From positions 1 through 34,976 of the forward strand of contig JBHLPW010000051.1 in assembly GCA_048939015.1 (NCBI GenBank): a stretch of 34,976 nt of DNA, written 5' to 3'. Made by a program: the position numbers and the translations under genes. A model generated the notes under the pieces. That model did not search any database, was not told the DNA's origin, and was given only the letters and a program-made list of their open reading frames with translations. Below, piece by piece: positions 1 to 34,976 of the stretch. The DNA comes from Promethearchaeota archaeon (GTDB taxonomy: Archaea; Asgardarchaeota; Lokiarchaeia; Sigyniarchaeales; SOKP01). Numbering within the stretch: the stretch's first letter is position 1; the number at the start of each line of letters is the position of its first letter.

Positions 1-111
1 ATAAATCAGCTTAAATTGAGAAGATTTTTATTTTTATTACTTTGAATTAATAGTTTAATAACCTATATGTGAAATATTTAATACATAACTTATTAATTTT
101 TAAATAGTAGA

Positions 112-852
112 ATGAGTGAAAATAAAGTACTTCACGTTATTATTGATAACAGAGAGCAGAAATTAAAATCCCTGTTAGATAAGAAAAAAGACACTATAAC
201 ATATGAATCAAAACAATTAGATATTGCAGATATAGTTATTTCGAGTGAAGTTGCTATAGAGAGGAAAGAAGGATTTGATTTTGTATCATCAATAATGGAT
301 AATAGATTATTCGAACAATTACTTCGTCTAAAAGACACTTACCAATATCCGATTTTAATCTTAGAAGGTTTGAATGATGAGGTATTTGAAAATATAGGGA
401 TGAAAATTTCATCGATTTACGGTGCTCTTTCATTTATATCTTATAAATTAGGAATCTCAGTAATTCCCACCCGAAATTTGGAGGATACCGCAATAGTTAT
501 TGAGAGAATCGCTTATAGAGAACAAGTGAAGGATAGCATGCCTATTTTTTCAAGGAAGGCTCCCAAAGCGATGTCTAAAAAAGAGAGAAGATCTTTTATT
601 ATAGAAGGTTTAGCAGATATTGGTGCTAAGAAAGCAAGTACATTAATAGATAGGTTTAAAACCCCATATGAAGTATTTAGAGCTATTAAATATACTGAGA
701 TATTGTTTACTAAAACAGGAAACCCAAAAGGAATTCGAGGTCCACTTGAAGATCTTACTGGATTTGGCTGGAAATTTGTGGAGAAGAATCAGAAGCTTCT
801 ATTTGGTAAAAAGAAAAAGAGTCCTCAAAGAAAAATAAATGATAATTATTAA
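112..852 (+). CDS. xpf: Short-form XPF/ERCC4 structure-specific endonuclease (nuclease + HhH, no helicase domain)
   Basis: IIDNRE, LDIADI and the ERKxxxD motif (IERKEGFDF..SIMDNRLFEQL); HhH motifs GLADIGAKKA and LTGFGWK. Confidence 0.88.
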   Translation: MSENKVLHVIIDNREQKLKSLLDKKKDTITYESKQLDIADIVISSEVAIERKEGFDFVSSIMDNRLFEQLLRLKDTYQYPILILEGLNDEVFENIGMKISSIYGALSFISYKLGISVIPTRNLEDTAIVIERIAYREQVKDSMPIFSRKAPKAMSKKERRSFIIEGLADIGAKKASTLIDRFKTPYEVFRAIKYTEILFTKTGNPKGIRGPLEDLTGFGWKFVEKNQKLLFGKKKKSPQRKINDNY

Positions 853-937
853 TAGCTATTTTTAAACTCCATAAATTTTTTTTTCATTCTTTAATTTTAT
901 CCTTATATTTCTATCATAGTAGAGGAAATTAGGGGCA

Positions 938-1705
938 TTGATTATTTATCTCTCACTAGTTGCAATTTTTTTCTCAAGTATGGTTTATGGTATAATTGGA
1001 TTCGGTGACGCTCTTGTCTTGATCCCTATTATAACTCCAATAATTGGGATTAAAAATGCAGTAATACTAGTAAATATTTGGGGAACTTTCCCAGCTCTTT
1101 TAAATTTTATTAAATATCGAAAGTTCTTAGATAAAGGATACTTTTTCCGATTCCTTTCATTGGGTATCCCCTCTACAATTTTGGCAACCTATCTAATCAT
1201 TAATATTGAAACGGAATGGATTGAATTACTTCTGGGTATTTTTATTCTCATTTTTTCTTCTTTAAAGCTATTAAAATACTTTAAAAATCTCGATATTATG
1301 AAAATTGAAAAACAACTTAATACAACCTCACCCCTCATTTATTTTGGTGGATTATCTTATGGTTTACTAACGGGATTAATTAGTGCCGCTGGTCCAATTA
1401 ATGTTGCATTATTAGAAAAAACTGGTCATTATCGAGAAAGTTTTATAGAGAATTTTGGGGCAATCGGAACGATATTATCTTTTTCAAGAATTCCTTTTTA
1501 TTTCATTGGTAATGTCTTTCCATACGAGCTAATTTTGGTGTTTTTATTAGCATTTCCAATAATTTTCATTGGGACTAAACTTGGTCAGCACATTACTCCT
1601 AAAATCTCGGTAAGAAAATTCCAAATCATTGTATTTCTTTTTCTATTAGTAATAAGCATAAAATCTATCATCTTATCTACTATAACCTTAATTAGTCTAT
1701 TATAA
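938..1705 (+). CDS. TauE/SafE (sulfite exporter, TSUP) family membrane protein
   Basis: About 8 hydrophobic segments; N-terminal GIIGFGDALVLIP and internally repeated GLLTGLISAAGP; TTG start. Confidence 0.8.
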   Translation: MIIYLSLVAIFFSSMVYGIIGFGDALVLIPIITPIIGIKNAVILVNIWGTFPALLNFIKYRKFLDKGYFFRFLSLGIPSTILATYLIINIETEWIELLLGIFILIFSSLKLLKYFKNLDIMKIEKQLNTTSPLIYFGGLSYGLLTGLISAAGPINVALLEKTGHYRESFIENFGAIGTILSFSRIPFYFIGNVFPYELILVFLLAFPIIFIGTKLGQHITPKISVRKFQIIVFLFLLVISIKSIILSTITLISLL

Positions 1706-1841
1706 TTCTGGTGATAATTTTATAGAGAGATGGGTATTTGATTAAAATCATTGATGTCATCATCACTGAGTTTATTCACTTGATCTTAAATTTCCAAAAT
1801 AGATGATAAAGATAATTAATGATGAAATTTTTATTTTTTTG

Positions 1842-3143
1842 ATGGAAGAGCGTAAATTAAATGAAGTTGAATATTTAAATTGGCTAGTAGGTCAGCCATA
1901 CAATGTATCTATGGCGATTACTATTAGGGGAAAATTACAAAAAGAAATAATCCGCAATGCTTTAAATAAAATACAAGAAAAACATCCATTATTACAAGCT
2001 CAGCTGCATGTCGATGAAAATGAGGTTCCATACTTTATTTGGAGTGATATTGGTGTGATTCCAGTAGATTTTATTGCTAGAACCAGTGATGAACTTTATA
2101 AGAAAATTGTTGAAGAGGAATTTACTACTCCATTTGATACAGGAAAAAGTTGCCCACTCCCTTTAATGAGAGTTAAAATATTGTTTTCAGAGGATTTATT
2201 CGATTTAATTTTAACTTTGCAACATGTTATTGCTGATGGAATGTCAATGGTTTTTCTTTTCATGGATATTCTTAGTTTTATTATAGACCCCAATCAAAGA
2301 GTTAAACCATTAGATGTAGTTAAAAATTTAGAGAATGTTTTACCTAATAATTATCAAAAAAAAATCCCAAAAACTCAACGTAAGTTCAAAAGGACTTTTT
2401 GGTTTTTAAGAAGAATGATAAAAATTTATAGATTTAAGAATAAATTCAGGAAGAAAGGGTTAAAACAAAAGGTCTTAATATTTGATAATTTTGAAAGTAA
2501 ACAATTGATAACTTATTCTTGGATTTTAACAAAAGATCAATCCGAAAAAATAATTAAAAAGGGTAAGGAGTTCAAAATAACAGTACATAGCATAATTTGT
2601 TCATTATTCCTCTCAGATTTTCCAATTATTAATAATCCAGTTAATTTAAGAAATAGATTAGCATATGATGTTGGAAGATCAATTGGATGTTATGCTGGGG
2701 GTTTAGTAATTAATAAAAAATATAACGATAAGAAGACTTTTTGGCAAAATGCACAAGACTATCATAAAAAATTAAAAAAGGGTCTTCAAGACAAAAGTGT
2801 GTTCAGCATTTTTAAGCTTTTTTCAAGATCTGTTAAACGTAAAGCTTATGAAAAGTTTACACCAATCTTTTTAGAGTTAGCAAGTAGAAATCAACCTTTT
2901 GGAGTTACCAACCTAGGATCTTTAGATAGATTCAATATTTTACTAGCGTCGAAAAATTTTGTTATAGAAAATTTTTATGGTGGAGTTTCAGGAACGTTTG
3001 ATGCACTAGTTATTACAATATTTACAATTGAAAAGAAAATTCATTTTCATTTTCATTACTATAAACCTCCTCATACTACGGATGAAATTGAAAATTATGT
3101 CTCTAAGGCAATGAATAGATTAGAAGAAGCATTAAACGCATAA
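1842..3143 (+). CDS. Condensation-domain/alcohol acetyltransferase (PapA5/Atf-like) CoA-dependent acyltransferase
   Basis: KHPLL, PFD, catalytic HxxxDG (QHVIADGMS), PVNLR, TNLG; ATG at 1842 (MEERKLNEVE) preferred over 1803. Confidence 0.8.
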   Translation: MEERKLNEVEYLNWLVGQPYNVSMAITIRGKLQKEIIRNALNKIQEKHPLLQAQLHVDENEVPYFIWSDIGVIPVDFIARTSDELYKKIVEEEFTTPFDTGKSCPLPLMRVKILFSEDLFDLILTLQHVIADGMSMVFLFMDILSFIIDPNQRVKPLDVVKNLENVLPNNYQKKIPKTQRKFKRTFWFLRRMIKIYRFKNKFRKKGLKQKVLIFDNFESKQLITYSWILTKDQSEKIIKKGKEFKITVHSIICSLFLSDFPIINNPVNLRNRLAYDVGRSIGCYAGGLVINKKYNDKKTFWQNAQDYHKKLKKGLQDKSVFSIFKLFSRSVKRKAYEKFTPIFLELASRNQPFGVTNLGSLDRFNILLASKNFVIENFYGGVSGTFDALVITIFTIEKKIHFHFHYYKPPHTTDEIENYVSKAMNRLEEALNA

Positions 3144-3169
3144 AAAAACCATACTTTATAAGAAATAAA

Positions 3170-3274
3170 GATCCAAAAATAATAATTATTATTGCCCTTG
3201 TTTCTGTTGTTGGAGGTGTCGCTATAATAGCGGGGGTCGATATTTTTATGAAAAGAAGAGTAGCACCAGAATAA
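3170..3274 (+). pseudogene. Start-less remnant encoding a C-terminal membrane anchor (DPKIIIIIALVSVVGGVAIIAGVDIFMKRRVAPE*)
   Basis: Frame open 3119-3274 with no ATG/GTG/TTG before the helix; hydrophobic helix, basic tail, stop, then a T-tract. Confidence 0.55.
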
Positions 3275-3389
3275 TTTAAATAATAAATCCTTTCTTTTTT
3301 TAGAGAGATTTACTGGAATACATATCTTTCAAAAACTTTTAAATATTTTTGAAAATAATTTTTCAATATTAGAAATTCAAGTGAATCAT

Positions 3390-3830
3390 ATGGAAAATCT
3401 AAAAATTGGACATTTTTTAATGAATTTTATGGGATTTTATATTTTAGCTATAAGTATATTGTGGATATTTGTAACCGAGATCATGTTTGTGAGTGATTTT
3501 CTTTGGTATACCGGCGAATCTTATGCTAGTTATTTAGCCACTAATCCTACATACGCGGAGATTTATATAATAACGAAAAAGTTAATCGGATTTGTATTAT
3601 TAGCTAATGGGATACTGGTTCTTTTTATAAACAATAAGAGTTATAAAATTGGAGAAAAGTGGGCATGGTATGCTCTTTTGATTTCAGGTTCTATCACTTG
3701 GGGATTGTTCATAATTTACAAGATTTATATTGGTTATTATGGCGGAAGTATGATTACTTTTATAGTTGGATTAGGATTGTTAGTCACAGGATTAGCTTTT
3801 CCAGTAAAAGAAATTTTGGGTAAAAAATAA
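3390..3830 (+). CDS. Small 4-TM hypothetical membrane protein
   Basis: Four hydrophobic helices with GEKWAWY loop; start either GTG 3381 or ATG 3390. Confidence 0.7.
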   Translation: MENLKIGHFLMNFMGFYILAISILWIFVTEIMFVSDFLWYTGESYASYLATNPTYAEIYIITKKLIGFVLLANGILVLFINNKSYKIGEKWAWYALLISGSITWGLFIIYKIYIGYYGGSMITFIVGLGLLVTGLAFPVKEILGKK

Positions 3831-3940
3831 TATAAATTTCTTCTTTTTATTTTTAGAAATTTTTAATAATAAATTCTATATAAGAATTCTCTATAATAAT
3901 CAAAATAATAATTGAAATAGATTCCTATTGGTAATTAAAA

Positions 3941-5131
3941 ATGATTGATATTAACAATATCAGAAATATTTGTGTAGTTGGAGCAGGGATCATGGGACAT
4001 GGAATTGCTCAAGTGTCTCTTATGGCTGGCTTTAATGTCGTCTTAATTGATTTAAAGGAAGAACTCGTAGATAATGGGTTCAAGAAAATTGAGGAAGGCT
4101 TTGAAAAAATTAAAACTAAAGGAAATTTGGGAGAAAATGTCTCTATTGAGGATCTTTTAAGAAATTGTACAAAATCAACTAATTTGGCTTCTTCTGTTAA
4201 GGATGCTGATTTTGTATTTGAAGCTGTAGTGGAGAAAATGGAAATAAAAAAAGAAGTGTGTAATATGGTAATGCTAAATTCACCTTCTCATTGTGTTTTT
4301 GCATCAAATACATCAACATTTAGAATAACTGAAATTGCGGAAGATTCAAAAAGACCAGAACAGGTTATTGGAATGCATTTTTTCCCACCAGTTGCTAACC
4401 AATGCTGTGTTGAAGTAATGAAAGGGGAGAAGACTTCTGATGAAGTATTAGATATGTGCGTAGTACTTGGTGAAAAATTACCTTGTGTTAAAGGAAAAAG
4501 ACTTTCAGTACGAATTGAAAAGGAAAGTCCCGGATTTATAGCAAATAGATTATTAATTCCTTCATTTCTTTATTCAAACTGGGTTTTTGACCAAGCATAT
4601 GAAAAGAACATTCCATGGGAACAAATTGATGCTGATGCTGGAGCAGGACAGTTAGTCTCAATGGGTCCATGTCAACTAAATGATTATCTAGGATTAGATG
4701 TTGGTTATAATAGTCTTAAGAGTTATGAAAAATATATTTCCCCGGATTTTGCTCCAGGCAAAGTGTTTACTAAACTAGTACAGGAAGGAAATTTTGGAAA
4801 AAAGACGGGAAAAGGTTTTTATGATTGGAGCAAAGGAACTCCAAAAATTAATTTAAGTAAAAAAGCAGGTTTATTTAACCCGGAAATTCTTTTAGCAATC
4901 CAATTAAATGAAGGTTGTAAGCTTTTAGAAGAAGAAATCGTTTCTGGTTATAAAATTATTGATGATGTTATGTTAAAGGGAACTAATATGCCGGGTCCAT
5001 TTAGTGCAGGAAGACTAAATTTCGAAAAGTGGTCTAAATTATTAGAAAATATTGCTGAAAAGACAGGAAAGAATTATCTTAAACCCTGTAACCTTATGAA
5101 ATCTGGTGATTTCGTTAAAATGAGACGGTAA
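3941..5131 (+). CDS. 3-hydroxyacyl-CoA dehydrogenase (NAD-binding domain + two C-terminal domains)
   Basis: VVGAGIMGHGIAQ Rossmann motif, EAVVE, ASNTST, GMHFF..E dyad, PGFIANR, GKKTGKGFYDW. Confidence 0.93.
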   Translation: MIDINNIRNICVVGAGIMGHGIAQVSLMAGFNVVLIDLKEELVDNGFKKIEEGFEKIKTKGNLGENVSIEDLLRNCTKSTNLASSVKDADFVFEAVVEKMEIKKEVCNMVMLNSPSHCVFASNTSTFRITEIAEDSKRPEQVIGMHFFPPVANQCCVEVMKGEKTSDEVLDMCVVLGEKLPCVKGKRLSVRIEKESPGFIANRLLIPSFLYSNWVFDQAYEKNIPWEQIDADAGAGQLVSMGPCQLNDYLGLDVGYNSLKSYEKYISPDFAPGKVFTKLVQEGNFGKKTGKGFYDWSKGTPKINLSKKAGLFNPEILLAIQLNEGCKLLEEEIVSGYKIIDDVMLKGTNMPGPFSAGRLNFEKWSKLLENIAEKTGKNYLKPCNLMKSGDFVKMRR

Positions 5132-5194
5132 TTCTATTGTAAGTTACAAATATGATAAATACTTAATTTTCAAAAATAAAAATAAAAAAAAGGA

Positions 5195-6466
5195 TTATAA
5201 TAATCCAGTATATCTCTGAATTTGAGATTGGACTAAAAGAAGTTGGATATTTCTTGACCCGCCAATTACTTCTTCAATTTTACTTATATCACATAGCTCA
5301 TCGACAGGAGTGTTATCAGTAATTGATATACCTCCCATATGTTGTTGAATCTCATAGCAAACTTCGTGTGTGAGTTTAGCTAAGTAATATTTGCCTTGAG
5401 AAGAAATAGACGCAACCCATTTTTCTGCTTCTTTAGATGATTTTTCTGTAAATAGAATTTTATCATCATATACTGTTGCAGCTTGTAGAGCTAAGGCTGT
5501 AGCTGCATTAGTTTTTGTCAATAAATCTGCTAATCCATATCCAACACCCTGATATCTAATTACTGGTTTACCAAATTGTTTTCTTAAGTTGGTATAAATA
5601 ATTCCATAAATTAGACCAGACCAACAAATACCTACGCCACTACCCATTATAGAGAGTCTTTCAGGAACTAAACCTTCAAAAAGTCTTTTATATCCAAGCC
5701 CATCATCTGCTAATACATAATCTTTAGGTACTAAGACATTATCTAATATTGTATGTGATATTTGAACACGAGGCACAGAATTAATTTTTAATCGTTCAGT
5801 CTTTACACCAAATTCACGAGCAATAATAGCTTGAACCATTGTATCTCTCGGATTCCCTTCATCATATACACCATAACATGCAAAATAATCAGCTACCGCA
5901 CCATTAGTAGTAAAAACTTTTTCTCCGTTAAAGATAACCCCATCATCGGTTTTCGTACATTTTGTTGTCAAGTTAACAGCATCAGAACCTCTTTCAGGCT
6001 CAGTAATGCCAATACAACCAATCTTTTCTCCAGATAATAGCTCATCTTGTAATTTTTGTGGTATTTCAGACTCACCTCCATGAACATAATAATGAAATGT
6101 AGGGTTACCACATAAAATTCCTGTTGCAACACGAGCTAATTCTAATTGTGCATCTAAAAGTGAAATGTGTGTACCTAATAATATCTCCTTTTTCATTCCA
6201 AATGGTTTAAACTCTCTCCAAGGGTTAATTCGTTGTATATAACCACGCTTTCCGAGTTCTGGAAGTAATCCATAAACATCTTTAGATCTGTCGATTTTTG
6301 GATGTAAATCTAAGCAGAATTCTTGAAGTTCTTTGCAATATTCTTGTTCTTCATTATTTAGCATTGGAAAAACATTGTCATTAAATATTTTGAAGACATT
6401 TTCCAATGACATCTTTTCGAGAATTTGATCATTAATAATTTTCTCTTGAAACATTTTCTTTTGCAC
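5195..6466 (-). CDS. Acyl-CoA dehydrogenase
   Basis: GITEPERGSDA, NGEKVFTTNG, RKQFGKP, QHMGG; GTG start uncertain (alternative ATGs downstream). Confidence 0.92.
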   Translation of the reverse strand: MQKKMFQEKIINDQILEKMSLENVFKIFNDNVFPMLNNEEQEYCKELQEFCLDLHPKIDRSKDVYGLLPELGKRGYIQRINPWREFKPFGMKKEILLGTHISLLDAQLELARVATGILCGNPTFHYYVHGGESEIPQKLQDELLSGEKIGCIGITEPERGSDAVNLTTKCTKTDDGVIFNGEKVFTTNGAVADYFACYGVYDEGNPRDTMVQAIIAREFGVKTERLKINSVPRVQISHTILDNVLVPKDYVLADDGLGYKRLFEGLVPERLSIMGSGVGICWSGLIYGIIYTNLRKQFGKPVIRYQGVGYGLADLLTKTNAATALALQAATVYDDKILFTEKSSKEAEKWVASISSQGKYYLAKLTHEVCYEIQQHMGGISITDNTPVDELCDISKIEEVIGGSRNIQLLLVQSQIQRYTGLL

Positions 6467-6585
6467 TAAAATATTTGATTTAAATTCTTTTATAAAGAAT
6501 ATTAATATTTAGACTAAATTTTTTATTACAATTAAACTTTCAATTAAATTATCTTAATGTGAAATAAAGATTAGAGTAGATACTT

Positions 6586-7266
6586 ATGGTATTTGATGTG
6601 TATAAAGATTTATTTCTGAATCAAAAAGTAGAGCCAATTAAAGACATTATGGGAAAGATTACTCGAGGAAAAAAGCCTAAAGATTTTGACACCTTGACTC
6701 ATGATCCTACAAGAAAAATAGTAATGATAATGGGCCCTGATGGTCTTGAACATATTTTAGGTAAATCAGGATTGGAAACATTAGTTGAGATTGGATATAC
6801 TCAAGATCATATTCACCATCTAATAGATCAAGGATTTCAGTTTAAATTAGTAATTTTTTTACCTTCAAAATCTTGTTTATTAGCAACATGGGAGAATGCG
6901 GCTAAACTTGCTTCTGAAGTTTATCCTAAAGTAAAAAAAAAGATTTATAGCAAATTAGATGAATTAAAAAGAATTCCATTTGAACAAATAGAGAAAGATT
7001 CAGCCCTGATCTGGGGTGAAATTGATAAAAGTGGAGAATCGGATCCGAATTTCATGACTTATAAAAGGTTCAAACAATCAAGGGGAACATTAATAGAAGT
7101 AAGAGCTTTCTTTTATTACACACTTCATTTTAGAGAATTATTTTCAGGTGATGGATATATATATAACCAAAAAGGAGAAAAACGATCTAAAGAATATATT
7201 TGTTTGAATCAAAAACTCAAGAAATTTAAAGATTATAGATTGGTTGATATAGAAGTATCATTATGA
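6586..7266 (+). CDS. Hypothetical soluble protein (226 aa)
   Basis: Long ORF with globular composition, between two minus-strand genes; no family recognised with confidence. Confidence 0.75.
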   Translation: MVFDVYKDLFLNQKVEPIKDIMGKITRGKKPKDFDTLTHDPTRKIVMIMGPDGLEHILGKSGLETLVEIGYTQDHIHHLIDQGFQFKLVIFLPSKSCLLATWENAAKLASEVYPKVKKKIYSKLDELKRIPFEQIEKDSALIWGEIDKSGESDPNFMTYKRFKQSRGTLIEVRAFFYYTLHFRELFSGDGYIYNQKGEKRSKEYICLNQKLKKFKDYRLVDIEVSL

Positions 7267-7283
7267 TGAATGTATTCTAAGAA

Positions 7284-9041
7284 TTACTTATAATTTTGAC
7301 CTACATATTCCATTACTTTATTAATTTCATCTAAATGAGTTTGTACGTTGCCAAAAATATAGAACCTTACATCAGGTCCAGTTCCACTTGGTCTAAAATA
7401 AAGAGTTGAGTCATCACTTTTTAATTGATAAATGTCGATCATATTATTATTATCTGATAAAGCTTGTACCTTGTATTCTTTTTTGTCAATTGAGAGGGTT
7501 TTATTATGATGTTTTTCAAAGTTTTTCATAATTTTTATCTTATCTTCATCAATTGCATGTATTGTTCGGTTTATACCTTTAATTGACCAGTCGATTGATT
7601 CAGAAATCACATAACCTCTAGAAATAAGTTCAGTTATGAGTACTAATGCAGGAACTGGATACTTATCGGCAATTACCGTGAATTCAGTACTAAAATCATA
7701 ATCACCAGTTCCATTATTTTTAGAAACATCCAATACACTGAGTGTATGTCCTCCACTCTCCTCCCAATAAACCATTAAGAAAGATTCGCTTTGAAGATTT
7801 TGATTTTCCATTAATTTTATTATTTGCTGCTTGAGAGGTTCAGGTTTATTAATTTTGATGAGATTTTTTTGTTCATCTTCATAATATAAGATTGCTGTGT
7901 CTACTTTTGATTGATCTACATCAATTCCAAGCAAAAAATACATAATTACTCCAAGGTGTTTATATCCAACCCCTGTTAATATGTTTAAAAATGCAGTGTG
8001 ATCTCCTCTTAGATCACTTGGAATTGTTCTTACATTTATGATTCTTTTATTAAACTCCTTGGCTAATATGTTATGCATTGCTGAATAGATTTCATTTGGT
8101 ATATATGTATAATACTCCCCACTCTGTTTAATATATAATACGATTCGATCTCTATCAGCATCTAATAATAATGCAATATTAGAATCAGCTTGCTTCATTA
8201 TAGTTTGCAATTTTTCTTCATGGATATTTTTCAATGGATTAGGAGGATTAAGTTCTTCGTCAACAAGTATAACATTAGCGCCATAATACTTAAATAGATT
8301 TACAATTCCTCGAGCTTTGCCTAAATATGGCCAAATTACAATATTCTCGCCCATAATATTCTTTATTTCAAATACTTTTGATAAAAGATTAATAACATAT
8401 TCATTATTTTTTTGTTCTGCTTCTATTGTTATAGGGGAAAAATCTAATTTAAAATATATTTCATTTACCTCAAGTGCTTTTTTCGAAATATCCTTTAAAA
8501 GATCTCCTGACAACGGAATAGCATAATCTATATATAGTTTTATACCATTCCAAGATAAATCGTTATGGCTTGCAGTTAAAACAATGACTAATTTTATATC
8601 AACATATAATGCAACGGATGCTGCCCCATATGGAGAAGAAATCTTTGATTCTCCCGGACTATCGACTTGATAATATACATCAAATCCTTCATACGCGAAA
8701 ATTTCAGAACAATATTGTAATAATATATCTTTGCTTGGACGATTATCTGTAAAAATTAGAATTTTTAAATTTTTATTATTTTTAATTTCTTTATACTTTT
8801 GACTGATTGCTTTGAACATTCTTAGAAATAGAAAGAGTTTACTTTTGGTTAAAATATATTTCTCTTGTTCACTTGGTATTTTTATATCTAAAATCTGAAT
8901 ACGTAATCCTGAAGTAGGAGCAACAATAGGATCAATAATACTTTTCTCTTCCTCTGTTAATTTTGGCAGTCTTAATATTTTAATTCCATCACGTTGTTCA
9001 AATTCAATACTTTCAACTTCAAAATCAATCAAGTAACCCAC
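7284..9041 (-). CDS. Alpha-D-phosphohexomutase (phosphoglucomutase/phosphomannomutase) family protein
   Basis: Phosphoserine loop TASHN, metal loop DADRDR, EESGG, phosphate loop RPSGT. Confidence 0.9.
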   Translation of the reverse strand: MGYLIDFEVESIEFEQRDGIKILRLPKLTEEEKSIIDPIVAPTSGLRIQILDIKIPSEQEKYILTKSKLFLFLRMFKAISQKYKEIKNNKNLKILIFTDNRPSKDILLQYCSEIFAYEGFDVYYQVDSPGESKISSPYGAASVALYVDIKLVIVLTASHNDLSWNGIKLYIDYAIPLSGDLLKDISKKALEVNEIYFKLDFSPITIEAEQKNNEYVINLLSKVFEIKNIMGENIVIWPYLGKARGIVNLFKYYGANVILVDEELNPPNPLKNIHEEKLQTIMKQADSNIALLLDADRDRIVLYIKQSGEYYTYIPNEIYSAMHNILAKEFNKRIINVRTIPSDLRGDHTAFLNILTGVGYKHLGVIMYFLLGIDVDQSKVDTAILYYEDEQKNLIKINKPEPLKQQIIKLMENQNLQSESFLMVYWEESGGHTLSVLDVSKNNGTGDYDFSTEFTVIADKYPVPALVLITELISRGYVISESIDWSIKGINRTIHAIDEDKIKIMKNFEKHHNKTLSIDKKEYKVQALSDNNNMIDIYQLKSDDSTLYFRPSGTGPDVRFYIFGNVQTHLDEINKVMEYVGQNYK

Positions 9042-9070
9042 CTACGATAATTGTTTTTAGTAATACTAAT

Positions 9071-9940
9071 TTAAGAAAAATTTTTTATTGCCTCTTTCAA
9101 GATTGCTAATATCTTTTCACGATACATTGGTTCAACTGCAATCATTCCATGAGTTTTTATAACACGACTTTCACTAGAAAGGATTTTTTCACAAAACTCT
9201 GGAGTAAGTCGACTTGGTAAATCTTGTTTATTTGCAATCCCTATAACTAATTTATCTTGATAAAATTTGTCCAAAATATCATGTATTATTTCCTTAGAAT
9301 TATTAATATTCTCAAAAGTTGAATCTGTAACCAATAGAGTAATATCTGTCCCTTGTAGAAGGCTTTTCCATAATGATCTGAATTGTGATTGCCCTGCAAA
9401 GTCCCAAAGGGTTATAGATCTCTCAAATTCATCACCATCATAAGCAGCGATATCCGCTGTAATGGTAGGAACATACTCCAGATTAACATCTTTTCCACAT
9501 ATTAAACGAGTTAATGTGGTTTTCCCCACACCTCCAAATCCTATAATTGAAACTTTAATAGCTCCCAAAATTATGTTATCCAATTCATGTTCAAATTCGG
9601 TAAAAATGCTACGATTTCCTGCCCAACTCTCATCCTCAAGAATTTTTCCGTATTTATCAAGAAATTTAGTTCTTATACTTAAGATCTTAGAGTTTACAGT
9701 AGCATCATCATCATCTAAATCACTAGCTACTACAATGATAATAGGATCAATAATTGTATAAAAATATTTGAAATCTTCAGTTTGTGTGCTCTTAATGTCA
9801 CTTTGGCTGATTTCTTTCATAAATCCCGAAAAAGCACTTAAAAATCCCGCTAATAAATCTCTATCGACATCAGAGCTACCATAATTTCTAAATAATAATG
9901 ATTTCCCATCTCTCGTTAGTACATTTATGTACTGAATCAT
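9071..9940 (-). CDS. Longin-domain / small GTPase (Arf/Rab-like) fusion protein
   Basis: N-terminal ~120 aa longin-like (GKSLLFRNY, LLAGFLSAFSGF, FLDKY); G1 GFGGVGKTT, G2 YVPT, G3 WDFAGQ, G4 NKQD. Confidence 0.85.
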   Translation of the reverse strand: MIQYINVLTRDGKSLLFRNYGSSDVDRDLLAGFLSAFSGFMKEISQSDIKSTQTEDFKYFYTIIDPIIIVVASDLDDDDATVNSKILSIRTKFLDKYGKILEDESWAGNRSIFTEFEHELDNIILGAIKVSIIGFGGVGKTTLTRLICGKDVNLEYVPTITADIAAYDGDEFERSITLWDFAGQSQFRSLWKSLLQGTDITLLVTDSTFENINNSKEIIHDILDKFYQDKLVIGIANKQDLPSRLTPEFCEKILSSESRVIKTHGMIAVEPMYREKILAILKEAIKNFS

Positions 9941-10101
9941 TGATATAAATTTTTTTTTCTACTTTCTTCTTATAGTATTTTGTATTGAATGAATTGTTAA
10001 GAAGTTTTTTATAAGAGCATAATAATTAATTAAATAAGTATTTTTTATGAGGATTAATAAGAAGAAGATCTAATTATAATCATATTAAAAGGGGAAAAAT
10101 T

Positions 10102-10701
10102 ATGGGAGAATTAGATAAAGTAAAAACAAATGATATTGTAAAATCAATTAAAGAAGTCGATGACAAAATGGACAAATTTGCTTCAATTTTAGAAAAGTTT
10201 GGACTTGATATTATTACAAAAATGGGTCAAACCAATTTAAAAATGAATGCTTTAACTGACAAAGTCAATGAGTTGAATAAGGCGACACTCGATATTAAAG
10301 CTCTTACTCCTCAATTAAAAAATGTAATAGAAAACCAAAAAATCCTTGAAACGGAATTAGATTTAATTAGATCTTTAATTCAAAGAGCAGATATATCTTT
10401 TCATTCTAACATTGTTGAACATGAAAAAGTTGAGCGAGATGTGTCCGCAACAGATAAAAAAGAATCAATTGTAGAACAATTCAATAGTCTAAAAAATGAA
10501 CTTGATGATATTGACGAACCTGAATTAATCATTGAACGCCTTGAGAATATCAAAGAAGACATTTTTGTCTTTAAAGGCGGCCATAGAATTCTCTATGAGA
10601 TTTCACAATTTGGAAAGACGTTAATGGAAGAAGAGACAACTTCAGATGAAACTAAAGTATCTTTGAAGGAAAAAATTGTTTTTTGGATAAATAAATTATA
10701 G
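10102..10701 (+). CDS. Hypothetical coiled-coil protein
   Basis: Heptad-rich N-terminal half and helical C-terminal domain; AGGGG upstream. Confidence 0.75.
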   Translation: MGELDKVKTNDIVKSIKEVDDKMDKFASILEKFGLDIITKMGQTNLKMNALTDKVNELNKATLDIKALTPQLKNVIENQKILETELDLIRSLIQRADISFHSNIVEHEKVERDVSATDKKESIVEQFNSLKNELDDIDEPELIIERLENIKEDIFVFKGGHRILYEISQFGKTLMEEETTSDETKVSLKEKIVFWINKL

Positions 10702-10923
10702 TATTTTATTCTTAAAGAGAGTAAAAGAGAAGTGGTATAAGAAAAAAAGTAGATGAAATCAATGGAATATTATCTTCTCCTTATTCTCTCTTCTGAAAAG
10801 AGGTAAATAGTGATCAAATTTGTTATTGATAGTTAGAATGATACCTATTTAAAACCCATGATTTTTGAGATTGAACTTCGAACTTGTATTATTGACAATT
10901 TATAGAAATAAAAAAATTGTGAA

Positions 10924-11355
10924 TTATGGTTTTACAAATATCAGTTTGGCATCATATTCTTCTGGATCTCCACCATCTTCGAGATATTCAACAAAATTTT
11001 TTATATTCTTTAAATTAATTTCAAGTGATCTTGCTTGGATTTTTTCACGAGTGATCTTGGGGACCTCAACCCAGTAGGTTAAATCTGTTATGTCTGCTTT
11101 TTCATTTAAAATAAATCCATATTCTGTAAATTCTGGATGATCAACTTTAGAAGTAGTTTTTTTATTTTCTATTCGTTCTGTATTAATAGAAGTATAATCT
11201 CCCATATATGATTTTACGTAATATTTATTGGGTTCAAGTTCCTTGATTTCTTTTATAGCGACATTCCATATAGGCATGTGTTCTATATCTGATAAAACTT
11301 GCCATACTTTCTTAGATGAGGCATTAATTTCAATCTTTCGTTCAAGTTTTGGCAT
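10924..11355 (-). CDS. SRPBCC (START/polyketide cyclase) family protein
   Basis: IEINASSKKVWQVLSDIEHMPIWN signature; GAGGTGA RBS supports ATG at 11355 rather than 11409. Confidence 0.82.
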   Translation of the reverse strand: MPKLERKIEINASSKKVWQVLSDIEHMPIWNVAIKEIKELEPNKYYVKSYMGDYTSINTERIENKKTTSKVDHPEFTEYGFILNEKADITDLTYWVEVPKITREKIQARSLEINLKNIKNFVEYLEDGGDPEEYDAKLIFVKP

Positions 11356-11483
11356 ATAATCACCTCTTATGCATTTAAAGTGCAATAAGATATTTTTGGT
11401 TTTATACATTTGTGTCTAAGAATTGAATTCATAATACAAAATCAAATTAAAGAAACAAAAGGAGAATACTAAAAAGAATATCT

Positions 11484-12062
11484 TTATTCTTCTAATTTCG
11501 ATTGTAAAGTAAGTTCTGCAATTTTTTGAAATATAGATTTTACATTTTCCCCCGTTAATGCTGAAGTCTCAAAAAATGGGGCACCTATCTTTTCACTTAG
11601 GTGTTCTGCCATTGGTAAGATAATTTTTCTCTCATCTTTTAAATCTATTTTATTACCAATTAAAATTCGAGGAATTCCTGAAAGACCATATTTAACTGAC
11701 GTTGAATACCAGTTATTTATATTTGAGAACGAACTAGATCTTGTAATATCATATACTAACATCATTCCATCCGCGCCATTAAAGTATGGTCGGTGTAACA
11801 TATAGAATTGGGGTTGACCTGCAATATCCCAGACCATAAGATTCACTGTAATATCCTTTCCCATTTCATTTTTTATTGTGACAGGTTCCTTCGTAATATT
11901 TACTCCTACGGTTGGTATATATTCATAATTAAATTTATCTCCACAAAAATTTGTTAAAAGACTTGTTTTACCAACAGCGGGATCCCCGATTACGATTATC
12001 TTAAATATCATCTCTGTGCGTCCTTGAAACACTATTTTTCCTTCTTTATTATCGTCTGACAT
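11484..12062 (-). CDS. Rab-like small GTPase
   Basis: FKIIVIGDPAVGKTS, YIPTVGV, WDIAGQ, GNKID, FETSA; all G-motifs intact; no C-terminal Cys prenylation motif. Confidence 0.93.
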   Translation of the reverse strand: MSDDNKEGKIVFQGRTEMIFKIIVIGDPAVGKTSLLTNFCGDKFNYEYIPTVGVNITKEPVTIKNEMGKDITVNLMVWDIAGQPQFYMLHRPYFNGADGMMLVYDITRSSSFSNINNWYSTSVKYGLSGIPRILIGNKIDLKDERKIILPMAEHLSEKIGAPFFETSALTGENVKSIFQKIAELTLQSKLEE

Positions 12063-12140
12063 GATTTTTCTCAAGTATAGTTTTGATAATTTTCAGTTTT
12101 TAATTAATTAATTAATGAGTTTCGAATATAAAAATTTTAA

Positions 12141-12686
12141 TCATTCTTTTTTAAGTTGAATTCGTTTTTTTATTTCAAATTGTGAAGTTTTACTTTTTTC
12201 TCGCGAGATAAAAAAAATCTGATATAAAAAAAATTTTAATTTTATCCACTTATCTTGTAATTTCTTGATAAGCATTAGGAGATTATCTTTACCATTAATT
12301 TGTCCAACGCTTAAATGGGGATTAAATCCTTTCTTATATTTATTTACATCATTACAATCGGGAACTAATTCAAGAATTTTAGTTTGTAGATCTATGATTA
12401 ATTCAACAGGTTCTGGTTTAAGCCATAAAGTATACTGTTGATGACCATGATTAAAGTAAGAAAATTCTGATAAAGTTATCTCAAAAGCTCCAATAGACTT
12501 ACACATATCTGAAAAAATTTTACTGAGGTTATCATAATCAGTTTCAGGCTTGAATGGATAGAGTAATGTTATATGAGGCATCCATCTTTGGATATTTTGG
12601 TCATAAATTTTACGTATTTCTTGAATTGGAGTCCAACATTCTTCTGAAGGGATGATTACGACAGCAGAAGTGTAAACTTTACTCAT
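12141..12686 (-). CDS. 2H phosphoesterase (2'-5' RNA ligase superfamily)
   Basis: Two HxT/S motifs: PHITLLYPF and PHLSVGQ. Confidence 0.88.
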   Translation of the reverse strand: MSKVYTSAVVIIPSEECWTPIQEIRKIYDQNIQRWMPHITLLYPFKPETDYDNLSKIFSDMCKSIGAFEITLSEFSYFNHGHQQYTLWLKPEPVELIIDLQTKILELVPDCNDVNKYKKGFNPHLSVGQINGKDNLLMLIKKLQDKWIKLKFFLYQIFFISREKSKTSQFEIKKRIQLKKE

Positions 12687-12765
12687 ATTCTCATATAATA
12701 ATTATAATTTATCGATTACTATAAAAAACTAAATTTTAATTTTCTTAAAGTTTATTAGTTTACTA

Positions 12766-13272
12766 ATGAAGATAAAACAAAGGCATTTCATTCGAAAATC
12801 TGATTTAAGACCTTTAAAAGAAGAAATTTTAAAGCAATATGATCATAAATTTATAAGTCAAATATTTCCTCAAAAAAGCAATGTGGAAGTTATTGAAACA
12901 GAAGCAGGAGATACATTATATGCTATTAACAATGTATTAAAACTTTGGAAATCTAAGGATGGCTATATTCCAGTCTTGACCCTACTATTAAACAAGCAGG
13001 TGGATTTAAAGATAGTTGTTGTCGATTTTGGAGCAGTTCGTTATGTAGCCAATGGTGCAGATATAATGCGACCAGGAATAACCAAAATAGATCCTTTAAT
13101 CAGGAAAGGAGAAATTATACAAATTATAGAAGAAACTAAAAATAGGCCTTTAGCTGTTGGAAAAGCCCTTTTTGATGCTTCAGAAATGGAAACAAAAAGT
13201 TCTGGAAAAGTTATAGAGAATCTTCATACAATTCAAGATTCTGTATGGGAATTTGAAAAGCAGTTTAAGTAA
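12766..13272 (+). CDS. PUA-domain RNA-binding protein (MCT-1/Tma20-like, pre-PUA + PUA)
   Basis: VVDFGAVRYVANGADIMRPGI, PLAVG, GKVIENLHTIQDSVW. Confidence 0.92.
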   Translation: MKIKQRHFIRKSDLRPLKEEILKQYDHKFISQIFPQKSNVEVIETEAGDTLYAINNVLKLWKSKDGYIPVLTLLLNKQVDLKIVVVDFGAVRYVANGADIMRPGITKIDPLIRKGEIIQIIEETKNRPLAVGKALFDASEMETKSSGKVIENLHTIQDSVWEFEKQFK

Positions 13273-13564
13273 ATTCTGCTTTCAAAATTGATCCAAGTAG
13301 AATTTTTTCTGATTCTGGTAATTCATTAATAGTTTGGCTTTCTAATTCATAAAAATCCAATAATTCTCCACATTCTTTAAATTTGTATAAATTAATTATG
13401 ATCTTCAATCCTTCTTCTACGATTTTTTGATCTTCGAATTCATGTGAAGCTTGCATTAACTTAATTATTGAATGGGACTTCCATAATTCATTTCCATAAA
13501 GATAATTGTCCATACCTAAAAATTCTTCAAAAATTTCCGTAAAAAATTCTACTTCAGCAATCAA
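13265..13564 (-). CDS. Small acidic helical hypothetical protein (99 aa)
   Basis: Strong GAGGTGA RBS about 12 nt upstream of TTG; 8-bp convergent overlap with the PUA gene. Confidence 0.65.
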   Translation of the reverse strand: MIAEVEFFTEIFEEFLGMDNYLYGNELWKSHSIIKLMQASHEFEDQKIVEEGLKIIINLYKFKECGELLDFYELESQTINELPESEKILLGSILKAEFT

Positions 13565-13849
13565 TTTTAGATTATATCACCTCAACCCTTACTTACTGAA
13601 AATAAATAATTCTCCCTTGCATGTATATATTATTCCATTAATATATTTTAATCATAATGCTTTCAGATGTATTCCGTTATGATAATACTAACATTTCAGA
13701 AATACTGGTAAATGTTGATAGTTAGTATTAACAATTATCTGAAGTTATAAAAAAGATTTGAGAACCATCTAATTAAAACTCTAATAATATCTAGGTATCT
13801 ATCTGAAAGCTATTTTTAAAACAAATATAAATTATAACCAGTGGAATTA

Positions 13850-14779
13850 TCATTCGATAGCAAAAGTAATCTCTGTTCGTGATTCCACTTCATGAAAGCC
13901 AAATTTTTTATAGAGGGATAATGCTTTTTCATTTTTAGCTTCTACCCCTAAATCGATTGTTTTACAACCATTCTCATTTAGAGATTGAATCCCCATATCC
14001 AAAAGTGCACTGCCAATTCCAAGATGATGATACTTTTGAAGCACTCCTAAAATAGCTACTCTCCCTAAATGCTTTGTTTTCGGATTGATCGCTACGGTAC
14101 AAACCCCGATTAGCTCATTCCCATCATAAGCTAAACAATTAAGATAGTTAAATTGTTTTTCAGCAGCTCTTCTTACCGATTTGTATTTTTCTTCTGTAAA
14201 TGGTCTAAATTCGAAATGATCCTTAAAGGCATCATTTAGTACTGAAATATAACTGGCGTAATCAATTAATTCTTTTTCATTTTGAAAGGTAATGTTATTC
14301 GGAATTATTGATTTTGGAACTTCTTTAATATCATCTAATTGCATCCGGAAATGAAAATGAACTGGTTCTAATCCCATTTCCATAATCATAGCTTGTAGAG
14401 GAGAATCTATATAATTATGCTTGGTTATTTCAAATATAATTTTTGGGTGAGTTTGTGCTTTAATAATTTTTAGAAGTGATTTAAATAATTCTACTAGTAA
14501 TTTCGACTTGTGGTATTTTGGTAGTGTATGATATATCAAGTTCCAGGAATCACGTTCAGAAGATTTAAAGAGACCTGCAAAACCGATTAATTTTCCTTTC
14601 TTATCTTCCACAACTAAACAATCTTTTGAAAGATCTGTTTGATCTTCTACTGTAAGTACTACATTATTGAATATTTCTTCATTCATTCTTGCGCCAGGTC
14701 TAATAACTTTAACTGATTTATCATATACTTCTATAAGTCCGGTTTTATCAGAGGTCTTATTAAAAGGTCTAATTATCAT
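13850..14779 (-). CDS. Tandem GNAT N-acetyltransferase (MshD-like architecture)
   Basis: C-terminal GVLQKYHHLGIGSALL and V..KNEKALSLYKKFGF motifs; degenerate N-terminal GNAT domain. Confidence 0.87.
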   Translation of the reverse strand: MIIRPFNKTSDKTGLIEVYDKSVKVIRPGARMNEEIFNNVVLTVEDQTDLSKDCLVVEDKKGKLIGFAGLFKSSERDSWNLIYHTLPKYHKSKLLVELFKSLLKIIKAQTHPKIIFEITKHNYIDSPLQAMIMEMGLEPVHFHFRMQLDDIKEVPKSIIPNNITFQNEKELIDYASYISVLNDAFKDHFEFRPFTEEKYKSVRRAAEKQFNYLNCLAYDGNELIGVCTVAINPKTKHLGRVAILGVLQKYHHLGIGSALLDMGIQSLNENGCKTIDLGVEAKNEKALSLYKKFGFHEVESRTEITFAIE

Positions 14780-14959
14780 AAAATTTCACTCATTTAGATA
14801 TTAATAAAGTTTTTTTCAAATAAAGTAGTTGGATTTAGTTATGTTATTTAATTATCTCGCTCTATATATGTCTTATTACCTCTCTATGATTGTTTGTTTA
14901 TTTATTTTATCTGCATTAAATTCAATATATTTTAAATTGAATTATGAGTTAAAGATCGT

Positions 14960-15751
14960 ATGAGCAGTAATGAACTTATTTTATATGAAGTGAAAGGTCG
15001 TATAGCAGTAATAACAATAAATAGACCAGATAAGGCTAATGCATGTAATATACCGATGTTAAAATCAATTCACGAAAGCTTAATTAATGCAGACACTGAT
15101 GAGAAAGTTAAATGCATTTTAATAAAGAGTACAGGGCAAAGGTTCTTCTCGGCTGGTTATGATTTGAAAGAAATCCAAGGATCTCTCGAAAAAGTAGCAC
15201 AAATAACTGAATGGGGTAGGAAAGTCAATGAGACTATTGTTCTTATGAAAAAACCAGTAATTACCCAGATTCAAGGTATTGCTATTGGTTTTGGTGTAAT
15301 GGTGATTATGGCTTCTGATTTAAGAGTTTTTGCGGATAGACCTATTGATGAATTATATTTGAGATTACCAGAACTTGCGATTTCTGCTTTTCCTCAAACG
15401 GGGGCTACTCTTTTACCCTTATTGGGATTAGGATTAACTTATGCAAAGAACCTCCTTTTTACAACAGATAAATTTGGTGTAGAAGAATTAAAGAATATTA
15501 ATTTTCCTGCAAGAATTTTCCCACTTGATCTACTTGAAACAGAGACTCTTAGTTTTGCAAAACAGATTGTTAAATATCAAACAGAATTTATTTTTTTCAC
15601 AAAAGCTATGCTAACTATTATGAATAAAGCCTATCTAAAGTCATGTTTCGATTTGGAAGATGAATGTGGAAAAGCTGCTTATGATACTAAGAAAATGAAT
15701 ATGAAAGAACTAGATGATTTCATAAAGGGGCTACATAAGAAGTATCCCTAA
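14960..15751 (+). CDS. Enoyl-CoA hydratase/isomerase (crotonase) family protein
   Basis: ITINRPDKANA, FSAGYDL, KPVITQIQGIAIGFG, LPE. Confidence 0.9.
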   Translation: MSSNELILYEVKGRIAVITINRPDKANACNIPMLKSIHESLINADTDEKVKCILIKSTGQRFFSAGYDLKEIQGSLEKVAQITEWGRKVNETIVLMKKPVITQIQGIAIGFGVMVIMASDLRVFADRPIDELYLRLPELAISAFPQTGATLLPLLGLGLTYAKNLLFTTDKFGVEELKNINFPARIFPLDLLETETLSFAKQIVKYQTEFIFFTKAMLTIMNKAYLKSCFDLEDECGKAAYDTKKMNMKELDDFIKGLHKKYP

Positions 15752-16061
15752 TTTTTTTATTATAAAATATTCCAGTAGAAATTGTTTTTATTCAACCCCA
15801 AGTAATAATTTTTTAGTAAATAGTTCTGGGCTTTTTACTTAGTCATTTAAAAGGACTTTTGGTAACTATAATTCTTGTGTAGTATAGAATTAAAGTCGTA
15901 TATTATACAGGTAATATGTTCCTTGCATATTACATTGTAATAATAATCGACTGTAATACTATATTATCAAGGACTATATGTTGATGGTCATATCGAATAT
16001 ACTAATAAGCATATCTCGATGACTTATCAAGATAAAAAAAAAAGAGGTTGTGTGTGGTAAA

Positions 16062-16361
16062 ATGAGTATGTATCGATCATATTTATTAAAAAATAATTTC
16101 TGGGCAAAAAAGGGGAATGAAAAACTACCTGGGACCGAAAAAGTTTTCATTAAACACGATTCTGGAGTTGGAGGAATTTATGCTGTTATTGAAAATGATA
16201 GGAAAGGTGTTAAAATTATAGCTGAGGGAAGAGAATACTTCTTCAATAATTTTGATAAGCTGGATTCCTTTTTAACTCGCCTTCAGCAAAGAAAGGATGA
16301 TTTCATGAAGATTCTTAGAAGAAAGAATATATCTCAGAGATTAAGAATGTTAGAAATTTAA
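16062..16361 (+). CDS. Small basic hypothetical protein (~99 aa)
   Basis: ORF preceded by GAGGT; start uncertain (GTG 16050, ATG 16062 or 16068). Confidence 0.6.
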   Translation: MSMYRSYLLKNNFWAKKGNEKLPGTEKVFIKHDSGVGGIYAVIENDRKGVKIIAEGREYFFNNFDKLDSFLTRLQQRKDDFMKILRRKNISQRLRMLEI

Positions 16362-16437
16362 ATTTTTTTTTAAAAAATTTTATTAAAATTTTTAATAGAA
16401 ATAGTTAAATCAAATTTGATTAGATATTATTCTATTT

Positions 16438-18048
16438 TTAAGATTTATAAATAGGCTGAAGTCCTGTTTGAAAATGCCTTAATCGTAATTCTGCGCCTCG
16501 AGATATTTTGACTTTCGGTATTTTACTTTTATTTTTAAAAAGTTCTGTAATAGCAGCCACGGCATAATCGATATGAGCTGCACTATACACATTTCGCGGC
16601 ATTGCGAAGCGAACTAAATTTAAAACTCCTTTTTGTTGTTCGGGTGTCTTTTTATCCCATTCAAAAGCAAAAGGTCCTAATTCAACAGCTCGTATACCAT
16701 AATGTTTAAGAAGTTCGATTGTGAAACCAACACCTCCAAAATCATCGATCTTCATATCTGTTCCTTCGAAAAATTTTTCCATATTAATATATACTGCATG
16801 TCCTCCAGCGGGAAGAATGACAGGAACACCATTTATAGCGAGTTTCCTTGCAAATTCTCTTACTTGAGTTTTCCGGTCATTTAAATAAGGTTCTTTGACA
16901 ACTTCATAAAGTCCTGCTGCCAATGCCATGATATCCCTACCACTCATCCCTCCGTAAGAATCATTTCCAAAAGTTAATATCTGTCTTTCTTTTAATTTAA
17001 TCCCAATATCTTCCTCTATGGAAAATTTCTTATGAAAAACGCCCTTATCTCTAAAGAAAAAGCCTCCCCCTATATTCGCTAGACCATCTTTTTTGAAACT
17101 AATGGTAAAACCATCTACGTATTTGAACATTTCTTGAACAATACTTGGAATTGAGTGGTTTTTATATCCTTCTTCAAATTCTTTTATGAAATTTGCATTC
17201 TCGCTAAAACGACATGCATCAAAAAAAAATGGAATATTATATTTCGTTGCAATTTTATGAACTGCTTTTATGTTTTGCATTGAGACAGGTTGACCAGCAG
17301 CTGTATTATTTGTAATTGTAACATAAATTAATGGAATTGATTCGACACCTTTATCTTGGATGAGATTTTCTAACCTCTCAAGATCCATATTTCCTTTAAA
17401 AGGATTTCTTTTATCCATTTCATCATAAGGAAAATCTTCCATTAGAGTTGAAGAAAACAGATTAACTGCTTGTATACCATTTGCTGCAATATTTGCTTCA
17501 GTAGTATCAAAATGACCATTATTTGGTATGTAATAGGTAATATTTTTATTTTCTTTTAAAATTGGGGCTATAGTCGAGAATAATAAATGTTCTGCGCATC
17601 GTCCTTGTGGAACAATAAAAGCATTAGGACGAGTTAATTGATGAATACCTCCATTTATAAAGCCACCCTCATATAAAGTAATATATAATTCATCCATGAG
17701 TTTCTTTACATTCGTTTCACCGGAAAGAATCAAATCAATTGATCTTTTTGGATTATCACCTCGTTCAAATGTGTCCCGAATTGCTTCTAGAAGAACATAA
17801 TATCCCTTATTCCGAGCGTAAGATTCATCTCCATGGAATAAAGCAGCCCATTGATAATCCGTCATTGTACCTGAGCCTGAATCTGATAAAAAATCTACAA
17901 AAATTAAATCTGCTGGAAAGGAAAACATGCTATATTCTGTTTTCTCAAGTGCATATTCGCGTTGTTCCTTAGTAACTTGTTTAATTGTTCTAACAACTAA
18001 GGGTTTATTTGCTGGGATCGGAACTCCCAATTCATCTTGTGATTTCAA
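16438..18048 (-). CDS. tnaA: Tryptophanase (PLP-dependent beta-eliminating lyase)
   Basis: DFLSDSG, GDESYA, QGR, HFDTT, DACRF, PLP-lysine SFKKDG, YGGMSGRD; C-terminal LRHF (tryptophanase-type, versus RFF in tyrosine phenol-lyase). Confidence 0.82.
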   Translation of the reverse strand: MKSQDELGVPIPANKPLVVRTIKQVTKEQREYALEKTEYSMFSFPADLIFVDFLSDSGSGTMTDYQWAALFHGDESYARNKGYYVLLEAIRDTFERGDNPKRSIDLILSGETNVKKLMDELYITLYEGGFINGGIHQLTRPNAFIVPQGRCAEHLLFSTIAPILKENKNITYYIPNNGHFDTTEANIAANGIQAVNLFSSTLMEDFPYDEMDKRNPFKGNMDLERLENLIQDKGVESIPLIYVTITNNTAAGQPVSMQNIKAVHKIATKYNIPFFFDACRFSENANFIKEFEEGYKNHSIPSIVQEMFKYVDGFTISFKKDGLANIGGGFFFRDKGVFHKKFSIEEDIGIKLKERQILTFGNDSYGGMSGRDIMALAAGLYEVVKEPYLNDRKTQVREFARKLAINGVPVILPAGGHAVYINMEKFFEGTDMKIDDFGGVGFTIELLKHYGIRAVELGPFAFEWDKKTPEQQKGVLNLVRFAMPRNVYSAAHIDYAVAAITELFKNKSKIPKVKISRGAELRLRHFQTGLQPIYKS

Positions 18049-18229
18049 AATTTTAAACCTGCAAATTAAAGTTAAGAATTATTTTGAGTTTTTCAAAGAT
18101 ACTTGAATCTATAATAATAAATCATTAAAAAATGATTTGTAAAGTTGAATCTTAATGATAAATGAAAATTTTAATATATATTTCAAATTCAATAATAATT
18201 AGAATTATTTTTTTAAGGAGATAATAAAA

Positions 18230-19909
18230 ATGGAACTCCCAGATTATATTAAAAACCGAATTTGGAAAGAATATTTACCTGAAGGAATAACATTAGATAT
18301 CGAAATTCCTGAAAATAAGTCTTTAATTGATGTATTTGAAACAGGTGTGAAAGAGTATGCCGATAAAGTAGCCATGGATTACTTCGGAAGGGAATTCACA
18401 TTTAGAGAAATGGATTTTTTAACTCGAAGATTTGCTAATGCCCTCTTAAAATTGGGAATAAAAAAAGGAAATGTGGTTGCCCTTTGGTTGCCAAATAGCC
18501 CACATTTTAGCTTTTGTTATTTCGCTACTATGAGTCTTGGAGCTACATTGACTGCAATCAGTCCACTATTTGTAGCAAGGGAAATGGCATATCAAATAAA
18601 AGATTCGGGTGCTAAATATCTTATAATGCTTGATGGATTCTTTCAAGAGTTTAAAAAAGTTGAAGATCAACTAATCTTAGAAAAAGTAATATTAGTGAAT
18701 GTTGAGGGAAAAGTTCCAGATGTACCTGAGACAAACAAATTAATTCATTACAACACGTTGATGGATTCAAATCCTGAACCTCTTACAGATTTCAAGGTTG
18801 AGATTAATCCAAAAGAAGATATTGCGATTATCCAGTATACAGGAGGTACAACGGGTGACCCAAAAGGTGCTGAGCTTACTCATTACAATGCTCTATCAAA
18901 TCTTATGCAAATTGGACAAGTCTCAGATTATATGAAAGAATATTATATTAAGAAAGATCTCGTGGGGCTTTCTATACTCCCTTGGTATCATGTATATGGT
19001 CAAATATGTGAACTTTTACAAGGTCCACGTACTGGAGGTAAAGCGATTATTTTTCCAACATTTGATATCCCTCGAATAATTGAAACTATCAAGAAAAAAG
19101 ATGCTAATTTCATACTTGGAGTGCCAACTATGTTTATTAATATCCTAGGATCGTCTTTAAGTAAAGATGTTGATTTTTCAAATCTTAAGTATTGTAATGT
19201 AGGTGCATCACCAATGCCAGTTGAAATTGGAAATGAATGGGAAGCGAAGACTGGGTTTCCTTTAGGAGAGGGGTATGGTTTAAGTGAATCAACTGTATGT
19301 ATTTCAAGTCTACCACCATGGAGCAAGAAAAAACTAGGAAGTTGTGGACTACCTGTTGCGAGTACTCTTATTGGGATTATTGATGAAAACCTGAATTTTT
19401 TGCCAATAGGGGAATCTGGAGAATTGGTTGCCTCGGGACCTCAGATTATGTTAGGATATCACAACCGACCAGAAGAGAATAAAAAGGTATTCTTTGAAGC
19501 AGGGGGATATAGATGGCTAAGAACAGGTGATTATGCAAAATTGGATGAAGAAGGTTATATCTTTTTAATCGATAGAGTCAAAGATATGATTAAATATAAA
19601 GGTCATAGTGTTTATCCAAGAGAAATTGAGGAAGTTTTATATGAACATCCTGCGATTCAGGAATGTACTGTTGTTGGTATAAAAGATCCAGATCGAGGTG
19701 AAAATATTATGGCACATATCATTCTCAAGAAAGAATATCAAGGAAAAATCAGTGAGAAAGAAATAATCGATTGGTCAAAGGAACAAATGGCTGCCTATAA
19801 ATATCCAAGAATAATAAAATTTGTAGATTCTCTTCCAAAGAGTGCGGTAGGAAAAGTTTTAAGGCGAGTTATTAGAGATAAGGAAATTAATAAAGCTGAA
19901 AAGAAATAA
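18230..19909 (+). CDS. fadD: Long-chain fatty acid--CoA ligase
   Basis: QYTGGTTGDPKG, EGYGLSE, WLRTGD, DRVKDMI, LPKSAVGK. Confidence 0.92.
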   Translation: MELPDYIKNRIWKEYLPEGITLDIEIPENKSLIDVFETGVKEYADKVAMDYFGREFTFREMDFLTRRFANALLKLGIKKGNVVALWLPNSPHFSFCYFATMSLGATLTAISPLFVAREMAYQIKDSGAKYLIMLDGFFQEFKKVEDQLILEKVILVNVEGKVPDVPETNKLIHYNTLMDSNPEPLTDFKVEINPKEDIAIIQYTGGTTGDPKGAELTHYNALSNLMQIGQVSDYMKEYYIKKDLVGLSILPWYHVYGQICELLQGPRTGGKAIIFPTFDIPRIIETIKKKDANFILGVPTMFINILGSSLSKDVDFSNLKYCNVGASPMPVEIGNEWEAKTGFPLGEGYGLSESTVCISSLPPWSKKKLGSCGLPVASTLIGIIDENLNFLPIGESGELVASGPQIMLGYHNRPEENKKVFFEAGGYRWLRTGDYAKLDEEGYIFLIDRVKDMIKYKGHSVYPREIEEVLYEHPAIQECTVVGIKDPDRGENIMAHIILKKEYQGKISEKEIIDWSKEQMAAYKYPRIIKFVDSLPKSAVGKVLRRVIRDKEINKAEKK

Positions 19910-19988
19910 TTAGGATTATTTTTTTATTAGACCATTTCTTTTTTTTCAATAAATATCTGGATTTATTATCTCGGTCAATAGTTAAATA

Positions 19989-22349
19989 ATGAATAAACGA
20001 ATTAAGAAACTAAGAAAACAAAGTCGTGAAGCTATTCCGTATCTTTCCTTGGAACGTGCGTTATTAATAACAGAATTCTATGAGACTGGAACAGCCCATA
20101 TTTATACTCCTCCAGTTGCTAGAGCAAAAGCATTTAAGTATATCTTAGAAAATAAGAGAATTTGCATTAATGATGATGAGTTAATAGTTGGCGAACGAGG
20201 TCCAGAACCAAAAGCAACGCCTACATATCCAGAGGTATGTTGCCATAGTCTACATGATTTAGATGTTCTACACACACGCGATAAAATTTCTTTTAAGGTA
20301 ACTGAAGATACAAGACAAAAGACAGCAAATAAAATTATTCCCTTTTGGAAAGGCAGATCTATTCGTGATAAAATCTTCTCAAAAGTAGATGAAACATGGA
20401 TTAATGCATATGAAGCTGGTATTTTCACAGAGTTTATGGAACAGAGAGCGCCTGGGCATACTGTTGCTGGAAAGAACATATGGAATAAAGGTTTTTTAGG
20501 ATTTAAAAAAAATATTACTGAAAGCATAGAACAGTTAGATTTTTACAATGATCCTGAAGCTTATAATAAAAGAGAACAATTAATTGCCATGAATATTGCT
20601 GCTGATGCAATTATTGCTTTTGCTGAACGCCACGCTCAAGAGGCTAAATATTTAGCCAATATGGAGTTAGATCCTAAAAGAAAAGGTGAATTAGATAAAA
20701 TATCTGAGATATGTTCCCGTGTTCCTGCTCACGCCCCTAAGACTTTTTGGGAAGCACTCCAACACTATTGGTTCATTCATTTAGGCGTCATAACTGAATA
20801 TAATACATGGGACTCATTCAATCCAGGACGTTTAGACCAACACCTTTTTCCCTTCTTTAAAAATGATATAGAAAAAGGAATATTATCTAAGGATGAAGCA
20901 TATGAATTACTTCAAGCTTTTTGGGTGAAATTTAATAATCAACCCGCACCACCAAAGGTAGGTGTTACTGCTGAAGAAAGTAATACTTATACCGATTTTT
21001 GTAATATTAACTTAGGTGGTCTTGAAGATGATGGTTCCAATGCAGTTAATGAAATGTCCTATATACTCTTAGATGTTATTCAAGAAATGAGGATTTTACA
21101 ACCGAGTAGTAACGTTCAAATTAGCGTGAAAACACCTGATAGATTTTTAAAAAGAGCTCTTGAAATAGTTAAAACTGGCTTTGGACAACCATCAGTTTTC
21201 AATTGTGATGCTATAATTCAGGAATTGACCAGACAGGGTAAATCGATAATAGATGCCAGAAACGGTGGAGCAAGTGGTTGTGTTGAATCTGGTGCTTTTG
21301 GAAAAGAAGCATATATACTAACGGGATATTTTAATCTTGTGAAAATTTTGGAAGTAACTCTTCATAATGGTTTTGATCCTCTAACTAAGAAACAGATTGG
21401 GTTAAAGACGGGTGATCCTATCACATTTAAATTATTCGATGATTTTTTAGAAGCTTATAGGAAACAAGTGAATCATTTTGTAGATATAAAAATTAAAGGA
21501 AATCAAATAATTGAACAAATCTGGTCGCAAAATCCAGCACCTTTTTTATCAATATTAATTGATGATTGTATTAAAAAGGGAAAGGATTATAATAGCGGAG
21601 GAGCAAAATACAACACATCTTATATACAAATTGTGGGAATGGGTAGCATAACCGATTGTTTAACTTCTATAAAATATAATATATATGACAAAAAAATTAT
21701 CTCTATGGAAGATCTTCTGAAAGCGTTAGATAATAATTTTAAAGGTTATGATGTTTTACATCAGAAATTAGTTTATAAAACTCCTAAATATGGGAATGAT
21801 GACAATTATGCTGATTCCATTACGACCCAAGTTTTTAATATAGCTTATAATGCTATTGATAATCGTCCTAATACAAAAGGTGGTGTGCATCGTATTAATC
21901 TACTTCCTACTACTGTGCACATATACTTTGGTCAAGTAACTGGAGCTACACCAGATGGACGCATAGCTTTTAGTCCCTTATCTGAAGGCATCTCCCCAGT
22001 TCAGGGAATGGATATTAATGGCCCAACTGCAGTTATTAAATCTGCTGGGAAAATTGATCATTTAAGAACTGGTGGAACTCTATTAAATCAAAAATTCACC
22101 CCTCAATATTTTTCCGATGAAGAGAGGATTGATAACCTAGCTCACTTAATTAGAACATATTTCGAAATGAATGGTCATCATATACAATTTAATGTAGTTT
22201 CAGCAGATACCTTACGAGCTGCACAATCAAATCCAGAAAAATATAGAGATCTAATTGTACGAGTTGCCGGATATAGCGATTATTTTGTGAATTTAGGAAA
22301 GGAATTACAAGAAGAAATTATTAGAAGAACTGAGCATATTGCAATATAG
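19989..22349 (+). CDS. hypD: Glycyl radical enzyme, trans-4-hydroxy-L-proline dehydratase type
   Basis: RVAGYS glycyl loop, SGCVE cysteine loop; HypD-like motifs FTEFMEQRAPGH, NNQPAPPKVG..EES.TYTDF, GKEAYILTGY, LPTT.H.YFG. Confidence 0.85.
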   Translation: MNKRIKKLRKQSREAIPYLSLERALLITEFYETGTAHIYTPPVARAKAFKYILENKRICINDDELIVGERGPEPKATPTYPEVCCHSLHDLDVLHTRDKISFKVTEDTRQKTANKIIPFWKGRSIRDKIFSKVDETWINAYEAGIFTEFMEQRAPGHTVAGKNIWNKGFLGFKKNITESIEQLDFYNDPEAYNKREQLIAMNIAADAIIAFAERHAQEAKYLANMELDPKRKGELDKISEICSRVPAHAPKTFWEALQHYWFIHLGVITEYNTWDSFNPGRLDQHLFPFFKNDIEKGILSKDEAYELLQAFWVKFNNQPAPPKVGVTAEESNTYTDFCNINLGGLEDDGSNAVNEMSYILLDVIQEMRILQPSSNVQISVKTPDRFLKRALEIVKTGFGQPSVFNCDAIIQELTRQGKSIIDARNGGASGCVESGAFGKEAYILTGYFNLVKILEVTLHNGFDPLTKKQIGLKTGDPITFKLFDDFLEAYRKQVNHFVDIKIKGNQIIEQIWSQNPAPFLSILIDDCIKKGKDYNSGGAKYNTSYIQIVGMGSITDCLTSIKYNIYDKKIISMEDLLKALDNNFKGYDVLHQKLVYKTPKYGNDDNYADSITTQVFNIAYNAIDNRPNTKGGVHRINLLPTTVHIYFGQVTGATPDGRIAFSPLSEGISPVQGMDINGPTAVIKSAGKIDHLRTGGTLLNQKFTPQYFSDEERIDNLAHLIRTYFEMNGHHIQFNVVSADTLRAAQSNPEKYRDLIVRVAGYSDYFVNLGKELQEEIIRRTEHIAI

Positions 22350-22458
22350 CAATTCTTTTTCATATATTTTAAGCAATTAGTTCTATTTTCAATTGTGCAA
22401 ATTATTAAAATGCCAATTTTAAGGATTAGAAACTTTTTTCTTTTATCCTACATATATG

Positions 22459-22531
22459 TGTACATATTCAGTACATAGATTTATAAATGATAATTTCTTT
22501 TTTATTCTTATATGTACATGATCAGTACATA
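22459..22531 (+). promoter_or_regulatory. Promoter with TATA box (TTTATAAA 22480-22487) flanked by two 19-bp direct repeats TGTACATnnTCAGTACATA (22459-22477, 22513-22531); candidate operators
   Basis: 17/19 identical copies 54 bp apart; each has two GTACAT half-sites 11 bp apart; RBS GAGGTGA at 22543-22549. Confidence 0.7.
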
Positions 22532-22556
22532 TATAAAAAAAAGAGGTGATAAGATA

Positions 22557-23330
22557 ATGAGTAAAGAGAATTATGAGGAAATGATTAAGATTATAGTTAT
22601 TGGGGCTGCAGGAGTGGGTAAAACCGCATTAATTGAAAGTTTTTCCGATAAATCTCTATACAAAGATACAGCTCCAAAAACTGGTGTGAATTTATTTATT
22701 AAGAAAGTAAATATTGAGGGTAATGACTATAAACTTCAGTTTTGGGATATTGTTGATGATGACAAATTTGGATCACTTCAAACAATATACTACACAGGGG
22801 CCTCTGTTGTTCTTTATATATTTGATTTATCTAGACCCGAAACTTTTGATTATTTTCAAACACGTTTTAAGGATATTTGGACACAGGTTAAACAAGACAA
22901 GTGCCCTGTACTTGTAATTGGAAATAGACTTGATTTAGTCGAAAACCCAGAAATTATTGATAGAGAAAAATATCGTAATTTTGTGAAAGATGAAGGTTTA
23001 ATAGGTTATATTGAATTGAACTCAACAAACAATATTGATAGTCTAATAAACCAACTCCCTATTATTATTCAAAAAGCTTTAAAAAAGAGTATTCAAGTCA
23101 AATTTCTAGTCACTAGTAAAGAACTTGAAGAAATTAAAAGATTTGCTAAACGTTCTCATCAAACACAATCGGAATTTATTCGTACCGCAATATGGGAAAA
23201 AATTAAATCGATAAATTCACCCTCAAAAACTGAGAACTCATTAAAAGAAGAACTTCTAAAAGAAATATTAAGGTTAGAAGAATTGAAAAAAATTCGAGAA
23301 TTATTAGAAAGACAAGAAAAATTAAAGTAG
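22557..23330 (+). CDS. Rab-like small GTPase domain fused to a C-terminal ribbon-helix-helix (CopG/Arc/MetJ-like) domain and short coiled coil
   Basis: G1 GAAGVGKT, LQFWD, YYTGA, GNRLD; RHH pattern IQVKFLVTSKELEEIKRFAKRSHQTQSEFIRTAIWEKI at 23091-23204; RBS supports ATG 22557. Confidence 0.82.
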   Translation: MSKENYEEMIKIIVIGAAGVGKTALIESFSDKSLYKDTAPKTGVNLFIKKVNIEGNDYKLQFWDIVDDDKFGSLQTIYYTGASVVLYIFDLSRPETFDYFQTRFKDIWTQVKQDKCPVLVIGNRLDLVENPEIIDREKYRNFVKDEGLIGYIELNSTNNIDSLINQLPIIIQKALKKSIQVKFLVTSKELEEIKRFAKRSHQTQSEFIRTAIWEKIKSINSPSKTENSLKEELLKEILRLEELKKIRELLERQEKLK

Positions 23331-23356
23331 CCGAAAAGAATTTTATTTTTCAAGAA

Positions 23357-23372
23357 TTTTTCTTTTTTTTTT
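23357..23372 (+). terminator. Oligo-T terminator after the GTPase-RHH gene
   Basis: TTTTTCTTTTTTTTTT about 27 nt after the stop. Confidence 0.5.
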
Positions 23373-23477
23373 CTATCTTTTTCTATTTAATAATATATAT
23401 ATTCATAGAGTTTATTATGGAAATGTACAATCGGAATAACATAATTCAACAACACTATTAAGAATATAAGAAGATAA

Positions 23478-24548
23478 ATGAGTTTCGATTCAGATTTAAA
23501 TAAAGACAATCTTATTGATAACATTCCTGTCGACGAACGGTCGTACAACGCATTAATTCAATTATTGAAAAAAAAAACTGGATTAAATTTTAAATATTAT
23601 AATAGGAAATTTATAGAAAAACGTATAAAATCCCGAATGATAAGGGTTCCTTGTAAGACTCTTAATGACTATTATGATTATATCTCATCCAATAATGCTG
23701 AAGTCAAAAAATTTATAGATGGATTTACTGTAAATTATACTTTCTTTTTTCGCGATTATGATGTTTTCGAGACAATCCAAGATCTGTTTATGCAAGGTCT
23801 ACAAGTAAGTAGAAAAGATATCAAAAGTAGTATTAGACCCGATCCTACTAAACGAGCAAAATTTATGACAAAATCAAACGCAGTTAAAAATCTACACAAA
23901 AACCGTTATTTATCAGAAAAACCAGCAAAATTTTATATTGATATCTTTATTTTTCTTAATCAGCTCTCATATTATCAGAAAATGAAACATCCGAAAAGCG
24001 ATGGTAATTGTATTAATATATGGTCTTGTCCTTGTGCTACTGGAGAAGAACCATATTCCTTAGCAATGATCCTTGATAATCTTGAGACGCAAGTTCCACA
24101 ATTTCCAAATTATAAAATTGTAGCATCTGATATTGCTCATGAAGCTATTGAAAAAGCTAAAGTGGGTGTGTATACTGATGATTCAATGAAAGAAATTTCT
24201 GATTACTACGAAAACAAGTATTTCAAAAAAGAAAAAACACATTTTGGTTATAGAAATATAATAAGTGATAAAATTAAAAAAAAAATTGAATTTGTAGAAG
24301 AAGATATTACACAAGGGCATTGCAAACCCAACTACTATGATATTATCTTCTGTAGATACCTTTTAATATATTTCAATAGAGAAAACCGACATAAATTTTT
24401 AAAAATAATAGAAAATCGATTAGTTGAAAATGGAATTCTAATTTTAGGGAAAACCGAAACATTATTTGATTCTTGGGGTAATTTAAAATTAATAGATACT
24501 AACAATCGTATCTATATTAAATCTCGTTCCAAATTATATAGTAAATAA
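23478..24548 (+). CDS. cheR: CheR-family protein-glutamate O-methyltransferase with an internal insertion
   Basis: TVNYTFFFRD, IWSCPCATGEEPYSLAM, ASDI, YDIIFCRYLLIYF, LILGKTE. Confidence 0.88.
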   Translation: MSFDSDLNKDNLIDNIPVDERSYNALIQLLKKKTGLNFKYYNRKFIEKRIKSRMIRVPCKTLNDYYDYISSNNAEVKKFIDGFTVNYTFFFRDYDVFETIQDLFMQGLQVSRKDIKSSIRPDPTKRAKFMTKSNAVKNLHKNRYLSEKPAKFYIDIFIFLNQLSYYQKMKHPKSDGNCINIWSCPCATGEEPYSLAMILDNLETQVPQFPNYKIVASDIAHEAIEKAKVGVYTDDSMKEISDYYENKYFKKEKTHFGYRNIISDKIKKKIEFVEEDITQGHCKPNYYDIIFCRYLLIYFNRENRHKFLKIIENRLVENGILILGKTETLFDSWGNLKLIDTNNRIYIKSRSKLYSK

Positions 24549-24554
24549 CTTAGA

Positions 24555-25322
24555 TTAGATAATAAAGGGAATAAGCGCTTTTCGATTACTAGGGTAATCC
24601 GAAAAGGTTTTGATGTACCACTTATGAGTGGAACGTGCTCGTGGAGCAAGATTGGCAAAAGTCCATACAGCGAAAATTAACCCAGGAATACTCCATGTCA
24701 TGATTGCCCATCCAATCCATTCAGTAATTTCACCGAAATAACTAGGAGAACTAACATATTTAAACATACCACCATAAGGTATCCTAAATTCTGTTTCTCC
24801 TGGTTGTCTTAGGTTCCGAATTATATGATCTGAATGGAGATTGATTACAAATCCTATAAAAAAGATAATCATCCCTATAATGAATAGAGGATTTATAATC
24901 CATTCATTAGTATATGGATTAGAAAAATGATAGAGCCATCTTGCTTGTAGGTATGTATTTATACCATTAAAGGTTATTCCAAGAATGATAATAGTTATTG
25001 GCATTGGTCGCTTTCCACGAATTAGCAAAGGGAAAATAAAAGTACGCTGACAATAATGTAACATCCAAATTAACAGAAATATTTGACTCATTAACCCTAT
25101 GTTATGATCTCCAATGATATAATAGATAAAATAAATAATAACTGTTGGAATTTCCATTACAACCCAACCAAGTTTATCATTAATAGCTGGTCCCCATTTT
25201 TTACTCACATGCATTCCATATCCTGCTGTTATTTTTAGTAATACTAAAAAAAATATTATTGAAGAAAAACCAAAAGTAATCATTAAAAGTTGAAATATTT
25301 GAAACTCATCCATATTACTCAA
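24555..25322 (-). CDS. 3-oxo-5-alpha-steroid 4-dehydrogenase (SRD5A/DET2) family reductase
   Basis: GWVVMEIP, HYCQR, NLHSD, IPYGGMFKYVSSPSYFGE..EW, NLAPRA..H.WY, YP..RKALIPF. Confidence 0.9.
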   Translation of the reverse strand: MSNMDEFQIFQLLMITFGFSSIIFFLVLLKITAGYGMHVSKKWGPAINDKLGWVVMEIPTVIIYFIYYIIGDHNIGLMSQIFLLIWMLHYCQRTFIFPLLIRGKRPMPITIIILGITFNGINTYLQARWLYHFSNPYTNEWIINPLFIIGMIIFFIGFVINLHSDHIIRNLRQPGETEFRIPYGGMFKYVSSPSYFGEITEWIGWAIMTWSIPGLIFAVWTFANLAPRARSTHKWYIKTFSDYPSNRKALIPFII

Positions 25323-25424
25323 TTGTTCTTTTATTATCCCCTAATAACAAAATTAAATTCTTTCTAAGTTTTTAACGTTTAGATTTTTTTATTTAATTAT
25401 TAATATTATATAAAAAGTGAAAAT

Positions 25425-26165
25425 ATGTCTAGAGAAGATCAGCTAATAGCACAATTACAAAATGGTTCTCTTCGAGCAATAATATTCGATTTTGATGGTA
25501 CTTTATTAGATGTTCGTCACATTCTTGAAAAAGCAATCAAGGAAGTATTGGAAGACGAGGTAAAACAGACAGATTTTGATATGGAACAAACTATTCAGGA
25601 GATTGGAGCTTTATTAGAGACTATTCAAGGATATCCATTACCCAAAATCTTACTTGAGTCATATGAAATCTTTAAATATATAACTGTACTCAAAACTTTA
25701 TCTTATTTTAGACAATTACGTATTGCTGTTAAGATTTTTTCAAAATATTTAGAATATTCTAAAGAAGCGAAATTCTTTCCATCAGTCAAACCACTATTGA
25801 AAAAAATGGAGAAATCTTATGATCTTTTTATTGTATCTCATAATAAAACAGAAACAATTGTTGAACATCTTGAGAAAGAAGGTTTGAGTGGTTATTTTAA
25901 AGGGATTTATGGGAGTGACAAAATTCCAACTCAAAAACCAGATCCTATGGCACTTCAACCCCCACTTGAAAATTATGAAAAAAGAAACAGAGAAGAATTT
26001 TTAATGATTGGAGATATGCCATCAGATATTATTGCTGGACGTGAAGCGGGCATGTGGACTTTAGGAGTAGCGAGTGGGGTATCAAAAAGAGAAATTTTAA
26101 TGGAAAACAAACCAGATTTTCTAATTAATTCACTAGATGAAGTTTTACACTTGGTAAAAAAATAA
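25425..26165 (+). CDS. HAD-superfamily hydrolase (phosphoglycolate phosphatase-like)
   Basis: FDFDGTL, VSHN, KPDP, IGDMPSD. Confidence 0.9.
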   Translation: MSREDQLIAQLQNGSLRAIIFDFDGTLLDVRHILEKAIKEVLEDEVKQTDFDMEQTIQEIGALLETIQGYPLPKILLESYEIFKYITVLKTLSYFRQLRIAVKIFSKYLEYSKEAKFFPSVKPLLKKMEKSYDLFIVSHNKTETIVEHLEKEGLSGYFKGIYGSDKIPTQKPDPMALQPPLENYEKRNREEFLMIGDMPSDIIAGREAGMWTLGVASGVSKREILMENKPDFLINSLDEVLHLVKK

Positions 26166-26244
26166 TGTAGTCCTTAATTTTACTTTATTTAATCTATTCT
26201 TTTTTTCTTTTTATAACTAAGTGTTAGAACGCTATAGCACAGTG

Positions 26245-26371
26245 TTTTACAATTTTGTATTGAATAACTATAAAAATAAAGCAAACTTCCCTTTCCTTAA
26301 TCCAATTTTAATCAAAACTATGGATCAATATTAAGTTATGTTAAAAAAATAATATTGATAGGTATAAGAGA
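26245..26371 (+). repeat. Duplicated upstream region, copy 1 (copy 2 at 28999-29126)
   Basis: 33-bp identical core AATAACTATAAAAATAAAGCAAACTTCCCTTTC (26263-26295 = 29017-29049) plus further conserved blocks. Confidence 0.85.
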
Positions 26372-28759
26372 ATGAGAAAAACTAAAACAAAAGTATTTAT
26401 TCTACTATTACTTTTTCCGATGATTTTAAGCCTAGGATCGCTTACTACAATTGTAAAGGGTGAATCAAATATCCCAGAGCCAAGTCCTAACAACAGTTGG
26501 CATTGGGGTGTTAATATCGGTGATGTGTTTATGTTTGAATCGGAGCTAATTACTACCGATCCTACTACTCACGATGTAATAAACATGTATAGGAATATTG
26601 ATATATACAATATAACTTCTATTGTCAATCAAACAAGTGATCTTTATGGTTTTTATCCGTTTCAGCAAGTTTCAAAAGTTATAATCGATGTATTATGGGA
26701 AAGTTCTGTAGGATCATTATCCTTATCTCCTTTAACTGGTGCTCCTTTATGTATATTCGGGTATAATGAAACACTTAAGAAAGAGATTTACCAAATTGGA
26801 GCGGGAGGTATTACACCTTTTATATATCCCATCAATGACACTGTGTTAGACGTTGCGTCAATGGCGTCAGTATATAACGAAACTTTCTTAACTCCTATTA
26901 TCAATTCAATGGGTGTTTTCAATAAATTTGACTCTTTCAGCTATGATGTTGGTAAAACAGAAATTAAGTTCGAAAATACAACACATGGTTATTACTTTAG
27001 AGCCAGTTATTATCCGAATAATGGTACTTTAAAAGATATGGACGCTTATTACTTAATGAAATCGTATGATTGGATTGTTTTAAATGTGTCAGGAAAAAGA
27101 GTATTTAATCATGATGTTACTGATGAAATCGAATGGGGTGTAAATATTGGAGATGAATTATTTTACTATGTAAATCAAACTGGGTATGACACATATCTTT
27201 CAAGATTAAAAGTACTAGGATTTAATAAGGCTGTCTATTGGAGTAGTAATTGGACCATGTATCCTATGGATTGGCCAATGGTATTTGAGGAAGTATTAGT
27301 TGAAATTTCAGTTTGGAATGGTACAGGGTGGGATGTAGGACCGACTATCCCCTTAACAGCTGCGAATAATTTTTATCCAATGTGCTTACCACTAATGGAA
27401 ATGGGTGGTCAATCTGGGATAATTTTACCTACAAGTAGCACAGTCGAGGATTTTTTATTTATATTTAATAACTATACTGCTGATCTTACCCATTGGTTTC
27501 CTTTTGATACTGTCCATTACGATGTTTCTGGTAATATTCTGAATTTCACAATGTCACAATCGGGTAATGGTCAAGTAGCAGTGGGTGTATATAATCTCGG
27601 TACTGGATTAGTTGAATTACAATATGCAACTTATTTAGGAGAAATCCAAATGTGGTTCGAGTTAGCTGATCCATTAGTGGAATGGAACGTGGATATAGGA
27701 GATACTCTTTTCTTTAAGGAAAATTTTAATGAAGATATGCAAGAAGTTCGATATACTATAACATCTATTGAATACAATTTTGTAGATGTCACAACTATAG
27801 GCTTTCCTATTCCAACTGGTCAACCAAAATATCAATTTTTCACAGAACTATACGGTAATTTTTCTGTCTGGATGAAGGATACTGAAACATGGTATGATGC
27901 GGGTACAGCTTTAATTGCTGCTGCGAATGAATATTGGCCTATTTCCCCATACTCTATGATTGGGAGTATGCCGCTCTTAATGCCAGAAGGAACGGTTGTG
28001 AATGATTTACAATATTTGTTCAATGTCTTGTCAGTATGGTATGATGATATAAGCTATAGTCCCGGTCATGTTATCATGAGTAATACCACAGCATCTTCAG
28101 AATTCCATTTCTATTTTGATGAAACAACAGGCAGGATGACATTTCTAGGGGGAGATAATTATGCTGCGCATGAATGGTGGTATATATCAGCCTACCCTGA
28201 ATTCATTCAAAACCTTAATACAGGCACCAATCATTTCGTGCTTTCAGATAATTTTAATTTGGAACCCACAGTAACAGTTGAGATTGAAGCTGGAGCAACG
28301 GCTGCTGCCCCAGATTTCATATACGCTTTATTACCGTATAATCCACTTGGTATATCATTGCCTAATGGAACTGTTCTATTTTATATGGAACACAAGCTAA
28401 CTGGACACTCTGTAATAGTAGGAAACATCACGATGACGATACAATTTCCATCTTCAATTCAACTTAGTGAAAACTATATTTATCTTTACTCATTTAATAT
28501 GAGTGGGACAGGGGAATGGGATCTAGCACCTCCAGAATTCTATCAATACTCCGTAACGTATGATCTTGTCAATAATCGAATGACGTTTGAAATTGAAGTT
28601 ACTGGTCCTTATATGTTTTTATCTGCGGTATCCTATGAAGCAATACCCGAAGATGGCGGAGGTGAAACACCTCCAATACCAGGCTATGATTTATTCTTCT
28701 TAGCAATAGCAATGATAACTGTATCGGCAATAGTAGTTAAAAAAATACGGAAAAAATAA
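26372..28759 (+). CDS. Secreted, membrane-anchored surface glycoprotein with Loki-CTERM-type sorting tail (paralog A)
   Basis: Signal peptide, three ~190-210 aa repeats beginning W(G/N)V.IGD, many NxS/T sequons, C-terminal PPIPGYDL-TM-KKIRKK. Confidence 0.85.
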   Translation: MRKTKTKVFILLLLFPMILSLGSLTTIVKGESNIPEPSPNNSWHWGVNIGDVFMFESELITTDPTTHDVINMYRNIDIYNITSIVNQTSDLYGFYPFQQVSKVIIDVLWESSVGSLSLSPLTGAPLCIFGYNETLKKEIYQIGAGGITPFIYPINDTVLDVASMASVYNETFLTPIINSMGVFNKFDSFSYDVGKTEIKFENTTHGYYFRASYYPNNGTLKDMDAYYLMKSYDWIVLNVSGKRVFNHDVTDEIEWGVNIGDELFYYVNQTGYDTYLSRLKVLGFNKAVYWSSNWTMYPMDWPMVFEEVLVEISVWNGTGWDVGPTIPLTAANNFYPMCLPLMEMGGQSGIILPTSSTVEDFLFIFNNYTADLTHWFPFDTVHYDVSGNILNFTMSQSGNGQVAVGVYNLGTGLVELQYATYLGEIQMWFELADPLVEWNVDIGDTLFFKENFNEDMQEVRYTITSIEYNFVDVTTIGFPIPTGQPKYQFFTELYGNFSVWMKDTETWYDAGTALIAAANEYWPISPYSMIGSMPLLMPEGTVVNDLQYLFNVLSVWYDDISYSPGHVIMSNTTASSEFHFYFDETTGRMTFLGGDNYAAHEWWYISAYPEFIQNLNTGTNHFVLSDNFNLEPTVTVEIEAGATAAAPDFIYALLPYNPLGISLPNGTVLFYMEHKLTGHSVIVGNITMTIQFPSSIQLSENYIYLYSFNMSGTGEWDLAPPEFYQYSVTYDLVNNRMTFEIEVTGPYMFLSAVSYEAIPEDGGGETPPIPGYDLFFLAIAMITVSAIVVKKIRKK

Positions 28760-28998
28760 TAAAACATTAAATTTATTATTCTTTTTTTTTAAATCATTTT
28801 ATTTATTAATCATTTTTGGTGAAAAGTAATAATATTTATTGGTCTGTACCATTATTTATATTTGAAATTGGGGTGTCTGTTTTATACAATTTTGCACTAA
28901 TTTCAATCATTACTGAGATGCCAACAATTCCATTTGGATTAATATTTTATATGGTATTTCTTGATTCAGAAGATTTAACTCTTGATATTCCTATGCAT

Positions 28999-29126
28999 TT
29001 TTACAGTTTTGTATAAAATAACTATAAAAATAAAGCAAACTTCCCTTTCTATAATCCAATTTTAATTAAAATTATAAATCAATATTGAGTACATTTTAAT
29101 TTTATAATATTGATAGGTCTAAGAAT
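28999..29126 (+). repeat. Duplicated upstream region, copy 2
   Basis: Collinear match to 26245-26371. Confidence 0.85.
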
Positions 29127-31796
29127 ATGAGAAAAACTAAATCAAAAATGTTAATTTTACTACTACTATTTCCGATGATTTTAAGCTTAGGATTGTTTGC
29201 TACTGATATAAAAGGAGGATCAACGATCCCGGAGCCAAGTCCTGACAATAGTTGGCATTGGGGTGTGGATGCAGGTGATATGATAATAATGGAGACGGAG
29301 CTTATCGGGACCAATTTTGGCACTGGTGGAGTAACAATGGTGAGAAATTTCGATATATATAACATAACTTCCATCATAAATGAGACTGGTGATGCAATGA
29401 GTTTACATCCAAATCAAGAATTTTCAAAAGTTATGGTAGATCAATTATGGGAAGATTCAGTAGGAGTTTTATCGCCTTCAATAAACGTTAATATGCCTAT
29501 TGCAAGTTTTGGATATAATGATACTCTTTCAAAAGAGTTTTACCAACCTATGCCTTACAGTCTTGCCCCTATGATACTGCCTATAAACGATACTGTTGTA
29601 GATGTTTCCTTAATGGCTTCAATACTTAATGAAACGTATGTAAGTCCTATGGAAGGTTTCTTCAATAAATTCGACGATTTCATTGTTGATATAGGTAAAA
29701 CAGAATTTACATTCATAAATAGTACTGATGGATACTATTTTAGAGCCAGTTATTACCCAAATAATGGAACGATAAAAGATATGGATGCATATTATTTAAT
29801 TAATATGGGAGCCTGGGTCTCGTTTAATATAACATCAAAAAGAGTATTTGATTTTGATGGTACTGATGAAGTCGTATGGGGTGTTAGTCCTGGAGAAACG
29901 TATTATTATTACGTGAATCAAACCGGATATGGGACATATCTAACAAGATTAGAAATAGAAGGATTTAATAAAGCAGTTTATTGGAGTAAGAATTGGACAG
30001 CATTTAATATTCTCTGGCCAATGGTATTTGAAGAAGTGTTAATTTCAATGTCAATGTGGAATGGAACAGGATGGCAGTCGGTAATGACAAGCTACCCTTT
30101 ATCAGCTGCGAATAATTTTTACCCAATGTGTTACCCGATTTTGGAAATGTTAACAGCATCAGGACAACTTGGATTTCTTATTCCGACAAGTGCGACATTC
30201 GATGATTTTATGTTTATGGTTAATAACCACACAGCCGACCTTACTACATGGTTTCCTTTTGATACAGTTTATTATGAAATTACCGGCAATATTTTGAATA
30301 TGACATTGATGCAATCTGGAAATGGTCAGGAGGCTCATGCTATATTCAATTTTAATACTGGATTTGCAGAATTACAATCCGTATATTATTTGGGAGAATT
30401 ATTTATATGGTTTGAGAAAGCTGATCAATTAGTGGAATGGGGTGTTGGTATCGGAGATTATCTTTACTTGACGCAAAATTTTGGTGATAGCTTAACTAAC
30501 AAACGAGCCATTATAACATCTATTAATTATGCTTTTTACGATGTAACTACATTGGGCGTTTCAATACCATCAGGGCAGCCTAAATTTCAGTTTTTCACAG
30601 AAATTCATGCTGAATTTGCTCAATGGTTGCCAGCCACTGAAGAGTGGTATACTTATGGTACGAGTATACTTTCTGCTGCGAATGAATATTGGCCATTTGC
30701 TCCTTATTTAATGGGGACCTCTCCGCCACTTTTAATGCCAAAAGGAACAACTACAACAGATTTACAATATTGGTCCGATTCGATGGCATCTATGTATGAT
30801 AGTATAACTTATAATCCTGGTCATATTATCTTTAGAAATACCACAGCAAATAAAGAACTGAACATGATTTTTAACGAAACAACGGGAATATTTAAATATT
30901 TTGGTGGATATTACTATATGGGCGATTGGGTGTATATGTCAATGTACCAAGAATTCATTCAAAACTTGAACACTGGAACAAACAATTTCGTACTTTTAGA
31001 TAATTATGATATGGATTCAACAGTAACGGTTAATATTGATGTCCAAGTTGGGAGCACCACACCAGATTTCATCTATGCCTTATTACCCTATAATCCGATT
31101 GGAATATCATTGCCTAATGGAACTGCATTACTCTACTTGGATCATAAAATAACTAATTATACTGTAATAGATGGAAACGTTACTATGACTGTTCAGTTCC
31201 CATCTTCAATTCACTTTAGTATAGATACTATCTATTTTTGGGTTTGGAACGTGAGTAGTACATCCCAATGGATTTTACCAACTCAAACTATAATCTATAA
31301 TTACGGATCAAATTCAATAACTATAGAGTTTCCCATAACAGAACCCTATTATGAGTTATATGCTGTCTCAGTTGAATATGGCCCACCTAGTAGTTCCACA
31401 TTGAGTTCAGATGCGGGAGTTCCTACTGACGATGATGGAGATTTCACTCTTACATGGGACGCTGCTACTGGAGCTGTGAGTTACTCAGTATATGAATACT
31501 CAAAGTTCATCACAGAAATAAACGGTTCTTTAACATCATTAGCTACTGACATTACGAGTCTCTCACACTCATTGACAGGATATACTAACGGAACATATTA
31601 CTTTATTGTAGTCGCCCATAATAGTGCTGGTGATACGCTCACTAATTGTATTTCAGTTGAAGTTGCAATTCCTCCAGAACCACCTACTGATGGCGGTGGA
31701 ACACCCCCAATACCAGGTTATGATTTATTCTTCTTAGCATTAGCAATGATTACTGTATCTACGATTGCAGTTAAAAAGGTACGAAAAAAAAAATAA
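29127..31796 (+). CDS. Surface glycoprotein paralog B with an extra FN3/Ig-like module and Loki-CTERM-type tail
   Basis: Collinear with paralog A (IPEPSP.NSWHWGV, YYFRASYYPNNGT, AANNFYPMC, AANEYWP); extra ~95 aa module FTLTW..A.SYSVY..GTYYFIVVAHN..G at ~31380-31670. Confidence 0.85.
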   Translation: MRKTKSKMLILLLLFPMILSLGLFATDIKGGSTIPEPSPDNSWHWGVDAGDMIIMETELIGTNFGTGGVTMVRNFDIYNITSIINETGDAMSLHPNQEFSKVMVDQLWEDSVGVLSPSINVNMPIASFGYNDTLSKEFYQPMPYSLAPMILPINDTVVDVSLMASILNETYVSPMEGFFNKFDDFIVDIGKTEFTFINSTDGYYFRASYYPNNGTIKDMDAYYLINMGAWVSFNITSKRVFDFDGTDEVVWGVSPGETYYYYVNQTGYGTYLTRLEIEGFNKAVYWSKNWTAFNILWPMVFEEVLISMSMWNGTGWQSVMTSYPLSAANNFYPMCYPILEMLTASGQLGFLIPTSATFDDFMFMVNNHTADLTTWFPFDTVYYEITGNILNMTLMQSGNGQEAHAIFNFNTGFAELQSVYYLGELFIWFEKADQLVEWGVGIGDYLYLTQNFGDSLTNKRAIITSINYAFYDVTTLGVSIPSGQPKFQFFTEIHAEFAQWLPATEEWYTYGTSILSAANEYWPFAPYLMGTSPPLLMPKGTTTTDLQYWSDSMASMYDSITYNPGHIIFRNTTANKELNMIFNETTGIFKYFGGYYYMGDWVYMSMYQEFIQNLNTGTNNFVLLDNYDMDSTVTVNIDVQVGSTTPDFIYALLPYNPIGISLPNGTALLYLDHKITNYTVIDGNVTMTVQFPSSIHFSIDTIYFWVWNVSSTSQWILPTQTIIYNYGSNSITIEFPITEPYYELYAVSVEYGPPSSSTLSSDAGVPTDDDGDFTLTWDAATGAVSYSVYEYSKFITEINGSLTSLATDITSLSHSLTGYTNGTYYFIVVAHNSAGDTLTNCISVEVAIPPEPPTDGGGTPPIPGYDLFFLALAMITVSTIAVKKVRKKK

Positions 31797-32050
31797 AAAT
31801 CTAAAATTTACTATTCTTTTTTTTTAATTGTCTTATTTGTCTTCTAATTATATAGTAAAGTATGCAAGAATATCCACGTATAAATCAAAAATTAAATCAT
31901 ACTTTTTTGAGTATTACTTTAACCAATAATTTTTTATATCAACAAGTATTTAAGTAAAGATATAATTCAGCTGAAAATATCGGGTTTTATTAAAATTTAA
32001 AACTAATTTTAATAATTCGAACTATTTTTAATAATTCGTGAGTGATTAAT

Positions 32051-33718
32051 ATGGAACTCGAAAGACCAGAGAAAAAAGGATATGAAATAGCGGCAGAAAT
32101 AGAACAAAAGAAATCCACAGAAGAAAGAATGCAAGAAGAGTTGAGATATGAAAAACGTCATCAAGATTGGACTTATAAGTTAATGAAGTACAATCCTATT
32201 GATCCCCTAAATGATTTATATCGATATATTATCAAAAGAATGGATTTAAAACCCATTGAAGGGCGATTACAATGGTGGGCAGCTTATATATACATTAAAT
32301 GGGCTGTTAGAACATTCTGGAACTTCAAAGCAGAATATCCAAAAGGCAATATGTTTCCAGAATATGGTCCAGGTATTTTGGTGGGAAATCACGAATCACA
32401 CATTGATCCATTCTTTTATGGAGCAGCTTGTCATCGTAGGATTCGATATATGAGCAAATTGGATAACTTTAAGACACCTATTGTTAGAACTCTCTTCAAT
32501 AACCTTGGAGCTTTTAAAGTTGATCGTGAAAACCCTGAACGAGGATGGGAAAAAGCAAAAGAAGTAATCCAAGGAGGAGAGTGGGTTGGAATCTTCCCAG
32601 AAGGAACACGTTCTAAGGACGGAACATTAGGAGAATTTAAAACAGGAGCAGTTAGACTGGCAATTGAAATGGATGTTCCAATTGTACCTATGGCAGTGGT
32701 GGGTTCTAGGAATGCTTTGCCAAAAGGTAATTTAGTAATGAAACCGACTCAAGTAATAGTACGGGTTGGTGATCCAATTTACTATAAAGATTATGATATC
32801 AATAGCGTATCTTATGAAGATATTAGAAGATTAACAGATGAATTGCGAACTTTTGTTTGGGAATTGCGTGAAGGAATCTATGGAAAAGAAGATATAGAAG
32901 AACTTTCCATTGGTTCACCAGAAGAAACTGAGAAAAAACCTAAATTTAATTTTATGAGCTATTTAAAAGATCAAGGGAAAGGAATTCTTAGACTTATTGA
33001 TGATTCATGGTATACTCTTTTGAAGAGTTTGGAAGAATTTGGAGTACGTCGACAATTTCAAAAAACAATAATGACATTTTCAGGGGAATTAGTTGGTTCT
33101 TGGTCTGATATGATGATGCCTTATAAAGTAATTGATTTTGAAAAATACATTCCTAAAGAAGGAGGAGTTCTTCTTTGTCCAAGTCATAATTCTGAATGGG
33201 ATGTTCTTATACTAGCCACAACCTTAATTCGTCATCCTCCCAGACGCGTAATGTGGCAGATGGCAAAACAGTCACTATTTAAGATACCAATAGTTAATGC
33301 CTGGGTACGAAATCATCATGCTTTTCCTTTGAAACGAGGAGAACATGATGTAGACGCTTATAATTATGCAAGAGAACTTCTTGAACAAGGAGAATGTGTT
33401 TGTACATATCCTGAAGGAACTACAAATACTGGAAATGGTCAACTTTTAGAAGGTCATACTGGTCCTATGCGATTAGCAATAGAAACACAAGTACCAATAA
33501 TTCCTATTGGAATAACGGGCACTGAAGCTACATACCCTAAGCATGCTAAAATGTTAAATTTCTATAAAGGGCAAATACTAAAAGCAGGACCACCTTTTAT
33601 GGAACATCAGAAATATTGGGGTAAACCAATGCCCGACTACAATGAGCTTAAAAGATTAACAACAAAAATGATGGATCAAATCAGAGACTTGCTTTTCTAC
33701 GGCGAACCAGATGCTTGA
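32051..33718 (+). CDS. Tandem (two-domain) PlsC-family glycerolipid acyltransferase
   Basis: Domain 1 NHESHID..FPEGTRS; domain 2 SHNSEWD..YPEGT; both HX4D motifs intact; start GTG 32042 or ATG 32051. Confidence 0.9.
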   Translation: MELERPEKKGYEIAAEIEQKKSTEERMQEELRYEKRHQDWTYKLMKYNPIDPLNDLYRYIIKRMDLKPIEGRLQWWAAYIYIKWAVRTFWNFKAEYPKGNMFPEYGPGILVGNHESHIDPFFYGAACHRRIRYMSKLDNFKTPIVRTLFNNLGAFKVDRENPERGWEKAKEVIQGGEWVGIFPEGTRSKDGTLGEFKTGAVRLAIEMDVPIVPMAVVGSRNALPKGNLVMKPTQVIVRVGDPIYYKDYDINSVSYEDIRRLTDELRTFVWELREGIYGKEDIEELSIGSPEETEKKPKFNFMSYLKDQGKGILRLIDDSWYTLLKSLEEFGVRRQFQKTIMTFSGELVGSWSDMMMPYKVIDFEKYIPKEGGVLLCPSHNSEWDVLILATTLIRHPPRRVMWQMAKQSLFKIPIVNAWVRNHHAFPLKRGEHDVDAYNYARELLEQGECVCTYPEGTTNTGNGQLLEGHTGPMRLAIETQVPIIPIGITGTEATYPKHAKMLNFYKGQILKAGPPFMEHQKYWGKPMPDYNELKRLTTKMMDQIRDLLFYGEPDA

Positions 33719-33738
33719 GTTATTGAGGAACTAAATAG

Positions 33739-34806
33739 ATGGAAGTAAGTCAACAAAAAACTCAGAAAAAAATTAAAGTAGGCATTCCACGAGCTCTTCA
33801 TTTTTATAGATATTTTCCTTTCTGGAAAAAATTACTTGAAGAATTAGATGTGGAAATCGTTTTAAGTCCACCCACCAATAAGAAAATAGTTGAAGAGGGT
33901 GTTACTCATGGATTTGGAGAGCTCTGTATTCCTGTGAAGATTTATTATGGTCAGACATTAAAATTATTACGAGATCATCCTGATTTGGATTACATTTTTG
34001 TACCTAGATATGTAGCAGAAGTTAAGGAAGCTTATTTCTGTCCTAAGTTTTTATCTCTACCTGACGTGATTAAAATTTTACCAGAAGTACCGAAACTATT
34101 AAACTTCGAAGTAAATGTCAAGGAGTTTCCAATAGCAACATCTGCAATTGAACTTGGAAAACAATTAGGAAAAAACCAAAATCAAGCTTTAAATGCATAT
34201 AGGGAAGCTCAAAAATATTTTGATGAATATCATAGATTTTTACGCGATGGAGCTGCAGTTAATCATGCATTACGTCTAGTAGAAAGGGATCGTCCATTTA
34301 TTCTACCCAAGCGAAAGCATAAAGGAGACCTAAAATTCTTACTTTTAGGGCATGCTTATAACATTTTTGATACCTTTATTAATTTGGATTTCCAGAAAAA
34401 ACTACGAGATCAAGGAGTTAAAGTTATAACAATTGAGAACTTACCAGAATCAATATTTAAAGAACCAGTAATTATTAATCCAAAAGGTGGAAGGCTTCGA
34501 AACTACTGGAAGCATGAAGAAGAAATTTTAGCTGCTATGCGATATTTCCTTACTAAAGGTCGTGAAGAGATAGATGGCGTTATTTTTCTTATTAGTTTTG
34601 CTTGCGGTCCAGATAGTCTTATCTCAGAATTAATTAAACACGATATGAAAGTTGTTGGATTACCCTTCTTAGAAATTATTATGGATGAACATTCAGGAGA
34701 GGCAGGTTTATTAACACGTGTAGAAAGTTTTGTTGAGATGGTAAGACGCAAAAAGAAAAAGCTCGAGATAGATTCAAGAAAAACTCAATATGTGAAAACT
34801 GTTTAA
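33739..34806 (+). CDS. DUF2229 / acyl-CoA dehydratase activase-related protein (2-hydroxyacyl-CoA dehydratase-like Fe-S subunit)
   Basis: KVGIPRAL..Y.PFW, ELCIPVK, YFCPKF..LPD, LGHAYN..D..IN, SFACGPDS, DEHSGEAG..TRVESF; three conserved Cys. Confidence 0.85.
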   Translation: MEVSQQKTQKKIKVGIPRALHFYRYFPFWKKLLEELDVEIVLSPPTNKKIVEEGVTHGFGELCIPVKIYYGQTLKLLRDHPDLDYIFVPRYVAEVKEAYFCPKFLSLPDVIKILPEVPKLLNFEVNVKEFPIATSAIELGKQLGKNQNQALNAYREAQKYFDEYHRFLRDGAAVNHALRLVERDRPFILPKRKHKGDLKFLLLGHAYNIFDTFINLDFQKKLRDQGVKVITIENLPESIFKEPVIINPKGGRLRNYWKHEEEILAAMRYFLTKGREEIDGVIFLISFACGPDSLISELIKHDMKVVGLPFLEIIMDEHSGEAGLLTRVESFVEMVRRKKKKLEIDSRKTQYVKTV

Positions 34807-34976
34807 GTACATTTTCTTATCACCAAGTTGATCTAGATTGAATATAATATTCGTCTGATTAAAACCGCTAAAAATTTAATTATTTGTTATGTTACTTGTA
34901 TTTATATTTAAAATGATTTAATTTGGACTGAATTGGGATTATTTTATCACAGATTTTCTTTTAAAGTTAAAATTTA

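Follow-up and report, generated by a model that had tools for sequence, protein, structure and literature searches.

The window analysed here, i.e. the whole stretch of 34,976 nucleotides from one contig of a Lokiarchaeia-type Asgard archaeon (genome of 4.86 Mb, 29.8% GC), carries on its forward strand a gene, P0001 (22557..23330), that was delineated with Pfam and 12 full-length orthologues and encodes a protein of 257 amino acids in which a Ras-like G domain is joined through a linker to a C-terminal RHH domain. Homologues of this protein are labelled in public records only as 'Rab family GTPase' or 'GTP-binding protein', the taxon given there being Lokiarchaeota or Promethearchaeota. The gene on the 5' side of P0001 encodes a glycyl-radical enzyme; the next gene, encoding a CheR-type methyltransferase (window positions 23478-24548), lies 148 nt on the 3' side. 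This gap and the long T-tracts within it (23345-23375) suggest that P0001 and the CheR-type gene belong to separate transcripts. Across species the three genes keep this order (glycyl-radical enzyme, RHH gene, CheR-like gene), and the CheR-type gene follows the RHH gene in the genomes G000 (that of the window), G002 and G024 (L043 2577-2912; L044 1960-2301).

Upstream of P0001 two 19-bp boxes are placed on either side of a TATA box: box 1, TGTACATATTCAGTACATA, at 22459..22477 (+), and box 2, TGTACATGATCAGTACATA, at 22513..22531 (+). The TATA box itself, TTTATAAAT, is found at 22480..22488 (+), with its core TTTATAAA at 22480-22487, and TATA-like variants of it occur in all loci that were compared. 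Each box contains two GTAC sub-sites (22460-22463 and 22471-22474 in box 1; 22514-22517 and 22525-22528 in box 2), belonging to GTACAT half-sites that start at 22460 and 22471, and at 22514 and 22525, so that they are 11 bp apart in each box. Box 1 covers the BRE position just 5' of the TATA box, from which it is separated by a 2-nt gap, and in the source genome box 2 begins 25 nt 3' of the TATA box. The start-to-start offset of the two boxes is 54 bp, and a repeat finder extends the duplication to 36 nt with 78% identity at this same offset. Re-reading of positions 22200-22800 found the coordinates that the initial annotation had given for both boxes, the TATA box, the half-sites and the 54-bp offset to be exact. 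A further TACAT unit that it had pointed out at 22449 (22449..22453, +) is present as well and stands in phase, 11 bp 5' of the first GTACAT, but this degenerate unit is specific to the source genome and is not conserved in the 12 orthologous upstream regions. The boxes are directional: with a 19-nt weight matrix made from 54 related boxes they score 28-30 bits in the forward and 11-13 bits in the reverse orientation. The 7-nt spacer inside the boxes (wTrwTCr) is also conserved and, over 27 loci, differs consistently between them, being of the TATTC type in box 1 and of the TGATC/TAATC type in box 2. This directionality and the conserved spacer are not fully explained by a simple pair of symmetric dimers.

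Between box 2 and the coding sequence lies an A-rich leader, followed by the Shine-Dalgarno sequence GAGGTGA (22543..22549, +), which is conserved in the orthologues and stands 7 nt 5' of the equally conserved start ATGAGTAAAGAG. The mechanical list of open reading frames takes an ATG within box 2 (22512) as the beginning. Because the orthologous leaders carry insertions and deletions while the Shine-Dalgarno sequence and ATGAGTAAAGAG are conserved, the ATG at 22557, and not the in-frame ATG at 22512, is the true start codon as judged from this comparison. For a Lokiarchaeia-type Asgard host, whose genome encodes a TBP gene (and gives 65 small-GTPase matches), a TATA/BRE promoter is the right frame of reference; a bacterial promoter and terminator scan is uninformative for an archaeon. 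Archaeal TATA boxes are placed about 26-28 nt 5' of the transcription start (PMC8553660). From this distance the start is expected near 22509-22513 (+), and box 2 would then span about +1 to +20. The genome-wide profile of TATA positions shows only a weak enrichment 30-100 nt 5' of start codons.

The Ras-like G domain takes up residues 11-159 (22587..23033, +; Pfam Ras, E 3.5e-26; AlphaFold2 pLDDT 80-92) and has an intact P-loop, GAAGVGKT, together with an NKxD-like motif (NRLD). Its G3 motif reads FWDIVDD, without the Gly and the catalytic Gln of DxxGQ, and is conserved as such in the clade (consensus FWDIIDxxKF); from this motif the domain may be a slow or non-hydrolysing switch. The RHH domain follows at residues 176-219 (23082..23213, +), with the strand QVKFLVT and helices at 187-199 and 204-219, and a long helix closes the protein at residues 230-256 (23244..23324, +; AlphaFold2). 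In Pfam, full-length P0001 matches the NikA-like family with an E-value of 4e-7, above the cut-off of that family, with DUF6290 and RHH_1 as weaker matches, while the isolated RHH domain matches NikA-like at E 2.8e-8 and 34 bits (cut-off 27). Among 27 family members the matches amount to 26 for NikA-like, 24 for DUF6290 and 8 for RHH_1. AlphaFold2 models built on family alignments give an extended segment at 180-186 and two helices, with pLDDT above 90 in the core, the RHH strand being unpaired in these monomer models. A Foldseek search with the RHH model returned as top matches only RHH proteins (AtaR, CopG, Arc, ORF56, TacA, PutA, AmrZ), with rmsd values of 1.0-1.5 A over 40-45 residues and target TM-scores of 0.75-0.93; the small size of the domain keeps the E-values weak (0.1-0.5). 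When the RHH alignment was run as a sequence profile against the PDB, only chance matches came back (ribosomal protein S15, Csy4), hence the need for fold comparison. The RHH call for the C-terminal domain, first made from the sequence of the window, is thus borne out by Pfam, AlphaFold2 and Foldseek. Invariant residues of the RHH domain are Q180, K182 and F183 in the strand, and F207, I208 and R209; in the C-terminal helix E242, L243, I246, R247 and L250 are invariant. In the models this helix is a candidate coiled coil that may join dimers into higher oligomers.

Full-length orthologues of P0001 (57-85% protein identity) were found in 12 congeneric genomes. The initial annotation had proposed a motif search upstream of orthologues, and in all 12 first examined the motif is kept, together with the whole layout of box 1, TATA box and box 2. 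Mean pairwise identity over the 13 genomes reaches 93% in box 1, 87% in the TATA box and 86% in box 2, as compared to 42% far upstream, 44% just 5' of box 1 and 55% in the 5' leader, and insertions and deletions among these genomes fall only outside the boxes. On this alignment there is a clear phylogenetic footprint over the boxes and the TATA box. In 27 loci, every box places its GTAC units at a distance of exactly 11 bp, and the gap from box 1 to the TATA box is 1-6 nt across loci. The start-to-start spacing of the boxes in these 27 loci varies more widely: 52 bp (12 loci), 53 bp (5), 50 bp (3), 51 bp (2), 54 bp (2), and 37, 40 and 58 bp (1 locus each). Of the helical phasing put forward earlier, the 11 bp inside the box are therefore invariant, but the five-turn distance from box to box is not universal (37-58 bp): a spacing of about five turns holds in the GTPase clade and not in the whole family, and with a spacing that varies in this way box-to-box cooperation is not supported as a conserved feature. 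Outside the operator proper a moderately conserved element, AATTTTAAGGATTAGAAAC followed by a T-run (22415..22440, +), lies about 20-45 nt 5' of box 1, with 65% identity as compared to 42-44% in its flanks, and persists in genomes with another upstream gene; it might terminate transcription of the glycyl-radical enzyme gene or serve as an additional regulatory site.

In effect, the source genome contains this operator only once. Allowing at most one mismatch, GTACAT-N5-GTACAT has 2 matches in the window where 0.03 would be expected, and the exact pattern has only 2 matches in the 4.86-Mb genome, which are the two boxes. The shorter pattern GTAC-N7-GTAC occurs at 12 sites genome-wide, the other 10 of which all lie within open frames of at least 387 aa. 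With the 19-nt matrix box 2 scores 29.9 bits and box 1 28.4 bits; the next-best site in the genome scores 16.3 bits (best extra match C116:20100, within a small coding sequence). Between genes the matrix gives one weak match only, G000:C25:288 (ATGTACAAAATTGGTAAAT; 13.8 bits), about 200 nt 5' of a 330-aa open reading frame; it is probably due to chance, and whole-genome scans gave no second intergenic site beyond it. A genome-wide scan had been proposed earlier as a way to define a regulon; exact, one-mismatch and matrix scans of the whole genome, and the spectrum of GTAC-GTAC distances, revealed no regulon. GTAC pairs at 11 bp show no genome-wide excess (12 pairs, similar to other distances). 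Avoidance of GTAC as a restriction-site effect was considered and rejected, the ratio of observed to expected tetramers being 0.99.

The association of the boxes with the RHH domain was followed through the 154 species-representative genomes of the order. The RHH domain, with an 84-aa query, was found in 44 genomes. The twin pattern GTAC-N7-GTAC-N15-45-GTAC-N7-GTAC was found in 34, at one place in each, as compared to 2 of the 154 for the reversed pattern that served as control. All but one of the 34 twin sites (33/34) lie upstream of a gene that carries a P0001-type RHH domain. For 31 of the 34 the genome has an RHH match and the site is directly upstream of that gene. The twin site in G139 precedes a GTPase-RHH gene in which 100 N hide the RHH core, the one in G102 precedes an LRR-RHH gene split over two contigs, and the one at G051:C449 lies inside a coding frame, as expected of a chance match. 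The protein behind the boxes is variable in its N-terminal part. In G017 and G024 it is an LRR protein of 423-428 aa that ends in the same RHH domain (54-56% identity), with the same twin boxes and at the same syntenic position after a glycyl-radical enzyme gene; in G002 and G099, likewise at this position, short proteins (a 179-aa frame and 152 aa, respectively) consist of linker and RHH only, the boxes being kept. GTPase-linker-RHH forms of 317 aa and a member from another genus (g22) retain the GTAC spacing of 11 / 41-42 / 11. In G012, where the RHH domain is 48% identical, the box flanks are changed (TTGTACCAAATTTGTACTA) and GTAC-N7-GTAC is kept, TTTATAAA again following after 2 nt. Only one box is present in members of three further genera, where it abuts a TATA-like sequence in loci L056 and L058. 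In another family (G026; L046, ~1091-1150) five GTAC units with an exact 11-bp period, located between a TATA-like sequence and a Shine-Dalgarno sequence, accompany a stand-alone small RHH homologue. Since the boxes are retained across N-terminal swaps, the invariant is GTAC every 11 bp beside the core promoter of an RHH gene, and by this survey the N-terminal domain is irrelevant to the association. No GTAC box was found within 240 nt of one GTPase-RHH gene with the same beta-strand (L060, g12), which may share a transcript with the preceding gene.

The LRR sister genes, which share the twin boxes, the linker and the RHH domain and have an LRR where P0001 has its GTPase, are those of L042 (1060-2346, -), L043 (1176-2447, +), L053, L054, L064, L065 and L069. 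A small open reading frame or a long leader (~150-200 nt) is found between the boxes and the LRR gene in L053, L054 and L069. In ROCO proteins the two N-terminal modules are an LRR and a Roc-type GTPase.

With the 12 orthologues, the 33 of 34 twin sites and the domain swaps in its favour, the earlier proposal that the boxes are an operator for the gene's own RHH domain has gained support, and we hold it probable (at roughly 0.8) that they form a dedicated operator of the C-terminal RHH domain of this gene, an autoregulatory and probably a repressor site. RHH proteins bind as dimers and enter the major groove with a two-stranded antiparallel sheet. Physical binding, its stoichiometry, the start site, the sign of regulation and control by nucleotide state we infer along the following lines. 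Each GTAC tetramer, itself palindromic, would be the centre of a sub-site for one RHH dimer, and two sub-sites 11 bp apart would bring two dimers to the same face of the DNA, as with Arc/Mnt, four RHH dimers being expected on the four GTAC sub-sites. Occupancy of box 1, over the BRE, would hinder the binding of TFB and TBP, and occupancy of box 2, over the predicted start, would hinder the loading of RNA polymerase; with both boxes occupied the outcome would be negative autoregulation. The conserved C-terminal helix may link dimers, and the N-terminal G domain (the LRR in the sister genes) is a likely input that would tune DNA binding. RHH proteins, including SvtR of an archaeal virus, are known to repress their own promoters and to bind multiple sites cooperatively (PMC5569661). 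Going one step further, the protein could be a one-component G-protein transcription factor in which the nucleotide state of the Ras-like domain, or the ligand state of the LRR, gates the RHH domain at a private GTAC operator, an extension that we put forward tentatively and consider possible, if somewhat doubtful.

Three other accounts of the boxes have to be weighed against self-repression. If the operator is real and the RHH protein activates its own promoter, or both activates and represses it, recruitment of TFB/TBP would fall to box 1, and repression at high occupancy to box 2. Box 1 indeed lies just 5' of the TATA box, immediately upstream of which archaeal activators such as Ptr2 act. 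The single box of the three distant homologues, found just 5' of the TATA-like sequence in L056 and L058, and the consistent difference between the two spacers (TATTC versus TGATC/TAATC) would also suit activation. Box 1, however, overlaps the BRE position rather than preceding the BRE, with a gap to the TATA box of 1-6 nt; in L046 and L059 the units stand between TATA and Shine-Dalgarno sequence; and the RHH autoregulators that have been characterised are repressors. Activation thus appears unlikely. Quite different is the suggestion that box 2 acts in the RNA, where it would form a hairpin of the 5'-UTR (UAUAUGUAC / GUACAUAUA) and govern translation or stability, with box 1 as an incidental duplicate. 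The leader does fold (9 bp, -8.2 kcal/mol, z-score -2.5), and one outer pair changes on both sides among the orthologues. Of 13 orthologues, however, 10 leave the pair beside the GUAC stem open, and no variation at all is seen at four pairs; box 1, although it repeats the sequence, sits 5' of the TATA box, and the five phased GTAC units of L046 cannot form one hairpin. Rfam gave no match. With its stem interrupted in most orthologues, the hairpin reading is weak, and we set it aside as highly improbable.

As the gene and the boxes always adjoin, their co-occurrence does not formally distinguish the gene's own product from another factor as the binder. The boxes might be bound by a different, unlinked transcription factor, the RHH domain having its site elsewhere or binding some other partner than this DNA: adjacency alone is no proof of self-binding, and no other RHH target was found in the genome, an unusual result where a sensor domain is part of the regulator. 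An unlinked factor is nevertheless very unlikely, since the boxes stay with the RHH domain when the N-terminal domain, the synteny (G006/G008, G012), the genus or the family changes. Moreover, no boxes were found in the 110 genomes without an RHH match, except for G139 with its N-masked core, and a single site per genome agrees with local self-regulation. Three classes of known RHH proteins were likewise considered for P0001 and rejected. An antitoxin of a type II toxin-antitoxin system (AtaR/ParD/TacA-like) would call for an adjacent, co-transcribed toxin gene, but the neighbours are the glycyl-radical enzyme gene and, 148 nt away behind T-tracts, the CheR-type gene, and no toxin family was found. 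A relaxosome protein of the NikA/MobC kind, to which the best Pfam match belongs, would be expected on a mobile element beside a relaxase and oriT; this disagrees with the metabolic neighbours, with a chromosomal gene order shared between species and with the finding of no relaxase among the eight neighbouring proteins scanned. A centromere binder such as ParG or omega, which goes with a ParA-type partner and a long repeat array, does not agree with two boxes around a TATA box and no ParA-like gene among the neighbours scanned.

An autoregulatory RHH operator of the kind preferred here has close parallels in Arc and Mnt of phage P22, whose 21-bp operators hold two sub-sites about 11 bp apart (centre to centre) and bind a dimer of dimers on one face of the DNA. 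The likeness extends to the RHH fold, with the Arc chains 1par and 1bdv among the Foldseek matches (17-19% sequence similarity of Arc to the P0001 RHH in the structural alignment), and to an operator that overlaps the promoter under control, here a predicted one. The differences are that the promoter is of the archaeal TATA/BRE type, that the core is GTAC, that two operators flank the TATA box, and that the RHH domain is C-terminal in a protein of 257 aa, behind a Ras-like G domain. CopG of pMV158 shares the fold (1ea4, 1b01 and 2cpg are among the top Foldseek matches, rmsd 1.4 A); its dimers are phased along one face of ~50 bp over its own promoter, in negative autoregulation. Whereas CopG, with 45 aa, is a stand-alone plasmid protein whose promoter is of the bacterial sigma-70 type, the present case has four GTAC units in two boxes around a chromosomal TATA box, and a protein with a sensor-type domain. 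RHH domains that have a ligand-sensing or enzymatic module attached, or are under its control, are found in NikR, MetJ, PutA and HicB (the PutA RHH chains 2ay0, 2gpe and 2rbf are Foldseek matches), and HicB and ParG show that the RHH domain can sit C-terminally; unlike in NikR, MetJ, PutA and HicB, the partner here is a Ras-superfamily small GTPase that is interchangeable with an LRR. Archaeal RHH proteins are represented by SvtR (SIRV1) and ORF56 (pRN1; chains 3ft7 and 2k9i are Foldseek matches), which occupy their own promoters and repress them in competition with TBP/TFB (PMC5569661). Both are small proteins of Sulfolobales viruses or plasmids with imperfect inverted-repeat sites, as opposed to a chromosomal Asgard gene with 11-bp phased GTAC units, fused to a GTPase or an LRR.

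The operator geometry, with 11-bp phased sub-sites and promoter occlusion, is textbook RHH, and the novelty is therefore in the context and not in the mechanism. What appears unusual is a chromosomal Asgard fusion of a Ras-like GTPase (or an LRR) to an RHH domain with an apparently single, private target. In the full-text literature that was searched we found no description of a GTPase-RHH fusion, of a fused RHH domain that is interchangeable between GTPase and LRR partners, or of a Ras-superfamily GTPase wired directly to a TATA promoter, nor any mapped promoter or operator in Lokiarchaeia, for which the present locus is a candidate. Asgard archaea have dozens of Ras-like GTPases, which are usually discussed for membrane and cytoskeleton biology; to our knowledge, their functions are almost entirely unknown. 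If the RHH domain is gated as suggested, a eukaryote-like small-GTPase switch would be wired straight to an archaeal TATA promoter. For this sub-family the output domain and the DNA target can be named from sequence, the target being a 19-bp box that has no other locus in the genome and is conserved across 30 species, and with output and target named a clean biochemical test of an Asgard small GTPase becomes possible. The natural swaps of GTPase, LRR and no N-terminal domain before the same RHH and operator are ready-made controls.

A few related loci depart from the common pattern. L061 (G113, strand QITFWL) and L062 (G059, strand QMTFLV) have T in place of K182 in the strand and lack GTAC boxes. 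L061 shows instead three TATAG units at an 11-bp period, and L062 has GTAT-N7-TAAC where its congener L059 (QIKFLV) has GTAC-N7-GTAC. Protein and operator may have co-varied in L061 and L062, an observation to be taken as a lead and not as a test. A weaker paralogous RHH family, with the strand VVHIAF or MVHIAFL, was encountered at L063 (G078:C79) and L047 (G000:C76:74247-74471), the latter being a copy in the window's own genome. In G078 the 3' end of a tRNA-like sequence directly precedes the L063 copy, a hint that an integrated element may be involved.

What the first reader, a model, noticed from the sequence alone, without database searches (positions are those of the whole stretch)
22459..23330. 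Small GTPase fused to a ribbon-helix-helix DNA-binding domain: candidate nucleotide-sensing transcription factor
Seen in sequence: from the RBS-supported ATG (22557), residues ~1-175 form a Rab-like G domain. It is followed by an RHH pattern (alternating beta strand QVKFLV, helix, T-Q-S-E-F-I-R-x-A-I helix) and an E/L/K-rich coiled coil. Established: RHH proteins (CopG, Arc, MetJ, NikR) are dimeric repressors that bind short tandem sites and often autoregulate, whereas Ras-superfamily GTPases are normally switches without DNA-binding domains. Inference: a eukaryote-signature GTPase has been recruited as the sensor of a one-component prokaryotic regulator. I know of no characterised example of this architecture.
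Basis: partly seen in the sequence, partly recalled or inferred. Interest (0 to 1): 0.88.

Follow-up and report, generated by a model that had tools for sequence, protein, structure and literature searches.

The report
Rab-like domain fused to self-repressing DNA binder
A Loki-type Asgard archaeon encodes a Ras/Rab-like domain, without the usual GTP-switch residues, fused to a ribbon-helix-helix DNA-binding domain whose likely binding sites bracket the TATA box of its own promoter, making a rare and readily testable direct link between a Ras-type protein and transcription.

Summary
ORF 22557-23330 (257 aa) is a Rab-like G domain (Pfam Ras 3.5e-26; Foldseek Rab11/Rab35) fused to a ribbon-helix-helix (RHH) domain. 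The RHH scores above the Pfam NikA-like cut-off, its Foldseek top 50 are all RHH proteins, and the homodimer model scores 0.45 against a best control of 0.00.

The fusion is not an assembly artefact. About 60 full-length relatives exist, but all lie in one GTDB family of Asgard archaea.

New here:
- Two GTAC-N7-GTAC boxes flank the TATA box in every orthologous promoter examined. A matrix built only from other genomes finds these two sites and nothing comparable in the 4.86-Mb genome.
- The same RHH plus operator cassette occurs at the same chromosomal slot with a leucine-rich-repeat domain in place of the G domain, and also stand-alone.
- The G domain keeps the P-loop and NKxD motifs but lacks the switch-I Thr and the DxxG Gly/Gln in about 95% of members.

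Best reading: a self-repressing RHH protein whose N-terminal domain is an exchangeable input or partner-binding module. A classical GTP/GDP switch is less likely.

I found no paper on this architecture. This scan had already noted the same family in seven other genomes. Nothing here is shown biochemically.

The parts
22457..22477 (+). Operator box 1. Two GTAC cores lie 11 bp apart (core 22460-22477), directly 5' of the TATA box and over the expected BRE position.
   Evidence: Column identity is 0.96 across 16 orthologous promoters. It scores 28.8 bits with a matrix built from other genomes only.
22480..22487 (+). TATA-box-like element (TTTATAAA) of the gene's promoter.
   Evidence: It sits 20 nt after the start of box 1 in 22 of 22 loci. 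Column identity is 0.87. Its promoter function is inferred from archaeal promoter architecture, not measured.
22511..22531 (+). Operator box 2. It has the same GTAC-N7-GTAC layout, 54 bp after box 1, and covers the position where the transcription start is expected (about 25 nt after the TATA box).
   Evidence: Column identity is 0.91. At 32.4 bits it is the best site in the 4.86-Mb genome.
22541..22548 (+). Shine-Dalgarno-like sequence (AGAGGTGA), 8 nt before the ATG.
   Evidence: Read directly from the sequence. It is conserved as GAGGTG in most orthologues.
22557..23330 (+). Coding sequence of the 257-aa G-domain-RHH fusion protein (P0001).
   Evidence: Orthologues are 56-88% identical over the full length. 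dN/dS is 0.18-0.38.
22557..23066 (+). Rab-like G domain (residues 1-170). G1 (GAAGVGKT) and G4 (NRLD) are kept. The switch-I Thr is replaced by Lys, and G3 reads D-I-V-D-D instead of D-x-x-G-Q.
23082..23216 (+). Ribbon-helix-helix domain (residues 176-220): strand QVKFLV, helix A 187-199, helix B 204-219.
   Evidence: The strand is identical in 57 of 59 family members.
23226..23324 (+). C-terminal amphipathic helix (residues about 224-256) with conserved Leu/Ile/Arg positions. Its role is unknown; it may bridge dimers.
   Evidence: In the dimer model only residue 243 of this helix touches the partner chain.
23341..23390 (+). T-rich tract after the stop codon, a likely archaeal oligo-T terminator. 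This suggests a monocistronic unit.
   Evidence: Read directly from the sequence. The function is inferred. The downstream CheR gene is absent from several orthologous loci.

Best explanation
The gene encodes a self-repressing RHH DNA-binding protein that carries a Rab-like domain as an exchangeable N-terminal module.

Proposed mechanism:
- The RHH domain dimerises through an antiparallel two-stranded ribbon centred on Lys182.
- The invariant Gln180 and Lys182 side chains read the palindromic GTAC core. This step is inferred.
- Two dimers sit one helical turn apart on each GTAC-N7-GTAC box.
- One box abuts the TATA box over the BRE position, and the other covers the expected transcription start. 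Occupancy should therefore block TBP/TFB and RNA polymerase and shut off the gene's own transcription.

No other comparable site exists in the genome. The circuit therefore looks like a homeostat for the protein's own level rather than a regulator of a regulon.

The N-terminal domain (Rab-like here, LRR or absent in sister genomes) most likely binds a cellular partner, or perhaps a nucleotide, that titrates the protein off DNA or stabilises it there. Because the gamma-phosphate-sensing Thr and Gly are lost, a classical GTP/GDP spring-loaded switch is unlikely. The kept P-loop and NKxD motifs suggest that nucleotide may still be bound, as in RGK-type or GTPase-deficient Ras proteins.

Shown by computation: domain identities, the dimer-type model, operator conservation and uniqueness, and the domain swap. 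Inferred: DNA binding itself, repression rather than activation, and the role of the G domain.
For: - Domains.
- RHH-type homodimer model: ipSAE 0.45 in three runs against a best control of 0.00. Partner pLDDT is at least 72, and the runs agree in at least 65% of contacts. This mark was reached by 20 of 30 solved homodimers and by 1 of 23 proteins solved as single chains. Contacts 180-184, 182-182, 208-208, 211-211 and 215-215 are as in RHH dimers. RHH dimers are solved structures, so the pass may partly reflect likeness to them.
- Operators: box 1, the TATA box and box 2 have the same layout in 22 of 22 orthologous promoters, down to 37% protein identity. They stand out as islands of 0.91-0.96 column identity in flanks of 0.57-0.73, at a synonymous divergence of about 0.6.
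- Uniqueness: a matrix built from other genomes scores the two window sites 32.4 and 28.8 bits, and the next best site in 4.86 Mb scores 16.8. In five other genomes, one of them a single 3.3-Mb contig, the loose pattern occurs at control frequency and is paired only at the gene's own promoter.
- The operator travels with the RHH. LRR-RHH genes carry a GTAC-N7-GTAC box directly 5' of their TATA box, including one at an unrelated locus. Stand-alone RHH genes carry the boxes too. A stand-alone relative in another GTDB family, with a Q-I-K strand, has five GTAC cores at an exact 11-nt period. Four RHH relatives without the Q-x-K strand have none.
- In L024 the boxes flank a TATA box about 950 nt upstream, ahead of an inserted dehydrogenase gene.
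- Both domains are under purifying selection: dN/dS is 0.23 for the G domain and 0.18 for the RHH.
Against: - No DNA binding, transcription start or expression has been measured. No RNA data set was available.
- The profile of the RHH module finds no solved RHH by sequence, and individual Foldseek E-values are weak.
- A transcription factor with only its own promoter as target is unusual. Weaker or single-core sites elsewhere would have been missed by the matrix, and the assembly is about 95% complete in 125 contigs.
- 19 of 53 genomes of the same genus lack the module, some of them 99-100% complete, so its function is dispensable.
- Strong conservation of the P-loop (54 of 59) and of a family-specific switch-II sequence leaves room for real nucleotide control.
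Confidence: 0.62

Rival explanations
1. One reading: a true guanine-nucleotide-sensing transcription factor. GTP- and GDP-bound states of the Rab-like domain change the oligomeric state or operator affinity of the RHH, coupling transcription to the cellular GTP/GDP ratio or to a GEF/GAP pathway.
For: G1 is kept in 54 of 59 family members and NKxD in about 46 of 59. The G domain is under purifying selection, with dN/dS 0.23. The switch-II segment is conserved in its own family-specific form (K70, F71, G72). The genome encodes about 40 other small GTPases, so regulators may exist.
Against: The switch-I Thr is present in only 3 of 59 members and the DxxG Gly in 2 of 59. None has the catalytic Gln. 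Some members lose the P-loop Ser/Thr or the NKxD motif. The domain is replaced at the same locus by a nucleotide-free LRR domain while the RHH and operators are retained.
Confidence: 0.22
2. The protein activates its own promoter, or has a dual role, rather than repressing it. For example, it could recruit TBP/TFB from box 1, or wrap the promoter between boxes that lie five helical turns apart.
For: Box 1 lies upstream of the TATA box, where some archaeal activators bind. The two boxes are in helical phase, 49-54 bp apart.
Against: Box 1 abuts the TATA box with only 2 nt between them, over the BRE position. Box 2 covers the expected start site. In characterised archaeal systems these are repressor positions (established knowledge, not tested here). 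Positive autoregulation with no other target has no obvious use.
Confidence: 0.1
3. The protein is not a transcription factor. The RHH could be a centromere-binding or relaxosome-type accessory (ParG/omega/NikA-like) that marks a unique chromosomal site, with the G domain acting in DNA segregation or transfer.
For: The best Pfam match is NikA-like. The site is unique in the genome, as centromere-like sites are. RHH centromere-binding proteins also bind repeats upstream of their own genes (established knowledge).
Against: There is no relaxase, ParA-type ATPase or mobile-element gene nearby. Synteny with metabolic genes (AMP-binding enzyme, glycyl-radical enzyme, CheR, steroid reductase, HAD) is conserved on chromosomal contigs. 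Only four half-sites are present, placed precisely around the TATA box in every lineage.
Confidence: 0.04
4. It is an antitoxin-like module: an RHH antitoxin fused to, or paired with, a toxic or regulated partner and autoregulating a toxin-antitoxin operon.
For: Weak NCBIfam similarity to the RelB antitoxin (E 0.003, far below the cut-off). Structural matches include the AtaR, TacA and ParD-type antitoxins. Tight autoregulation is typical of such systems.
Against: No toxin-like gene is adjacent. The downstream gene is CheR and is often absent. A T-rich terminator follows the stop codon. There is a single chromosomal copy in a conserved metabolic neighbourhood.
Confidence: 0.03

Closest known systems
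Arc/Mnt (phage P22) and CopG (plasmid pMV158) autoregulatory RHH repressors
   Same: The beta-alpha-alpha fold dimerises through an antiparallel ribbon. Structural matches have TM about 0.8 and rmsd 1.0-1.3 A. Operators are made of short subsites about one helical turn apart that overlap the gene's own promoter. The predicted logic is a dimer of dimers.
   Different: Those are 45-53-residue stand-alone proteins of bacterial phages and plasmids. This one is chromosomal and archaeal, and it carries a 170-residue Rab-like domain and a 35-residue tail helix. Its operators bracket an archaeal TATA box. No sequence-level similarity was detectable.
RHH regulators with accessory domains: PutA (RHH plus enzyme), NikR (RHH plus nickel-binding domain), MetJ, and RHH antitoxins (AtaR, TacA, ParD)
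   Same: An RHH is joined to a second domain that couples DNA occupancy to a ligand or partner. The PutA RHH is among the best structural matches (2rbf, TM 0.94). PutA and the antitoxins chiefly control their own operon.
   Different: In every characterised case the accessory domain is C-terminal to the RHH and is never of the Ras superfamily. Here the RHH is C-terminal, and the partner domain is Rab-like, or LRR in sister genomes.
Switch-degenerate Ras-superfamily proteins (RGK family Gem/Rad/Rem; Rnd, RhoH; pseudoGTPases such as CENP-M)
   Same: The G fold keeps the P-loop and NKxD motifs but has a non-canonical G3 and lacks the switch-I Thr. This predicts weak or absent GTP hydrolysis and no classical conformational switch.
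   Different: Those are eukaryotic and act on channels, the cytoskeleton or kinetochores, with no DNA-binding domain. The resemblance rests on my own knowledge of those families and was not tested here.
Asgard small GTPase architectures described so far (Rab-, Arf- and Rag-like; fusions to longin or roadblock domains)
   Same: The G domain belongs to the expanded Asgard Ras-superfamily repertoire. Public records name the protein 'Rab family GTPase' or 'GTP-binding protein'.
   Different: The surveys I could read list longin/roadblock fusions and operons with DENN or LAMTOR-like genes, and no DNA-binding fusion (PMC10933270; bioRxiv 2020.10.19.343400; bioRxiv 2024.02.28.582541).
ROCO proteins (LRR-Roc-COR)
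   Same: The family combines the same two eukaryote-like domain types, Ras/Roc-like and LRR.
   Different: Here the two domains are mutually exclusive alternatives in front of one RHH, not joined in one chain. No COR domain is present.
Archaeal RHH regulators CdrS/aCcr1 and ORF56 of Sulfolobus plasmid pRN1
   Same: These are small archaeal RHH transcription regulators. ORF56 is the top structural match (3ft7). The NCBIfam aCcr1 match is weak (E 6e-4, 19.7 bits against a cut-off of 60).
   Different: Those are stand-alone proteins controlling cell division genes or plasmid copy number. The aCcr1 membership score is far below its cut-off.

Membership tests
Ras superfamily small GTPase (Pfam PF00071) | G-domain fold and profile match | tested here: met
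   Pfam Ras scores 92 bits against a cut-off of 21.6. Rab12 matches at 8.5e-22. Foldseek matches Rab11/35/2/8 at about E 1e-12.
Ras superfamily small GTPase (Pfam PF00071) | G1 P-loop GxxxxGK[ST] | tested here: met
   The window protein has GAAGVGKT at residues 16-23. The motif is kept in 54 of 59 family members.
Ras superfamily small GTPase (Pfam PF00071) | G2 switch-I Thr that contacts Mg2+ and the gamma-phosphate | tested here: not met
   Lys41 occupies the position that aligns with the Rab Thr. A Thr is at that position in only 3 of 59 members.
Ras superfamily small GTPase (Pfam PF00071) | G3 DxxG(Q) of switch II | tested here: not met
   D-I-V-D-D aligns with D-T-A-G-Q. The Gly is present in 2 of 59 members and the Gln in none.
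Ras superfamily small GTPase (Pfam PF00071) | G4 NKxD guanine specificity motif | tested here: met
   The window protein has NRLD at residues 123-126, with Asn and Asp kept and Lys replaced by Arg. NKxD is present in about 46 of 59 members and variants in the rest.
Ras superfamily small GTPase (Pfam PF00071) | Guanine nucleotide binding and hydrolysis | not testable with these tools
   This needs biochemistry: nucleotide content of purified protein, mant-GTP binding and a GTPase assay.
Rab family proper (as named in public records) | C-terminal prenylatable Cys motif for membrane attachment | tested here: not met
   The C-terminus is the RHH plus tail helix and ends in Lys. The last 140 residues contain no Cys.
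Ribbon-helix-helix superfamily | Profile match to an RHH family | tested here: met
   PF21983 NikA-like scores 34.2 bits against a cut-off of 27 for residues 170-257. RHH_1 scores 20.0 against 20.5, and DUF6290 21.5 against 27.
Ribbon-helix-helix superfamily | Beta-alpha-alpha fold | tested here: met
   The AF2 model has pLDDT 79. All 50 top Foldseek PDB hits are RHH proteins, with TM to target 0.75-0.94 and rmsd about 1 A. Individual E-values are only 0.1-0.6.
Ribbon-helix-helix superfamily | Obligate dimer with an intermolecular antiparallel ribbon | tested here: met
   The two-copy model scores 0.45 against a best control of 0.00. Strand contacts are 180-184 and 182-182, and helix B contacts are 208-208 and 211-211. 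This is a model only, and likeness to solved RHH dimers may contribute to the score.
Ribbon-helix-helix superfamily | Sequence-specific DNA binding to short repeated subsites | tested here: inconclusive
   There is no binding assay. Comparative evidence is strong: conserved GTAC cores at an 11-bp period accompany the Q-x-K strand in all architectures and are absent from relatives with other strands.
NikA/MobA relaxosome accessory proteins (the Pfam family that matches) | Encoded next to a relaxase and oriT on a mobilisable element | tested here: not met
   The neighbours are an AMP-binding enzyme, a glycyl-radical enzyme, CheR, a steroid reductase and a HAD hydrolase, in conserved chromosomal synteny.
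Type II antitoxin (RelB/ParD/AtaR type) | Adjacent co-transcribed toxin gene | tested here: not met
   No toxin-like neighbour is present. A T-rich terminator follows the stop codon, and the downstream gene varies between loci.

The most novel reading that the evidence does not exclude
The Rab-like domain still binds guanine nucleotide, or a GEF/GAP-like or effector partner, through its family-specific switch II. That state would set occupancy of the GTAC operators. This would be the first Ras-superfamily protein acting directly as a sequence-specific transcription factor. It would belong to a modular Asgard system in which eukaryote-type signalling domains (Ras-like, LRR) are plugged into a prokaryotic DNA-binding and operator cassette.
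Probability: 0.3. Interest if true: 0.85.

Novelty: new variant of a known kind. Interest (0 to 1): 0.7.

Why it matters
Ras-superfamily proteins are known as membrane and cytoskeleton switches that act on transcription only through cascades. A natural protein that joins a Ras-type fold directly to a DNA-reading domain would be a new way of wiring such a domain.

It is also unusually testable. A 257-residue soluble protein and a defined 100-bp target allow gel-shift and footprinting experiments with and without nucleotides.

The in-situ exchange of the Rab-like domain for an LRR domain on the same RHH and operator cassette shows how Asgard archaea recombine eukaryote-like signalling domains with prokaryotic regulators.

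Three things limit its reach. The family is restricted to one GTDB family. It is absent from a third of genomes in its own genus. Its switch residues are degenerate, so it probably says little about the ancestry of eukaryotic GTPase signalling.

Tried and rejected
- Expression and start-site evidence: no RNA holder was listed. The five runs holding the stretch are sediment-metagenome DNA.
- A sequence profile of the RHH module against PDB chains found only chance coiled-coil matches at E above 0.3. The RHH assignment therefore rests on Pfam and on folds.
- Rfam found no RNA family in the window. The bacterial-type promoter and terminator scan was uninformative for an archaeon.
- Regulon search: both the matrix and the loose pattern find no second paired site in this genome or in five relatives.
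- 'Spread across Asgard phyla' was suggested by the NCBI record names (Hod-, Hermod-, Thor-, Odinarchaeota). I rejected it: all 45 positive genomes of 400 sampled in the phylum fall in one GTDB family, plus one in a sister family.
- 'Stand-alone RHH is ancestral and the G and LRR domains were added later' could not be supported. The 85-column RHH tree has an unresolved backbone and no reliable root. It shows only that the architecture changed several times (9 changes against a minimum of 4), with the LRR forms nested among G-domain forms.
- Misassembly or a lost stop codon is rejected by the number of independent contigs and by purifying selection on both domains.
- Literature: five full-text searches and three papers read gave no description of a Ras-RHH fusion. 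Subscription journals are not covered.
Full report
**1. What is there**

The + strand ORF 22512-23330 contains a well-supported start at ATG 22557. A GAGGTG ribosome-binding site sits 8 nt upstream, and the N-terminus MSKE... is conserved in orthologues, whereas the longer reading is not. The product (P0001, 257 aa) has two parts.

Residues 11-159 match Pfam Ras (3.5e-26), Roc and Arf and solved Rab proteins (Rab12 8.5e-22, Rab2B 1.2e-21). The AlphaFold2 model, built on 24 relatives (pLDDT 71), matches Rab11, Rab35, Rab2 and Rab8 structures at about E 1e-12.

Residues 176-243 match the Pfam NikA-like RHH family above its curated cut-off: 34.2 bits against 27 for residues 170-257. RHH_1 and DUF6290 fall just below theirs.

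**2. The C-terminal domain is an RHH**

A model of residues 172-257 (pLDDT 79) has an extended N-terminal segment, helices at 187-199 and 204-220, and a long tail helix. All 50 best Foldseek matches in the PDB are RHH proteins: ORF56 of pRN1, AtaR, CopG, Arc, TacA, PutA, AmrZ and NikA. TM to target reaches 0.94 and rmsd is about 1 A. Each E-value is only 0.1-0.6 because the domain is about 45 residues long.

Folding two copies gave ipSAE 0.45, 0.46 and 0.42 against a best control of 0.00. Partner pLDDT was at least 72, and the runs agreed in at least 65% of contacts. That mark was reached by 20 of 30 solved homodimers and by 1 of 23 proteins solved as single chains. The interface is the RHH one: an antiparallel ribbon symmetric about Lys182 (180-184, 181-183, 182-182) plus helix B packing (208-208, 211-211, 215-215). 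RHH dimers are solved structures, so this pass shows likeness to them; it does not prove binding. A sequence profile of the module finds no solved RHH.

**3. The G domain is not a canonical switch**

Alignment with Rab12 and Rab2B puts Lys41 at the position of the switch-I Thr, and D-I-V-D-D where Rabs have D-T-A-G-Q. Motif counts in 59 family members:

| Motif | Kept in |
|---|---|
| P-loop GxxGVGK[ST] | 54 of 59 (five lose the Ser/Thr) |
| NKxD | about 46 of 59 |
| Switch-I Thr | 3 of 59 |
| DxxG Gly | 2 of 59 |
| Catalytic Gln | 0 of 59 |

The domain is nevertheless constrained. dN/dS is 0.23, against 0.18 for the RHH and 0.38 for the tail, at dS about 0.6. Its switch-II segment has its own invariant residues, W63, K70 and G72. 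There is no C-terminal Cys for prenylation. The fold is therefore Rab-like and may still hold nucleotide, but the residues that drive the classical GTP/GDP conformational change are gone.

**4. Operators**

Upstream of the start lie two copies of an 18-nt pattern at 22460 and 22514. Chance predicts 0.02 matches in the window. Each copy holds two GTAC cores 11 bp apart. Box 1 ends 2 nt before a TATA-like element (22480-22487). Box 2 begins about 24 nt after that element, where an archaeal transcription start is expected.

In 22 of 22 orthologous loci with enough upstream sequence, the layout is the same: box 1, the TATA box 20 nt after the start of box 1, and box 2 49-54 nt after box 1. This holds down to 37% protein identity. 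In a 16-sequence alignment, column identity is 0.96 for box 1, 0.87 for the TATA element and 0.91 for box 2, against 0.57-0.73 in the flanks.

The one apparent exception is L024. There the boxes flank a TATA box about 950 nt upstream, ahead of an inserted dehydrogenase gene.

**5. The site is unique**

A weight matrix built only from the 42 boxes of other genomes scores the window boxes 32.4 and 28.8 bits. The next best site in the 4.86-Mb assembly scores 16.8. GTAC-N7-GTAC as such is not enriched: it occurs 12 times, within the range of other spacings. In five further genomes, one of them a single 3.3-Mb contig, the loose pattern occurs at control frequency and is paired only at the gene's own promoter. 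The gene is single-copy, among about 40 small-GTPase paralogues.

**6. The cassette is modular**

The RHH module, at 48-63% identity, also ends 417-460-residue LRR proteins. In 6 of 7 genomes fetched from the genome set, and on two further contigs, the LRR-RHH gene occupies the same slot: after the glycyl-radical enzyme gene and before CheR or the steroid reductase gene. These genes carry GTAC-N7-GTAC boxes at their TATA box. One copy lies at an unrelated locus and keeps both boxes with a different spacer.

Stand-alone forms of 130-179 aa and long forms of 317-356 aa (G domain, linker, RHH) exist and share a linker motif that the window protein lacks. A stand-alone relative in a different GTDB family, with strand Q-I-K, has five GTAC cores at an exact 11-nt period. 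Four RHH relatives without Q-x-K have none. The operator therefore co-varies with the RHH strand, not with the N-terminal domain or the locus.

Only Ras-like and LRR partners appear among 5.8 billion proteins. Genomes carry one form or the other. An RHH tree shows several changes of architecture, but its backbone and root are unresolved.

**7. Distribution**

Record names suggested many Asgard phyla. In a sample of 400 genomes of the phylum, however, the module is found in 43 of 134 genomes of the window's own GTDB family (34 of 53 of its genus), in one genome of a sister family, and in none of the 265 genomes of the other families sampled. The neighbouring genes are 70-90% identical across the loci, which fits a narrow lineage. 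A third of genomes in the same genus lack the module.

**8. Mechanism proposed**

RHH dimers read each GTAC palindrome. Two dimers bind each box, as Arc does on its operator. Occupancy of the BRE-proximal box and of the start-site box blocks pre-initiation complex assembly, which would give negative autoregulation.

No regulon is detectable, and the N-terminal domain is interchangeable with a protein-binding LRR. The simplest reading is therefore a self-limiting circuit in which the N-terminal module engages a partner, or a nucleotide, that shifts the protein on or off DNA. This resembles PutA, BirA-type bifunctional repressors and RHH antitoxins.

Which residues contact which bases, the sign of regulation and the input signal are all inferences.

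**9. Novelty**

RHH autoregulators and RHH proteins with accessory domains are well known. So are Asgard small GTPases, including fusions to longin and roadblock domains (PMC10933270; bioRxiv 2020.10.19.343400). I found no description of a Ras-superfamily domain fused to an RHH. Public records name these proteins only as Rab or GTP-binding or LRR proteins.

Earlier notes of this scan record the same family in seven other genomes. One follow-up report reached a similar reading. I re-derived the operator, uniqueness and switch-loss results here. New in this report are the LRR swap at the same locus, the strand-operator co-variation, the restricted GTDB distribution and the selection estimates.

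Noticed in passing
window 22418-22445: A second moderately conserved element (TTTTAAGG-TTAG-AG followed by a T run; column identity 0.70 against 0.57 around it) lies about 12 nt upstream of box 1 in most orthologous loci. It could be the terminator of the upstream glycyl-radical enzyme gene or another binding site. It is unexplained.
   Followed up: partly
P0118 (from; source unknown): Another small GTPase fused to a DNA-binding domain: Ras (1.2e-32) plus an ArsR-type winged helix (HTH_5, 25.7 bits against a cut-off of 22). Here G3 keeps its Gly. GTPase fusions to DNA-binding domains may be a wider theme.
   Followed up: partly
P0079: A G domain of the same degenerate subfamily (46% identity) carries a C-terminal TPR repeat instead of the RHH.
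   Followed up: partly
L055 (G130:C156), about 112-160 nt into the over-long ORF call: Five GTAC cores at an exact 11-nt period lie upstream of a stand-alone RHH gene (strand Q-I-K) in a different GTDB family. It is a longer array of the same operator type.
   Followed up: partly
L024 3000-3940: A short-chain dehydrogenase gene sits between the operator-bearing promoter and the G-RHH gene. It appears split into two ORFs (3112-3738 and 3769-3939).
   Followed up: partly
L001-L026 record titles compared: NCBI names for these MAGs (Hod-, Hermod-, Thor-, Odinarchaeota, and even 'Thermoplasmatales' for L001, whose locus looks identical to L002 in upstream sequence and match statistics) disagree with GTDB, which places all carriers in one family. 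Taxon labels in the records are unreliable.
   Followed up: partly
own genome G000:C76:74247-74378: A distant RHH relative (43% identity over 46 residues, strand V-H-I-A-F) is the only other hit to the module in this genome. Its relatives (L060 type) have no GTAC boxes.
   Followed up: partly
window 26372-28759 and 29127-31796: The 795-aa ORF has no Pfam match. It and the neighbouring 889-aa ORF (not scanned against Pfam) hit the same stretch of the related loci at 32-40% identity, so they appear to be paralogues. Their function is unknown.
   Followed up: no
whole genome G000: GTAC occurs 7320 times in 4.86 Mb. That is roughly half of what base composition alone predicts by my own rough arithmetic. 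It could reflect restriction avoidance or TA depletion.
   Followed up: no
window 18230-22349 and related loci: An AMP-binding (acyl-CoA-ligase-like) gene and a PFL-like glycyl-radical enzyme gene always precede the RHH-cassette slot. No activating-enzyme gene was looked for.
   Followed up: no

Follow-up and report, generated by a model that had tools for sequence, protein, structure and literature searches.

A conserved acyltransferase and DUF2229 gene pair in Lokiarchaeia as a candidate front end of an ester-to-ether lipid gene cluster

DUF2229 is the reduction-domain family of the bacterial enzymes Ger and PlsA (PMC13159169). PlsA/PlsR is the anaerobic plasmalogen synthase of Clostridium perfringens (CPE1194/1195) and is encoded by a single gene in Enterococcus and Lactococcus, while Ger is the glycerol ester reductase of Thermotoga maritima (Tmari_0479) and Desulfatibacillum alkenivorans. 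The BBD core, in which the first DUF2229 domain is joined to two activase domains, is kept in all alkyl-ether producers (PMC13159169). Bacillota also encode PlsA homologs without an activation domain, whose role was called unclear (PMC13274423). The 2-hydroxyacyl-CoA dehydratases and class I benzoyl-CoA reductases (HadBC with HadI, HgdAB with HgdC, BzdNOPQ, and MbdONPQ) are heterodimers with clusters at the subunit interface and an ATP-dependent activase. For the "lipid divide" and for eukaryogenesis it matters if Asgard archaea form lipids from fatty acids at all and, if they do, by ester or by ether linkage. Homologs of the acyltransferases PlsC and PlsY have been listed for Asgard genomes (PMC6737245), as have, separately from these, homologs of Ger (PMC13159169); in the literature, we found no paper that ties Asgard acyltransferases physically and evolutionarily to an unfused PlsA-like reductase.

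The window analysed here is 34,976 nt long and is the entire Lokiarchaeial contig JBHLPW010000051.1. It contains a gene for a tandem PlsC-type acyltransferase, which ends at a TGA stop codon at position 33718 and is followed by a gene for a stand-alone DUF2229 protein, referred to below as D (Table 1). The sequence-only reading had described the two genes as co-oriented and separated by a 20-nt gap, with a GAGG before the second gene, and direct inspection of the sequence agreed on all three points. We propose, with a probability of roughly 0.45, that the pair forms the front end of a lipid gene cluster in Lokiarchaeia, whose products make ether from ester lipids.

Table 1. Positions of the features discussed in the text, numbered along the window.
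Feature	Position	Strand	Remarks
HAD_2-type phosphatase, 246 aa	25425..26165	+	PF13419 E 3.8e-28; opens the conserved cluster in relatives
Tandem PlsC-type acyltransferase	32051..33718	+	555 aa from ATG 32051; 558 aa from GTG 32042
Acyltransferase domain 1	32348..32698	+	PF01553 E 2.3e-30; HX4D = HESHID, motif III = FPEGT
Acyltransferase domain 2	33140..33514	+	PF01553 E 4.0e-27; HX4D = HNSEWD, motif III = YPEGT
Intergenic spacer, 20 nt	33719..33738	+	GAGG at 33725-33728, 10 nt ahead of ATG; read from sequence
Subunit D, stand-alone DUF2229 protein, 355 aa	33739..34806	+	PF09989 E 1.3e-45
Contig-end overlap	34826..34976	.	148/151 nt identical to C75 end, reverse complement; joins both contigs

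The product of the first gene matched PF01553 in two stretches (196.5 bits, with a cut-off of 23) and TIGR00530 above its threshold (165 bits, cut-off 102.95), and the catalytic HX4D (motif I) and PEGT (motif III) sequences are present in each of its halves; the tandem PlsC identity assigned in the sequence-only reading was thereby confirmed. The closest solved structure was that of T. maritima PlsC (PDB 5kym, E 7e-17). The archaeal protein resembles this PlsC/AGPAT enzyme in its motifs and in its TIGR00530 match, and differs from it in that two catalytic domains are joined in a single chain. No strong hydrophobic segment was found in the tandem protein. Orthologs from the same genus are 78-87% identical to it, other families of Lokiarchaeia encode the two PlsC domains in two different genes, and in Helarchaeota-like genomes PlsC occurs as a three-domain protein of 872-876 aa. 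PlsY was not found in this 94.9%-complete genome, in which all three PF01553 domains fall within the cluster described here.

Subunit D matched the DUF2229 profile PF09989 over positions 1-217 of 218 (156.2 bits, cut-off 29.4). A full-length match to the HGD-D profile PF06050 was absent, since only residues 277-334 aligned and the score stayed under the cut-off (27.7 versus 28.4 bits); D itself lacks an activase domain, as judged by profile matches. From the full-length DUF2229 match and the sub-threshold HGD-D tail we conclude that D is not an HgdAB-type amino-acid-fermentation dehydratase, a grouping that had been named in the sequence-only reading as evidence against its proposal. When an AF2 model of D (pLDDT 92) was compared with solved structures by Foldseek, the top 20 matches were all HadBC, DCCP, BzdNO, or MbdON, with a probability of 1.0. 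As modelled, D has the 2-hydroxyacyl-CoA dehydratase/benzoyl-CoA reductase fold (Foldseek E 9e-10 to 4e-07, TM about 0.5). In contrast to the dehydratases and reductases of this fold, with which D shares only 11-16% identity, PF06050 is matched by just the last 60 residues of D and below the cut-off, and the archaeal cluster is without a CoA-transferase or dehydrogenase context. Three cysteines of D (C63, C101, and C289) are invariant in an alignment of 45 sequences, and in a model of the complex described below, all three map to the predicted interface with a second subunit, D′. D is therefore predicted to be an iron-sulfur protein and the alpha-like half of a D/D′ heterodimer. Across the genus, D orthologs are 83-96% identical, and the D reading frame is full-length, with all invariant residues.

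The last 151 nt of the window match the end of another contig, C75, so that the two contigs can be joined. The sequence-only reading had noted that an activase and a second dehydratase-like subunit would have to be sought beyond position 34976, and both were found on C75: D′, a second DUF2229-like subunit of 396 aa, and B, a single-domain BcrAD_BadFG activase. The genome thus does have an activase partner. In the joined sequence, D′, B, and a third PlsC gene are located ca. 15 kb 3′ of D, on the same strand, and a pair of genes coding for PlsA/PlsR-style proteins of 983 and 467 aa lies closer to D, about 550 nt 3′ of it. In relatives (L019-L022, L031, and L094), a single stretch of DNA carries the genes in this joined order. 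An enoyl-CoA hydratase gene adjoins D′ in this genome. On the 5′ side, an ortholog of the HAD phosphatase lies immediately upstream of plsC at loci L020-L022, L031, L058, L065, L067, L070, and L076, and in the genome studied here two surface-protein genes (26372-31796) are inserted between them. Recent horizontal acquisition was considered on the basis of nucleotide composition and rejected, as the GC content of the region (0.35) is near the range of the window (0.27-0.34).

In other Lokiarchaeia, D′ and B directly adjoin D. D′ contains three invariant cysteines, and B contains invariant C148 and C187 together with a C-terminal CxxCxxxC..C motif. A model of the D and D′ complex gave an ipSAE of 0.72 (best control, 0.02), passing a mark that 58 of 80 solved complexes and 2 of 110 mismatched pairs attained; at least 80% of contacts were common to the model runs, and the pLDDT of the partners was at least 87. 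D is thus predicted to pair with D′, with the qualification that, because related heterodimers have already been solved, the pass may reflect likeness to known complexes. In this assembly, the codon of the B gene that corresponds to the ATG start of its orthologs reads ATA, and initiation at the next canonical start would drop the DxGS nucleotide-binding motif, which is a point against the ester-to-ether reading. The ATA may be a consensus error of the metagenome-assembled genome or a rare start codon.

Conservation of the gene pair was followed in a search for related loci built on a 14-sequence alignment of D. In 47 of 49 archaeal species-representative loci, D is preceded within 3 kb by a PlsC-family gene of the same orientation, and we conclude that the adjacency of plsC and D is not due to chance. 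In 36 of the linked loci, no more than 50 nt separate the two, and gaps of 1-40 nt or overlapping stops are frequent. The pair therefore behaves as a conserved unit, which upholds this part of the sequence-only reading, and the linkage to plsC is kept across Lokiarchaeia. Elsewhere in Lokiarchaeia the cluster is compact and consists of genes for the HAD phosphatase, two PlsC proteins, D, D′, activase B, and a further PlsC; the six-gene form is intact at loci L058, L065, L067, and L076. The cultured relative P. syntrophicum MK-D1 also has the cluster, with PlsC linked to D (L085). An obligatory association of PlsC with D was rejected: PF01553 was found in three other Asgard families without a detected D ortholog, which counts against the ester-to-ether reading, and two genomes of a sister genus that are ca. 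100% complete have kept their PlsC genes and have no DUF2229 genes. The latter observation is consistent with a reductase step that follows the acyltransferases instead of preceding them.

The nearest non-Asgard relatives of D (36-40% identity) are encoded in bacterial D-D′-B cassettes of Clostridia, Actinomycetota, and Desulfotomaculia, which are annotated as "acyl-CoA dehydratase activase-related protein". The three-gene order, the protein sizes, and the invariant cysteines are common to the bacterial and archaeal versions. Unlike the archaeal clusters, the bacterial cassettes are without a PlsC neighbour: none of 22 bacterial loci has PlsC within 3 kb upstream of D, and none of the same number has it within 8 kb of the cassette, a result that also speaks against the ester-to-ether reading. 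In Clostridia, the cassette is located between spoVAF and lysA. A clean PlsA-type fused protein was not found in five cassette-bearing bacterial genomes, whose matches were limited to single-domain activases and one fragmentary candidate from Acetivibrio straminisolvens. We take the bacterial stand-alone D proteins to belong among the activation-domain-free PlsA homologs of Bacillota mentioned above.

Several features are common to PlsA/PlsR/Ger and the archaeal system, namely a DUF2229 reduction domain with an HGD-D tail, a BcrAD_BadFG activase, a Cys-rich linker, first and second reduction modules, and anaerobic hosts. The archaeal system is, in addition, linked to glycerolipid acyltransferases. 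It differs from PlsA/PlsR/Ger in that its parts (D, D′, and the one-domain B) are all separate proteins, and in that D belongs to a stand-alone clade without a characterised member. A quick maximum-likelihood tree (IQ-TREE) of D sequences, which did not include experimentally verified PlsA or Ger and gave no firm order of branching for its three groups, placed the D domains of fused proteins in one clade (support 99) and the stand-alone D proteins of Asgard archaea in another (support 93). D is 28% identical to the D domain of the fused protein encoded in the same genome, and this distance, like its place in the tree, counts against the ester-to-ether reading. The suggestion that the locus encodes a split PlsA-like system was thus not upheld, as D falls outside the fused PlsA/Ger-type clade of this tree; what stands of the sequence-only reading is the conserved unit, the distinction of D from HgdAB-type dehydratases, and the presence of the partners, with D and D′ predicted to pair, and none of the three observations that it had named as refuting applies.

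The preferred reading builds on what is shown here, namely gene content, linkage kept across loci, fold, and cysteine ligands, and on a complex model that speaks for D/D′ pairing. In a compact ancestral cluster (HAD phosphatase, two PlsC genes, D, D′, activase B, and PlsC3), both PlsC domains would move fatty-acyl groups from a thioester donor to a glycerol-phosphate backbone, the inferred acceptor, yielding an ester lipid. D would pair with D′, each subunit holding one [4Fe-4S] cluster on its three invariant cysteines at the interface, and B would hydrolyse ATP to inject a low-potential electron. The D/D′ heterodimer would then reduce and dehydrate the acyl-ester carbonyl of the PlsC product, the putative substrate, to give a vinyl or alkyl ether, a step modelled on the fused bacterial relatives PlsA/PlsR and Ger. 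In the genus studied here, the cluster has been pulled apart, with D′ and B displaced in the 3′ direction and the PlsA/PlsR-architecture system placed directly after D.

A different substrate for the same machinery has to be considered. D/D′/B could belong to the BCR/HAD superfamily as an ATP-driven ketyl-radical enzyme that is functionally coupled to the acyltransferases and makes no ethers; a substituted acyl thioester or ester might, for example, be dehydrated or reduced to give an unusual acyl chain, or the enzyme might act on an ester product that is not a membrane lipid. The absence of a characterised member in the stand-alone D clade and of a lipid-gene context around the bacterial cassette is in keeping with such a role, and so are a LarA-type 2-hydroxyacid racemase homolog encoded in Helarchaeota-like cluster variants, a nested D paralog fused to a VAO-type FAD domain, and the enoyl-CoA hydratase gene beside D′. 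(The VAO-type domain was also considered as alkyl-DHAP synthase-like; this was rejected, as the AGPS match was weak (E 1.4e-05) and ranked behind cytokinin dehydrogenases, EncM, and DprE1, and no conclusion about ether lipids was drawn from it.) We nevertheless regard another substrate as rather unlikely: the sole characterised DUF2229 enzymes are ester-to-ether reductases, the cluster contains no CoA-transferase or 2-hydroxyacid dehydrogenase gene, and the persistence of PlsC where all DUF2229 genes have been lost argues against D/D′/B supplying the acyl donor.

The ether step might instead be carried out by the neighbouring 983-aa and 467-aa proteins, with D/D′/B performing a distinct, related step on the same lipids, e.g., at the second ester position or in saturation of a vinyl ether. 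The 983-aa protein consists of two activase domains and DUF2229, and so has the BBD core of Ger and PlsA, which D does not have; a single 1419-aa protein of MK-D1 matches it with its N-terminal part (E 3.5e-195) and the 467-aa protein with its C-terminal part (E 1e-21). Most genomes of the genus (L019-L022, L031, L032, L037, L038, and L094) have the fused pair directly after plsC-D, and several PlsA-like homologs per genome are also known in Bacillota. This division of labour appears improbable, since the gene for the fused protein is distant from the PlsC cluster in other families of Lokiarchaeia (at 3.83 Mb in MK-D1, with the cluster at 0.34 Mb) and the partner conserved beside PlsC is D-D′-B. 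Least probable by far is that D is a decaying remnant in this genome, whose linkage to plsC has outlived its function. The distance to D′ and B, the ATA codon of the B gene, and the loss or truncation of D in some congeners (G015, G002, G023, and G005) could be read in this way, but the integrity and high conservation of the D frame, the benign explanations available for the ATA codon, and the otherwise intact D′, B, and PlsC3 genes make it very hard to accept.

Returning to the ester-to-ether route, a point against it is that lipid analysis of MK-D1 has so far detected only archaeal lipids, by a method that may miss ester lipids (PMC13400652). We put forward, more tentatively than the role of the gene pair itself, that Lokiarchaeia (Promethearchaeia), including the cultured species, possess a dedicated operon (HAD phosphatase, three PlsC-type domains, and a relative of PlsA/Ger that is split into three wholly unfused proteins) with which they would build fatty-acyl glycerolipids and convert them into non-isoprenoid alkyl or alkenyl ethers. 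Because the conserved cluster is small and present in cultured MK-D1, it provides a well-delimited set of genes for expression under anaerobic conditions and for targeted lipidomics. If the proposal is true, archaeal relatives of eukaryotes would have a second lipid route of the bacterial/eukaryote style. The widespread stand-alone D-D′-B cassette of bacteria, which is common in Clostridia and Actinomycetota and to which a function found here would probably extend, would also gain its first known role.

At the end of the window, which is a whole contig (C34) of an Asgard MAG of 4.86 Mb and 94.9% completeness, two co-oriented genes are separated by 20 nt, with GAGG 10 nt ahead of the ATG of the second, as had been read in the sequence. 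Labels on close homologs are Promethearchaeota/Lokiarchaeota. The family assignments made in the sequence-only reading, PlsC and DUF2229, were borne out by profile matches. The first product (PlsCx2) contains two PF01553 acyltransferase domains, passes the NCBIfam AGPAT-domain cut-off, and retains HX4D and PEGT in both halves; its closest solved structure is Thermotoga maritima PlsC. The second product (D) matches the DUF2229 profile end to end, and its only HGD-D match is a tail that falls below threshold. Because a HAD phosphatase gene lies directly upstream of plsC in relatives (L020-L022, L031, L058), two surface-protein genes that separate the two in the window appear to have been inserted there.

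Features of the PlsC-DUF2229 cluster on the window contig (C34) and the joined contig (C75, locus L029)
Feature	Location	Length (aa)	Remarks
Two large paralogous surface-protein genes	C34: 26372-31796		between HAD phosphatase gene and plsC
PlsCx2	C34: 32042/32051-33718		same orientation as D
D (P0002)	C34: 33739-34806		same orientation as PlsCx2
Fused-type protein	C75, further along	983	two activase domains and DUF2229
467-aa protein	C75, after the 983-aa gene	467	no Pfam match
UbiA-family prenyltransferase	C75: 14262-15101	279	flanked by the cluster's two halves
Enoyl-CoA hydratase	C75: 7944-8705		adjoins D', opposite transcription
D'	C75	396	N-terminal DUF2229 part, HGD-D tail; invariant C51, C81, C309
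B	C75		single-domain activase
PlsC3	C75, directly after B	233	PlsC-type

The final 151 nt of the window are identical at 148 positions to the reverse-complemented end of C75, and the true gene order therefore runs from the window into that contig. The joined order is PlsCx2, D, a spacer of ~550 nt, the 983-aa and 467-aa genes, ~10 kb of other genes (including those for TrmO, an M20 peptidase, the UbiA prenyltransferase and the enoyl-CoA hydratase), D', B and PlsC3, with PlsCx2, D, the 983-aa/467-aa pair, D', B and PlsC3 on one strand. The activase and the second dehydratase-like subunit, which had been placed outside the window, were both found on C75 by looking past position 34976 and genome-wide; the genome holds two DUF2229 genes besides D and seven BcrAD_BadFG matches. 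The 983-aa protein aligns to the N-terminal part (E 3.5e-195), and the 467-aa protein to the C-terminal part (E 1e-21), of a single 1419-aa protein of the cultured P. syntrophicum MK-D1; because both align to parts of one protein, the pair can be classed by sequence as a Ger-type protein split in the PlsA/PlsR manner, presumably of the class of the Lokiarchaeota homolog reported by Sahonero-Canavesi et al. The UbiA-family protein gave weak, below-cut-off matches to the NCBIfam prenyltransferase and GGGP geranylgeranyltransferase models.

Searching 1.84 billion representatives gave 2714 homologs of D; the closest are stand-alone proteins of ~330 aa (33-40% identity), along with a small number of ~750-aa D-D' fusions. 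Residues C63, C101 and C289 are invariant in 45 sequences. The AF2 model of D is confident (pLDDT 92), and its best 20 PDB matches were all 2-hydroxyisocaproyl-CoA dehydratase, double-cubane cluster protein or class I benzoyl-CoA reductase subunits. Together, the profile match, the invariant cysteines and the fold assign D, as a predicted catalytic subunit, to the DUF2229 branch of the ATP-dependent BCR/HAD radical-enzyme superfamily, whose only characterised members in that branch are PlsA/PlsR and Ger (PMC13159169; PMC8788747). A modeled D+D' complex scored ipSAE 0.72 versus 0.02 for the best control, which, since related heterodimers are already solved, shows likeness to these rather than proof of binding; among solved complexes 58 of 80 came up to the same ipSAE mark, and among mismatched pairs 2 of 110. 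Model runs had at least 80% of contacts in common, partner pLDDT was at least 87, and all six cluster cysteines were inside the predicted interface, which supports pairing of D with D'. B has both bridging-cluster cysteines and, at its C-terminal end, the motif CxxCxxxC..C. Its start in this assembly is ATA, where all aligned orthologs have ATG (minus strand of C75, ~6430-6450), and translation from the first canonical codon, at 6340, would cut off the N-terminal DxGS motif; the ATA may reflect an error in the MAG consensus, use of a rare start codon or a mutation that inactivates the gene.

The linkage of plsC to the DUF2229 gene was kept across Lokiarchaeia. Scanning species-representative genomes gave 80 D loci. 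Sufficient sequence ahead of D was available at 49 archaeal loci, and 47 of these carry a same-strand PlsC-family gene no more than 3 kb upstream (within 50 nt in 36), versus none within 8 kb in 22 bacterial loci. Across 18 loci that represent seven families of this class, one or more PlsC genes precede the D ortholog, and in those outside the source genus D' and B directly follow D. The full HAD-PlsCx2-D-D'-B-PlsC3 form is intact at L058, L065, L067 and L076, and MK-D1 has PlsC-D-D'-B (L085). All three PF01553 domains of the source genome fall inside the cluster; PlsY was not found in this 94.9%-complete genome. Helarchaeota-like clusters (L026:6111-8957; L036, L084, L087) encode a single protein of 872-876 aa that contains three PlsC domains; they also have a gene of LarA type (lactate racemase family) and a long HAD protein of 488-490 aa before D-D'-B.

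Among 200 genomes of the phylum, D orthologs were found in 37 of 41 members of one family and two of three of another, and essentially nowhere else; PF01553 was present in three further families. Two ~100%-complete genomes of a sister genus (G146:C6:69321-72182; G230:C14) keep PlsCx2 and PlsC3 side by side and have no DUF2229 gene anywhere, suggesting a clean loss of D-D'-B. Two congeners have lost plsC-D and retained the fused protein and D'. A plsC-D pair 83% identical was seen on a short contig (G095:C6:512-2152) of a 76%-complete genome that belongs to another Asgard family; mis-binning of a Lokiarchaeial contig, or else recent transfer, is the probable explanation.

D had been proposed to be part of a split PlsA-like system. 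A quick ML tree with D' as outgroup recovered fused-protein D domains (support 99), bacterial stand-alone D (94) and Asgard stand-alone D (93) as groups, with no supported branching order among them, and D is 28% identical to the D domain of the fused protein of the same genome. Because of this separate grouping and low identity, D is better read as a paralogous, fully unfused relative of PlsA/Ger than as a split copy. The parts nonetheless match one to one, D resembling the first reduction module, D' the second, and B carrying the bridging-cluster cysteines. Nested inside the Asgard group is a paralog from a D-B-D' system of some Lokiarchaeia (L089:6627-9038, L094:7872-10385, L095, L097, L098), whose D has a VAO-type FAD_binding_4 domain of ~450 aa fused to its N-terminus (total ~800 aa); the nearest relatives of this domain are cytokinin dehydrogenases, EncM and DprE1, and its AGPS match is weak. 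At L094 this system lies just after a fused PlsA/PlsR-type pair. In spore-forming Clostridia and Desulfotomaculia (L119, L111, L115, L116, L108, L113), D-D'-B lies between spoVA genes (SpoVAD, GerA-type SpoVAF) and lysA. For Bacillota PlsA homologs that lack an activation domain, the role was called unclear in 2026 (PMC13274423).

In the proposed mechanism, the acyltransferases would make an acyl-glycerol(phosphate) ester, ATP-driven B would reduce the D/D' clusters, and D/D' would turn the ester into a vinyl or alkyl ether by reducing and dehydrating its carbonyl. Since PlsC genes survive without any DUF2229 gene, the data fit a reductase that acts on what the acyltransferases make, rather than one that supplies them. 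Several points count against ester-to-ether conversion: we know of no characterised member of the stand-alone D clade, the bacterial cassette occurs in unrelated contexts such as the spoVAF-lysA interval in Clostridia, and B starts with ATA in this assembly. MK-D1 lipids, also against it, are so far archaeal only, although esters may escape the method used (PMC13400652). We put the probability of an ester-to-ether function at roughly 45%.

PlsC/PlsY homologs (PMC6737245) and Ger homologs (PMC13159169) in Asgard genomes have already been published; our literature search found no paper on a PlsC-linked unfused D-D'-B cassette. The present analysis adds the contig join, the archaeal versus bacterial synteny counts, the confinement of all PF01553 domains of the source genome to the cluster, the loss patterns among relatives and the start-codon caveat for B. 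We conclude that D is very probably one subunit of an Fe-S radical enzyme made up of three proteins and linked in function to the PlsC genes.
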